DNA from: Sphyrna mokarran
Lineage: Eukaryota
Reading direction: 5' to 3'
DNA length: 64,000 bases
NCBI GenBank assembly: GCA_024679065.1
Contig: JAGIQG010000040.1
Location: forward strand, 12,090,001-12,154,000
Below are positions 1 to 64,000 of this stretch, in pieces (position 1 is the stretch's first letter; every line of letters begins with the position of its first letter). A program made the translations under genes and the position numbers. The notes beneath the pieces are model-generated. The model ran no database searches. It saw only the letters and a program-made list of their open reading frames with translations, and had not been told where the DNA came from.

Positions 1-1092
1 GCAAAACAGCCAGCGTAATTAAGGACCCCACCTCGGACATTCTCTTCCAATTTCTACTTTCAGAGAAATATAGCCTGAAGTCACTCAAGAATAGCGTTTT
101 CTCTGCTGCCATCACACTTTTGAATGGATATTACTTTGCATTAAGTCGATCTTTCTCCACATTCTGATAAAGACTGCAACACCAGATTCTGCAATCTCCC
201 ATTTCCTTCTCTATGAGTGGTACGCTTTGTATGAAAGCGCGAAAGAAAAAGATGTTTTTTTGCTGTACACTAATGTGACAATAATAAATGAAACCAAATC
301 AAATCATTTTCATTTCTCCTGACTTCCACACGATTCTGATGTTAAATTTCCTCTTCCTAAGTTTCACTCGTTCCAAACTCCCACTTTTTTTCATTTTTTT
401 TCCTGTTGTAATGAAAGGTCGTGGACGTAAAAGATGAACTTTGTTTCCCTGTCCACAAATTCTGTTTGAATTCCTAAGTTTCTGCAGCATCTTCCACCTT
501 TGCTGATGTTACCTAATCGACTTTGACCCTGTTGGAATTACCATAAGGCCCTGATATGCCAGATCCAGAACTGCTTTTGTTTCTACAAAAATATACTTCA
601 TTTGTAAAATATCTGGAAGTTTACGAACATTTCAAAGTGGCCATCACACAAAGTGCAATAATGTACAGTTCCTCCATGTATGTCATTTTGCACTCTAAGG
701 TGTATCTATTCAGTCAAATAAACATTGCAGCCGTTGCAAAATGGTCATTATCAACGGTACAAAAGCACTTCAGTTCTTTACACTCTGTTGTCGATGATGG
801 TGACAGCCTCTGAGTCCTTTTTCCCGTCTTCAGCATTTATGTACATCCCATCCATACAGAGTAAGTCATTGAGTTTGTTGTGATACGACATGTCTTGGAT
901 CGAAAGGAGTTAACTGAACTTGTTTGTTCAGTGAATGAAATTAATGTCACCCTCCATGGATCCCAACTGCGTCACTGGAGAGTTTCTCCCTTCTATTAAT
1001 AAAGGACTATTTTCAATGGAAACATAAACTCCGGCAGTCAAGCTCGAGTGAGAAGGAGTTCAGAATCTGAGAATAGATTGGGATGTTGCAAA

Positions 1093-1267
1093 ATGGATCA
1101 AGATCAGAGAACAATAGATTGGATTCTTCCAACAATCGATGAAGGTTTCTTCTTGAACATTGTCGAGTCAATTGACATTGAGAAACCTTTGAATTTCCAG
1201 ATCAAGGATATACTGGTACGGATTCAAGAGGCGTATTATCCCATTCTGGCTATTGTTGGTGTCCCTG
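1093..1267 (+). CDS. GPR139/GPR142-like class A GPCR, coding exon 1 (N-terminus to start of TM1)
   Basis: ATG at 1093. Reads MDQDQRT...YYPILAIVGVP and ends G|GTGAG (phase 1 donor). Joins exon 2 in frame to give GVPVNLVTIVIL. Confidence 0.8.
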
Positions 1268-3184
1268 GTGAGTTTCTCTATCCATTTTTTAAAAATTCCA
1301 TAAAACATATTGAACTGTATTTTTCTTCTGCGTGTCTTCATTTTGAAAAAATAAAATGAATTCATCCTCTTCAGCTAGTCACTAATTCCATTATCAATAT
1401 AGTGGCCCTTATGTCCCTCTCCGGCTTCTGTCTGGGGCTGTTCACAACTTCCAATTTCTTCTCGACCCAAACTAGATTTCCAACATCATATTCCGTACAT
1501 CCAGATCCAATCCACTGTCACCCCCAACTCTGCCTCAGCTCAGCCGGGTAATAAGACATCGTAGCCTTGCTAATTTTATCAATCTTGCGATTGAATCCTC
1601 CAAGGTTTCACTTTTGCTACTAATCCCATTCTCCTGTCCTTTTCCCAGATTCCTGCAAATTCTTCCCATTCATGATTTCCCGAATTACTCGTTTGAAATG
1701 TATTTATTTTTCGCCTCCTGTTTGTGATTCATCTCCACATGTTCATCATTGCGAGCTTATAGAAACACAGAAACAATAGATTGAAATGGGAGGCGCCCTC
1801 ATTCACTTCCCGCTGCCTTCTGTGGGATACCTATGTTGGAGGGGACATTTGAACATCTCTGACACATGCCACATGTCTTTGTAACTTGGTTTATGCCTGT
1901 CCATTAGTCATTCCCAGCAGGACGTATGTTCAGCCACACGAGAAAGCTCCCTTTAATTTTTATTTTTATCTTAAATATATTTGCTTTCTGTTAATTTAGC
2001 ACACAGTCATAGCTGGTGGAATGCAGATTGATAATTTACCCATATATAAATATGGACGAATCCATTAGAATTCAATCACAGTGTTCTGTATGCACAGAAC
2101 TTCCACATATACAAAAAAGAGAGATGAATTAACAACAGGGGATAAAAGAGGATAACCGTCAGCAGTGTGTACTAGCTACAAGACGCACTGCAGCAATTCA
2201 ACAACGGTTCTTAGACAGTACATTCCAAAACCACAATCGCTTCCATCTTGAAGGATAAGAGCAGCAGAAACATGGGAACACAAGCACTTGCAAGTTCTCC
2301 TCCAAGCCACTCATAATCCTGACTTGGAAATATATTGGTTATTCCTTCGCAGTTTCTGGATCCGAATCCTGAATTCTTCCTCAATGGCATTGTGGGTCAA
2401 CTTACAACACATAGACTGCAGGGATTAAAGATGGAAGCTCACCACCACGTTCTCAAGGGCAACTAACGAGGGGCAATAAATGTTGGCTGGCCAGTGACGC
2501 CCATGTCCCATGTACACACCATGCTGTAGAGAGGCAGTGCTACCTAGCCTATGGACAGCTTGTAACAGAGGTCAGACCTTATGGAGCCAGTGTATTTGAG
2601 GTTGGGGTTCCATACTTGCCAGAGTGTGTCAGATTTGGATCAGGATGTATAAGTTAGGAATTCCATTGGGGCACGTTCCATAACAATTGGATGCCAATTC
2701 TGAACAGAAGGAGACTATTCACTGATCCATGACCAAAGGATATTCCTTGCATATGTTAGGATATTGTCCACATTTTTCCAATTGGCATCATTTTTTTAAT
2801 CTTTGATCCCCAGTATCAAGAAAATAAAAGTCAAATTGTCAGACTACATCAAATATCGTCTCCAGCTCTTTAAATATGCCCAACCAGTAGGATTTAACTT
2901 TAATATAGGAACAAACTTAACAGCTTTTTTCAAGGTTCACAAATGGTCCTAATTAATATTATTTTATCCCATGTCTCTGAAGGTATTTCAAGTGATCATC
3001 CTAGTATCTTTTAAATGTTGTCAGTCTGTCAGTGTGTATGTGTCGTGTCTACAGGAAGGATGTTACCAGCTATTTACTCCACACTCCTGAGGCCAGAGAA
3101 TTTCACAAAAAGCCAAATCTTCATTCACAGCCTCAGGATGGGAAAATTCCACTGACCTGAATGGCAACGAATTTCCTTCTCTGT

Positions 3185-3570
3185 GTTCGTGTGTGTGTTT
3201 ATCTGTGTGTTTATGCATATGTTTGTGTGTGAATTTGTGTGATTTTGGTTTGAGTTTCTGTTTCTATTATATATTTCTGTGCATGTATGCCTGTCTCTAC
3301 ATATGTCAATGTATGAGTGTGTGTGCGTGCATGTGTGTTTATGTGTATGTGTGTGTGTGCGTGTGCTTGTGTGTTTGTGTGTGTGTGTGTGTTTATCTTT
3401 GTGTGTATGTTTCTGTATATGAGTGTATATGGGTTTGATTTGATATATTTCTGTCTGCGTGTGTTTTTGTGTGTCTGTGCATGTGTGTGTGTTTATCTGT
3501 GTGTGTGTTTCTGCATATGAGTGTGTATGTGTGTGATTTGACATAATTCTGTGTGTTTGTGTGTGTGCGT
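3185..3570. repeat. (TG)n-rich simple repeat in GPCR intron
   Basis: Degenerate TG dinucleotide run that produces spurious C/V and H/T ORFs. Confidence 0.9.
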
Positions 3571-4239
3571 GACTAGCTCTGAGCACCAGCTCACCAATCT
3601 TTCAGAATAAAAGCCAAAAGAAAAATCCAACATCTATTTGTCTTCAAGAACCGAAGGGATAATCATTTTCGGTCTACAAACATTTCAATATCCATCTTAA
3701 GGAGCAAAAAGTATGACATCTTCTGTTCTGCATTTTTAATAGTCTAATTCCAACCCTGGAGGATTTAAGCACTCTCTCTCACAAAGATATCTTGTTGCAG
3801 TGAGTAAATCTTTGTGAAAAGATGGAAATTATCCACACTTCTCTCTGCCGCTAACAGGCCCATCATCTTTGGCCCATCCCAATCATCCCAACTCCCTAGC
3901 ATTCCTGAGTTCTCAATCACCTCTGCCTCCCACTGCTGTCACCAGGATCCCGCTTCACTTTAAGTTCTCTGCGTCACCTCTGACTCCATGTGTCATTTCT
4001 GCCTCCTCTGTTTATTTCATAGTGTAATCATAAAAATTATAAGGTCTCTGCAGTTCAGTAGGAGTCCATTCAGCCCATCAAATCTGCACCGTCAGTAATG
4101 CTGCCCATGCCCTATCATTGTAACCTCACGCTGTTCCTCTGACATTAAGGGGAAATTCAAAAGAAGTCTGTTCCTCGTACCCCGAGATATTTACTCTGCT
4201 AATCCCCCTGATCTGTGCATCTTTGGATAATCCACTTAA

Positions 4240-4525
4240 ACTCTACATCTTTGGAATGTGGGAGGAAACCGGTGGAAACACGCACAAATATGGGGAGAAT
4301 GTGTAAATTCCACACACTAAGAAGTCTCACAACACAAGGTTAAAGTCCAACAGGTTTATTTGGTGGCAAACACCACTTGCTTTTGGAGCACTGTTCTTTC
4401 GTCAGGTGAGTGGGAGTTCTGTTCACAAACAGGGCTTCTACCATACAGACAGAGACCTAAGGCTGGAAATGAAACTGGGCCTCTGGTGCTTAAAGTAGCA
4501 GCACTAACCACTGTGCCTCCATGCC
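4240..4525 (-). mobile_element. tRNA-derived shark SINE interrupted by a Penelope-like terminal fragment (about 4319-4452)
   Basis: SINE-type TGTGGGAGGAAACCGG...CACAC and GCACTAACCACTGTGC flank AAGAAGTCTCACAACAC...TTCGTCAGGTGAG, which matches the element ends at 19740 and 46110. Confidence 0.6.
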
Positions 4526-4715
4526 AGCTAAATCTATGATATGAAGGAATCTGTGATTCCTCCCATTGTATCACAGACGTTTCCATTATATTCTGTATTT
4601 ATCCTCATGCAATACAGGGTGCAGTAGAAAGTGTCAATAACTCCTCATTCAAATTGGTCATTTTGCCAGGAAGCTGATGCATATTTTCATTGTTTATTTC
4701 CTTCCTTCCTTACAG

Positions 4716-5614
4716 TGAACTTAGTCACGATTGTGATCCTCATCCACAAAAACTGTGATCTCTCCAAATGTGTCACTCGTTACCTCATGGCCATGTCATT
4801 GGCGGACCTTCTGGTTATTATACTCGACCTGATATTGAGACACATTCCAGTTGTTTTTAATGAACAATTTATTTTCCTGGAATCCATCCCCGTGTGCAAC
4901 ATCCACGCTGTCCTGCTTTATGCAATCACTGACTGTTCTGTCTGGTTCACCGTCACTTTCACCTTTGATCGATTTGTGGCCATTTGTTGTCAGAAGCTGA
5001 AAATTAAATATTGCAGTGAGAAAACGGCGATTGTGGTCCTGGGAACAGTGACAGCACTGAGTTGTTTAAAGAATATTTTCTGGTATTTTATGGTAACAGG
5101 TCAGTATATATTGATAAATGACCCTTGGTTTTGTAATTACTCATTTGATGTCATGTTTTCTCCAGTCTGGGGAGCAATTGTGTTCCTTCATTACATTGTA
5201 AACCCGTGTATCCCATTTGTTCTGATTCTGCTGTTCAATGTTCTCACCGTCAGGCACATTTTAGTGATGAGCCGGGCCCGCAGGAGACTTCGGGCTCAGG
5301 GCAATGGGGAGAGTCTCAAAGACCCAGAGATGGAAAGTCGAAGGAAATCCATCATTTTACTGTTTGTTATTTCAGTCAATTTCATCCTGTTATGGTCAAC
5401 GTTAATGGTTGATACTTTGGCTTTTCAGATGTTCTGGTTGGGGTATCCATCCCTATATAACAAAGCATTTGTTCAGGATTTGGGCTTCATGCTGCAGCTT
5501 CTGAGTTGCTGCACCAACACTTTTATTTATGTGGTAACCCAGAATAAGTTTAGGGAGCAGTTGAAAATTCTGCTGAAGTATTCATTTACTCCAATTCTCC
5601 ACTTCATTAAATGA
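4716..5614 (+). CDS. GPR139/GPR142-like class A GPCR, coding exon 2 (TM1-TM7); spliced product about 357 aa
   Basis: Polypyrimidine tract plus TACAG acceptor at 4711-4715. Motifs YLMAMSLADLL, TDCSVWFTVTFTFDRFVAICC, PCIPF and LSCCTNTFIY; seven hydrophobic segments; stop at 5612-5614. Confidence 0.88.
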
Positions 5615-6271
5615 TTAGCAGAATTAAATCATAAAGCTTTTCCAGAATTTCTCATGTAATTTTACATTTCCTGAAGGAGAGGTGGGACAGGCCCCATAGG
5701 ATTTTCGTCTCATATTTGGCCAAGAAACTGCTCAATATCCAGTGATCTTATTCCAATTTGACAGAAAACCAACTGTATCTCAAATGCTCCCTTTACCATT
5801 CCAGCTGCCTGTCATCCTGCTGCTTCACACTAGTTGTCATGATGTGGAGATGTCAACATTGGATTGGGGTAAGCACAGTGAGAAGGCTCACAACACTAGG
5901 TTAAAGTGCATTTTAACTTGCTGTTGTGAGATGTCTTACTCACACTGTGTGGATAGGTTTCATTAAACCATCACTTTCTTGGACAGTGGGTCTACATTTT
6001 GCAGGGTGCACCATGGGCTGAGCAGAAGTGAGATCATAGAAACTGCATGAGATAACCAAAATGAAGTGAGGGTACAGAGGAAATTCACACTGATAGCAGG
6101 GGTTAAGGGTTAAGTTGTGGGCTGTCGAACTACAGCCAAAAATGGGAAGAGGAATTAAAGGGGAACTGGAATGTTATTAGGATCCAGAATCAGTCTCAGC
6201 AACAGAGTGAGTGAGAGATGAATTCTGTGGAAAGAAAACAGTAGGATCAAACATCTAGAAAGAGAGACAAG

Positions 6272-6425
6272 NNNNNNNNNNNNNNNNNNNNNNNNNNNNN
6301 NNNNNNNNNNNNNNNNNNNNNNNNNNNNNNNNNNNNNNNNNNNNNNNNNNNNNNNNNNNNNNNNNNNNNNNNNNNNNNNNNNNNNNNNNNNNNNNNNNNN
6401 NNNNNNNNNNNNNNNNNNNNNNNNN
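6272..6425. other. Assembly gap; further gaps at 16461-16561, 41466-41596, 42728-42783 and 60425-60620
   Basis: N runs. Confidence 0.99.
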
Positions 6426-6890
6426 GGTGGGGGACAATGATAAAGACAGAGGATAGCGAGAGAGAGGGGGACACTGAGAGCGGAGCAGAAACGAGAGAAT
6501 GGCCATAGAAAGAGAAAGTGGGGCAGTGAAAGCATGGAGTACAGAGTTAGAGAAAGAGCCCGAGATGAAGAGCAGCAGACAGAGAGAGAGAGAGAAATAG
6601 AGAGAGGGAGGGAGAGATAGAGGAGCCACAGTGAGAGTGGCAGCAGAGAGAGTCCAAGGTTGCTGTTCTCTGCCTTGTGGTCGAAGTGTGGTGAGCGGGT
6701 ACTATGAAGAAAATACTTGGACTTTTGCCACATTGAAAATGATACAATAATTGGAGCAGTGCCCCTACAAAAAATACCCAGTTTCTGCATTTATAACTCT
6801 CTCTCTGACTGTGAAAGTCAATCAGCCAACAAAATGACTGCAAAACATTTCTGAAATCAATGTTGAAGATCTTGACACCTAAAGAATCAA

Positions 6891-7001
6891 CAACTGCGAA
6901 AAAAACCTCGGCTCAACTCTCAGCATCTCCGGGAATAAAAAACAGACACACTACTACAACTTGCGAAAAAAACCTCGGCTCAACTCTCAGCATCTCCGGG
7001 A
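6891..7001 (+). repeat. About 43-bp direct repeat, two copies
   Basis: TGCGAAAAAAACCTCGGCTCAACTCTCAGCATCTCCGGGA occurs at about 6895 and about 6962. Confidence 0.85.
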
Positions 7002-7431
7002 CAAGCAACTTTTTATTTGTATTTACTTATTATTAAACACAATTGTCATTCGTAATATGTATGAATGCAGAGGGATCTGTCTTTCTATTCATTCTTATGC
7101 CCTTAGTAGGGAATAAAATTTCTTGGTGGAATTTAGGAATTCATACACCCGTTGTGCAGAAGAAAAATGTTTTAAAATCGGGCATGAATGAGTCAGCATG
7201 AATGACACCCGTTGCGATTTTACAATACCTGGATTTTCAGCGTGGTCGGCCTCACACCAGGAATGGGCTAAAGGTTGATTACTTCACTTAATTTTGTTTA
7301 AGTGTTGAATTCAATGTGTTTGATGACCTGGCACTCAATTGTCTGGGCCTGCTTGCCTTTATGGCCTCCCTCTGAAAGTTTCTCATTAACGAATAAAATA
7401 GCTGCTCAACCTGAATGGGGAATAGTGGACC

Positions 7432-8050
7432 TAGAACATAGAACATAGAACATAGAACATTACAGCACAGAACAGGCCCTTCGGCCCTCGATGTTGCGCC
7501 GACCCATATAAAAAGCAATGCCCCTCCAAACTAAACCATTCCCTTCTCTTCCATATACTTATCAACTAACTCTTAAACGCCACCAAACTTGGCGCATCTA
7601 CAACTGCTGCAGGCAGGGCATTCCACTCCCGAACCACCCTTTGGGTAAAGAACCTGCCTCTGATATCCGTCCTATAACTATCACCTCTTAATTTAAAGCT
7701 GTGTCCCCTCGTGCTAGCTTTCTCCATCCTAGGGAAAAGGCTATCACTGTCCACCCTATCTAAACCTCTAATCATCTTATATGTTTCAATAAGGTCTCCT
7801 CTTAGCCGCCTTCTTTCTAACGAAAACAACCTCAAAATCCCTCAGCCTCTCTTCATAAGACCTGCCCTCCATACCAGGCAACATCCTGGTAAACCTCCTC
7901 TGTACCATCTCCAATGCCTCCACATCTTTCTTATAATGTGGGGACCAGAACTGCACACAATACTCCAAGTGCGGCCCCACTAGAGTTTTGTACAGTTGCA
8001 ACATGACGTTACGGCTCCAAAATTCAATCCCCCTACCAATAAAAGCTAAA
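7432..8050 (-). mobile_element. 5'-truncated CR1-type LINE (RT C-terminus plus 3' UTR)
   Basis: ORFs with PHLEYCVQFWSPHYKKD and LFSLERRRLRGDLIE; (ATAGAAC)n tail; closely similar to the 3' end of the element at 30781. Confidence 0.9.
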
Positions 8051-9264
8051 ACCTGGAGGACCTGGAGCTTTTGAGGCACTCAGAGTAAATTGATTGCAAA
8101 ACAGAGGCACCCCCTTGGGCAATTTCAGACTGGCACTGCCAACCTGGGGCCTGGGCTATGTTAGTCTGGCACCTGGGCAATGTTAACCTGGCATCTGGAC
8201 CATGCCCATCGGATAGTAGGAGTCGGGGCCAGTGGGGAAAGTGCCAGGGGTGGGGATACCTGCGCGAATCCATGAGGAAGGGGGTCCCACTGCCACTTTG
8301 CCTGTGATTGGTGATACAAGAAGGAAGGTTGTGAGTGAGCTGGCTGACAGGGATTGCATCTCAGACCTCTGATCCCCGTGATTGTGAGGTGGGGCGGCGG
8401 GGAGAGCGGTGAGCTAATTGTGACTGCCTGTAGCAGCAGGGGTCTGACAGCTCTCTCTCTGTCTGAGAGACATGTGCAATTCCTCCTCTACAGATTTTTG
8501 GTGAGTTAAGTCCTGCTCACAGCCTCTCCAGCTAGAAATTGACTATCCCATATTTTCAGAGAGACATTGTGTATGAAAACTTGTCCCTAAAGCTGATCTG
8601 GAAATCTCTCATTTTCAGACTAGCTGGCCTCTTTGAAAAAATCTTGTAAAATTGTGGTGTGCATTCAATCAAAAAAAAGACTGATTAAATTAGCTCCTGC
8701 TTCGAACATAGCTATTGGTCTGTAAATGATATTAAAGTGAAAGAAATCCTTGATATATTAAATATTGAAGCAACGTGCAGAGGATGGATTGAAAAAATTC
8801 AATGGAACCAGTCAGGCCTCCACACCCAGGCCCATGTTTTTTTATGGGTGGGGGAGGGGGTGGGAATGTGACAAAAGAGAGAGCGAGAAAGACAGAGAGG
8901 GAAGGAGGCAAGTTCGATGGATTGACAGTGAGACGTGGGGAAAAAGAGAATTGAGGCAGGAAACTAGTGCGATAGATTGAGAAGGTATGGATAGAGGGAG
9001 GACGGGGAGGGACAAGACAGAGAGAGAAAGAGACAGAGAAAGAGGAGCGAGAGAAACAGATTGGAAATGAGAGAAACAGATCAACAGGATAAGCCAGAGA
9101 GACACAGCCAGAGAGTGTGAGAACAAATGTAGAGAGAGGAGAGGCAATTAGGCACCTGGAGGCAGAAAGGGAGAGATGGATATAGAGGGCACAAACAGAA
9201 ACTGATGATGCAAAGGAAGAGAGCAAGAGGTGAGAAAAGGCATAGAGACAGGAAAACGTCACAG

Positions 9265-9400
9265 AGTGTTTGGTTTAATGGAGCCAGGATGGAGACAATG
9301 TTGGGTATAAATTTCCCATAGTAGGTTACCAACTCCAAAAATGCTCTGGAATCCCAGATGGATGTCAGAGCCGGGGCATGTTTTATCATCTGCAACTTTT
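9265..9400 (-). mobile_element. Gypsy-type LTR retrotransposon pol fragment
   Basis: IKHAPA...RAFLELVTYYGKFIPNIVSILAPLNQ resembles the RT/RNase H connection motif (FLGLVNYY.KFIPN...APL). Confidence 0.6.
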
Positions 9401-9719
9401 TCTCCGATTTATTGCTCAACATTGTCCAAACCTCATTGTTCTGACTTTATCCTCAAAAGTTCATGTATGAATAAAAAAACTTCTCTTGTTCCTTATTAGC
9501 AATCTGTGCTGTTGAGCTGTGTTTTCTCTCTTTCTGGTCTCTGTTACAGTTGTACAGATCCTGGGCAGTTCAGATCGAATGGATTCTGATCCATTCTGAA
9601 GCTCAAAGATCGTATTCACAGTGTTAACTTTAAAATCAGTTTTCCTGTCAAATATTCTCTGAATTTTTAAATAAACATTGAATGCAAAATTAACTAATTC
9701 TGACTTTGTCTAACTCCAT

Positions 9720-10550
9720 CTCTTTTTCTCTATATCTCTGTTAGTATGATTTTGTGTGTGTGTCTCTACACACCACTCTACATATCTGTGTGCTTCTGTG
9801 TATTTCTCTGTTTCTGTGTCTCTTTCTGTCTCCTTGTCTGTACCTGTGTATCTCTCTGTGTTTCTGTACTTCTCTGTATCTATGACTCTCTATGTCTGTG
9901 TATCTATGTCTGTGTCTCTATCACTCTGCCTCTCTCTCTGATTCTGTCTCTCTCTCTGTCTCTGTATTTCTCTATATTCATATCTCTCTGTGTCTCTGTG
10001 ATTTTTTTTCTCTATTTGTCTCTGTGTTTCTCTGTGCCTTTGTCTTTTTTCTCTCTGTGTGTCTGTTTGTCTCTGTATTTCTCTGTGTCTCTGTATTTCT
10101 GTGTTTTGCTCTGTGTGTGTCTGTGTGTCTCTATGTTTCTCTGTGTCTCTGTATTTCGGTGTTTTTCTCTGTGTGTGTCTGTATGTCTTTGTGTCTCTGT
10201 GTTTCTCTGTGTCTCTGTATTTCCGTGGTTTTCTCTGTGTGTCTGTGTGTCTTTGTATCTCTGTGTTTCTCTGTGTCTCTGTATTTTTCTCTCTATGTGT
10301 CTCTGTGTTTCTCTGAGCCTTTGTGTTTTTTCTCTGTGTGTCTGTGTTTCTCAGTGTCTCTGTCTCTCTGTGTTTTTCTCTCCCTCTGTCTGTGTGTCTC
10401 TGTCTGTCTGTGTTTTCTCTCTGTGTGTCTCTGTCTCTCTGTTTTTCTCTCTACGTTTCTCTGTGTTTCTCTGTGTCTCTGTCTCTCTCTGTGTCTCTGT
10501 GTCTCTGTCTCTCTGTTTTTCTCTCTCCGTGTTTCTATGTCTCTGTATTT
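9720..10550. repeat. CT/GT-rich low-complexity repeat
   Basis: Degenerate (CTCTGTGT)n; all ORFs here are compositional artefacts. Confidence 0.9.
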
Positions 10551-11039
10551 AAGACAGATATAAGTGACATACGGCACAGATTCTAGTAACAGAGAGAGGT
10601 TCAGTGCTTAGTTTACTGATTCAAGGCTCACATTGTAATAATGGGAGAGGTTTAGCACAGAGATTATTGATACAAGGCTCAGATTGCAATAACAGAGAGG
10701 TATAGGGCAGAAGAGGTTTAGGACAGAGATTACTGATAAAAGGCCCAGACTGTAATAACCAAGAGTATATTAATTGTAGTTAATAGTTTTCTTGTAGTTT
10801 AATTTTCATGTATAATCAAATAACTTTTCTCGTTCCTTATTCACAATTGTTCATTTTCTGTGATGTTGAGCTGTGTTTTTCCTCTTTCTGGTCTCTGTTA
10901 CAGTTGTACAGAAACTGGGCAGTTCAGAATTTTTTTGAGACAAAGCTGATTTTTCCTAATATTCCCCCCGCCATCAAACTGAGACAGCGATACTCCCACC
11001 TGCCCCCTGTTCCCCCCAAGTACATTTGCCCCAGTGTCA

Positions 11040-11300
11040 GCATGATGGTATTGTGGTTATCACTGCAGCCTCACTGTGCTAGGGACGTGTGGGTCATTTG
11101 CACGTTTTCCCCATTTCTGTGTGGGTTTCCTCCTGTTTATTCCCCCAGTCTGAAAGACGTGCTGTGTTAAGGTGCATTGGGCTGTGCTTAAATTCTCCCT
11201 CAGTGTTACCCGAACAGGAATACGGAGACTAGGGGAATTCTTACAGTAACTTCACTGCAGTGTTAATGTAACCCGACTTATTCGTGACACTAATAAATAA
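11040..11300 (+). mobile_element. Shark tRNA-derived SINE; related copies at about 14340-14480, 18160-18410, 44420-44675 and 61810-62120
   Basis: Shared TTTGCAC.TTCTCCC.GTGTCTGCGTGGGTTT...AAAGACGTGC core. The 11040, 18160 and 44420 copies end in GTGACACTAATAAATAAAC. Confidence 0.7.
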
Positions 11301-12425
11301 ACTTAAACTGCAGGTCTAGGTGCTGCTGTGGCAATGCACCCTCTTGTTTAAACACTCTGCAATGCTGAGACTGGGGAGAGGAGTGAACAACAGGGAGCAG
11401 CATTGCAGCTTCTCTCCCCCCCATTGAAACTGGGATTGTTGCTCCATCTGTGCACCATCCCCACCACATCCACTAGGGGGCAATCTAGACAATGGGCTGC
11501 CGGCAGGACCTCACTGCGCCTGCGCCACAATCACACCCACCGCTGCCGCCCATCTTGCGTTGCCAGGGGAGGCGGCCAGCGGCCATCTTGCGTTGCCAGG
11601 GGAGATGGCCAGTGGCCATCTTACGTTGCAAGGGGACACGGCCAGTCGCCATCTTGCGTTGCCAATGGAGACGGCCAGCGACCAACTTGCGTTGCCAGGG
11701 GAGACGGCCAGCGGCCATCTTGCGTTACCAAGTGAAACGGCCAACGGCCATCTTGCGTTGCCAGGGAAACGGCCAACGGCCATCTTGCGTTGCCAGGGAG
11801 ATGGCGTTGCAGACGCTGCACTCTGGGGGAATTCCACTGCCGCACATGCACCCAGGCAGTAACTTTTTAATCTTTTAATATTTTGAATCTTAATGATTAT
11901 TATTCACATCCTCACCCGTCAGACTTTCGGTTCCTTCTCCATTCGGGAATATCGTTTCTTTTTTATTTTTTTCAATCTCACCCACGCGGTGCGCTCTGCG
12001 AAAATACCAATGCACATGCGCGGTTCCGCCACCTGTCTCTTTATAAAAATATGTAATTTATTTAATTTTAATTCCGCTCCCGGCGGGATTTCCGGGTGGG
12101 AATTTCTCTCACTTTCGACATTTCTGAACAGTCGCTTTTTCCTCGACCGGGGGGCGGGGCTGATGGCGACGTCATGCAACATGGTGGCTGGCCCCGCCTT
12201 TCTTCAGGACCCGGCTGTTCCGCCAACGAACAGCGGCCGGGCCGGAGTTGGCAAGAGGTGACACTGGGCGGAGCAGCGCCCGGGCGTTGTACAGCGACTC
12301 CTCGCGGTCAGGAAGGGAAACAGCAGCAGCACAGTCTCTGCCCAAAGCCTTCCCCAGTTCAGCTGCTCAGACACACTGGGAACCTCTTCAACTGAGAACT
12401 TCAGCTTCTCACATTCACCCGCCGT
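11300..12425. promoter_or_regulatory. CpG-rich promoter-like repeated element, with copies at about 18410-19350 and 44675-45620
   Basis: CpG-dense; GCCATCTT (YY1-like), GTTGCCAGGG (RFX half-site-like), GCACATGCGC (NRF1-like), GACGTCA (CRE-like) and GC boxes. Function is inferred from motifs only. Confidence 0.45.
11548..11810 (+). repeat. 33-bp minisatellite, about 8 units (GGCCATCTTGCGTTGCCAGGGGAGACGGCCAGC)
   Basis: Units start at about 11548, 11581, 11614, 11647, 11680, 11713, 11746 and 11778. Confidence 0.9.
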
Positions 12426-12857
12426 GTTCAGTCATTGTTTAGTATAAAAGTCCCTATAGTGAGATCGGAATCAACTTGTTCACACTAAAGGTGGTGGGGA
12501 TCCGAACCATTCTGCTCAAAAGGCTGTACTTGCCTTGAAATTTCAATTGAAATGGTCAAGATGAGAATTTATAGATGCAAGTCATGTTGCATGTGGAACG
12601 CTCATGGTGCCACAATAAGATCAGTGCAGACATCTCACAGGGTTGTGTGACTGCAGGAGATGTCAGAGATGCGGTTTCATAAGAGAAAGGGAATAACCAA
12701 CACACTACAGCAGCGCTGCCGATCAAAGGAATTAAAGAGACTTGTATAGAATTGAAAACAGTGCGGTCATGCTGCAGTTCTGGAACAGGTTTTCAGAAAC
12801 AGAATCTGATCATTGGTCACAAACTGGTTTAGAATATATTTAACTGCTGCTGTCTTA

Positions 12858-12931
12858 GTCTCTGTGGCGCAATTAGTCAGCGCGTTCGGCTGTTAACCGG
12901 AAGGTTGGTGGTTCGAGACCACCCAGGGACG
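12858..12931 (+). tRNA. tRNA-Asn(GTT)
   Basis: GTCTCTGTGGCGCAAT...CGGCTGTTAACCG...GGTTCGAGACCACCCAGGGACG; canonical vertebrate tRNA-Asn with a few substitutions. Confidence 0.88.
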
Positions 12932-13318
12932 GGATTTTACTATTTTCTCACCATCAGCATTCACAGGCAAACAGTTGTCTCTTGGGAATGGATCCGTGGG
13001 TGCCAATAAATAAAAAAACTGTCAATTGTTCCTGGTTGTGCTGTTATCTGGTGTTACCAATAGTATTTAACGACGATTAACCTCAAACATATTACATATA
13101 ACATCATACACATACTTCCATTATAACATTAAACTTAAAAAAATCATGTTCCAGCTAACAGAAATCGCTGCTTTCATTGGCTGAAGCAGTCACTTCTGTG
13201 TGAAATATACATGATAATTTCATGGATAATCTTGCATTTGGTGAAGAAAAAGACAGGCACAAAACAAAAGGCAGGTGGTTCATGGATAAATCAATATTTT
13301 ATAAAATACGCATCAGCT

Positions 13319-13390
13319 TTCCTGGTGGTCTAGTGGTTAGGATTTGGCGCTTTCACCGCCGCGGCCCGGGTTCGATTCCTGGTCAGGGAA
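13319..13390 (+). tRNA. tRNA-Glu(TTC)
   Basis: TTCCTGGTGGTCTAGTGGTTAGGATTTGGCGCTTTCACCGCCGCGGCCCGGGTTCGATTCCTGGTCAGGGAA. Confidence 0.88.
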
Positions 13391-13694
13391 TGTAGACTTA
13401 TTGCTGGACAACAATCCTGTGTTACTTCCCGGTCTGCACCAGTTCTGTCAGAATCAGTGTCAGTGAAAATGATGCATTAATGAATAGATGGAAATCATTG
13501 CTCCCTTAGATATTTGCGAGACGAACGCGTTTCAATTTTGATGTTCGGGATAAGTCGTACAATCAGATTAAAAATAAAAGTTTTCTTCCTGAATTCAGTG
13601 ATATGAGCCCTTAGTCTAACCATCAGAACCTACAGCAACACAGCGGAGTTGGACATGCATTGCGGCGGATTTGCTCGCACTATTTTTTAGGTTG

Positions 13695-13766
13695 GTTTCG
13701 AGTGTAGCGGTTATCTACAGTCACTCAAACGCAAAAGAATCCCCTGGTTCGAAACCACGCAGAACC
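13695..13766 (+). pseudogene. Decayed tRNA-Val-like pseudogene
   Basis: GTTTCG AGTGTAGCGGTTATC ... CCCCTGGTTCGAAACC resembles the tRNA-Val A and B boxes; anticodon arm disrupted. Confidence 0.55.
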
Positions 13767-14899
13767 TCGTTTATCTTTCCATATCTCGGGTAATGAGCCG
13801 GATATAATCTATCTGCGTTTTGGCTGAGCTTGTGTTGGGTGTAGGGGAGGTTTTAACGGGGTTGGACCTTGTGTCCCAGGGATGGGCAGTAAGCAAAACG
13901 AGACATGTTTGAAAATGTTGGTGGCAGTGTTTGTTTGTACAAGAAACGCAGGGATTTAGTTTGTTCAAAGGGGAAATGGCACTTTGACCTTTCTTGTCAA
14001 AGGATTGGAGGACAACAATAAATAGGTTTTAGTACAGTTAATAGAGTTTATTAAGATCCCATGTGGAAAATTCTGCGCAATGCTGGTCTCCATATTTAAG
14101 AACAGATATTCTTGCATTGCAGACCGTGCGGCGAAGGGTCACTAGTTTCCCGCGAGAGCTCGGGTTTAAACTGCGATGAAGGTTTGAGTAAATTCGGCTG
14201 AAATTCTCTTGCGTTTTGAGGAATGAGAAGTGATCTCATAAAAACCTGTTCCATTCTGAATGGGATCGAGAGGGTGGACGATGAGAATTGTTTCCATTGA
14301 GCGGGAATCGAAAACAGTATCAGCAAAAGGAGCGTTTAGGGCAGCGTGGAGTTTGCACATTCTCCCCGTGTATTTGTAGTTTTCTCCGGGCACTTCGGTT
14401 TCCTCCCACAGATCAGAGATGTGCAGGTTCGGTCGGTTGGTCTTGGCAAATTGCTTCTTAGTGTCCAAAGATGTGTAGGTTAGGGGGATTAGCAGGATGG
14501 ATGCCTGGAGCTTCGGGAATGGGACCTTGATGTGGTCTCAGTCGGATAGTCGTTGCGGAGTCAATCGGGCCGTATGGCCTGTTCCAGTAGTGCAGCGGTT
14601 CTTTGAGATCAGGGGAATTTACTTCACGCAAACTGCTGTGAAAAGCATTGTGGATGTTCCATCATTGAACACATTTCAGACTGTGATGGAAAAAATTATA
14701 GTCCGTAGTGGAATTAAGGGATATAGAGAGCTAGCGGGAAAATGGAGTTGAAGCCCAAGATCGGCTATGATGGCATTGAATGGCGGAGCAGACTCGATAG
14801 GCCGAGTGATCTATTCCTGCTCCTATTTATTGTTTATACGAATATGAAAAAAACAGTAATTCATGTTTTAATACAAACTGAAAGCTCCAGAAGTTCTCA

Positions 14900-15465
14900 G
14901 CAGGTTGGGAAGTCTTGTTGAAATTGTACAAGACATTTTAAGGGCACATTCGGAAAACTGTGTGCGATATCCTATTATAGAAAGGATGTTATTAAACTGG
15001 AAAAAGTACAGAAAAGATTTATTAGGGTGTTACTGGGATTTGGCGGATTGAGTTATAAGGACAGGCTGAAAAGACTGGGATTTTTTTTTCTCTGGAGCGT
15101 AGGAGGCTAGGGGTGACCTTATAGAGTTTTATAAAATAAGAAGGGGAATAGACAAGATAGTTAGTCAATATCTTTTCCCAAGATAGGGGAGTCTAAAGTT
15201 GGAGGGCTTAAGGTAAGAGGAGAAAGACACAAAACTGTACAGAGGAGCATTTGTTTTCATACAGAAGATTCCAGAGGTAGTAATAGATACGGGTACAATT
15301 TTATGATTAAACAAAAAATAGATAGTTATATGAGTACAATGGGAATAGAAGAATATGGGCCAAATGCGGACAATTGGGATTAGTTTAGGGGTTTAAAAAA
15401 GGGCGTCATGGATAATTTGGGCTGAAGGGCCTGTTTCCATGCTGTTAACTTCGCTGTCTCTATGA
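14900..15465 (+). mobile_element. Degenerate CR1 LINE 3' fragment
   Basis: AGAAAGGATGTTATTAAACTGGAAAAAGTACAGAAAAGATTTA...GAAGGGCCTGTTTCCATGCTG. Confidence 0.7.
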
Positions 15466-15564
15466 GCAGATCTGGCAACAAATATTAAGAAAAAAACAGA
15501 GTTAAGATTCAGAATCCAATACAATGCTATTCAAATCAACATTCGAGTTATAATAATTTGCACA

Positions 15565-15635
15565 ACATCGAGACAGGGAATTGAATTCAATCCAGGCAAT
15601 GAAAGCCCTGAATTTAAACTGCTACTGTATTGCTG
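15565..15635 (-). pseudogene. Highly decayed tRNA-Glu-like relic
   Basis: GACAGGGAATTGAA...TGAAAGCCCTGAAT aligns loosely to the reverse complement of tRNA-Glu(TTC). Confidence 0.35.
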
Positions 15636-18600
15636 TAGTAAAATTACTCAAGGAAGTTAGCTGCTAACTGAAAGTCTGGAGGCTCAATCGCACCGTGAGT
15701 TGCGAACAGTTTTCCTCTGTTCCTGCTTTTACTTATAATCCCAACATAGACATACTGTGTTTCCTTCTGCAATGAATAAATGTTATTCAAGCTTTGCCAG
15801 TCTCGCTGTTATTCAGTAAGTTGACATACAAATATATCTATGAATATTCATTTCAAATAATACAAGAGTTATTAGATGATGTTTCAGTATATTTCCAAAC
15901 TATTAGAAACATTGTGTTCACAATAAGTGGTAGAAATTGATGCTGTGATTGCAGAGATAGATCTGGAACCCAACATCACACCGAGTGAATCCACTGTCTG
16001 TTTAAATGTTGATCAGTGAAAATGCCAAATCATCCTCTGTGACATACGGATACTGAGTCAATAAGCAATATCCAATCAAAAAAGAAGCCAAAATCAGTCA
16101 ATCTTCCTCGCTACTTTCAAACATGTTGTTATTTTTCTCTGCCTTTTGCCAGTGAGGTGTATAAAAAAGGAAACGCAGTTTGTGATGGAAAAAATGTGTT
16201 CACTCCTTCAGGGAACAGAATGACATTGATGCACAGAGCGACCCACACAGACACAAAGACGGACAGAGGCTTGAGGAAATGCAAACATCCAGAAATCAAA
16301 GATGTCCCCAACTGATGAACATAAATGAAGGAATCTGGAAGTGAAGCCGGAAAAAAAACAATCTGGGATATTTGGAAGGATTTGATTACATTGAGCGAAG
16401 AATTAATCCTGCAGTCACCCAAAGGAATGAAAGCTGAGCAGCTCAGTGGGTGGAATTCAAANNNNNNNNNNNNNNNNNNNNNNNNNNNNNNNNNNNNNNN
16501 NNNNNNNNNNNNNNNNNNNNNNNNNNNNNNNNNNNNNNNNNNNNNNNNNNNNNNNNNNNNNCTCAGATAATGGAGCTTCTTTGTCCGCTTATTTGAAATA
16601 AGAAAGCTTATGGTATCAAATCCTAATGGTTAACATTTGGGTTCAGTATCTCAAATGTCTATTTGATGTGTAGAAACCTTGGGAGTTCTCACTGGGGCTG
16701 GTGACTATCAGTATATTTTGGTTAAAGAAAGTGTTTGTTGGTTTTTGTAGTGGTTGCCAGAGCTTGGAACACAGTGAATTAAAAGGACACATAGTGACAC
16801 ACAATCTTAAACTAATACAGAAATTATGAAGTTATTTCAGATCTGAAATCCAAAGAAGGTGGACATTAAATCAGTGTAAAAAAGCTGAAACAGCAGGAAA
16901 CACATATAAATACAATAGAATACCTTCAATTAATAAAAGTTCAAAACTAATGAATCAGAATAACTTCTGAACTATAAAAATTAAACTGAAACCTTTAGTT
17001 TTTCAAACTAAATATAATTATAGAGTGTGAAGGAAAGTGAGTGCTTCTTTTAAGATATTACAAGATAAAAGTTTAAACTAATTTACGACACAGTGCTGAA
17101 GTTTGAACCTTCACAGCTGATTTCTTCACACAATATGGCCTGAAACTCAAATATAACTGTTATTGTCAATGGATGATGAGTTCACAGTTCCAGATCTTAG
17201 CTCATCCAGAGTTGATGGGATCCACAGGACTCTGTAATTAAAGTATAAAAGTGTAAATTTACATTGGTCCACAGTCACGTGATATATTACACTTGTCAAA
17301 TGAAAATGCAATTACAGACAAAACCAGTGACATGATACTAATATATTATAATGAAGCACAATTTGACATCAGGTTAATTGATTAATAAGCTTCAATTATG
17401 AGATCATTACACATGACTAAGCTACAAACGACTAAACATGAGCATTCCTGCAGTCGAACAACAGGCTAAGACAGTCACACATCTCAGTGCTAATGTTTTC
17501 ACAGGAACAAGGAGTAGGATTCGACTATTTGACCCCTTGAGTCTGCTCCATCATTTAATCAGATCACGGCTGATCTGATTATAACTTTAAATCTACATCC
17601 TGCCTACCCCCAATCATCTATTGCCAAGAACCTATCCTATAACAGCATTAAAAATATTCAAAGATTCTGCTCCCACCGCTTTTTCTGAAGAGCATTCCAG
17701 ATGACTGTCTGAAAGAAGATATTTCACCTCCTCTGTTTTAAATGTGTGAACTTTTTTTTTAAACAGGAACCTCTATCTCTGGATTCTCACACAAGAAGAA
17801 ACATCCTCTCCACACCAATCTGTCAAGACCCTTCAGAATCTTCAATGTTTTGATCAAATTTCTCTCACTCTTCTAAACACCAGCAGACACAAGTCGAGCC
17901 TATTCAAGTTTTACCCATAGTCCAATATTTCTGGCATTAGTCTGGTCAATTGACTGCTTCCAATGCATTTACATCCTTGCTTAAACAAGATGACCAATAC
18001 TGTACACAATACTTCAGATCTGGTCTCACTGGTGCTCTGGGTAACTGAAGCATAACCTCCATATTTATGTAACCAATTCCCCTCAAATGATAGCTTTCCT
18101 AATTACTTGCTTTAGCTGCTTATTAGCTTTTTGTGATTCATGCAAAGAACAGCAAGGAAGCCAGGTTCGATTCCCGGTTTGGGTCACTAGCTATATAGAA
18201 TTTGTGCATTCTCCCTGTGTCTGCGTGGGTTTGCTCCGGGAGCTCTGGTTTCCTTCCACAGTTTGAAAGACGTGCTGGTTAGGATGCATTGGTCATGCTA
18301 AATTCTTGAATGGACCTGAACAGGCACGGAATGTGGCAACTGGGGGATTTTCACTGTGATTTCATTGCAGTGTTAATGTAAGCCGACATATTAGTGACAC
18401 TAATAAATAAACTTAAACTGCAGGTCTAGGTGCCACTGTGACAATGCACCCTTTTGTTTAAACACTCTGCAATGCTGAGACTGGGGAGAGGAGTGAACAA
18501 CAGGGAGCAGCATTGCAGCTTCTCTCCCCACATTGAAACTGGGATTGTTGCTCCATCTGCTGCACCATCCCCACCACATCCACTGGGGGCTAATCTGGAC

Positions 18601-19697
18601 AATAGGCTGCAGGCAGGACTTCACTGCGCCTGCGCTGCAATCAAGCCCGCCGCCGCGGCCATCTTGCATTGCCAGGGGATACGGTCAGCGGCCATTTTGC
18701 GTTGCCAGGGAGACGGCGTCCCACGCGCTGCACTCTGGGGGAATTCCACTGCCGCACATGCGCCCAGGCAGTTACATTTTAATCTTTTAATATTTTGAAT
18801 CTTGATGATTATTTTTCACATCCTCACCCGACAGACTTTCGGTTCCTTCTCCATTCGGGAATATCGTTTCTTTTTTTTAATTACGTCTCTTTTTAAAACA
18901 ATCACAAAGCGCGGTGTACGCTGGGAAAATACTACAGCACATGCGCAGTTCCACTACTTGCCTCTTTATAAAAATATGTATTTTGTTTAATTTTAATTCC
19001 GCTCCCGGTGGGATTTCCGGGTGGGAATTTCTCTCACTTTCTACATTTCTGAACCGTCCTTTTTTCCTCGACCGGGGGGGGGAGGGGTTGATGGTGACGT
19101 CACGACAATATGGCTACTGTTCCCTCCTCTCTATAGGCCCCGTATGTTCCGCCAACGAGCAGCAATTCGGCCGAAGCGGGCAAGAGTTGACACTGGGCGG
19201 AGCAGTGCCCGGGCGTGTCACAACGACGACTGATGGTCAGGAAGGGAAATAGCAGCAGCACCGTGTCTGCCCAAAGGCTTCCCCAGTTCAGCTGCTCAGA
19301 GACACTGGGAACCTCTTCAACTGGAAACTTCAGCTTCTTACATTCACCTCGATCCACTTGTCTACCCCTCCATCCATCTCACCCTCCCTCCTTCTTTCCA
19401 TCCATCTCTCTCTCTCCCATCCACACATCCTTCTCTGCAATAAAACCATTCATTCGGAACAGCTGCTTCAATCTCATTACCTCAGTCTGTCTTCCAGTCT
19501 GTGTCAAATCGCTCTGTTCCCAGATACTTTATACATTAGATATTACTATTCAAATATTATAATCTTTCTAATTCTGTATTTGTTCAAAGATCACAGACAA
19601 CAGAGAAATCATCAATTGTACCCCCATTCTGAGCTATGAAAATTTATACATTTTCTCATTTCACAAACTTTTGATTTACTTCTGTTATGATTTTAGT

Positions 19698-20590
19698 GAT
19701 GACGTGGCGATGCCGGCATTGTACTGGGCTAAACATAGTCAGAAGTCTCACAACACCGGGTTAAAGTCCAACAGGTATATTTGGTAGCAAAAGCTTTTGG
19801 AGTACTGCCTTCGTCAGATAAGTGAGAGTTCCATTCATAAACAGGGCATATAAAATACAAGCTCAATTTGCAAAATAATGGTTGGAATGCGAGTCTTTAC
19901 GGGTAATCAAGTGTTAAAGGTACAGTCTCACATAGAGCACCATCCACCCAGTACACGGTGCATATCCTTGCAACTTGGCCAACGTTGTCTACCTGAAATG
20001 CTGCAGGAAAGGATGTCCAGAGCATGGTACATTGGAGAGACCATGCAGATACTACCACAACGGTTGAATGAAAACCAGTCGACAATCATGAGGCAAGAGT
20101 ATTCTCTTCCTGTTGGGGAACACTTCAGCGGTCACGGGCAATCGGCCTCTGATCTTCAGTACACTTTGTCCAAGGCAGCCTTCACCACACACGACAGTAC
20201 AGAATCACTGAGCACAGACTGATAGCCAAATTCTAAACACATGAGAACGCCTGAACCGGGATCTTGGGTTCACGTCACGCTAACTGAAACCCCCATGACT
20301 TTCCTTGTTCTTGCCAAATCTCACTTACTGTCTCGGCTAGAGACAACGCACATCTCTTTAAACTTGCTGAACCCTCTCCGAACTCACATTATCTGTATGT
20401 TTAAGACCTGATAACCTACAAAAATTTGCATTCCAGCCATTATTTTGTAAATTGAGTTTCTGTCATTATATGCCCTGCTTGTGAACAGAACTCCCACTCA
20501 CCCGAGGAAGGAGAACCTCTCTTAAAACTTGTGGCTTTTGCTACCAAATAAACCTGTTGGAATTTAGCCTGGTGTTGTGAGAGTTCTTAT
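19698..20590 (+). mobile_element. Penelope-like element remnant with inverted termini and GIY-YIG endonuclease fragment; paralog at about 46066-46951
   Basis: WYIGETMQILPQRLNE...PVGEHFSGHG. Ends TCTCACAACACC...AACAGGT and its reverse complement ACCTGTTGG...GGTGTTGTGAGA. Confidence 0.75.
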
Positions 20591-21099
20591 ATTATTTTAG
20601 TTTGCAGCAGGTGGATTAGAGAATAACATCAACTGGTCATTGTCTCAGTTTATCTCTTTGTTTGTGAGAGTGTGTGTGATAGTTGTATGTCTGCGTGTGT
20701 CACTGCTTGTGTTTGTGTAAGTCTATGTTTTTGTGTGCATGTCTGTGTGTGTTCGTGAATGTGATTGTGTGTGCCAGTTTGTCTACAGCTATTTGTTTGA
20801 GATTGTGTATATCTGTATATGTTTGTGTGTGTGTGCCTGTGAGTTTTCCTGTGTCGGTTTGAGAGTGCATATCTGTGAATGTGTTCGTGTGTGTATGTCT
20901 TCGAGTTCACTGTCACTGTTCCTGAGATTGGTATAGATTATGTGAATAGGTTCATCTGCATTAAATTATATTAAAATAAATACAATAGGAATAAGAAAAA
21001 AAAACACAATCCTCCAATACAATCCTTCATTTGTCTGAAGATATCCCCGTGATTCATATATCTAAAGCCCTTCCTCAAACACCCGGTCTTTAGCCACAG

Positions 21100-22990
21100 A
21101 TTCAATTATACTATCTCCCTTTTGCAAGCCTTACTAGCAAGTAGCATGGAGAATAATCCTGAGATTACTATCCCAGAGGTCCTGCTCTGTCTAACTCCCT
21201 GAGTTGTCTTCACAGGCCCTCTTCCCCTTTCATTCTTTCCCCTTTCCCCTCTGTCATTAATGCCAATGTGGACAATGACATCTATCTGTTCACATTCCCG
21301 TTTCAGGATGCCCTGTACCTGCTCAGAGACACCCAGGATTCTGAAACCATTGAGACCACACAACATCCTAGAATGTCGTTCGCTGCCATGAAAACGCATG
21401 TCTATGCTCCTGACTATCGAGTTCTTCTACGACTTTCATTCACTTGGACCTAGCTCGATCCTTCTCTACAGTAGAACTAGTCATGGTGCCAGAAGTCTGG
21501 CTGCTGCTGGTATTTTCCCCTGAGAGGCTATTTCCCCTCCCCCAACATTATCCAAAACAGTATATCTGCATGAGAGGGAATTGTCACAAAACTGCTGCAA
21601 TACATGCCTGTCTATCCTGGCAGTCACTCTTCTATCTATCTGGATGTGGACTTGTGGTGTGACACCTTCTTGAAGCTAGTTCTATCACACTCACTTCTCC
21701 CTGTATGTTCGGCAGCCATAGAGTCATAGAGGTTTACAGCATAGAAACAGGCCCTTTGGCCCAATTTATCCATGTCACCCTTTTATTAAACACTAAGCTA
21801 GGCCCACTTGTCATGTTTGGTCCATATCCCTCCATACTCATTTTACCCATGTAACTGTCCAAAATATTTTTAAAAATACAAAGTTGTACCCGCCTCTACT
21901 ACTACCCTTGGTAGCTTGTTCCAGACACTCACCACCCTCTGTATGAATAAATTGTCCTTCTGGAACATCTTGTAACTCTCCCCTCTCAGCTCAAATTTAC
22001 ACACTTTAGTTTTAGACTCCCCTACGTTTTGGAAAAAATTTTGCCCATCAAACTGATCTATGCCCCTCATTATTGTATCGACCCCTTTAGGCGACATTCA
22101 CCCCTATAAGATCACCGCTCAATCTTATACAGTCCAGGGGAAAAAAAGCCAACCTTTCCTTATAACTCAAACCATTAAGTCCCGGTAGCATCCTAATAAA
22201 TCTTTTCTGCATTCTTTCTAGTTTAATAATATCCTTTCTATAATAGGATGATCAGAATTGCACATAGTACTCCAGGTGTGGCCTTACCAATGTCTTGTGC
22301 AACTTCAACACGAAGTCCCAACTCTTGTATTCAGGTTCTAATGATTAAACGAAACATACTGAATGCCTTCTTTACCACTCTGTCCACCTGTGACTCCACG
22401 TTCAATGAGCTACGAACCCGCTACCGCTAGATCTTTTTGTTCTATAACTCTGCACAACACCCTGCCATTAAATGAGTAAGTTCTGTCCTGGTTTGATTGA
22501 CCAAAATGGATCACCTCGCATTTATCTAAATAAAACTCCATCTTCCGTTCATCAGTCCACTAGCCCAATTGATAAAGATCCCGTTGCAATCCGTGATAAC
22601 CTTCTTCACTGTCCACTATGTCACCAATCTTGGTGTCATCTATAATCTTACTAACCATGCCTCTAAATTTCTCATCCAAATTATTAATAAAAATGACAAA
22701 TAACAGTGTACCCAGCACCGATCCATGAGGCACACTGCTCTTCACTGTCCTCCAGTTTGAAAAACAACTCTCTAGAACCACCCTCTGGCTTCTGTCATCA
22801 AGCCAATTTTGTATCCATTTGGCTCCCTCACCCTGGATCCAGTGAGATTGTTTCCAGCCGCTGCTCCAACAGGACCCTGCGGTCTGTGAAGAAGTGCAGA
22901 TGATCACACTTCCCACAAACAGTTACCAGGGATACTAGAAAGTTCCCTAATCTCCCACACCTAGCAGGAGGAGCATATCACAGCCCTGAC
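21100..22990 (-). mobile_element. Nested CR1 remnants (ORF1 esterase region interrupted by an RT/3' fragment); paralog at about 47440-49320
   Basis: VIVHIGINDR and IVISGL (esterase); SSVPHGSVLGTLLFVIFINNLD...DDTKIG (RT). Confidence 0.75.
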
Positions 22991-23336
22991 TGCCATCTCT
23001 ACACTTGGACACGGAAATAAAAGAAGTTTCCTTACTTTTGACAAAGAGGGACAATCACAAACCCTGAGAGACAACACCCAGAGGAGTGACGGGATCAGAT
23101 TTTGGGGTTGGGAGCTCCGAGTCAGTGATAACTGTGGAGCCTCGACTGAATCTTCCCAGCTTTCTGTCACCTTTCCATTCTCGAGTTTTATTTTAAACAA
23201 TGGGCGTGGCCTAAATTAACAATGTCCAGGCCTGAGGTATTTCAGTTCAGTTCTGAGATCCAGTGTCCCAGAGCAGCCAGACTCTGCAGTCTCCAGCTCC
23301 CCGTCACATAAACCATCAGCTCCGGGCAGCAGAGAG

Positions 23337-23379
23337 ATGGGAATCCTTCTTGTTTTCACTCTGTGTGCCTGTTTACCCC
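23337..23379 (+). CDS. Leader exon of NAR-TCR-type V, copy 1 (MGILLVFTLCACLP)
   Basis: ATG, hydrophobic signal peptide and phase-1 donor C|GTGAGT; splices in frame to the V exon at 23528. Confidence 0.88.
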
Positions 23380-23527
23380 GTGAGTATCGATCAAACTAAC
23401 CCACATTGTGTGGATTGGATATAAAGCTGTCCCAGCCCATCCCAATTACAGACACTGTTTGGGGTTTTAGCCCCGTTGTGTGGTTCGGATCTGATGGTCC
23501 ATTAAACTCTCTGTGTTTAATTTCCAG

Positions 23528-23817
23528 GATCTTTCAGCCAGTCGGTGGTACAGAGCCCAGAAGCGGTGACCAAGAAGGAGTGTCAGTCTCTCACCATCAA
23601 CTGTGTTTTCTATGGCGGATTCTTTGCTCGCCCTTTGGTTAACGGCGAGTTCTTCAAACAAACCCAGCCCGGGAAGGAGTGGGAGCCGATCCCCAGCGGA
23701 GGGAGATTTATTGTTTCTGTGAACGAAGCAGGAAAGACATTTTCGCTGGAAATTCGGGATGTGAGAGTTGAAGACGCCGCCACCTATTACTGTAAAGCTC
23801 ATTATAAATACAAGACA
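23528..23817 (+). CDS. NAR-type (NAR-TCR) V gene segment, copy 1, unrearranged
   Basis: Acceptor TTTCCAG. QSVVQSPEAVTKKECQSLTINC...GGRF.VSVNEAGKTFSLEIRDVRVEDAATYYCK has VNAR-like frameworks, a deleted CDR2 region and an extra FR1 Cys. Followed by an RSS. Confidence 0.9.
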
Positions 23818-23855
23818 CACAGTGATGGGCCTCGGCTTCCCGCGATACAAAAAAC
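23818..23855 (+). promoter_or_regulatory. V 3' RSS (22-bp spacer, 23-type)
   Basis: CACAGTG, 22 nt, ACAAAAAAC. Confidence 0.9.
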
Positions 23856-24217
23856 TCTCGCTGCAGATTCTCACAGAACCAAAGCAAAAACCGGAGTTTA
23901 TCTACCCTGAACAATCCCCCCACCCCCCACTACCCCTCCCACCTGCCAATTCCCACAATTGTACCTCACACTCTCGGTGCCACAGTTTATTTTTAATAAG
24001 ACCTGATTATCACCGTTGCTATGTTGAGTTTTATAAAGACGGAGTGTGAGTGGATGGGGCTGTCATTCCCGGGAGTGCTGTCGGTGAATTGAGAATGGAA
24101 ATGACTGATCCCAGTTACAAACCCTGACACCAGATGGGATCCTCGGCTCACAGCCGGAACTGGGAGCCACTTTCCGCGCTGTTTAATTCATGTTCCAACA
24201 TCCCACCCAGTCCCCGA

Positions 24218-24289
24218 GGTTTTGATGCTGAATTGTAACACTGTGTAATATATGGGGAGGTCACGGTGGAAAGAAGCTGAACAAATACC
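24218..24289 (+). other. D segment (24246-24261, TAATATATGGGGAGGT) with 12-RSS on both sides, copy 1
   Basis: GGTTTTGAT-12-CACTGTG [D] CACGGTG-12-ACAAATACC. Confidence 0.9.
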
Positions 24290-24640
24290 TGTGCACAATT
24301 ACACTATCAATACTCAGTACCCAGAGAGTTAATCATTGGTTTGATGATATTATCGCTGTGATCGGGATTATTTCTACTGTAATCTCCACCATTCACATCT
24401 TTCCTTGATTTTTTTTGCTATATATAAAGTGAATATTTCCTTCCTGCGGCCATTTACTGAGAGCTAAGGCCTCAGAAAATTACAATTTGAACCGACAGAG
24501 ACGTTAAAACCTTGAATATTATTTATTGATTTTAAATCCCCCGAATAATTGGACACTTCCGAATGACTGGTGATGGTTTTCCGGCAGATTGAGATATCGG
24601 TGATTTTTGTACCGGGGAGATTGAAGGCGGAGTCACTGTG

Positions 24641-24698
24641 TATGAATGGAAAAATGCTGATGCGGATGGACCCGGGACGGTGGTGACTGTCACAGCCG
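24641..24698 (+). CDS. NAR-type J segment, copy 1 (YEWKNADADGPGTVVTVTA), with 23-RSS at 24602-24640
   Basis: GATTTTTGT-23-CACTGTG; GTVVTV like IgNAR J; phase-1 donor G|GTAAGT. Confidence 0.9.
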
Positions 24699-37959: not shown

Positions 37960-39210
37960 GGAAGGAAACATAGGAACATTGAATATGGGAGCAGGAAGAG
38001 GGGTTTGGCCTTTCAAGCATGATCTGCCATTTATTATGATCATGATTGAGCATCCACTCAATAGCCTAAACCCGCTTTCTCTCCATAACCTTTGATCCCA
38101 TTCGCCCAAGTGCTATATCCAACCGCTTCTTGAATGCATTCAATTTTCTGGCAACAACTACTTCCTACTTTCACAGGCTCATCACTTTTTGGGCGAAGAA
38201 ATGTCTCCTCATCTAATATATCTTGTCCTGTTCGAATTTTATAAGTCTCTATGAAATCCATTGTCATCCCTTTCAGTAAGTCTCCCGAATATATGAAGGT
38301 CAAATCACGCCTCATATCTTCATAGTCTCCTTTATTAAGATTCAGCACAGTAATCTCCGAGTCAACTGCTTCACTCTCACCTTGATTAAAAAAAAAAAAT
38401 CTCTCATGTTATGTTCCAAGGGGAACCCCCAAGGGGTCACACGCAGCTAGATTGGCAATTATCACTTTCTCACTACACAGTTCCCAGTCCAAGATGGCCT
38501 GCTCCCTAGTCAGTTCCTTCACATATTGATCAGGGAAACCATCCCGTATCGGATTCAGGAAATCGACAAATGAGCATTGTGCTAATTTGATTTGCTCAAT
38601 CAATGTGCAGATTAAAATCACTCTTTATCACCGATATTTCCTCATTACATGTATCTCTAATTTCGTGTTTAATATCATTTCCAATATCACCACTGCATTT
38701 CCGTTGCCCGTATATGACATTCACGGATATTTTTTGCCCGTTGGTATCTCTCAAATCTACTCATACAGATTCCAATTACTAGACCTAATGTGTTTTTCAC
38801 CAGTTTGCTAATTTCCTCTTTACCAGCAGTGCCACTGCAAAACCTTTTCCTTTTTGTCTGTCCATCCTAAATATTGAATACTCTGGGACATTCAGTTCCC
38901 ATCCTTGGGAACTCTGCAGCCATGTCTCCGCAATTCCAATTATAGCATGTCCATTTACATCTATCTTCAAGATTAATTCATCCACTTTGTTGCAAATGCC
39001 CTGTGCATTAAGGCACGGAACCTTTAAGTTTGTCAATTTCACACTGGTTGTCTCGTTCTCAGTATTTTTCTCTATAGCCCTTTATGAGTGTTGTCTTTAG
39101 TTTCTCTTCCTATCATGTTTTTAATCCCCTTTCTACCGCTTTTTTTATACTTGTTCCCTCCTTCCCTGACTCCTTACATAAGTTCCCAACCACCTGGCAC
39201 ATTAGTTTCT
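37960..39210 (-). mobile_element. Old CR1 APE/3' fragments
   Basis: CLNAQGICNKVDEL, IAETWL and QYVKELTREQAILD. Confidence 0.7.
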
Positions 39211-40196
39211 TTGCGTGACGGTGTAGTATTGTGAGGTGGTGAAACTGAAAGGAGGCAATGCCCCAGTGGTGTTATCCTAGATTATTAATCCGGGAAATCA
39301 ATCAGTGTTCTGGGGACCCTGCGTTGGAATCCTACCATGGCAGATGGTGGAATTCAAATTTAATAATCTGGAATTAAGAATCTACTGCTGACGAAGGAAG
39401 TAACTGTTGGAAAATCACATCTGGTTTAGGAATGTTCTTTACAGAAAGAAATCTGCCATTCTGATCTGATCTGGCCCTCATGTGCAATTTGGATGACTCT
39501 CAAGGGAAGTTGGGAATGGATAATAAATTCTGGCCAGACAATGGTGCCCATGTCCCACGACCAAATAAACATCTCTCTCTCTTTGAAAATAAGTCCGAAT
39601 AGCTGTTGATACAGCTAAATGGAAACATGTCTTTCAGACTCAACATGTCTGCTTACCTCTTCGAAATCTAACAGGATTATGAAAATAAAAACAGATAATG
39701 TTGGTTAAAAAATAGGTCAGGAAATATCTGTAAGGAGAGAACGCTTAGCTAACAAATTAAATATTATCTGTTGAATTGTATTTATTTTCTGCCAGATGTT
39801 GAGGCGCTACTGGCAACACCATGTTGCAAATTGCTGTTAAGCCATTTCAGAGATTGGCAGAGCAGGAGCGAAGAGCTGAATGGCCTTTCCTTGTTCCTTT
39901 GTTCCCTAACAAAAGTTCAGAGGCAAAATATCTCTGTTGCAGGGGGAGGACATGGATTGCTTTATTTGACCAGTGGCTACCCTGGCTCAAAAATTCTTCA
40001 CGTTGGTAGAATCCTAGAGCACCCAAGGAGGCCTTTCGGCCCACTTAGCCTGTGATGGTGGGAAAGGATAAGATATGCAATATCTGTTATCTGCAGCGAA
40101 TCAGTGACTGTTCCAACTTTATCTTTGCCGTGAATTGTCTGAAATCTGAAACAGCTATCACAATAGAAGGTTTCTGTCTGAGCAATTGTTTCTGTG

Positions 40197-40246
40197 ATAT
40201 GAAAAGCTGACGTTCAGCAGCGGCACCCAGGTGACAGTTATACCAA
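40197..40246 (+). CDS. Second TCR-type J segment (YEKLTFSSGTQVTVIP) with 12-RSS at 40169-40196; copy 1 only
   Basis: GGTTTCTGT-12-TTCTGTG; KLTF..GT motif; phase-1 donor A|GTGAGT. Confidence 0.82.
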
Positions 40247-40879
40247 GTGAGTGTGAAGTCAGTGTGTTTTTATTCTTTCACTCCACATCTCCTCTGTGAT
40301 CTAGTTTTCTGTTGTAAGTAGTCTAGTCAACTTGGGCAGAGTGCCAACATAATATGTGGCATGCAGGCGAGGGGATTGTTCAGTTTTGAGTCAGTTTTGA
40401 TCTAGCTCAGTTTACCCAGGCATTAGAGGTACATTGGGAAGGAGTTGGGACTGCAGGCCTCAATAATATGTTATTGAACTGAGAATCAGATTTGTGTCCG
40501 GTGAATGGGATAGGAAGATTCCATTCAGAGAGTTGATTTAAATGAGAGAGCGGAGACGAATAAGCATCTTTGTTCTGTTTAAAACGTTGGGATTGTGAAT
40601 TACACAGGATTTTCATTTTCTTGGCGAAAAATAAACTCTCCTCATATTAGTTCCATATTCTTTGAATATGAACCCTGGTTCTGGACCCTGCCTCCACTCT
40701 GCATCTACTCTGCCTAATTCTGCATTACATGTTTTAGTGACATCTTCTCCTCTTGCCTTCCTCCTTCTGAATCCCAGACAATAAAATCCTAACCGGCTCA
40801 ATCTCCCCTCATATGTCAGTCCTGCCGCTCCAGAATCTGTCCAGTGAACTTCCCTCCACTCCCTCTTTAGCATCTGCAC

Positions 40880-41390
40880 TGCACTAGTCTACCTTTTCGG
40901 CTATCCCTTTAAAAATTCATTCAAATTTATGAGATACGATTTTCCACTCACAAAGCCATGCTGAATGTCCCTAATCATTCCTTGCATCTCTGAATGACTG
41001 TAAATCCTTCTCTCAAAAAATATTTCAACAATTTACCCACCCAGATGTGAGGCTCACTGGTCTGGAGTTTCCAGGCTTTTCCCTGCAGCCCCTTTTGAAA
41101 CAAAGACACAACATTTGCCACTTTCCAATCTTCAGGCACCTCACCTGAGTCTAACGATGATTTAAATATCTCTGCTAGGGAACCCGCAAATTTCTCCCTC
41201 GCCTCCCATAATATCCTGGGATACACCTCATTAATTTTCGGGGATTCATCGATCTCAATGCGCTGTTAGACTTCCAGCACCTCTTTCTTTGTTATATGTA
41301 CACTCCCAAAGACATCACTATTTTTTCCCAAGTTCCCAATGATGCTTTTGTCAACAGTGAATACTGGTGAGAAATATTCAATTAGGATCT
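40880..41390 (-). mobile_element. CR1 ORF2 fragment; paralog at about 59800-60320
   Basis: YPRILWEAREK...GEVPEDWKVANV. Confidence 0.8.
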
Positions 41391-41761
41391 CACCCGCGTG
41401 TGTTCGTGTGTGTGTGTGTGTGTGTGTGTCTGTGCAATGGATTGTGTGCCTGCTTGTGTGCCCAGNNNNNNNNNNNNNNNNNNNNNNNNNNNNNNNNNNN
41501 NNNNNNNNNNNNNNNNNNNNNNNNNNNNNNNNNNNNNNNNNNNNNNNNNNNNNNNNNNNNNNNNNNNNNNNNNNNNNNNNNNNNNNNNNNNNNNNNGGAG
41601 AAAAGGATTATTTATCCCATCTTAGCATTCGGTAAGTTAATGGAGAAACTTACATAGGGTTAAGACACAGGAGAAATGTGATCTAATCGAATGGCACAGC
41701 AGGTTGGGGGATGTCACCCTGTTGGATTCTGATTTTTTTTTCCTTTTATTTTCATTTTTAG

Positions 41762-42064
41762 AGGCGAAAGGCCCGGAAAAACCAAAATTGAGCGTCTTTT
41801 ACCCGCCAGTGCCACCGGGAGCCACCAACACCAGCACCGCTACAGTCTGCTTGGCCTCGGACTTCTCCCCCAAGGCAATCCAGCTCTCCCTGTACACGGG
41901 ATCCGGCCAGGAGGTCAATGTGACAAGATCCAGTGTCCCATTGGAGAGCGGGAATTACAGGAGCTCGGGTTTCCTCTCTTTCCCCCAATCAGAGAAATCG
42001 CCAAACATCACATGCAAGGCATTTCACAATAATCAGAATTACTCAGTAAACATCCCGCCCACTG
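41762..42064 (+). CDS. Ig C1-set constant exon, TCR-delta-like
   Basis: Long polypyrimidine acceptor TTTTAG; 303-nt phase 1-1 exon. KPKLSVFYP...VCLASDFSPK...SGNY...ITCKAFHN has both Cys but no C-strand Trp, as in C-delta. Donor G|GTAAGT. Confidence 0.85.
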
Positions 42065-42852
42065 GTAAGTTTAATTTACTTCCGTTCATGTGATGTGGTT
42101 TGACCAGCATTTATTGCCCCTCCTAAATTGCTCTTCAGCAGAGGGCATTTAAGTTTCACTTACCGGCCAGACAGTGTAAGAACGGCAGATTTCCTTCCCT
42201 AAAGGATATTAGTGAAGCAGATGAGTTTTAATGATAATCGACAATAATTTCATTGGTCATCATTAGACTTCTAATTCTATTTCTTTAACATTCAAATTTC
42301 ACATCTGTCATGGTGAATTTCGAACACACATCCCCATATCGGTATTCTGTGTCCTTGGATTGACAATATCACTGCGCAACTGCCTCCTCTGAGAGTGTTT
42401 TTGGATAGGAAGAACGCCCATTAAATATTACCCATCCTTTTATCACTCTCAGTGTCATCGTCCTTCAGAATGTTGTCTTTTTGAAAGATTGGCTGACTAA
42501 TGATTGAAGGTCAATTATTCTAGTATCGGGACTTCACTGCAGGAGTTCCTCAGTGTCTCAGAACCAATCAGCTTCAGTTGCTTCATTAATCACCTTCAAT
42601 CTATTGTTAACGTCGGATGTTGGGATGTTCGTTGATAACTGAACAATGTTCAGCACCATTCATGACCCCTCAGATCATGAAGTAATGCATTACAAATGCA
42701 GCAATAGCTGGACAATATCTAGGCTTANNNNNNNNNNNNNNNNNNNNNNNNNNNNNNNNNNNNNNNNNNNNNNNNNNNNNNNNATGAGCTTTGTACCTCA
42801 GATAATGGAGCCTTGCTTGTCCGACTTATTTGAAATAGTATAGGTTTATATG

Positions 42853-42886
<34 letters not shown>

Positions 42887-45859
42887 GTTGTCAAATCCTA
42901 AGGTTAACATTTGGTTCGTATCTCAAATGTCTATTTGATGTGTAGAAACCTTTCGATTCTCACTGGGGCTGGTGAAATCAGTATATTGTTGGTTTAAAGA
43001 AAGTGCTTGTGGTGTTTTTGTATGGTGCCAGAGCTTGGAACACAGGGATGTAAAAGGATCACAGTGACACCAATCTTAAATAATACAGAAATTATGAAGT
43101 ATTTCAGATCTGAAATCCACAGAAGGTGGACATTTAAATCAGTGTAAAAAAGCTGAACAGCAGGAAACCCATAATAATACAAAGAATACCTTCAATAATA
43201 AAAGATTTCAAAACTAATGAATCAGAATAATTGAGCTATAAAAATTAAACTGAACCTTTAGTTTTCAAACTAAATAATTATAGAGTGTGAAGGAAAGTGG
43301 AGTGTTCTTTTAAGATATACAAGATAAAGTTTAACAATTTACGGACACAAGTGTGGTGCAAGTTTTGAACCTTCACAGCATGATTTTCTTCACACAATAT
43401 GGCCTGAAACTCAAATATAACTGTTATTGTCAATGGATGATGAGTTCACAGTTCCAGATCTTAGCTCATCCAGAGTTGATGGGATCCACAGGACTCTGTA
43501 ATTAAAGTATAAAAGTGTAAATTTACATTGGACCACAGTCACGTGATATATTACACTTGTCAAATGAAAATGCAATTACAGACAAAGCCAGTGACATGAT
43601 ACTAATATGTTATAATGAAGCACAATTTGACATCAGGTTAATTGATTAATAAGCTTCAATTACGTGATCATTACACATGACTAAGCTACAAACTACTAAA
43701 CATGAGCATTCCTGCAGTCGAACAACAGGCTAAGACAGTCACACATCTCACTGCTAATGTTTTCACAGGAACAAGGAGTAGGATTCGACTAATTGACCCC
43801 TTGAGTCTGTTCCATCATTTAATCAGATCACGGCTGATCTGATAATAACTTTAAATCTACATCCTGCCTACCCCCAATCATCTATTGCCAAGAACCTACC
43901 CTAGAACAGCATTAAAAATATTCAAAGATTCTGCTCCCACCGCTTTTTCTGAAGAGCATTCCAGATGACTCTCTGAAAGAAAATATTTCACCTCCTCTGT
44001 TTTAAATGTGTGAACTTTTTTTTTAAACAGGATCCTCTATCTCTGGATTCTCACACAAGAAGAAACATCCTCTCCACACCAATCTGTCAAGACCCTTCAG
44101 AATCTTCAATGTTTTGATCAAATTTCTCTCACTCTTCTAAACACCAGCAGACACAAGTCGAGCCTATTCAAGTTTTACCCATAGTCCAACATTTCTGGCA
44201 TTAGTCTGGTCAATTGACTGCTTCCAATGCATTTACATCCTTGCTTAAACAAGATGACCAATACTGTACACAATACTTCAGATCTGGTCTCACTGGTGCT
44301 CTGGATAACTGAAGCATAATCTCCATATTTATGTAACCAATTCCCCTCAAATGATACCTTTCCTAATTACTTACTTTAGCTGCTTATTAGCTTTTTGTGA
44401 TTCATGCAAAGAACAGCAAGGAAGCCAGGTTCGATTCCCGGATTGGGTCACTAGCTATATAGAATTTGTGCATTCTCCCTGTGTCTGCGTGGATTTACTC
44501 CTGGAGCTCTGGTTTCCTTCCACAGTTTGAAAGACGTGCTGGTTAGGATGCATTGGTCATGCTAAATTCTTGAATGGACCTGAACAGGCACGGAATGTGG
44601 CAACTGGGGGATTTTCACTGTGATTTCATTGCAGTGTTAATGTAAGCCGACATATTAGTGACACTAATAAATAAACTTAAACTGCAGGTCTAGGTGCCAC
44701 TGTGACAATGCACCCTTTTGTTTAAACACTCTGCAATGCTGAGACTGGGGAGAGGAGTGAACAACAGGGAGCAGCATTGCAGCTCCTCTCCCCCCATTGA
44801 AACTGGGATTGTTGCTCCATCTGCTGCACCATCCCCACCACATCCACTGGGGGGCAATCTGGACAATGGGCTGCAGGCAGGACTTCACTGCGCCTGCGCT
44901 GCAATCAAGCGCGCCGCTGCGGCCATCTTGCGTTGCCAGGGGATACGGCCGGCGGCCATTTTGCGTTGCCAGGGAGACGGCGGCCCACGCGCTGCACTCT
45001 GGAGGAATTCCACTGCCGCACATACGCCCAGGCAATTACATTTTCATCTTTTAATATTTTGAATCTTGATGATTACTATTCACATCCTCACCCGTCAGAC
45101 TTTCGGTTCCTTCTCCATTCGGGAATATCGTTTCTTTTTTTTAATTACGTCTTTTTTTAAAACAATCACAAAGCGCGGTGTACGCTGGGAAAATACTACG
45201 GCACATGCGCAGTTCCACTACTTGACTCTTTATAAAAATATGTATTTTGTTTAATTTTAATTCCGCTCCCGGTGGGATTTCCGGGTGGGAATTTCTCTCA
45301 CTTTCTACATTTCTGAACCGTCCCTTTTTCCTCGACCGGGGGGGAGGGGTTGATGGTGACGTCACGACAATATGGCGACTGGTCCCGCCATATTGTCTTG
45401 TAGGCCCCGGATGTTCCGCCAACGAGCAGCAACAGGGGCGGAGCGGGCAAGAGGTGACACTGGGCGGAGCAGTGTCCGGGCGTGTCACAACGACGACTGA
45501 TGGTCAGGAAGGGAAATAGCAGCAGCACCGTGTCTGCCCAAAGGCTTCCCCAGTTCAGCTGCTCAGAGACACTGGGAACCTCTTCAACTGGAAACTTCAG
45601 CTTCTTACATTCACCTCGATCCACCTATCTACCCCTCCATCCACCTCACCCTCCCTCCTTCTTTCCATCCATCTCTCTCTCTCCCATCCACACATCCTTC
45701 TCTGCAATAAAACCATTCATTCGGAACAGCTGCTTCAATCTCATTACCTCAGTCTGTCTTCCAGTCTGCGTCAATTCGCTCTGTTCCCAGATACTTTATA
45801 CATTAGATATTACTATTCAAATATTATAATCTTTCTAATTCTGTATTTGTTCAAAGATC

Positions 45860-45957
45860 TCAGTAAGAATTTAGCAACACCAATTTTTAATCCAACCGAT
45901 TTATTTGATAGTAAATCCGCGAGCTTTCAACACTCTGTGTCTTCCTCAGGCAAAAAA
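45860..45957. mobile_element. Short Penelope-like terminal fragment inserted in copy 2 only
   Basis: CAACACCAATTTT...GATAGTAAATCCGCGAGCTTTC matches the arm at 54599; absent at 19591 in copy 1. Confidence 0.7.
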
Positions 45958-48900
45958 ATCACAGACAACAGAGAAATCATCAATTGTACCCCCATTCTGA
46001 GCTATGAAAATTTATACATTTTCTCATTTCACAAACTTTTGATTAACTTCTGTTATGATTTTAGTGATGACGTGGCGATGCCGGCATTGGACTGGGCTAA
46101 ACATAGTCAGAAGTCTCACAACACCGGGTTAACAGGTATATTTGGTAGCAAAAGCTTTCGGAGTACTGCCCTTCGTCAGATAAGTGAGAGTTCCATTCAT
46201 AAACAGGGCATATAAAATACAAGCTCAATTTGCAAAATAATGGTTGGAATGCGAGTCTTTACGGGTAATCAAGTGTTAAAGGTACAGTCTCACATAGAGC
46301 ACCATCCACCCAATACACAGTGCATATCCTTGCAACTCGGCCAACGTTATCTACCTGAAATGCTGCAGGAAAGGATGTCCAGAGTATGGTACATTGGGGA
46401 GACCATGCAGATACTACCACAATGGTTGAATGAAAACCAGTCGACAATCATCAGGCAAGAGTATTCTCTTCCTGTTGGGGAACACTTCAGCGGTCACGGG
46501 CATTCGGCCTCTGATCTTCAGTACACTTTGTCCAAGGCAGCCTTCACCACACACGACAGCACAGAGTCACTGAGCACAGACTGACAGCCAAATTCTAAAC
46601 ACATGTGAACGCCTGATCTGGGATCTTGGGTTCATGTCACGCTAACTGAAACCCCCATGATTTTCCTTGTTCTTGCAAAATCTCACTTACTGTCCCAGCT
46701 GGAGACAACGCACATCTCTTTAAACTTGCTTATCTCTCTCCCAACTCACATTATCTGTATCTTTAAGACTTGATTATCTGTAAAGTCTAGCATTGTAACC
46801 ATTATTGTGTGAATTGAATTTGTGTTATTATATGCCCAGCTTGTGAACAGAACTCCCACCCACCTGATGAATGAGCAGCGCTCTGAAAGCAAGTGGCTTT
46901 TGCTAGCAAATAAACCTGTTGGAATTTCAGCTGGTGTTGTGAGTCTTCTTACATTATTTTAGTTCCCAGCAGTTGGATTAGAGATTAACATCAACTGGTC
47001 ATTGTCTCAGTTTATCTCTGTGTTTGTGAGAGTGTGTGTGATAGTTGTGTTTGTGGAATTCTACGTTTTCGTGTGCATATTTGTGTGTGTTGTTGAATGT
47101 GTTTGTGTGTGTCTGTCAGTTTGTTTGTAGCTGTTTGCTTGAGATTGTGTATACCTGTATATGTATTTGTGTGTGTGCCTGTGAATTTTCCTGTGTCGGT
47201 TTGAGAGTGAATGTATCTGTGAATGTGTTCGTATGTGTACATCTCCGAGTTCGTCTGTAACTGTTCCTGAGATTGGTGTAGATTCTGTGAATAGGTTCAT
47301 CTGCACTAAATTATAATAAAATAAGTGCAATATGAACAGGAAAAAATACAATCCTCTAATATGATCCTTCAGTTGTCTGAAGATATCCTGGTGATTCATA
47401 CATCTAAAGCCCTCCCTCAGACACCGGATCTTTAGCCAGGATTCAATTGTAATATCTCCCTATTGCAAGCCTCAGTAGCACGTGGCATGGAGGATAATCC
47501 TGAGATTACTACCCAGAGGTCCTGCTCTATCTAACTCCCTGAATTGTCTTCACAGGCCCTCTTCTCCTTTCCTGCCTCTGTCATTAATGCCAATGTGGAC
47601 AATGACATCTATCTGTTCACATTCCCGTTTCAGGATGTCCTGTACCTGCTCAGAGACACCCAGGATTCTGAAACCAGGGAGGCAACACAGCATCCTAGAA
47701 TATTGTTCACTGCCATGGAAACTCATGTCTATGCTCCTGACTATCGAGTTCTTCTACGACTTTCATTCACTTGGTCCTAGCTCGACCCTTCTCTACAGTA
47801 GAACTAGTCATGGTGCCAGAAGCCTGGCTGCTGCTGGTATTTTCCCCTGAGAAGCTATTTCCCCTCCCCCAACATTATCCAAAACGGTATACCTGTATGA
47901 GAGGGAATTGCCACAAAACTGCTGCAATACATGCCTGTCTGTCCTGGCAGTCACTCTTCTATCTATCTGGATATGGACTTGTGGTGCGACACCTTCTTGA
48001 AGCTAGTTCTATCACACTCACTTCTCCCTGTCTGTTCGGCAGCCATAGAGTCATAGAGATTTACAGCATAGAAACAGGTCCTTTGGCCCAATATATCCAT
48101 GTCACCCTTTTATTAAACACTAAGCTGGGCCCACTTGTCATGTTTGGTCCATATCCCTCCACACTCATTTTACCCATGTAACTGTCCAAAATATTTTTAA
48201 AAAGACAAAGTTGTATCCGCCTCTACTACTACCTCTGGTAGCTTGTTCCAGACACTCACCATCCTCTGCGTGAATAAATTGCCCTTCTGGAGCATCCTGT
48301 AACTCTCCTCTCTCAGCTCAAATTTACGCACTTTAGTTTAGACTCCCCTACCTTTTGGAAAAAATGTTGCCCATCAAACTGATCTGTGCCCCCCATTATT
48401 ATCTCGACTCCTATAGGGGACATTCACCCCTATAAGATCACCGCTCAGTCTTATACAGTCCAGGGGAAAAAAGCCAACCTTTCCTTATAACTCAAACCAT
48501 CAAGTCCCGGTAGCATCCTAATAAATCTTTTCTGCATTCTTTCTGGTTTAATAATATCCTCTCCATAATAGGATGATCAGAATTGCATATAGTATTCCAT
48601 GTGTGGCCTTACCAATGTCTTGTGCAACTTCAACACGAAGTCCCAACTCTTGTATTCAGGTTCTAATGATTACACCAAACATACTGAATGCCTTCTTTAC
48701 CACTCTGTCCACCTATGACTCCACATTCAATGAGGTACGAACCTGTACCGCTAGATCTTTTTGTTCTGTAACTCTGCACAACAGCCTGCCATTAAATGAG
48801 TAAGTTCTGTCCTGGTTTGATTGACCAAAATGGATCACCTCGCATTTATCTAAATAAAACTCCATCTTCCGTTCATCAGTCCACTAGCCTAATTGATAAA

Positions 48901-49663
48901 TATCCCATTGCAATCCGTGATAACCTTCTTCACTGTCCACTATGTCACCAATCTTGGTGTCATCTACAATCTTACTAACCATGCCTCTAAATTTCTCATC
49001 CAAATTATTAATAAAAATGACAAATAACAGTGTACCCAGCACCGATCCATGAGGCACACTGCTCTTCACTGTCCTCCAGTTTGAAAAACAACTCTCTAGA
49101 ACCACCCTCTGGCTTCTGTCATCAAGCCAATTTTGTATCCATTTGGCTCCCTCACCCTGGATCCAGTGAGATTGTTTCCAGCCGCTGCTCCAACCGAACC
49201 CTGCGGTGTGTAAGGAAGTGCACCTGATCACACTTCCCGCAAACAGTTACCAGGGATACTAGAAAGTTCCCTAATGTCCCATATGTAGCAGGAGGACCAT
49301 ATCACAGCCCTGACTGCCATCTCTACAGTTGGACACGGAAATAAAAGAAGAAGCTTTATTACTTTTAACAAAGAGGGACAATCACAAACCCTGAGAAGCA
49401 ACACCCAGAGGAGTGACGGGATCAGATTTTGGGGTCGCGAGCTCCGAGTCAGTGATAACTGTGGAGCCTCGACTGAATCTTCCCAGCTTTCTGTCACCTT
49501 TCCATTCTCGAGTTTTATTTTAAACAATGGGCGTGGCCTAAATTAACAATGTTCAGGCCTGAGGTATTTCAGTTCAGTTCTGAGATCCAGTGTCCCAGAG
49601 CAGCCAGACTCTGCAGTCTCCAGCTCCCCGTCATACAAACCATCAGCTCCGGGCAGCAGGGAG

Positions 49664-49706
49664 ATGGGAATCCTCCTTGTTTTCACCCTGTGTGCCTGTT
49701 TACCCC
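49664..49706 (+). CDS. Leader exon, copy 2 (MGILLVFTLCACLP)
   Basis: ATG...CCC C|GTGAGT. Confidence 0.88.
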
Positions 49707-49854
49707 GTGAGTACCGATCAAACTAACCCACATTGTGTGGATTGGATATAAAGCTGTCCCAGGCCATTCCAATTACAGACACTGTTTGGGGTTTTAGCTC
49801 TGTTGTGTGGTTCGGATCTGATGGTCCATCAAACTCTCTGTGTTTAATTTCCAG

Positions 49855-50133
49855 GATCTTTCAGTCAGTCAGTGACACAAAACCCGGCAGAGGTGACCAA
49901 GAAGGAGTGTGAGTCTCTCACCATCACTTGTGATTTGTATGGTTCTGCTTATGCTCGCTTAGTAAACGGCGAATTCTTCAAACAAACCCAGCCCGGGAAG
50001 GAGTGGGAGCTGATCTCCAACGGAGGGAGATTTACTGTGTCTGTGAACAAAGCAGGAAAGACATTTTCGCTGGAAATTCGGGATTTGAGAGTTGAAGACG
50101 CCGCCACCTATTACTGTAAAGCCAAGTACAAGA
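49855..50133 (+). CDS. NAR-type V segment, copy 2, with 22-spacer RSS at 50134-50171
   Basis: QSVTQNPAEVTKKECESLTITC...DLRVEDAATYYCK; CACAGTG-22-ACAAAAACT. Confidence 0.9.
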
Positions 50134-50517
50134 CACAGTGATGGACCTCAGCTTCCGGCAATACAAAAACTTTCTTTGCGGATTCTCACAGAACCAAAGG
50201 AAAAACCGGAGTTAATCTACCCTGAACCACCACCGCGCCCCCCAATCCCACTACCCGCCAATCCTTCACACTCCTGAGGCCACAGTTTATTTTTAATAAG
50301 ACCTGATTATCACCGTTGCTATGTTGAGTTTTATAAATACGGAGTGTGAGTGGATGGGGCTGTCATTCCCGGGAGTGCTGTCGGTGAATTGAGAATGGAA
50401 ATGACTGATCCCAGTTACAAACCCTGACACCAGATGGGATCCTCGGCTCACAGCCGGAACTGGGAGCCACTTTCCGCGCTGTTTAATTCATGTTCCAACA
50501 TCCCACCCAGTCCCCGA

Positions 50518-50589
50518 GGTTTTGATACTGAATTGTAACACTGTGTAATATATGGGGAGGTCACGGTGGAAAGAAGCTGAACAAATACC
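50518..50589 (+). other. D segment (50546-50561) with 12/12 RSS, copy 2
   Basis: Coding part identical to the copy 1 D; same heptamers and nonamers. Confidence 0.9.
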
Positions 50590-50941
50590 TGTGCACAATT
50601 ACACTATCAATACTCAGTACCCAGAGAGTGAATCATTGGTTTGATGATATTATCGCTGTGATCGGGATTATTTCTACTGTAATCTCCACCATTCACATCT
50701 TTCCTTGATTTTTTTTTGCTATATATAAAGTGAATATTTCCTTCCTGCGGCCATTTACTGAGAGATCGGGCCTCACAAAATTACAGTTTGAACCGACAGA
50801 GACGTTAAAACCTTGAGTATTATTTATTGATTTTAAATCCCCCGAATAATTGGACACTTCTCAATGTCTGGTGATGGTTTTCCGGCAGATTGAGATATCG
50901 GTGGTTTTTGTACCGGGGAGATTGAAGGCGGAGTCACTGTG

Positions 50942-50991
50942 TAAATATTATGATGTGGATGGATCCGGGACGGTGGTGAGGGTCACAGCCG
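50942..50991 (+). CDS. NAR-type J segment, copy 2 (KYYDVDGSGTVVRVTA), with consensus 23-RSS at 50903-50941
   Basis: GGTTTTTGT-23-CACTGTG; donor G|GTAAGT. Confidence 0.9.
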
Positions 50992-53900
50992 GTAAGTGGC
51001 TCCAAATCCCGTCTTGTTACAGTCTGTCTCCTTTAATCTCCCCCTTCACTTTATCATTGTGATCAGTCTGGTTTCAATCCCATCCAATCTTCTTATGGAA
51101 AATCATCTCTAACAAATTACGAGTTGGGAGCAGGGTGTAATTCTGGAACCGGCTCCATTTCAGTCCCGGGGAAAGTCTCTTTGAGAGCTGATGGAGTCGG
51201 CGGTCAGTGGGACAGGGATAGTGGGACGAGGCTTCAGGGGAGAGGGTGGTGAGGCACGGGGTGGGGGTGCCAGTGTTAGGTGTGATGTGGGAGTTGAGAA
51301 TCTGGATGCTTATCGGTTTAAGGAGCACATCAGCATCAAGAACTCTGACACTTCTGACAGCTTTTAACACACTCAACACTCCGGAATCCACTCTGGATGT
51401 TAACTGTGACTGAGGGAGATCTGGCTGTCGCTTCCAGTCCGACAACGGGGTCACAAAGCTCTCTCTCCTGGGCAGTAGATTGCAGTCCTAGCCCTGGAAT
51501 GTCAATGAAATACCGGCTGACTGAGATCAGTGTCATTGCAGCCGGTTTATTTAACCGCAGCGACTCATTCAATACCTGAACCAGGAGACAAAAAAAGGAA
51601 AATTGACACAACGGACCTCAGGAATAATGAACTTATTGCTGTCGGAAGGAATGTTTTAATAGAGAAATCAGTGACTGAACTTACTGACGTTCGACCCGAT
51701 ATTTCTTTAAATAGCCTTCGTTTAACAAATCACTTTAGTTTTCTTAGTTCAAATTACTACCGTTAATGGTTAGTCCTGGAGCATAGATCTTCAGTAATTT
51801 TGCCAGGATATTTTAGGGCCAATAGCTTTTTGCAGAATCCAGTACTATGTTCTAGTACCTTCAGCCGGTGCTCAGTTTTGTAGAGTTAATTAAACTGACA
51901 TCACTGATGTTGGGGATCTCTGGAGGAATTCCAGATGGATCATCCAAAGGATATCTGTGCAGGAAGAATGTTGGCACTGCTTACACTTTATCTTCAGCAG
52001 ACTGACAACTCACTTATAGAGATACTGCTGGGATTGCCTCCTGAAGTCTTTCATTGAACAAGTATTACTCTCTTGTTCGCTAATGTCAATGCAGGGGACA
52101 TGCTGGCTCATGAGGTTACAGATTTTGTCTGAGTATAATTCTGCTGTCCATGGCCCATTGTGCCTTAGATGCCAAGCAATCAGTTGCTAAATCTGCCGGA
52201 AATCTATTCTGTTCGGTCTGATGACGGTGCCACACTACAAGATGGAGCGTAGCTCAATGTGAAGTTAGGGCTGAGAGAGGGGGATGATGTGGAAATCGTT
52301 GAGGGAGAACAGGAGAATAGCAAAGAATTGTGATGAGATTTTTTTGAACAAGCAATACGCAATTAATCGACAGGGAGAGATAGGTCGGATTATCTCTGGA
52401 GAATGCTAAAAATATAATTATCACGAATTGATAATGAGACTTGTGGAAGTTCGGAGTGAAATGGACTCCTGTCGGGAATACTGTGTAAAATTTGGTCTCC
52501 TTTGTTATAGAAAAGTCAACATACTTTGGAGGGAATTTACATTTTCTTTTGTGAAGAGATTGAAGACCCAGATTTTAATTTGAGGTTGGAGGAATTAGGA
52601 GTGATCTCATTAGAATTTACAATAATCTCAAAGGACTAGACAAAGCATATTTTAGGTGGTTGTTTTTTTTTTCCTAGGCGGGGGAGTCTATAACTTGAGG
52701 TCACATTTTCAGAATAACAGTTCAGCCATTTGGATTAAGAAGAGGAGAAATTTCTTCAGTCAAAGCCATTGTGGTGAATCTGAGAATTCTGTACAGCAAA
52801 GAGCAGTGGTTAGTCTGTGTTAAACACATTCAAGGCAGCGTTTGTTATATATCTGTTCACTAAAATAGTCCGGGGGAATGGGTCAACGCAGGAATTTCTT
52901 GTTGAGGCAGAAGATAAACTGCAACGTTACTGACCGATGGCGTAGCTTTGAAATGTGAAACGGCCGCTCTTCCTTCTATTAGTTGGAAATTTTGCTTCGA
53001 TTTCTGCATTTCTCAAGAAATCAATCCGCAACAATTTCTGGGGTCTCTTTACATCTGGAGATTAGAGAACAGTGAAGAGGATTCATGGAAATGGTTCATG
53101 TAACGAACAGGTTAATGAGATGTATGTGACCAAATTATTTATTTTTCGGTGTGTCTGGAGCAAGGGGCTATTAATATCTGATAGTGTTACAATCCCAGTT
53201 GATGTTACTATTGGATAGGAAGCTCCCAGATGAAAATTTGACTGGAAATAATGTAGTGTATTCTTCTGTTTCAGAACAATGGGGGGAATTAAATAACTGG
53301 ATGGCCAATTAGATTTTAATAATAGAAGATAAAAATATTTATCAATCATGAAGAAATTTTCTATGTCACAATTTACTATGACAGCCCAACTCTTCATGAC
53401 TGTACAAGACTTTAAGGATAACACAGATTGCAAAATAAATCTTTGCTATAATGTACCCTGTAAATGCAAACTCTGTAAAGCAAAAGGTCATTGTCTTCAG
53501 CTACACCCCATTCCAATACCCAGTGGTAGATACCATACAATCAAATTTCTGTGAATTGCTCCTCAAAACCCCACAGATCATTAAAAGCTATGAGCCAACT
53601 GGCCTCTCCAGACTCTCACATAGACACGAGTGTTTCCCATTCCCCACGTTCGAAAAGTCATATCTTTGGTAAATTCTACCAAATAATTCTTTGCCTACTC
53701 TACTTTCAGCAAGGATCCACTTCCAGAATTTCGCATTTTGATTTCACTATTCCTCTATCTTGAATTCCCATGTGCATTCAAGTTTCCATACAAGCTCAGA
53801 GGTGTGTCGCCATGCCAATACTGCTTCATTGGCCTCACCAATATTATGATTATATCTGAAAGCTGGCTGGCCAACTTCACCAGGTCTGTGCAGTTCAGCT

Positions 53901-54585
53901 CTGCATTTAGCTGGGGGCCTTTGTCTCTGTCCCGTCTTCAACTTTGAGAATCAGTACATAGTTCAGTTTCGAGTTCCTTTGCCTCCCCCTCCCCCCTCTC
54001 AGTTCAGTTGTCCTGGAACGTTTTCCTTTCAGCTCCTTGGTTTCTAAAACTATGTGTTCTTTATTTTCTGGGGGGTTTTTATTCTCCTTACTCCACTTAT
54101 TGTTTCTGCTTTGACAGAGCAGGTGTTTTTTGTCTCATTGCGTATCTCCTAAAGCCTTGGGTCCAGTTAAACGCCTTCCTAATACAAAGGTGGCTCCTGG
54201 TTCCCAAGGAACAGCCTATTCCTACTTTACAGCGTTTTATTTTTCATGCCATTAACTCCCTCGGCATAATACAGACACCGTTTAAAATTAACGAAAAACC
54301 CCATACATGCCAACACATTTGTTTGATATCATGCTAACTAGAGTTTTACCCTACTTTGTGCAGAAATGCTAAACTAAACTCAATTAAATATATATCTTAT
54401 TTTTAATATTCAATAATACAATCACAGATTGCAGAAACCACCTCTACCTCCTGACAATAGTGATTCAGAGAAAATCTAAATATCAAGAAGCAAAATTTAA
54501 AATATCGGCCAGGATGTGGAACTCACTGTCATTTTGAATGTTTGGAGCAGCAGGTACTGATGCATCTATGGGAAAACTTGAAAAT

Positions 54586-55054
54586 CAGTAAATTCTGGCA
54601 ACACCAATTTTAAATCCAATCGATTTATTTGATAGTAAATCTGCGAGCTTTCGGCCTTTGTGGCCTTCGTCAGGTGAATGAGGTGTTCTGGTCTCCAAAA
54701 GCACATATATCAGCACAGACAGTTTACAGATTGCTGATTAGAATGTGAATCCTTACACCTAACCTGCCATTCAAGTCTTAAAGTGGCTAACAGCAGAGGT
54801 TAGAGGGATTACTTATAGCCACTTTAATACTTGAATGGCAGGTTAGGTGTAAGGATTCACATTCTAATCAGCAATCTGTAAACTGTCTGTGCTGTTATGT
54901 ATGCTTTTGGAGACCAGAACACCTCATTCGCCTGACGAAGGCCACAAAGACCGAAAGCTCGCAGATTTACTATCAACTAAATCGGTTGAATTTAAAATTG
55001 GTGTTGCCAGACTTTAATGAGTTTACCCCAGTCCAACGCTGGCATCTCTACATC
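54586..55054. mobile_element. Palindromic non-autonomous Penelope-like insertion with 13-bp target-site duplication; copy 2 only
   Basis: About 205-bp inverted arms; AAAACTTGAAAAT on both sides (54573-54585 and 55055-55067); single empty site at about 28471 in copy 1. Confidence 0.85.
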
Positions 55055-56619
55055 AAAACTTGAAAATATCAGAGGGAGAACAGACTGACACAGGGAGCTG
55101 GATGGGAAAGATCAATTAGAAAACGGCGGGTTGAGGTTGGTCTGGAATATTTACACAGACATAACTGTGTAGGTCGAATTGTCTCTTCTTCTGCTGCTGT
55201 TCTATAAAATTTATAACATAGAGAAAACTCTGCCCACAGAACCCGGGAGAGCGTCAGTTAATGAGCAGAAAAAAAATGAAATAATCAGAGATCCAGTGAG
55301 TAACAGTAAAACCACTGCGGAAACTGAACAGAATGAGCACAACTGACAACAAGTACAAGACTTTGGGATATGTTTCCAAGACACAGGAAACAAGAAACCC
55401 AAACAACAAGTAAATGAAATGAATCTGATTAGAGATTTCAATGTAAAGTGAAGGAGGGAAAACATAATACTGACAGAAAATAAACAAATAGATTTAAAAG
55501 AAAGGCTCCCAGAAAGTGTTAAATTCAATTAAATGTCTGTACATTTGGCCACCGTTGTTCGGCATGTTTCTGCCCTGTTGAAGCTGATGAATCACAATCA
55601 TTTTTGTTGGATCTTGCTGTGCATTGTGATGTGAGCAGTTGGGTTACGCTTTGACAAGCATTTCTAGAAATGGATTGCGTCACTGATAACAAAATATTCC
55701 CTCAGTTTGTGTCTCAACATGGAAACTGGAAGCTGAAACCGAGTATATATGGTAGAATCATTTAGCATGGAAGGGCGACATTCGGCCCCTTGGGTAGATG
55801 CTGCCCCTTTATAAATGAAATCCAATTCTTCCACAAACTATGAATATTCCTGATAAACCTGTTGTTTTCCTGTTCATGTAAGTGATCATTCCTCATTCAT
55901 AATTCACACTTAAACCAGCTCTTACTAAGCTGACAGTGTGTTCATAGATTCACAGAATTTACAGCAAAAAGACAGGTTTTTTGTTCCAAACTGATCCATG
56001 TGCCGATCAAAATGCCCATCTAAGCTCAGTCATTTGTCTGCTTTTGGCCCATTCCCCTCTAAAACTTTTATTTTGGACAGATATGTCTTTTAAATGTTGC
56101 CAATGTCCCTGCCTCAACCACTTCCTCCGGCAGCTCATTCCTCATATGCATCACCCTCTGTGTAAAAAAAAGTTTGTTTTTCCGTGCAGGTTCCCGTTAA
56201 TTCCTTCTTGTTCTCGATTCTCAACCCTGGGAATAAAATTGAGTTCATTCGCTCTATCAGTGCCTCTTATGACCTTATACACTTTTACAAGATCACCTGT
56301 CTGTCTCCTATGCACCAAAGGAAAAAGTCCAATCTCTGCCTGTAACTCAGTCCTTGAGTCCTGGTAACACCCTTGTTAACCTCTTCTGCACTCTCTCCAG
56401 TTTAATAACATCGTTACAGATCATTTGTGCATTTGTGTTTATTTGTGTAAAATAGGATGTCACCTCATTGTACACTGGTTTATAGAGTAAGTGAATCTCG
56501 TTCCATTGGAATTAAAATAATAATTACACCGCATAAAACTGAGCTAATCCTGCAACTGTCACAATCCCTGGGTAAAAAGTGGCAAGACTTAAAAAAGTGT
56601 ATTTTTTGTTCTCCTGCAG

Positions 56620-56930
56620 ATTCTCCTTCCCTGGTATCCAAGAATCCGCCTCTCCAAATCTCTGCTGCCGATGACACGGTTACTTTAAGCTGTGAATATT
56701 CAGGGTTCTGTCAGTACACAGTGCACTGGTACAGTCAGTCCCCAGGACAGGGTCTGAAATACTTGCTTCAGAAAGACACTTCCGGAGGGGACAATAAAGA
56801 AAACGCTGCCGGAGGGAGAACTTCTGCTTCTATCGATTCTGTTGAGAAAATCAGCCGGTTAAAGATCTCCGAACTGCAACTAAATGACTCGGCTACCTAT
56901 TACTGCGGACTGAGTCGGCAAAGCCTGAAC
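56620..56930 (+). CDS. Leaderless supporting TCR-type V segment, copy 2, with 23-RSS at 56931-56969
   Basis: CTGCAG acceptor; ...SCEYSGFCQYTVHWY...DSATYYCG; CACGGTA-23-GCAATAACC. Confidence 0.9.
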
Positions 56931-57196
56931 CACGGTAGTTGAATCTCTCTTAACACCCGTGCAATAACCTCCTAGCACCACAGGAGAAAACCAAGCTCTC
57001 TCAATAGCACCCTCCCAACACCACTCCCCATCACCGCCTTCCATCCCCATGGAGTGTACACAATTACTTACCCCCATCACCCCCTCCCCATTCCCCACCA
57101 CCCCATCCCCCTCATTCCCGGTGCTGGGACACGGCAGAAGGACAGAGAGAGGTGGAGGAGGTCACTATGGATCTGGTTATGGAATCAAACAGCGTG

Positions 57197-57257
57197 TAAC
57201 ATGGAGAGACTAGAAAGCTCATCTTTGGCAATGGAAGCAGGCTGATTGTGGAACCCA
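57197..57257 (+). CDS. TCR-type J segment, copy 2 (HGETRKLIFGNGSRLIVEP), with 12-RSS at 57169-57196
   Basis: Coding sequence identical to 30608-30668; GGATCTGGT-12-CAGCGTG. Confidence 0.9.
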
Positions 57258-60200
57258 GTAAGTAACTAATCCTGAATAATTATTACTCAACATGTTATTT
57301 CCCCTTCATGACTTCATGGAGCCATACAGACACTGCGTTATTTCAATTAACACTATATTTGTATGGAACGGGTGAGCAGTTCTCATTGAGAATCTAAACA
57401 GCAGCTTCACTGGGCATTGAGATAGAGCAGATGAGAGCTTTATTGTTTCCACAATTCAGGATTGTTTCCTTAAAACATTTAACTGGCCTTTATCATAAAA
57501 CCCACCTGATACCTGGCAAGGAGATGTATTGCTGAAATTGTTGTGTGTAATGCAATTAAATGAGAATGAGAGAGAGAGAGAGACTCCTGCTCAGCCACGC
57601 CTAATATATAACATGGCTTTCTCAAGCTCTCAGCGTTTCACAAAAAATCTAGCGACTTCTTATAAAAATAGCTATCACTGAAAGCAGAGCAATTCTGCTT
57701 AAATGCACCACTGGGCGAAGCGAGGCAATTTGGTTTTTAATTTGTGCGTGGATGTGCATATATTTGTAGGATTTTCTAAGATGCATTGTCCCTCTCTTGG
57801 TGATAGATAATTTTTAAGGTTTACTTTTCGCATACGATGGCAGTTGTCGAAGCTCCCACTCACATTTATGAACATGGCAGTATCCTTATTTTCGATATTG
57901 GTTGGAATCTGAATAAGTTGCTGCGCTTGTAGATTTCTGCTGATAACTGTTCACAGTGCTCATTACTATGACGGTACTTAGAAACTCAACTTTGGGTGCG
58001 GGAGCCAACTGAATATTGCGCCAAATAGGTGTCAGCTGATTTATCTTTACCCTTCGACGGACATTTCTGGTGAACCCATGTCTGGAGAGTGGTGACAAAA
58101 AGCGAAATCAATGCTTAAAATTAAAAGAAAGCTGTTAGATGTATTAATGCATCATTAGATATTTAATTAGAATGGTCGAGATCCAAAGGATACAATCAGT
58201 AAATTCGTAGATATCACACAAATTAGTGGTGTAATAAATAGCGAAGAGGGAAACCTTACATTATTGATCAATATAGGAGGTTTGGTTAAATGGACAGAGA
58301 AGTAGAAAATTGGAAGTTAACTTTAAAAAGTGTAATGTGATGCATTTTGGCAGGACTAAAGAGGGCAAGGATATGTACAGAAATTAATGAAAACTGCATG
58401 GAAGGAAAGTTAAACTGCCGGCTATGTCTTCAACATTTTTGAAACAGAGAAAAAACAAATAAAACAAAATACCTAAATGGGGATGGGTTTCAGGGAGATG
58501 AATAGTTGCATTTTTTCTTTAGAGATCATCTGGCATTATAATTTGAATCCTAATCTATGGTCAAATCACCAAATAGGTCAAAAACAACCTCTTGCATTAT
58601 CCATTAGAACTGATGAATCACAGTCATTCTTTGTTGGATCTTGCTGTGCACTGTGATTTGACGCAGTTGGGTTGCTTTCTGGCAATCATTTCTAGAAATG
58701 GATTGCGTCACCGATAATAACATGTTCTCTCAGTTTGTCTCTCAACATGGAAAATGAAAGCTGAAACCGAGCATATATGGTAGAATCATTTAGCATGGAA
58801 CGGCGACATTCAGCTCCTCGGATAGATGTGGCCCTTTTATAAATGAAATCCAATTCTTCCACAAGCTATGAATGTTGCTGATAAATCTGTAACAGATTTG
58901 TGTAGCGTCTGCTATGATTGCTCAGACATTGAATCCAGGAGTTAGGGCGTTTTGGTGAAGTTGTGCAAGGCATTGGCAAATTCACACTTGGAATATTGTG
59001 TACAATTCTGGTCACCCGATTATAGAAAGGATATAATTAAACGAGAAAGAGTGCAGAAAAGGTTTACTAGAGGTAGTATAGAGGCGGATACAATTTTGTC
59101 TTTTAGAAAGTTACATTGGGTAAGGTGGGTATAGAGGGAATTGGGGCAAGTGTTGGCAATTGGGTTTAGCTTTAAAAAGAAAATCTGCATGAACAAGTTA
59201 GGCCGAAGGGCCTGCTTCCATGCTGTAAATCTCTATGATTCCTTGACTCTATGATGTGTCATCCCCACAACTGAAAGATTGATCCTTGGTACTTGAACAA
59301 AACTCACTGTGGAAAGTCGAATGCATTCTCACAAAGTTACATTACAAAGCACTTATATAGCCCGTCCCTAAATGTGGAAGGCAGTGGGGAGTTGCCTTGT
59401 TGAATCTGCTGCACTCGTCCATGTGTTGTGTGTATTATTCCATCCTGCCTACAAAACATTCCCATTGTGTGGAGAGATTGTGGGGAGTGTGATGGCCCGT
59501 GGCTACTTGAGGTGAGCAAGTGCATTAAGTTTCTGATTATTCTTCCCCTCAAAGTTCTTTTTTACACGATCCCAGTAAATAATGTATTGGCCTGTTATGT
59601 TCAAATGGATGGGAGGTTGAGAGCATTTATATTTTTACCTGGATATAACCTGCCCTGGCTATTGCAGTCAGCCAGGGCTATTGCCTCCTGCCTTCCTTCT
59701 TCTGAACCCCAGACAATAAAATCCTAACTGGCTCAATCTCCCCTCATATGTCAGCCCTGCCGCTCCAGAATTCCTCCACTCCCTCTTTAGCATCAACTGT
59801 ACTGCACTAGTCTACCTTTTCGGCTATCCCATCAAAAATTCATTCAAATTTATGAGACACGATTATCCACTCACAAAGCCATGTTGAATGTCCCTAATCA
59901 GTCCTTGCATCTCTGAATGAATGTAAATCCTTCTTTCAAAATATATTTCAATAATTTACCCACCCAGATGTGAGGCTCACTGGCCTGTAGTTTCCAGGCT
60001 TTTCCCTGCAGCCCCTTTTAAACAAAGACACAACATTTGCCACTTTCCAATCTTCAGGCACCTCACCTGTGTCTAACAATGATTCAAATATCTCTGCTAG
60101 GGAACCCGCAAATTTCTCCCTCGCCTCCCATAATATCCTTGGATACACTTCATTAATTTCCGGGGATTCATCGATCTCAATGCGCTGTTAGACTTCCAGC

Positions 60201-60759
60201 ACCTCTTTCTCTGTTATATGTATACTCCCAAAGACATCATTATTTTTTCCCCAAGTTCCCTAACAACGACGCTTTTGTCAACAGTGAATACTGGTGAGAA
60301 ATATTCAATTAGGATCTCACCCGCGTGTGTTCGTGTGTGTGCTCGTGTGCGTGTGTGTGTGTGAGTGTGTGTATGTGTTGTGTTCGTATATGTGTGTGTA
60401 TGTGTCTGTGCATGTATGTGTGCCNNNNNNNNNNNNNNNNNNNNNNNNNNNNNNNNNNNNNNNNNNNNNNNNNNNNNNNNNNNNNNNNNNNNNNNNNNNN
60501 NNNNNNNNNNNNNNNNNNNNNNNNNNNNNNNNNNNNNNNNNNNNNNNNNNNNNNNNNNNNNNNNNNNNNNNNNNNNNNNNNNNNNNNNNNNNNNNNNNNN
60601 NNNNNNNNNNNNNNNNNNNNGGAAAAGGATATTATCCAGTCCTCAGCATTCGGTAAGTAAGGAAGAAACTTACATAGGATTAATTTTTGTCGTGAATTTT
60701 CAGCACTTTTGTCTTTTTCTGAATGTATTTTGAGGCCCAAGTAAGAGCCAATGTTATAT

Positions 60760-61620
60760 GATTGTGATCAGCAAGTTTGCAGACGATACAAAGATGGCTG
60801 GACTTGCGGATAGTGAGGGGCACTGTCAGGCGATGCAGCAGGACATAGATAGGCTGATAGCTTGGGCAGACAGATGGCAGATGGAATTTAATCCTGGTAA
60901 ATGCAAGGTGATGCATTTCAGGAGAAAGAATGTGTGGGGGGGAGGTATATGATAAAGGGTAGACCTATTAAGAGTACAGAAACGCAGAGGGACCTGGGGG
61001 TGCAGGTGAACAAGTCTCTGAAGGTGGCAGAGCAAGTGGAGAAGGTTGTGAAGAAAGCATATGGTATGCTAGCCTTTATAGGAAGGGGTATAGAGTACAA
61101 GAGCTGGCCTTTTAATGTTGCAGTTGTATAAAACGTTGGTTAGACCTCATTTGGAATACTGCGTCCAGTTCTGGTCGCCTTACTACCGGAAGGACGTGGA
61201 GACTCTGGAGAGAGTGCAGAGGAGGTTTACCAGGATGCTGCGTGGTATGGAAGGCCTGAGTTACGAGGAGAGGTTAGGCAAATTGGGACTGTTTTCCTTG
61301 GAAAATCGTAGACTTAGAGGAGATCTAATAGAGGTGTACAAGATTATGAGGGGTATAGGTAGAGTAGACAGGGTTAAGCTTTTCCCTAGGAAGGACTCGA
61401 ATAGCACGAGGGGTCCTGGGCTTAGGGTGAGAGGGGTAAGGAATAATTTGGATACTGGAGGGAGTTTTTTCACACAGAGGGTGATGGGGATATGGAATGC
61501 GCTGCCAAGTAAAGTGGTGGAGGCAGGCACTCTGGAGTTATTTAAGAAATACTTAGATGGGCACATGAACAGAATGGGAATGGAAGGGTATAGAAAACTG
61601 ATTTAAAATAGGGATTATGA
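60760..61620 (+). mobile_element. 5'-truncated CR1 LINE
   Basis: SKFADDTK, RPHLEYCVQFWSP and RRLRGDLIEVYK. Confidence 0.9.
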
Positions 61621-62437
61621 ATCTTGGGAAGTGTGAATATAGATAATGATATTGATGTACTTGTTTTTATCCTATATGTGCTTTGTCCACCTTGTTGTGT
61701 AACGAGGGGCATAGAGCAATGGGTCGTGAGAGGGCTGCTCTTGGATTTTTTTCGAGAGTATCCTAGTGCTTCACGTCATTAGTGTACGTTTGACCTGGAC
61801 CATTTGATGGGCAACACGACAGCTCAGTGACTATCGCTGTGCTGTGCAGATACATGGATTTGGGCCTGTGTCTGTGGGAGTTTGCGCATTCTCCCTGTGC
61901 TTGCGTGGGTTTTTCTCCGGGTGCTCCAGTTTCCTCCCACATCCCAAAGATGTGCTCTTAGGCTAATTGGCAAAACAAATTCTCCCTAAATTGTCTCAAA
62001 TTTGGTTTTTAATCCATAGATCTATAAACATAGACAGGGATCACGGGTAGAGGTGGGAACATCGGGGTGACGGCACGGGCTCGTTGGGCCGAAGGGCCTG
62101 TTTCCCGTGCTGTTTTGTTCTTTGTTCTTTGTAAGATACTATATTCAGGTAATATTCAGTCGTGGATTCACTGGCGGGAGGGTACAGTTTCAAGTCATGT
62201 TGTTGACGCTGGATTGATAATTCGGAGAAGCAGGCTGAAGCTTTGAGAACCAGGGTTCGAATTCCAACACAGCAAGTTAACTGAATTCAAGGCAAAGTAG
62301 AATGACTGTGAGTGAGAATAGAAAATTTCAATTATGCAACATTTCCTCATTAGATCGAATATATTTTGACCACGTTTCTGCCAATTTTGAAGCGTCCGAC
62401 CGATGTGTAAATATTGCTGCAGTGTTTTTTTTAATGT

Positions 62438-62510
62438 GGGCCAGTGGCGCAATGGATAACACGTCTGACTACGGATCAGAAGATTCCAGGTTCGACTCCT
62501 GGTTGGCTCG
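62438..62510 (+). tRNA. tRNA-Arg(ACG)
   Basis: GGGCCAGTGGCGCAATGGATAACACGTCTGACTACGGATCAGAAGATTCCAGGTTCGACTCCTGGTTGGCTCG; one D-stem mismatch. Confidence 0.88.
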
Positions 62511-63162
62511 TTGTGTAATTTTCACATTCGTTCATAAACTCCATATTATTGCTGATGAAAAGTATATTTTCAATAATTTTCAACCAATTCAAAGAAATGT
62601 TGACCAAATGCAGGCAGCTTCTATGAAGATATTTATCTTAGCTACTTATTTTTCAAAAACAATGTTGACTAAAAAGACTGAAATACTTTAAGTCCTTTTG
62701 AAAAAAAAAGATTTTTTAAAATGACAAATTCTCATTAAAGTGTTTGGGAAAAATACTTCAGCAAGTTTAAGTTACCTTCTAAAAAGTTGGAAATTTCTCG
62801 AAAAGAAATGGAAACTACATTTTTTTCAGAATGGTGAAGACTGTTTCTAAAAAAAAGTTGACAAAATCTGTTGAAGAGTTTCTTTTAAATATGTTTAATT
62901 TTAAGAAGCAAAATACACAGAATTGTTTTTTAAAAGTTTCAGTTAAAACAAATGGAGGAATTTTTTGGAGTAAATTTTATTTAAAAAGTTCAACTTAGCC
63001 AGAAGTTTCTGGTCTGCGATGCTGGGATTCTTGTCCATTGGAGCGAAGGAAATTGAAGAGTGATTTAATCGAGATGGACGAGATTAGGGCACGTTTAGAA
63101 GAGGGGCGGCAATTTATGAGATTTGGGGCAAGGCGGGGGCATCACACATGCACACACACTTA

Positions 63163-63211
<49 letters not shown>

Positions 63212-63469
63212 TTGCTCAATAACTGCCAGGCTCCAGTCGAATTGTTATTGTGTGACACCAACCGCTTCTTTTCTTTTGCCACAGAGAAGTTAAAGAGCAG
63301 CGAATGCACGAAAAACACTGACGTTGCACGCATCAGGCACCAGAGGGTTGTCATACTGTGCATTCTCATACCAATTGAACTGGCTGACAAATTATGCTCT
63401 CCTTTGGTGCTTTGTAATAAATTTAAACGAAACGCTCTTCAGCAAATCAACCATCTGCATATGAAAACG

Positions 63470-63541
63470 AGGTCCCGCCGAGATTTGAACTCGGATCACT
63501 GGATTCAAAGTCCAGAATGCTCACCATTACACCACAGAACC
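63470..63541 (-). tRNA. tRNA-Gln(TTG)
   Basis: Reverse complement reads GGTTCTGTGGTGTAATGGTGAGCATTCTGGACTTTGAATCCAGTGATCCGAGTTCAAATCTCGGCGGGACCT. Confidence 0.85.
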
Positions 63542-64000
63542 CAGTACGCAGTAATATCCTGAAAATCGTGATTCAATATTTCTGCTACCATAAATAAGAA
63601 GAGAGAAATGTGAGTCCCGTTAAACAATCCCGTCAATGACCAACACCAATTCACACTTACATTGCCCTTGCTGGTTTCTCTTGTAAAAACTGAGTAAGTT
63701 GCTTTCAACTGCATTAAATTTCACTGTAGCTGCCCACATTCAAAAAGATCGAACTGATCGGGACCTTACTGTGGTAAATCTACTGACCAACATCAGCTTA
63801 TCACAGCTCTGCTTTCATCACACTGTCCCTTACATTTATTTTCTCCTGGAATTTGTACATTTTGATCTCCTAATACGCAGCCAGCAGCTCCCTTCTTAGC
63901 CATGATCATCACCATTTATTTTTTATTATTGATGTGAAATATTTGTCGCCACTCCTTTATTCACTGTTCTGACCAATGAAACAAGTGTACCGAATGTCTT

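What the first reader, a model, noticed from the sequence alone, without database searches (positions are those of the whole stretch)
23337..42064. Cluster-organised, self-contained NAR-TCR-like locus (L-V-D-J / V-J-J / C), repeated in tandem
Seen: leader, NAR-type V, D and J, a leaderless TCR V, two TCR-type J and a C-delta-like exon lie on one strand with mutually compatible phase-1 splice sites and RSSs. The next L-V-D-J-V-J unit follows downstream of the C exon. Known: NAR-TCR is described as NAR V-D-J plus supporting-V cassettes inside the TCR alpha/delta translocon, sharing D-delta, J-delta and C-delta. Shark Ig loci and mammalian TCR-mu are instead clusters. Inference: this is a cluster-type, TCR-mu-like three-Ig-domain T-cell receptor locus with private J and C, possibly separate from the main TCRAD locus.
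Basis: partly seen in the sequence, partly recalled or inferred. Interest (0 to 1): 0.92.

Follow-up and report, generated by a model that had tools for sequence, protein, structure and literature searches.

The report
Shark NAR-TCR mini-loci in tandem
A shark genome stretch holds two tandem copies of a three-domain T-cell receptor gene kit, each with its own joining segments and the first followed by its own delta-type constant exon, an arrangement so far described for shark antibodies and marsupial TCR-mu but not for shark T-cell receptors.

Summary
On the + strand lie a leader, NAR-type V, D, NAR J, a leaderless supporting V, three TCR-type J (J1 good, J2 a pseudogene, J3 non-canonical) and one C1-set exon. 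Splice phases (all phase 1) and 12/23 RSSs are compatible. A second L-V-D-J-V-J unit follows, a 26.3-kb tandem duplication 91.8% identical.

The C exon is TCR-delta type. A shark C profile's best solved-structure matches are human TCR delta constant chains.

Caveats:
- The C exon sits on a 1,131-base island between two assembly gaps.
- No connecting-peptide or transmembrane exon is in the window.
- Unit 2 shows no C and lacks J3.
- Reads bridged neither gap, and no RNA run was found.

Support for a true cluster:
- The private J segments lie in gap-free sequence, with J3 1.5 kb upstream of the C exon.
- Mustelus asterias has 13 gene models carrying this C on 12 contigs.
- Six of them run NAR V, supporting V, J, C and transmembrane region in one model. 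Only 1 of 58 such models does so in 12 other elasmobranch species.

Unchecked first-reader notes of this scan report similar clusters elsewhere in this genome.

Verdict: probably a cluster-type NAR-TCR array, a new variant of a known receptor. This copy is incomplete as assembled.

The parts
23337..23379 (+). Unit 1 leader exon (43 nt, donor GT at 23380, phase 1)
   Evidence: Read, coordinates. 95.3% identical to the unit 2 leader.
23528..23817 (+). Unit 1 NAR-type V exon (acceptor AG at 23526-23527, phase 1)
   Evidence: Pfam V-set 33.5 bits against cut-off 26. 70-80% identical to the NAR V of M. asterias models. Cys in the a-b loop and FFKQ in place of WYRK.
23818..23855 (+). 23-type RSS of the NAR V (heptamer CACAGTG, 22-base spacer, nonamer ACAAAAAAC)
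   Evidence: heptamer 7/7, nonamer 8/9.
24218..24289 (+). NAR D (24246-24261, 16 nt) with a 12-RSS on each side
   Evidence: 98.6% identical between units against 91.8% overall.
24602..24698 (+). NAR J: 23-RSS (nonamer 24602-24610, heptamer 24634-24640) and coding 24641-24698; donor GT at 24699, phase 1
   Evidence: heptamer 7/7, nonamer 8/9; unit 2 nonamer 9/9.
30037..30329 (+). Unit 1 leaderless supporting TCR-delta V exon (acceptor AG at 30035-30036, phase 1; Cys in CDR1)
   Evidence: Pfam V-set 52.5 bits. 78-90% identical to the supporting V of M. asterias models. Sequence.
30330..30380 (+). RSS region of the supporting V. It holds CACAGCC at 30330 (CAAAGCC in unit 2). A second heptamer CACGGTA at 30342 has a 23-base spacer and nonamer ACAATAACC, kept in both units.
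   Evidence: Which heptamer is used is not known.
30580..30668 (+). J1: weak 12-RSS (heptamer CAGCGTG 30601-30607) and coding 30608-30668 (KLIFGNGSRLIVEP); donor GTAAGT, phase 1
   Evidence: Coding 100% and RSS 96.4% identical between units.
30780..34721 (-). LINE insertion present only in unit 1 (reverse transcriptase, endonuclease and GDSL-esterase-like ORF pieces)
35308..35380 (+). Pseudo-J (J2): heptamer CACAGTG 35308-35314, FGCG motif, in-frame stops, no phase-1 donor; the same state in unit 2 (57952-58025)
37062..40749 (.). 3.7-kb segment present in unit 1 and absent from unit 2; holds TE fragments and J3
   Evidence: Break in collinearity; contents.
40169..40246 (+). J3: 12-RSS (nonamer GGTTTCTGT 40169-40177, heptamer TTCTGTG 40190-40196) and coding 40197-40246 (YEKLTFSSGTQVTVIP); donor GT at 40247, phase 1
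   Evidence: Homologue (74-88% aa) of the J that M. asterias models P0007, P0008 and P0009 splice to C.
41466..41596 (.). Assembly gap in the J3-C intron, behind a (GT)n run
   Evidence: Not bridged by any contig.
41762..42064 (+). TCR-delta constant Ig exon (C1-set), phase 1 at both ends; the only C exon in the window
   Evidence: 81-87% identical to ten M. asterias C copies and 48-52% to delta C of five other sharks.
42728..42783 (.). Second assembly gap, 663 bases behind the C exon, at the unit boundary; the missing connecting-peptide and TM exons may lie here
49664..50991 (+). Unit 2 leader (49664-49706), NAR V (49855-50133), D (50546-50561) and NAR J (50942-50991), all open and with RSSs
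56620..57257 (+). Unit 2 supporting V (56620-56918), RSS region and J1 (57197-57257)
60684..61606 (+). Reverse-transcriptase-type repeat in unit 2, starting where the unit 1 sequence runs on to the C exon

Best explanation
The window holds two tandem units of a cluster-type (minilocus) NAR-TCR, a TCR-delta chain with two V domains. It comes from a shark related to, but not the same as, Mustelus asterias.

Each unit carries a leader and a NAR V with a 23-RSS, one D with 12-RSSs on both sides, and a NAR J with a 23-RSS and a splice donor. About 5.3 kb on lies a leaderless supporting V-delta with a 23-type RSS. It is followed by its own J segments with 12-RSSs and no D in between. Unit 1 then has a delta constant gene, of which only the Ig exon is assembled.

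Inferred working: two separate RAG joinings in cis, NAR V-D-J and supporting V-J. Transcription starts at the NAR leader. Splicing runs leader > NAR VDJ > supporting VJ > C, all junctions in phase 1. The product is a three-domain delta chain that pairs with TCR-gamma. The NAR domain is the free, diverse binder. The D-less supporting V is of low diversity.

Shown: the segments, phases, RSS types, the tandem duplication, the delta type of C and the many C copies in a relative. Inferred: linkage of the C island, the hidden 3' exons of C, rearrangement and expression.
For: - Segment anatomy and phases.
- The RSS scan gives strong signals only at the expected places and none for a D between the supporting V and the J segments.
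- Tandem duplication.
- J1 lies behind the supporting V in both units. J1, J2 and J3 lie in gap-free sequence 16562-41465.
- J3 is the homologue of the C-proximal J of M. asterias models and lies 1.5 kb before the C exon.
- The same (GT)n, gap and 65-base match occur in unit 2.
- Delta type of C: in the profile search the nine best distinct solved sequences score 78-80.5 bits (E 1.4e-21 to 8.9e-21). Seven are named TCR delta, one 'TRA@ protein' and one 'TCR'. The next is an IgA1 heavy chain at 58.8 bits. tblastn against the exon gives delta C at 49-52% and alpha C at 26%.
- No C-alpha and no J array downstream.
- M. asterias has 13 models with this C on 12 contigs, their C regions 81-99% alike. 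Six of its 11 NAR V + supporting V models run through to C and TM. Only 1 of 58 does so in 12 other species.
- The two NAR V and two supporting V exons are open. dN/dS is 0.37 for the NAR V and 0.71 for the supporting V. D with its RSSs is 98.6% and J1 100% conserved between units, against 91.8% overall.
Against: - The C exon lies on a 1,131-base island between two gaps, and no contig of 4 DNA runs bridges either gap.
- No connecting-peptide or TM exon is in the window.
- Unit 2 has no C exon in the window, lacks the J3 segment, and its first supporting-V heptamer reads CAAAGCC.
- J2 is dead, J3 has F-S-S-G instead of FGXG, and the J1 nonamer is weak at 5-6 of 9.
- No RNA run holds the stretch, so neither expression nor rearrangement is shown.
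- The M. asterias models are automatic predictions. Some contigs may be haplotigs.
- Many other non-coding stretches are also perfectly conserved between the units, so conservation of RSSs is weak evidence.
Confidence: 0.66

Rival explanations
1. Ordinary translocon. The window is the 3' end of the TCR-delta V array, where the last NAR-TCR cassettes abut the genome's shared J-delta and single C-delta. The unit behind C is a local duplication without meaning for the locus type.
For: - Only one C exon is in the window.
- J3 followed by C looks like a normal J-delta and C-delta pair.
- Cetorhinus model P0020 shows that an annotation pipeline can link a NAR cassette to a distant C.
- Published surveys call shark TCR alpha/delta a translocon (passages and section 6 of PMC12227049; passages of PMC6795676).
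Against: - J1 sits 270 bases behind the supporting V in both units, not only in the last one.
- A complete L-V-D-J-V-J unit follows C in the same orientation, and there is no J-alpha array or C-alpha in the 22 kb behind C.
- A relative has 13 C-bearing models on 12 contigs with differing C sequences.
- Unchecked notes of this scan list like clusters 1.63 Mb and 89 kb before and 150 kb behind the window, and on other pieces.
Confidence: 0.12
2. Assembly artefact. The repeated region is collapsed or wrongly scaffolded, and the small C island was put between two V units by mistake.
For: - Gaps lie on both sides of a 1,131-base contig, and gaps sit at the same repeat-rich places in both units.
- No bridging contigs were found, and the flanks hold very high-copy repeats.
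Against: - J3, which in M. asterias models is spliced straight to C, lies in the long gap-free contig just before the island.
- The first 65 bases of the island match the sequence after the unit 2 gap.
- Even if the island belonged to a sister unit, it would still be a C inside a NAR-TCR unit.
Confidence: 0.12
3. Decaying array. The units are duplicated relics that no longer make a receptor, and the working NAR-TCR genes lie elsewhere.
For: - Dead J2, odd J3, a weak J1 nonamer and a broken first heptamer in unit 2.
- TE insertions between J1 and C, and TM exons missing.
- No RNA evidence.
Against: - Both leaders, both NAR V and both supporting V exons are open. dN/dS is below 1 for both V pairs. 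The RSSs of NAR V, D and NAR J are near consensus, and J1 is identical in both units.
Confidence: 0.1

Closest known systems
NAR-TcR (doubly rearranging TCR-delta of cartilaginous fish; Criscitiello et al. 2006, not held here, known to me through passages of PMC1845163, PMC3457774, PMC5931798 and PMC12227049)
   Same: - A leader and NAR-type V with its own D and J.
- A splice from the NAR J into a leaderless supporting V-delta with a Cys in CDR1.
- A delta constant region, giving a three-domain chain.
   Different: NAR-TcR is described as part of the TCR-delta translocon that uses the common D, J and C. That detail is from my recall of the 2006 paper. The held papers say only that the delta locus encodes it and that TCR loci are translocons. 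Here each unit has its own J segments directly behind the supporting V and no D. Unit 1 has a C exon before the next unit begins.
TCR-mu of marsupials and monotremes (passages of PMC3457774 and PMC7615758)
   Same: - A three-domain chain derived from TCR-delta.
- Tandem clusters, each with V-D-J for the outer domain, a supporting V of low diversity and its own C.
- The platypus supporting V also lacks D segments.
   Different: The outer V here is NAR type, not VH type. The C groups with shark TCR-delta C. This is convergence of layout, not shared descent.
Second TCR-delta locus of galliform birds and duck TCR-delta2 (passage of PMC3457774; search-listing abstract of PMC5278385)
   Same: A TCR-delta C copy with its own V and J segments outside the usual single-C plan. 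The bird segment counts are from recall, not from a passage I read.
   Different: The bird locus gives a two-domain chain with a VH-like V and, as I recall it, is a single cluster. Here there are two V domains and many copies.
Shark Ig miniclusters (IgM, IgW, IgNAR, light chains; passages of PMC12227049)
   Same: Repeated V-(D)-J-C cassettes within which rearrangement is thought to occur.
   Different: Those encode antibodies. The same paper states that TCR alpha/delta is a translocon in the four elasmobranchs it surveyed.

Membership tests
NAR-TCR | Outer V of NAR type with a leader, a Cys in the a-b loop and no Trp of the WYRK motif (criteria from passages of PMC1845163) | tested here: met
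   Both units: a leader exon, a Cys just before the first canonical Cys, and FFKQ in place of WYRK. Pfam V-set. 70-80% identical to the NAR V of M. asterias models.
NAR-TCR | The outer V has its own D and J with RSSs that obey the 12/23 rule | tested here: met
   V 23-type, D 12/12, J 23, in both units.
NAR-TCR | The NAR J carries a splice donor, and the supporting V-delta lacks a leader, starts at an acceptor in the same phase and has a Cys in CDR1 | tested here: met
   Donor GT at 24699 and 50992. Acceptors before 30037 and 56620. All phase 1. Cys in CDR1 in both units.
NAR-TCR | TCR-delta constant region with connecting peptide and a TM region bearing the charged residues | tested here: inconclusive
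   The Ig exon is delta type. The CP and TM exons are absent from the window. They are present in the M. asterias relatives.
NAR-TCR | Transcripts that read L-VDJ-VJ-C after two rearrangements | not testable with these tools
   No RNA run holds the stretch. The four runs laid were DNA contigs.
Cluster (minilocus) organisation | Every unit has its own V, (D), J and C before the next unit starts | tested here: inconclusive
   Own J segments in both units. A C exon after unit 1 only, on an island between gaps. None is seen after unit 2 within the window.
Cluster (minilocus) organisation | Many C copies in the genome, each next to its V segments | tested here: inconclusive
   Met in the relative M. 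asterias: 13 C-bearing models on 12 contigs, six with the full series. For this genome there are only unchecked notes.
Classical TRA/TRD translocon | A single C-delta followed by a J-alpha array and C-alpha | tested here: not met
   Behind the C exon come a gap and a new L-V-D-J-V-J unit. There is no further J except the unit 2 J1 and pseudo-J, and no C-alpha match. The window ends 22 kb behind C.
TCR-mu (by descent) | A C-mu constant region and a VH-related outer V | tested here: not met
   The C matches TCR delta and groups with shark delta C. The outer V is NAR type. No TCR-mu sequence was compared directly.

The most novel reading that the evidence does not exclude
In one lineage of carcharhiniform sharks, this species and Mustelus, NAR-TCR has left the translocon plan. 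It has become a multi-copy array of self-contained V-D-J / V-J / C-delta miniloci spread over more than a megabase, with a D-less supporting V. That would be a second, independent invention of the TCR-mu genomic layout as well as of its protein layout. It would also be the first TCR in cluster organisation in cartilaginous fish. Heptranchias model P0019 reads NAR J, supporting V, a J1-like J, a J3-like J and C, and a second J-C model lies on the same contig. This hints that the plan may be older and wider.
Probability: 0.55. Interest if true: 0.82.

Novelty: new variant of a known kind. Interest (0 to 1): 0.72.

Why it matters
TCR loci of all jawed vertebrates, sharks included, are taught as translocons. 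Clusters are the mark of shark antibody genes and of mammalian TCR-mu.

A cluster-type NAR-TCR with private J and C would mean that each NAR V is tied in cis to one supporting V, one or two J and one C. That fixes pairing, limits supporting-domain diversity and lets copies evolve apart.

It would give a natural experiment on how translocon and cluster plans interconvert. It would also be a second case, besides TCR-mu, for asking why three-domain gamma/delta-type receptors go with this layout. The public M. asterias annotation already holds the gene models, unnamed, so the claim can be tested at once.

Tried and rejected
The layout in that species therefore rests on NCBI's predicted proteins alone.
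- Read evidence gave little. No RNA holder was found. Four DNA runs of related organisms, kept as short contigs, showed the C exon with its intron borders as genomic DNA in 3 of 4 runs. None bridged a gap.
- A first tblastn of the C exon used the wrong frame and was repeated correctly.
- My first J scan required [FWLY]G.G and so missed J3. J3 was found through the M. asterias models.
- A D between the supporting V and J1 was considered because a 44-base block there is identical in both units. No RSS pair supports it, so I rejected it.
- I asked whether the C is an old paralogue apart from the canonical delta C. The tree puts the window's C with the Mustelus copies, apart from five other sharks (support 85/84). 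AU tests reject neither a catshark + Mustelus-type clade (p 0.19) nor a Mustelus-only clade (p 0.08). No claim is made.
- The single-sequence search of solved structures ranked IgM CH1 and light chains first. The profile search put TCR delta first. An Ig CH1 reading was dropped.
- A look-up of the scan's findings by sequence and one by words were blank.
- Literature: ten searches found no paper on a cluster-type NAR-TCR or on several C-delta genes in sharks. The 'TAILV' search gave only unrelated papers.
- Not held, so not read: Criscitiello 2006, Deiss 2019, Ott 2021 and Criscitiello 2010.
- Figure 1 and table S1 of PMC12227049, which map TCR C genes in four elasmobranchs, could not be seen and may bear on the claim.
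- No structure was predicted.

Full report
**What is in the window.** A self-comparison shows a tandem duplication. Unit 1 runs from about 16562 to 42796. Unit 2 starts at about 42797 and reaches at least 60363. Collinear blocks are 91.5-95.6% identical, 91.8% over 16,631 aligned columns.

Two stretches are private to unit 1. One is a LINE on the minus strand at 30780-34721, with reverse transcriptase, endonuclease and a GDSL-like ORF. The other is a 3.7-kb segment at 37062-40749. There are five assembly gaps. Three matter here: 41466-41596, 42728-42783 and 60425-60620.

**Anatomy of unit 1, all on the + strand**.
- Leader 23337-23379, phase-1 donor.
- NAR V exon 23528-23817, with heptamer CACAGTG, a 22-base spacer and nonamer ACAAAAAAC.
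- D 24246-24261, with a 12-RSS on each side.
- NAR J 24641-24698, with a 23-RSS and donor GT at 24699, phase 1.
- After a 5.3-kb intron, a supporting V that starts directly at a phase-1 acceptor (30037-30329) and has no leader.
- J1 30608-30668, donor GTAAGT, phase 1.
- A dead J at 35315-35380 with stops and no usable donor, the same in unit 2.
- J3 40197-40246, with a good 12-RSS and a phase-1 donor, but F-S-S-G in place of FGXG.
- The C exon 41762-42064, phase 1 at both ends.

Unit 2 has the same leader, NAR V, D, NAR J, supporting V, J1 and dead J, all open.

Pfam places the four V exons in V-set and the C exon in C1-set, all five above the curated cut-offs. A consensus scan finds strong RSSs only at these segments. 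It finds none that could flank a D between the supporting V and the J segments. The grammar is therefore V23, 12-D-12, 23-J for the outer domain and V23, 12-J for the supporting domain.

The RSS of the supporting V is double. CACAGCC lies at the place where other species' germline models also end. It reads CAAAGCC in unit 2. Twelve bases further on lies CACGGTA, a 23-base spacer and a nonamer that reads ACAATAACC in unit 1 and GCAATAACC in unit 2.

**The gap question.** The gap at 41466-41596 lies in the J3-C intron, so no frame crosses it. Continuity could not be shown by reads. No RNA run holds the stretch. The four DNA runs laid are short contigs of related organisms, and none bridges either gap.

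In 3 of 4 runs, contigs cross the acceptor or donor of the C exon as unspliced DNA. The exon with its introns therefore exists in relatives.

Three indirect points support the order.
- Unit 2 has the same (GT)n run, a gap, and then a 65-base match to the first bases of the island.
- J3 lies in the long gap-free contig, 1.5 kb before the C exon.
- J3 is the homologue of the J that three M. asterias models (P0007, P0008, P0009) join to C.

A weakness remains. The C exon sits on a 1,131-base island. It is the only C exon in the window. No connecting-peptide or transmembrane exon was found anywhere. The rest of the gene may lie in the second gap, whose length is only estimated, or this copy may be truncated. 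Unit 2 lacks J3. Where the C exon is expected it has a reverse-transcriptase repeat, and the window ends 3.3 kb later.

**What the C exon is.** Alone, it matches Ig CH1 and light-chain C domains best among solved structures. I built a profile of seven shark sequences, the exon included. Its nine best distinct matches score 78-80.5 bits. Seven are named human TCR delta constant or delta chain, one 'TRA@ protein' and one 'TCR'. The next match is an IgA1 heavy chain at 58.8 bits.

Against the window, shark delta C gives 49-52% identity to the exon and a shark alpha C gives 26%. The nearest proteins in the large collection are unnamed models of Mustelus asterias. They add a connecting peptide and a TM region of the alpha/delta kind.

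The window's C is 81-87% identical to ten full M. asterias copies, which are 81-99% alike among themselves. The window therefore comes from a relative, not from that species. In a tree it falls among the Mustelus copies. AU tests leave open whether this group is simply the carcharhiniform delta C.

**Comparative evidence for clusters.** Six of them (P0003, P0007, P0009, P0010, P0011, P0013) run leader, NAR V, NAR J, supporting V, J, C and TM in one model. They read through germline RSSs, which shows that they are built on unrearranged DNA.

I took a census of the 94 proteins returned for P0011. I cut P0011 into four domains and compared them with all stored proteins.
- M. asterias: 6 of 11 NAR V + supporting V models include C.
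- Twelve other elasmobranch species: 1 of 58 does. This is Cetorhinus P0020, a 707-residue model with further V domains in between. The species are Cetorhinus, Heterodontus, Carcharodon, Pristiophorus, two Scyliorhinus, Stegostoma, Rhincodon, Hemiscyllium, Chiloscyllium, Pristis and Amblyraja.
- Left out of these counts: four sequences without species (P0036, P0044, P0085, P0086), P0087 (NAR V only), P0012 (supporting V + C), the Heptranchias models, delta chains with ordinary V (P0014, P0016-P0018) and the alpha chains (P0088-P0100).

Heptranchias P0019 reads NAR J, supporting V, a J1-like J, a J3-like J and C. A second J-C model (P0015) lies on the same contig.

These are automatic models. 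The search sees only proteins that share words and have a fitting length. Some contigs may be haplotigs.

**Signs of function.** Between the units the NAR V exon is the most divergent part (83.4%). D with its RSSs (98.6%), the NAR J RSS (97.4%) and J1 (100%) are more conserved than the 91.8% average. Many other non-coding stretches are perfectly conserved too. dN/dS is 0.37 for the NAR V and 0.71 for the supporting V. All V exons and leaders are open. This argues against a dead array but does not prove use.

**Literature.** Passages of a 2019 review (PMC6795676) say that TCR genes of cartilaginous fish are in translocon arrangement. [quoted passage not shown]

PMC5931798 says the delta locus encodes NAR-TcR. 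PMC3457774 and PMC7615758 describe TCR-mu clusters and call NAR-TCR a convergent structure. None of the ten searches listed under Tried and rejected found a cluster-type NAR-TCR.

The founding paper and three others were not held. The figure and supplementary table of the 2025 survey could not be seen.

**Other notes of this scan.** Unchecked first-reader notes list like 'stand-alone' NAR-TCR clusters with their own C at 1.63 Mb and 89 kb before and 150 kb behind this window, and on other pieces. They describe complete delta-like C regions with TM exons there. They also place a TCR alpha/delta V array and Ig clusters 4.5-8.7 Mb before the window on the same piece. I could not read those windows. 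I take the notes as leads, not support.

**Verdict.** The reading as a cluster-type NAR-TCR with private J segments is well founded. The private C is probable but, in this window, rests on an island between gaps and on a relative's annotation. Separation from the main locus and expression are untested.

Noticed in passing
window 4631-5614 (+): An intronless 327-aa ORF of the rhodopsin-type receptor family (Pfam 7tm_1, 52.5 bits). Its only solved relatives are GPR139 constructs (E 1.1e-07). It is a non-immune gene 11 kb before the first NAR-TCR unit.
   Followed up: partly
window 23528-23817 against 49855-50133: The two NAR V exons differ more at silent sites (dS 0.30, 15 silent changes) than the surrounding non-coding DNA differs overall (about 8%). 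The exons may have a different history from their flanks, through gene conversion of the flanks, exon exchange or mutation targeting. Small numbers.
   Followed up: partly
window 30330-30380 and 56919-56969: The supporting V is followed by two heptamer-like sites 12 bases apart. Unit 2 has lost the CAC of the first but keeps the second with its 23-base spacer and nonamer. Other notes of this scan report extra RSSs behind supporting V genes elsewhere in this genome.
   Followed up: partly
window 30525-30568 and 57115-57158: A 44-base block between the supporting V and J1 is identical in both units, while its flanks differ at many places. It has no RSS pair, so it is not a usable D. It may be a relic D or a control element.
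   Followed up: partly
window 30780-34721 (-): A young LINE with reverse transcriptase, endonuclease and a GDSL/SGNH-esterase-like ORF, inserted 110 bases behind J1 in unit 1 only. A 92% identical fragment lies at 7438-8049.
   Followed up: partly
proteins P0015 and P0019 (Heptranchias perlo, one 1.7-Mb contig): Two different delta C models lie on one contig of a hexanchiform shark. One is preceded by NAR J, supporting V, a J1-like J and a J3-like J. The same layout may exist far outside Carcharhiniformes.
   Followed up: no
window 9746-10586 and 3125-3586: Long ORFs rich in Cys, Val, Ser and Leu, or in His and Thr, that come from microsatellite-like (GT/CA-rich) repeats on both strands. They are not genes.
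   Followed up: no
window 40902-41204 and 42114-42315: Extremely high summed contig depth in all four DNA runs. This marks very high-copy interspersed repeats on both sides of the C exon, which may explain why the assembly breaks here.
   Followed up: no
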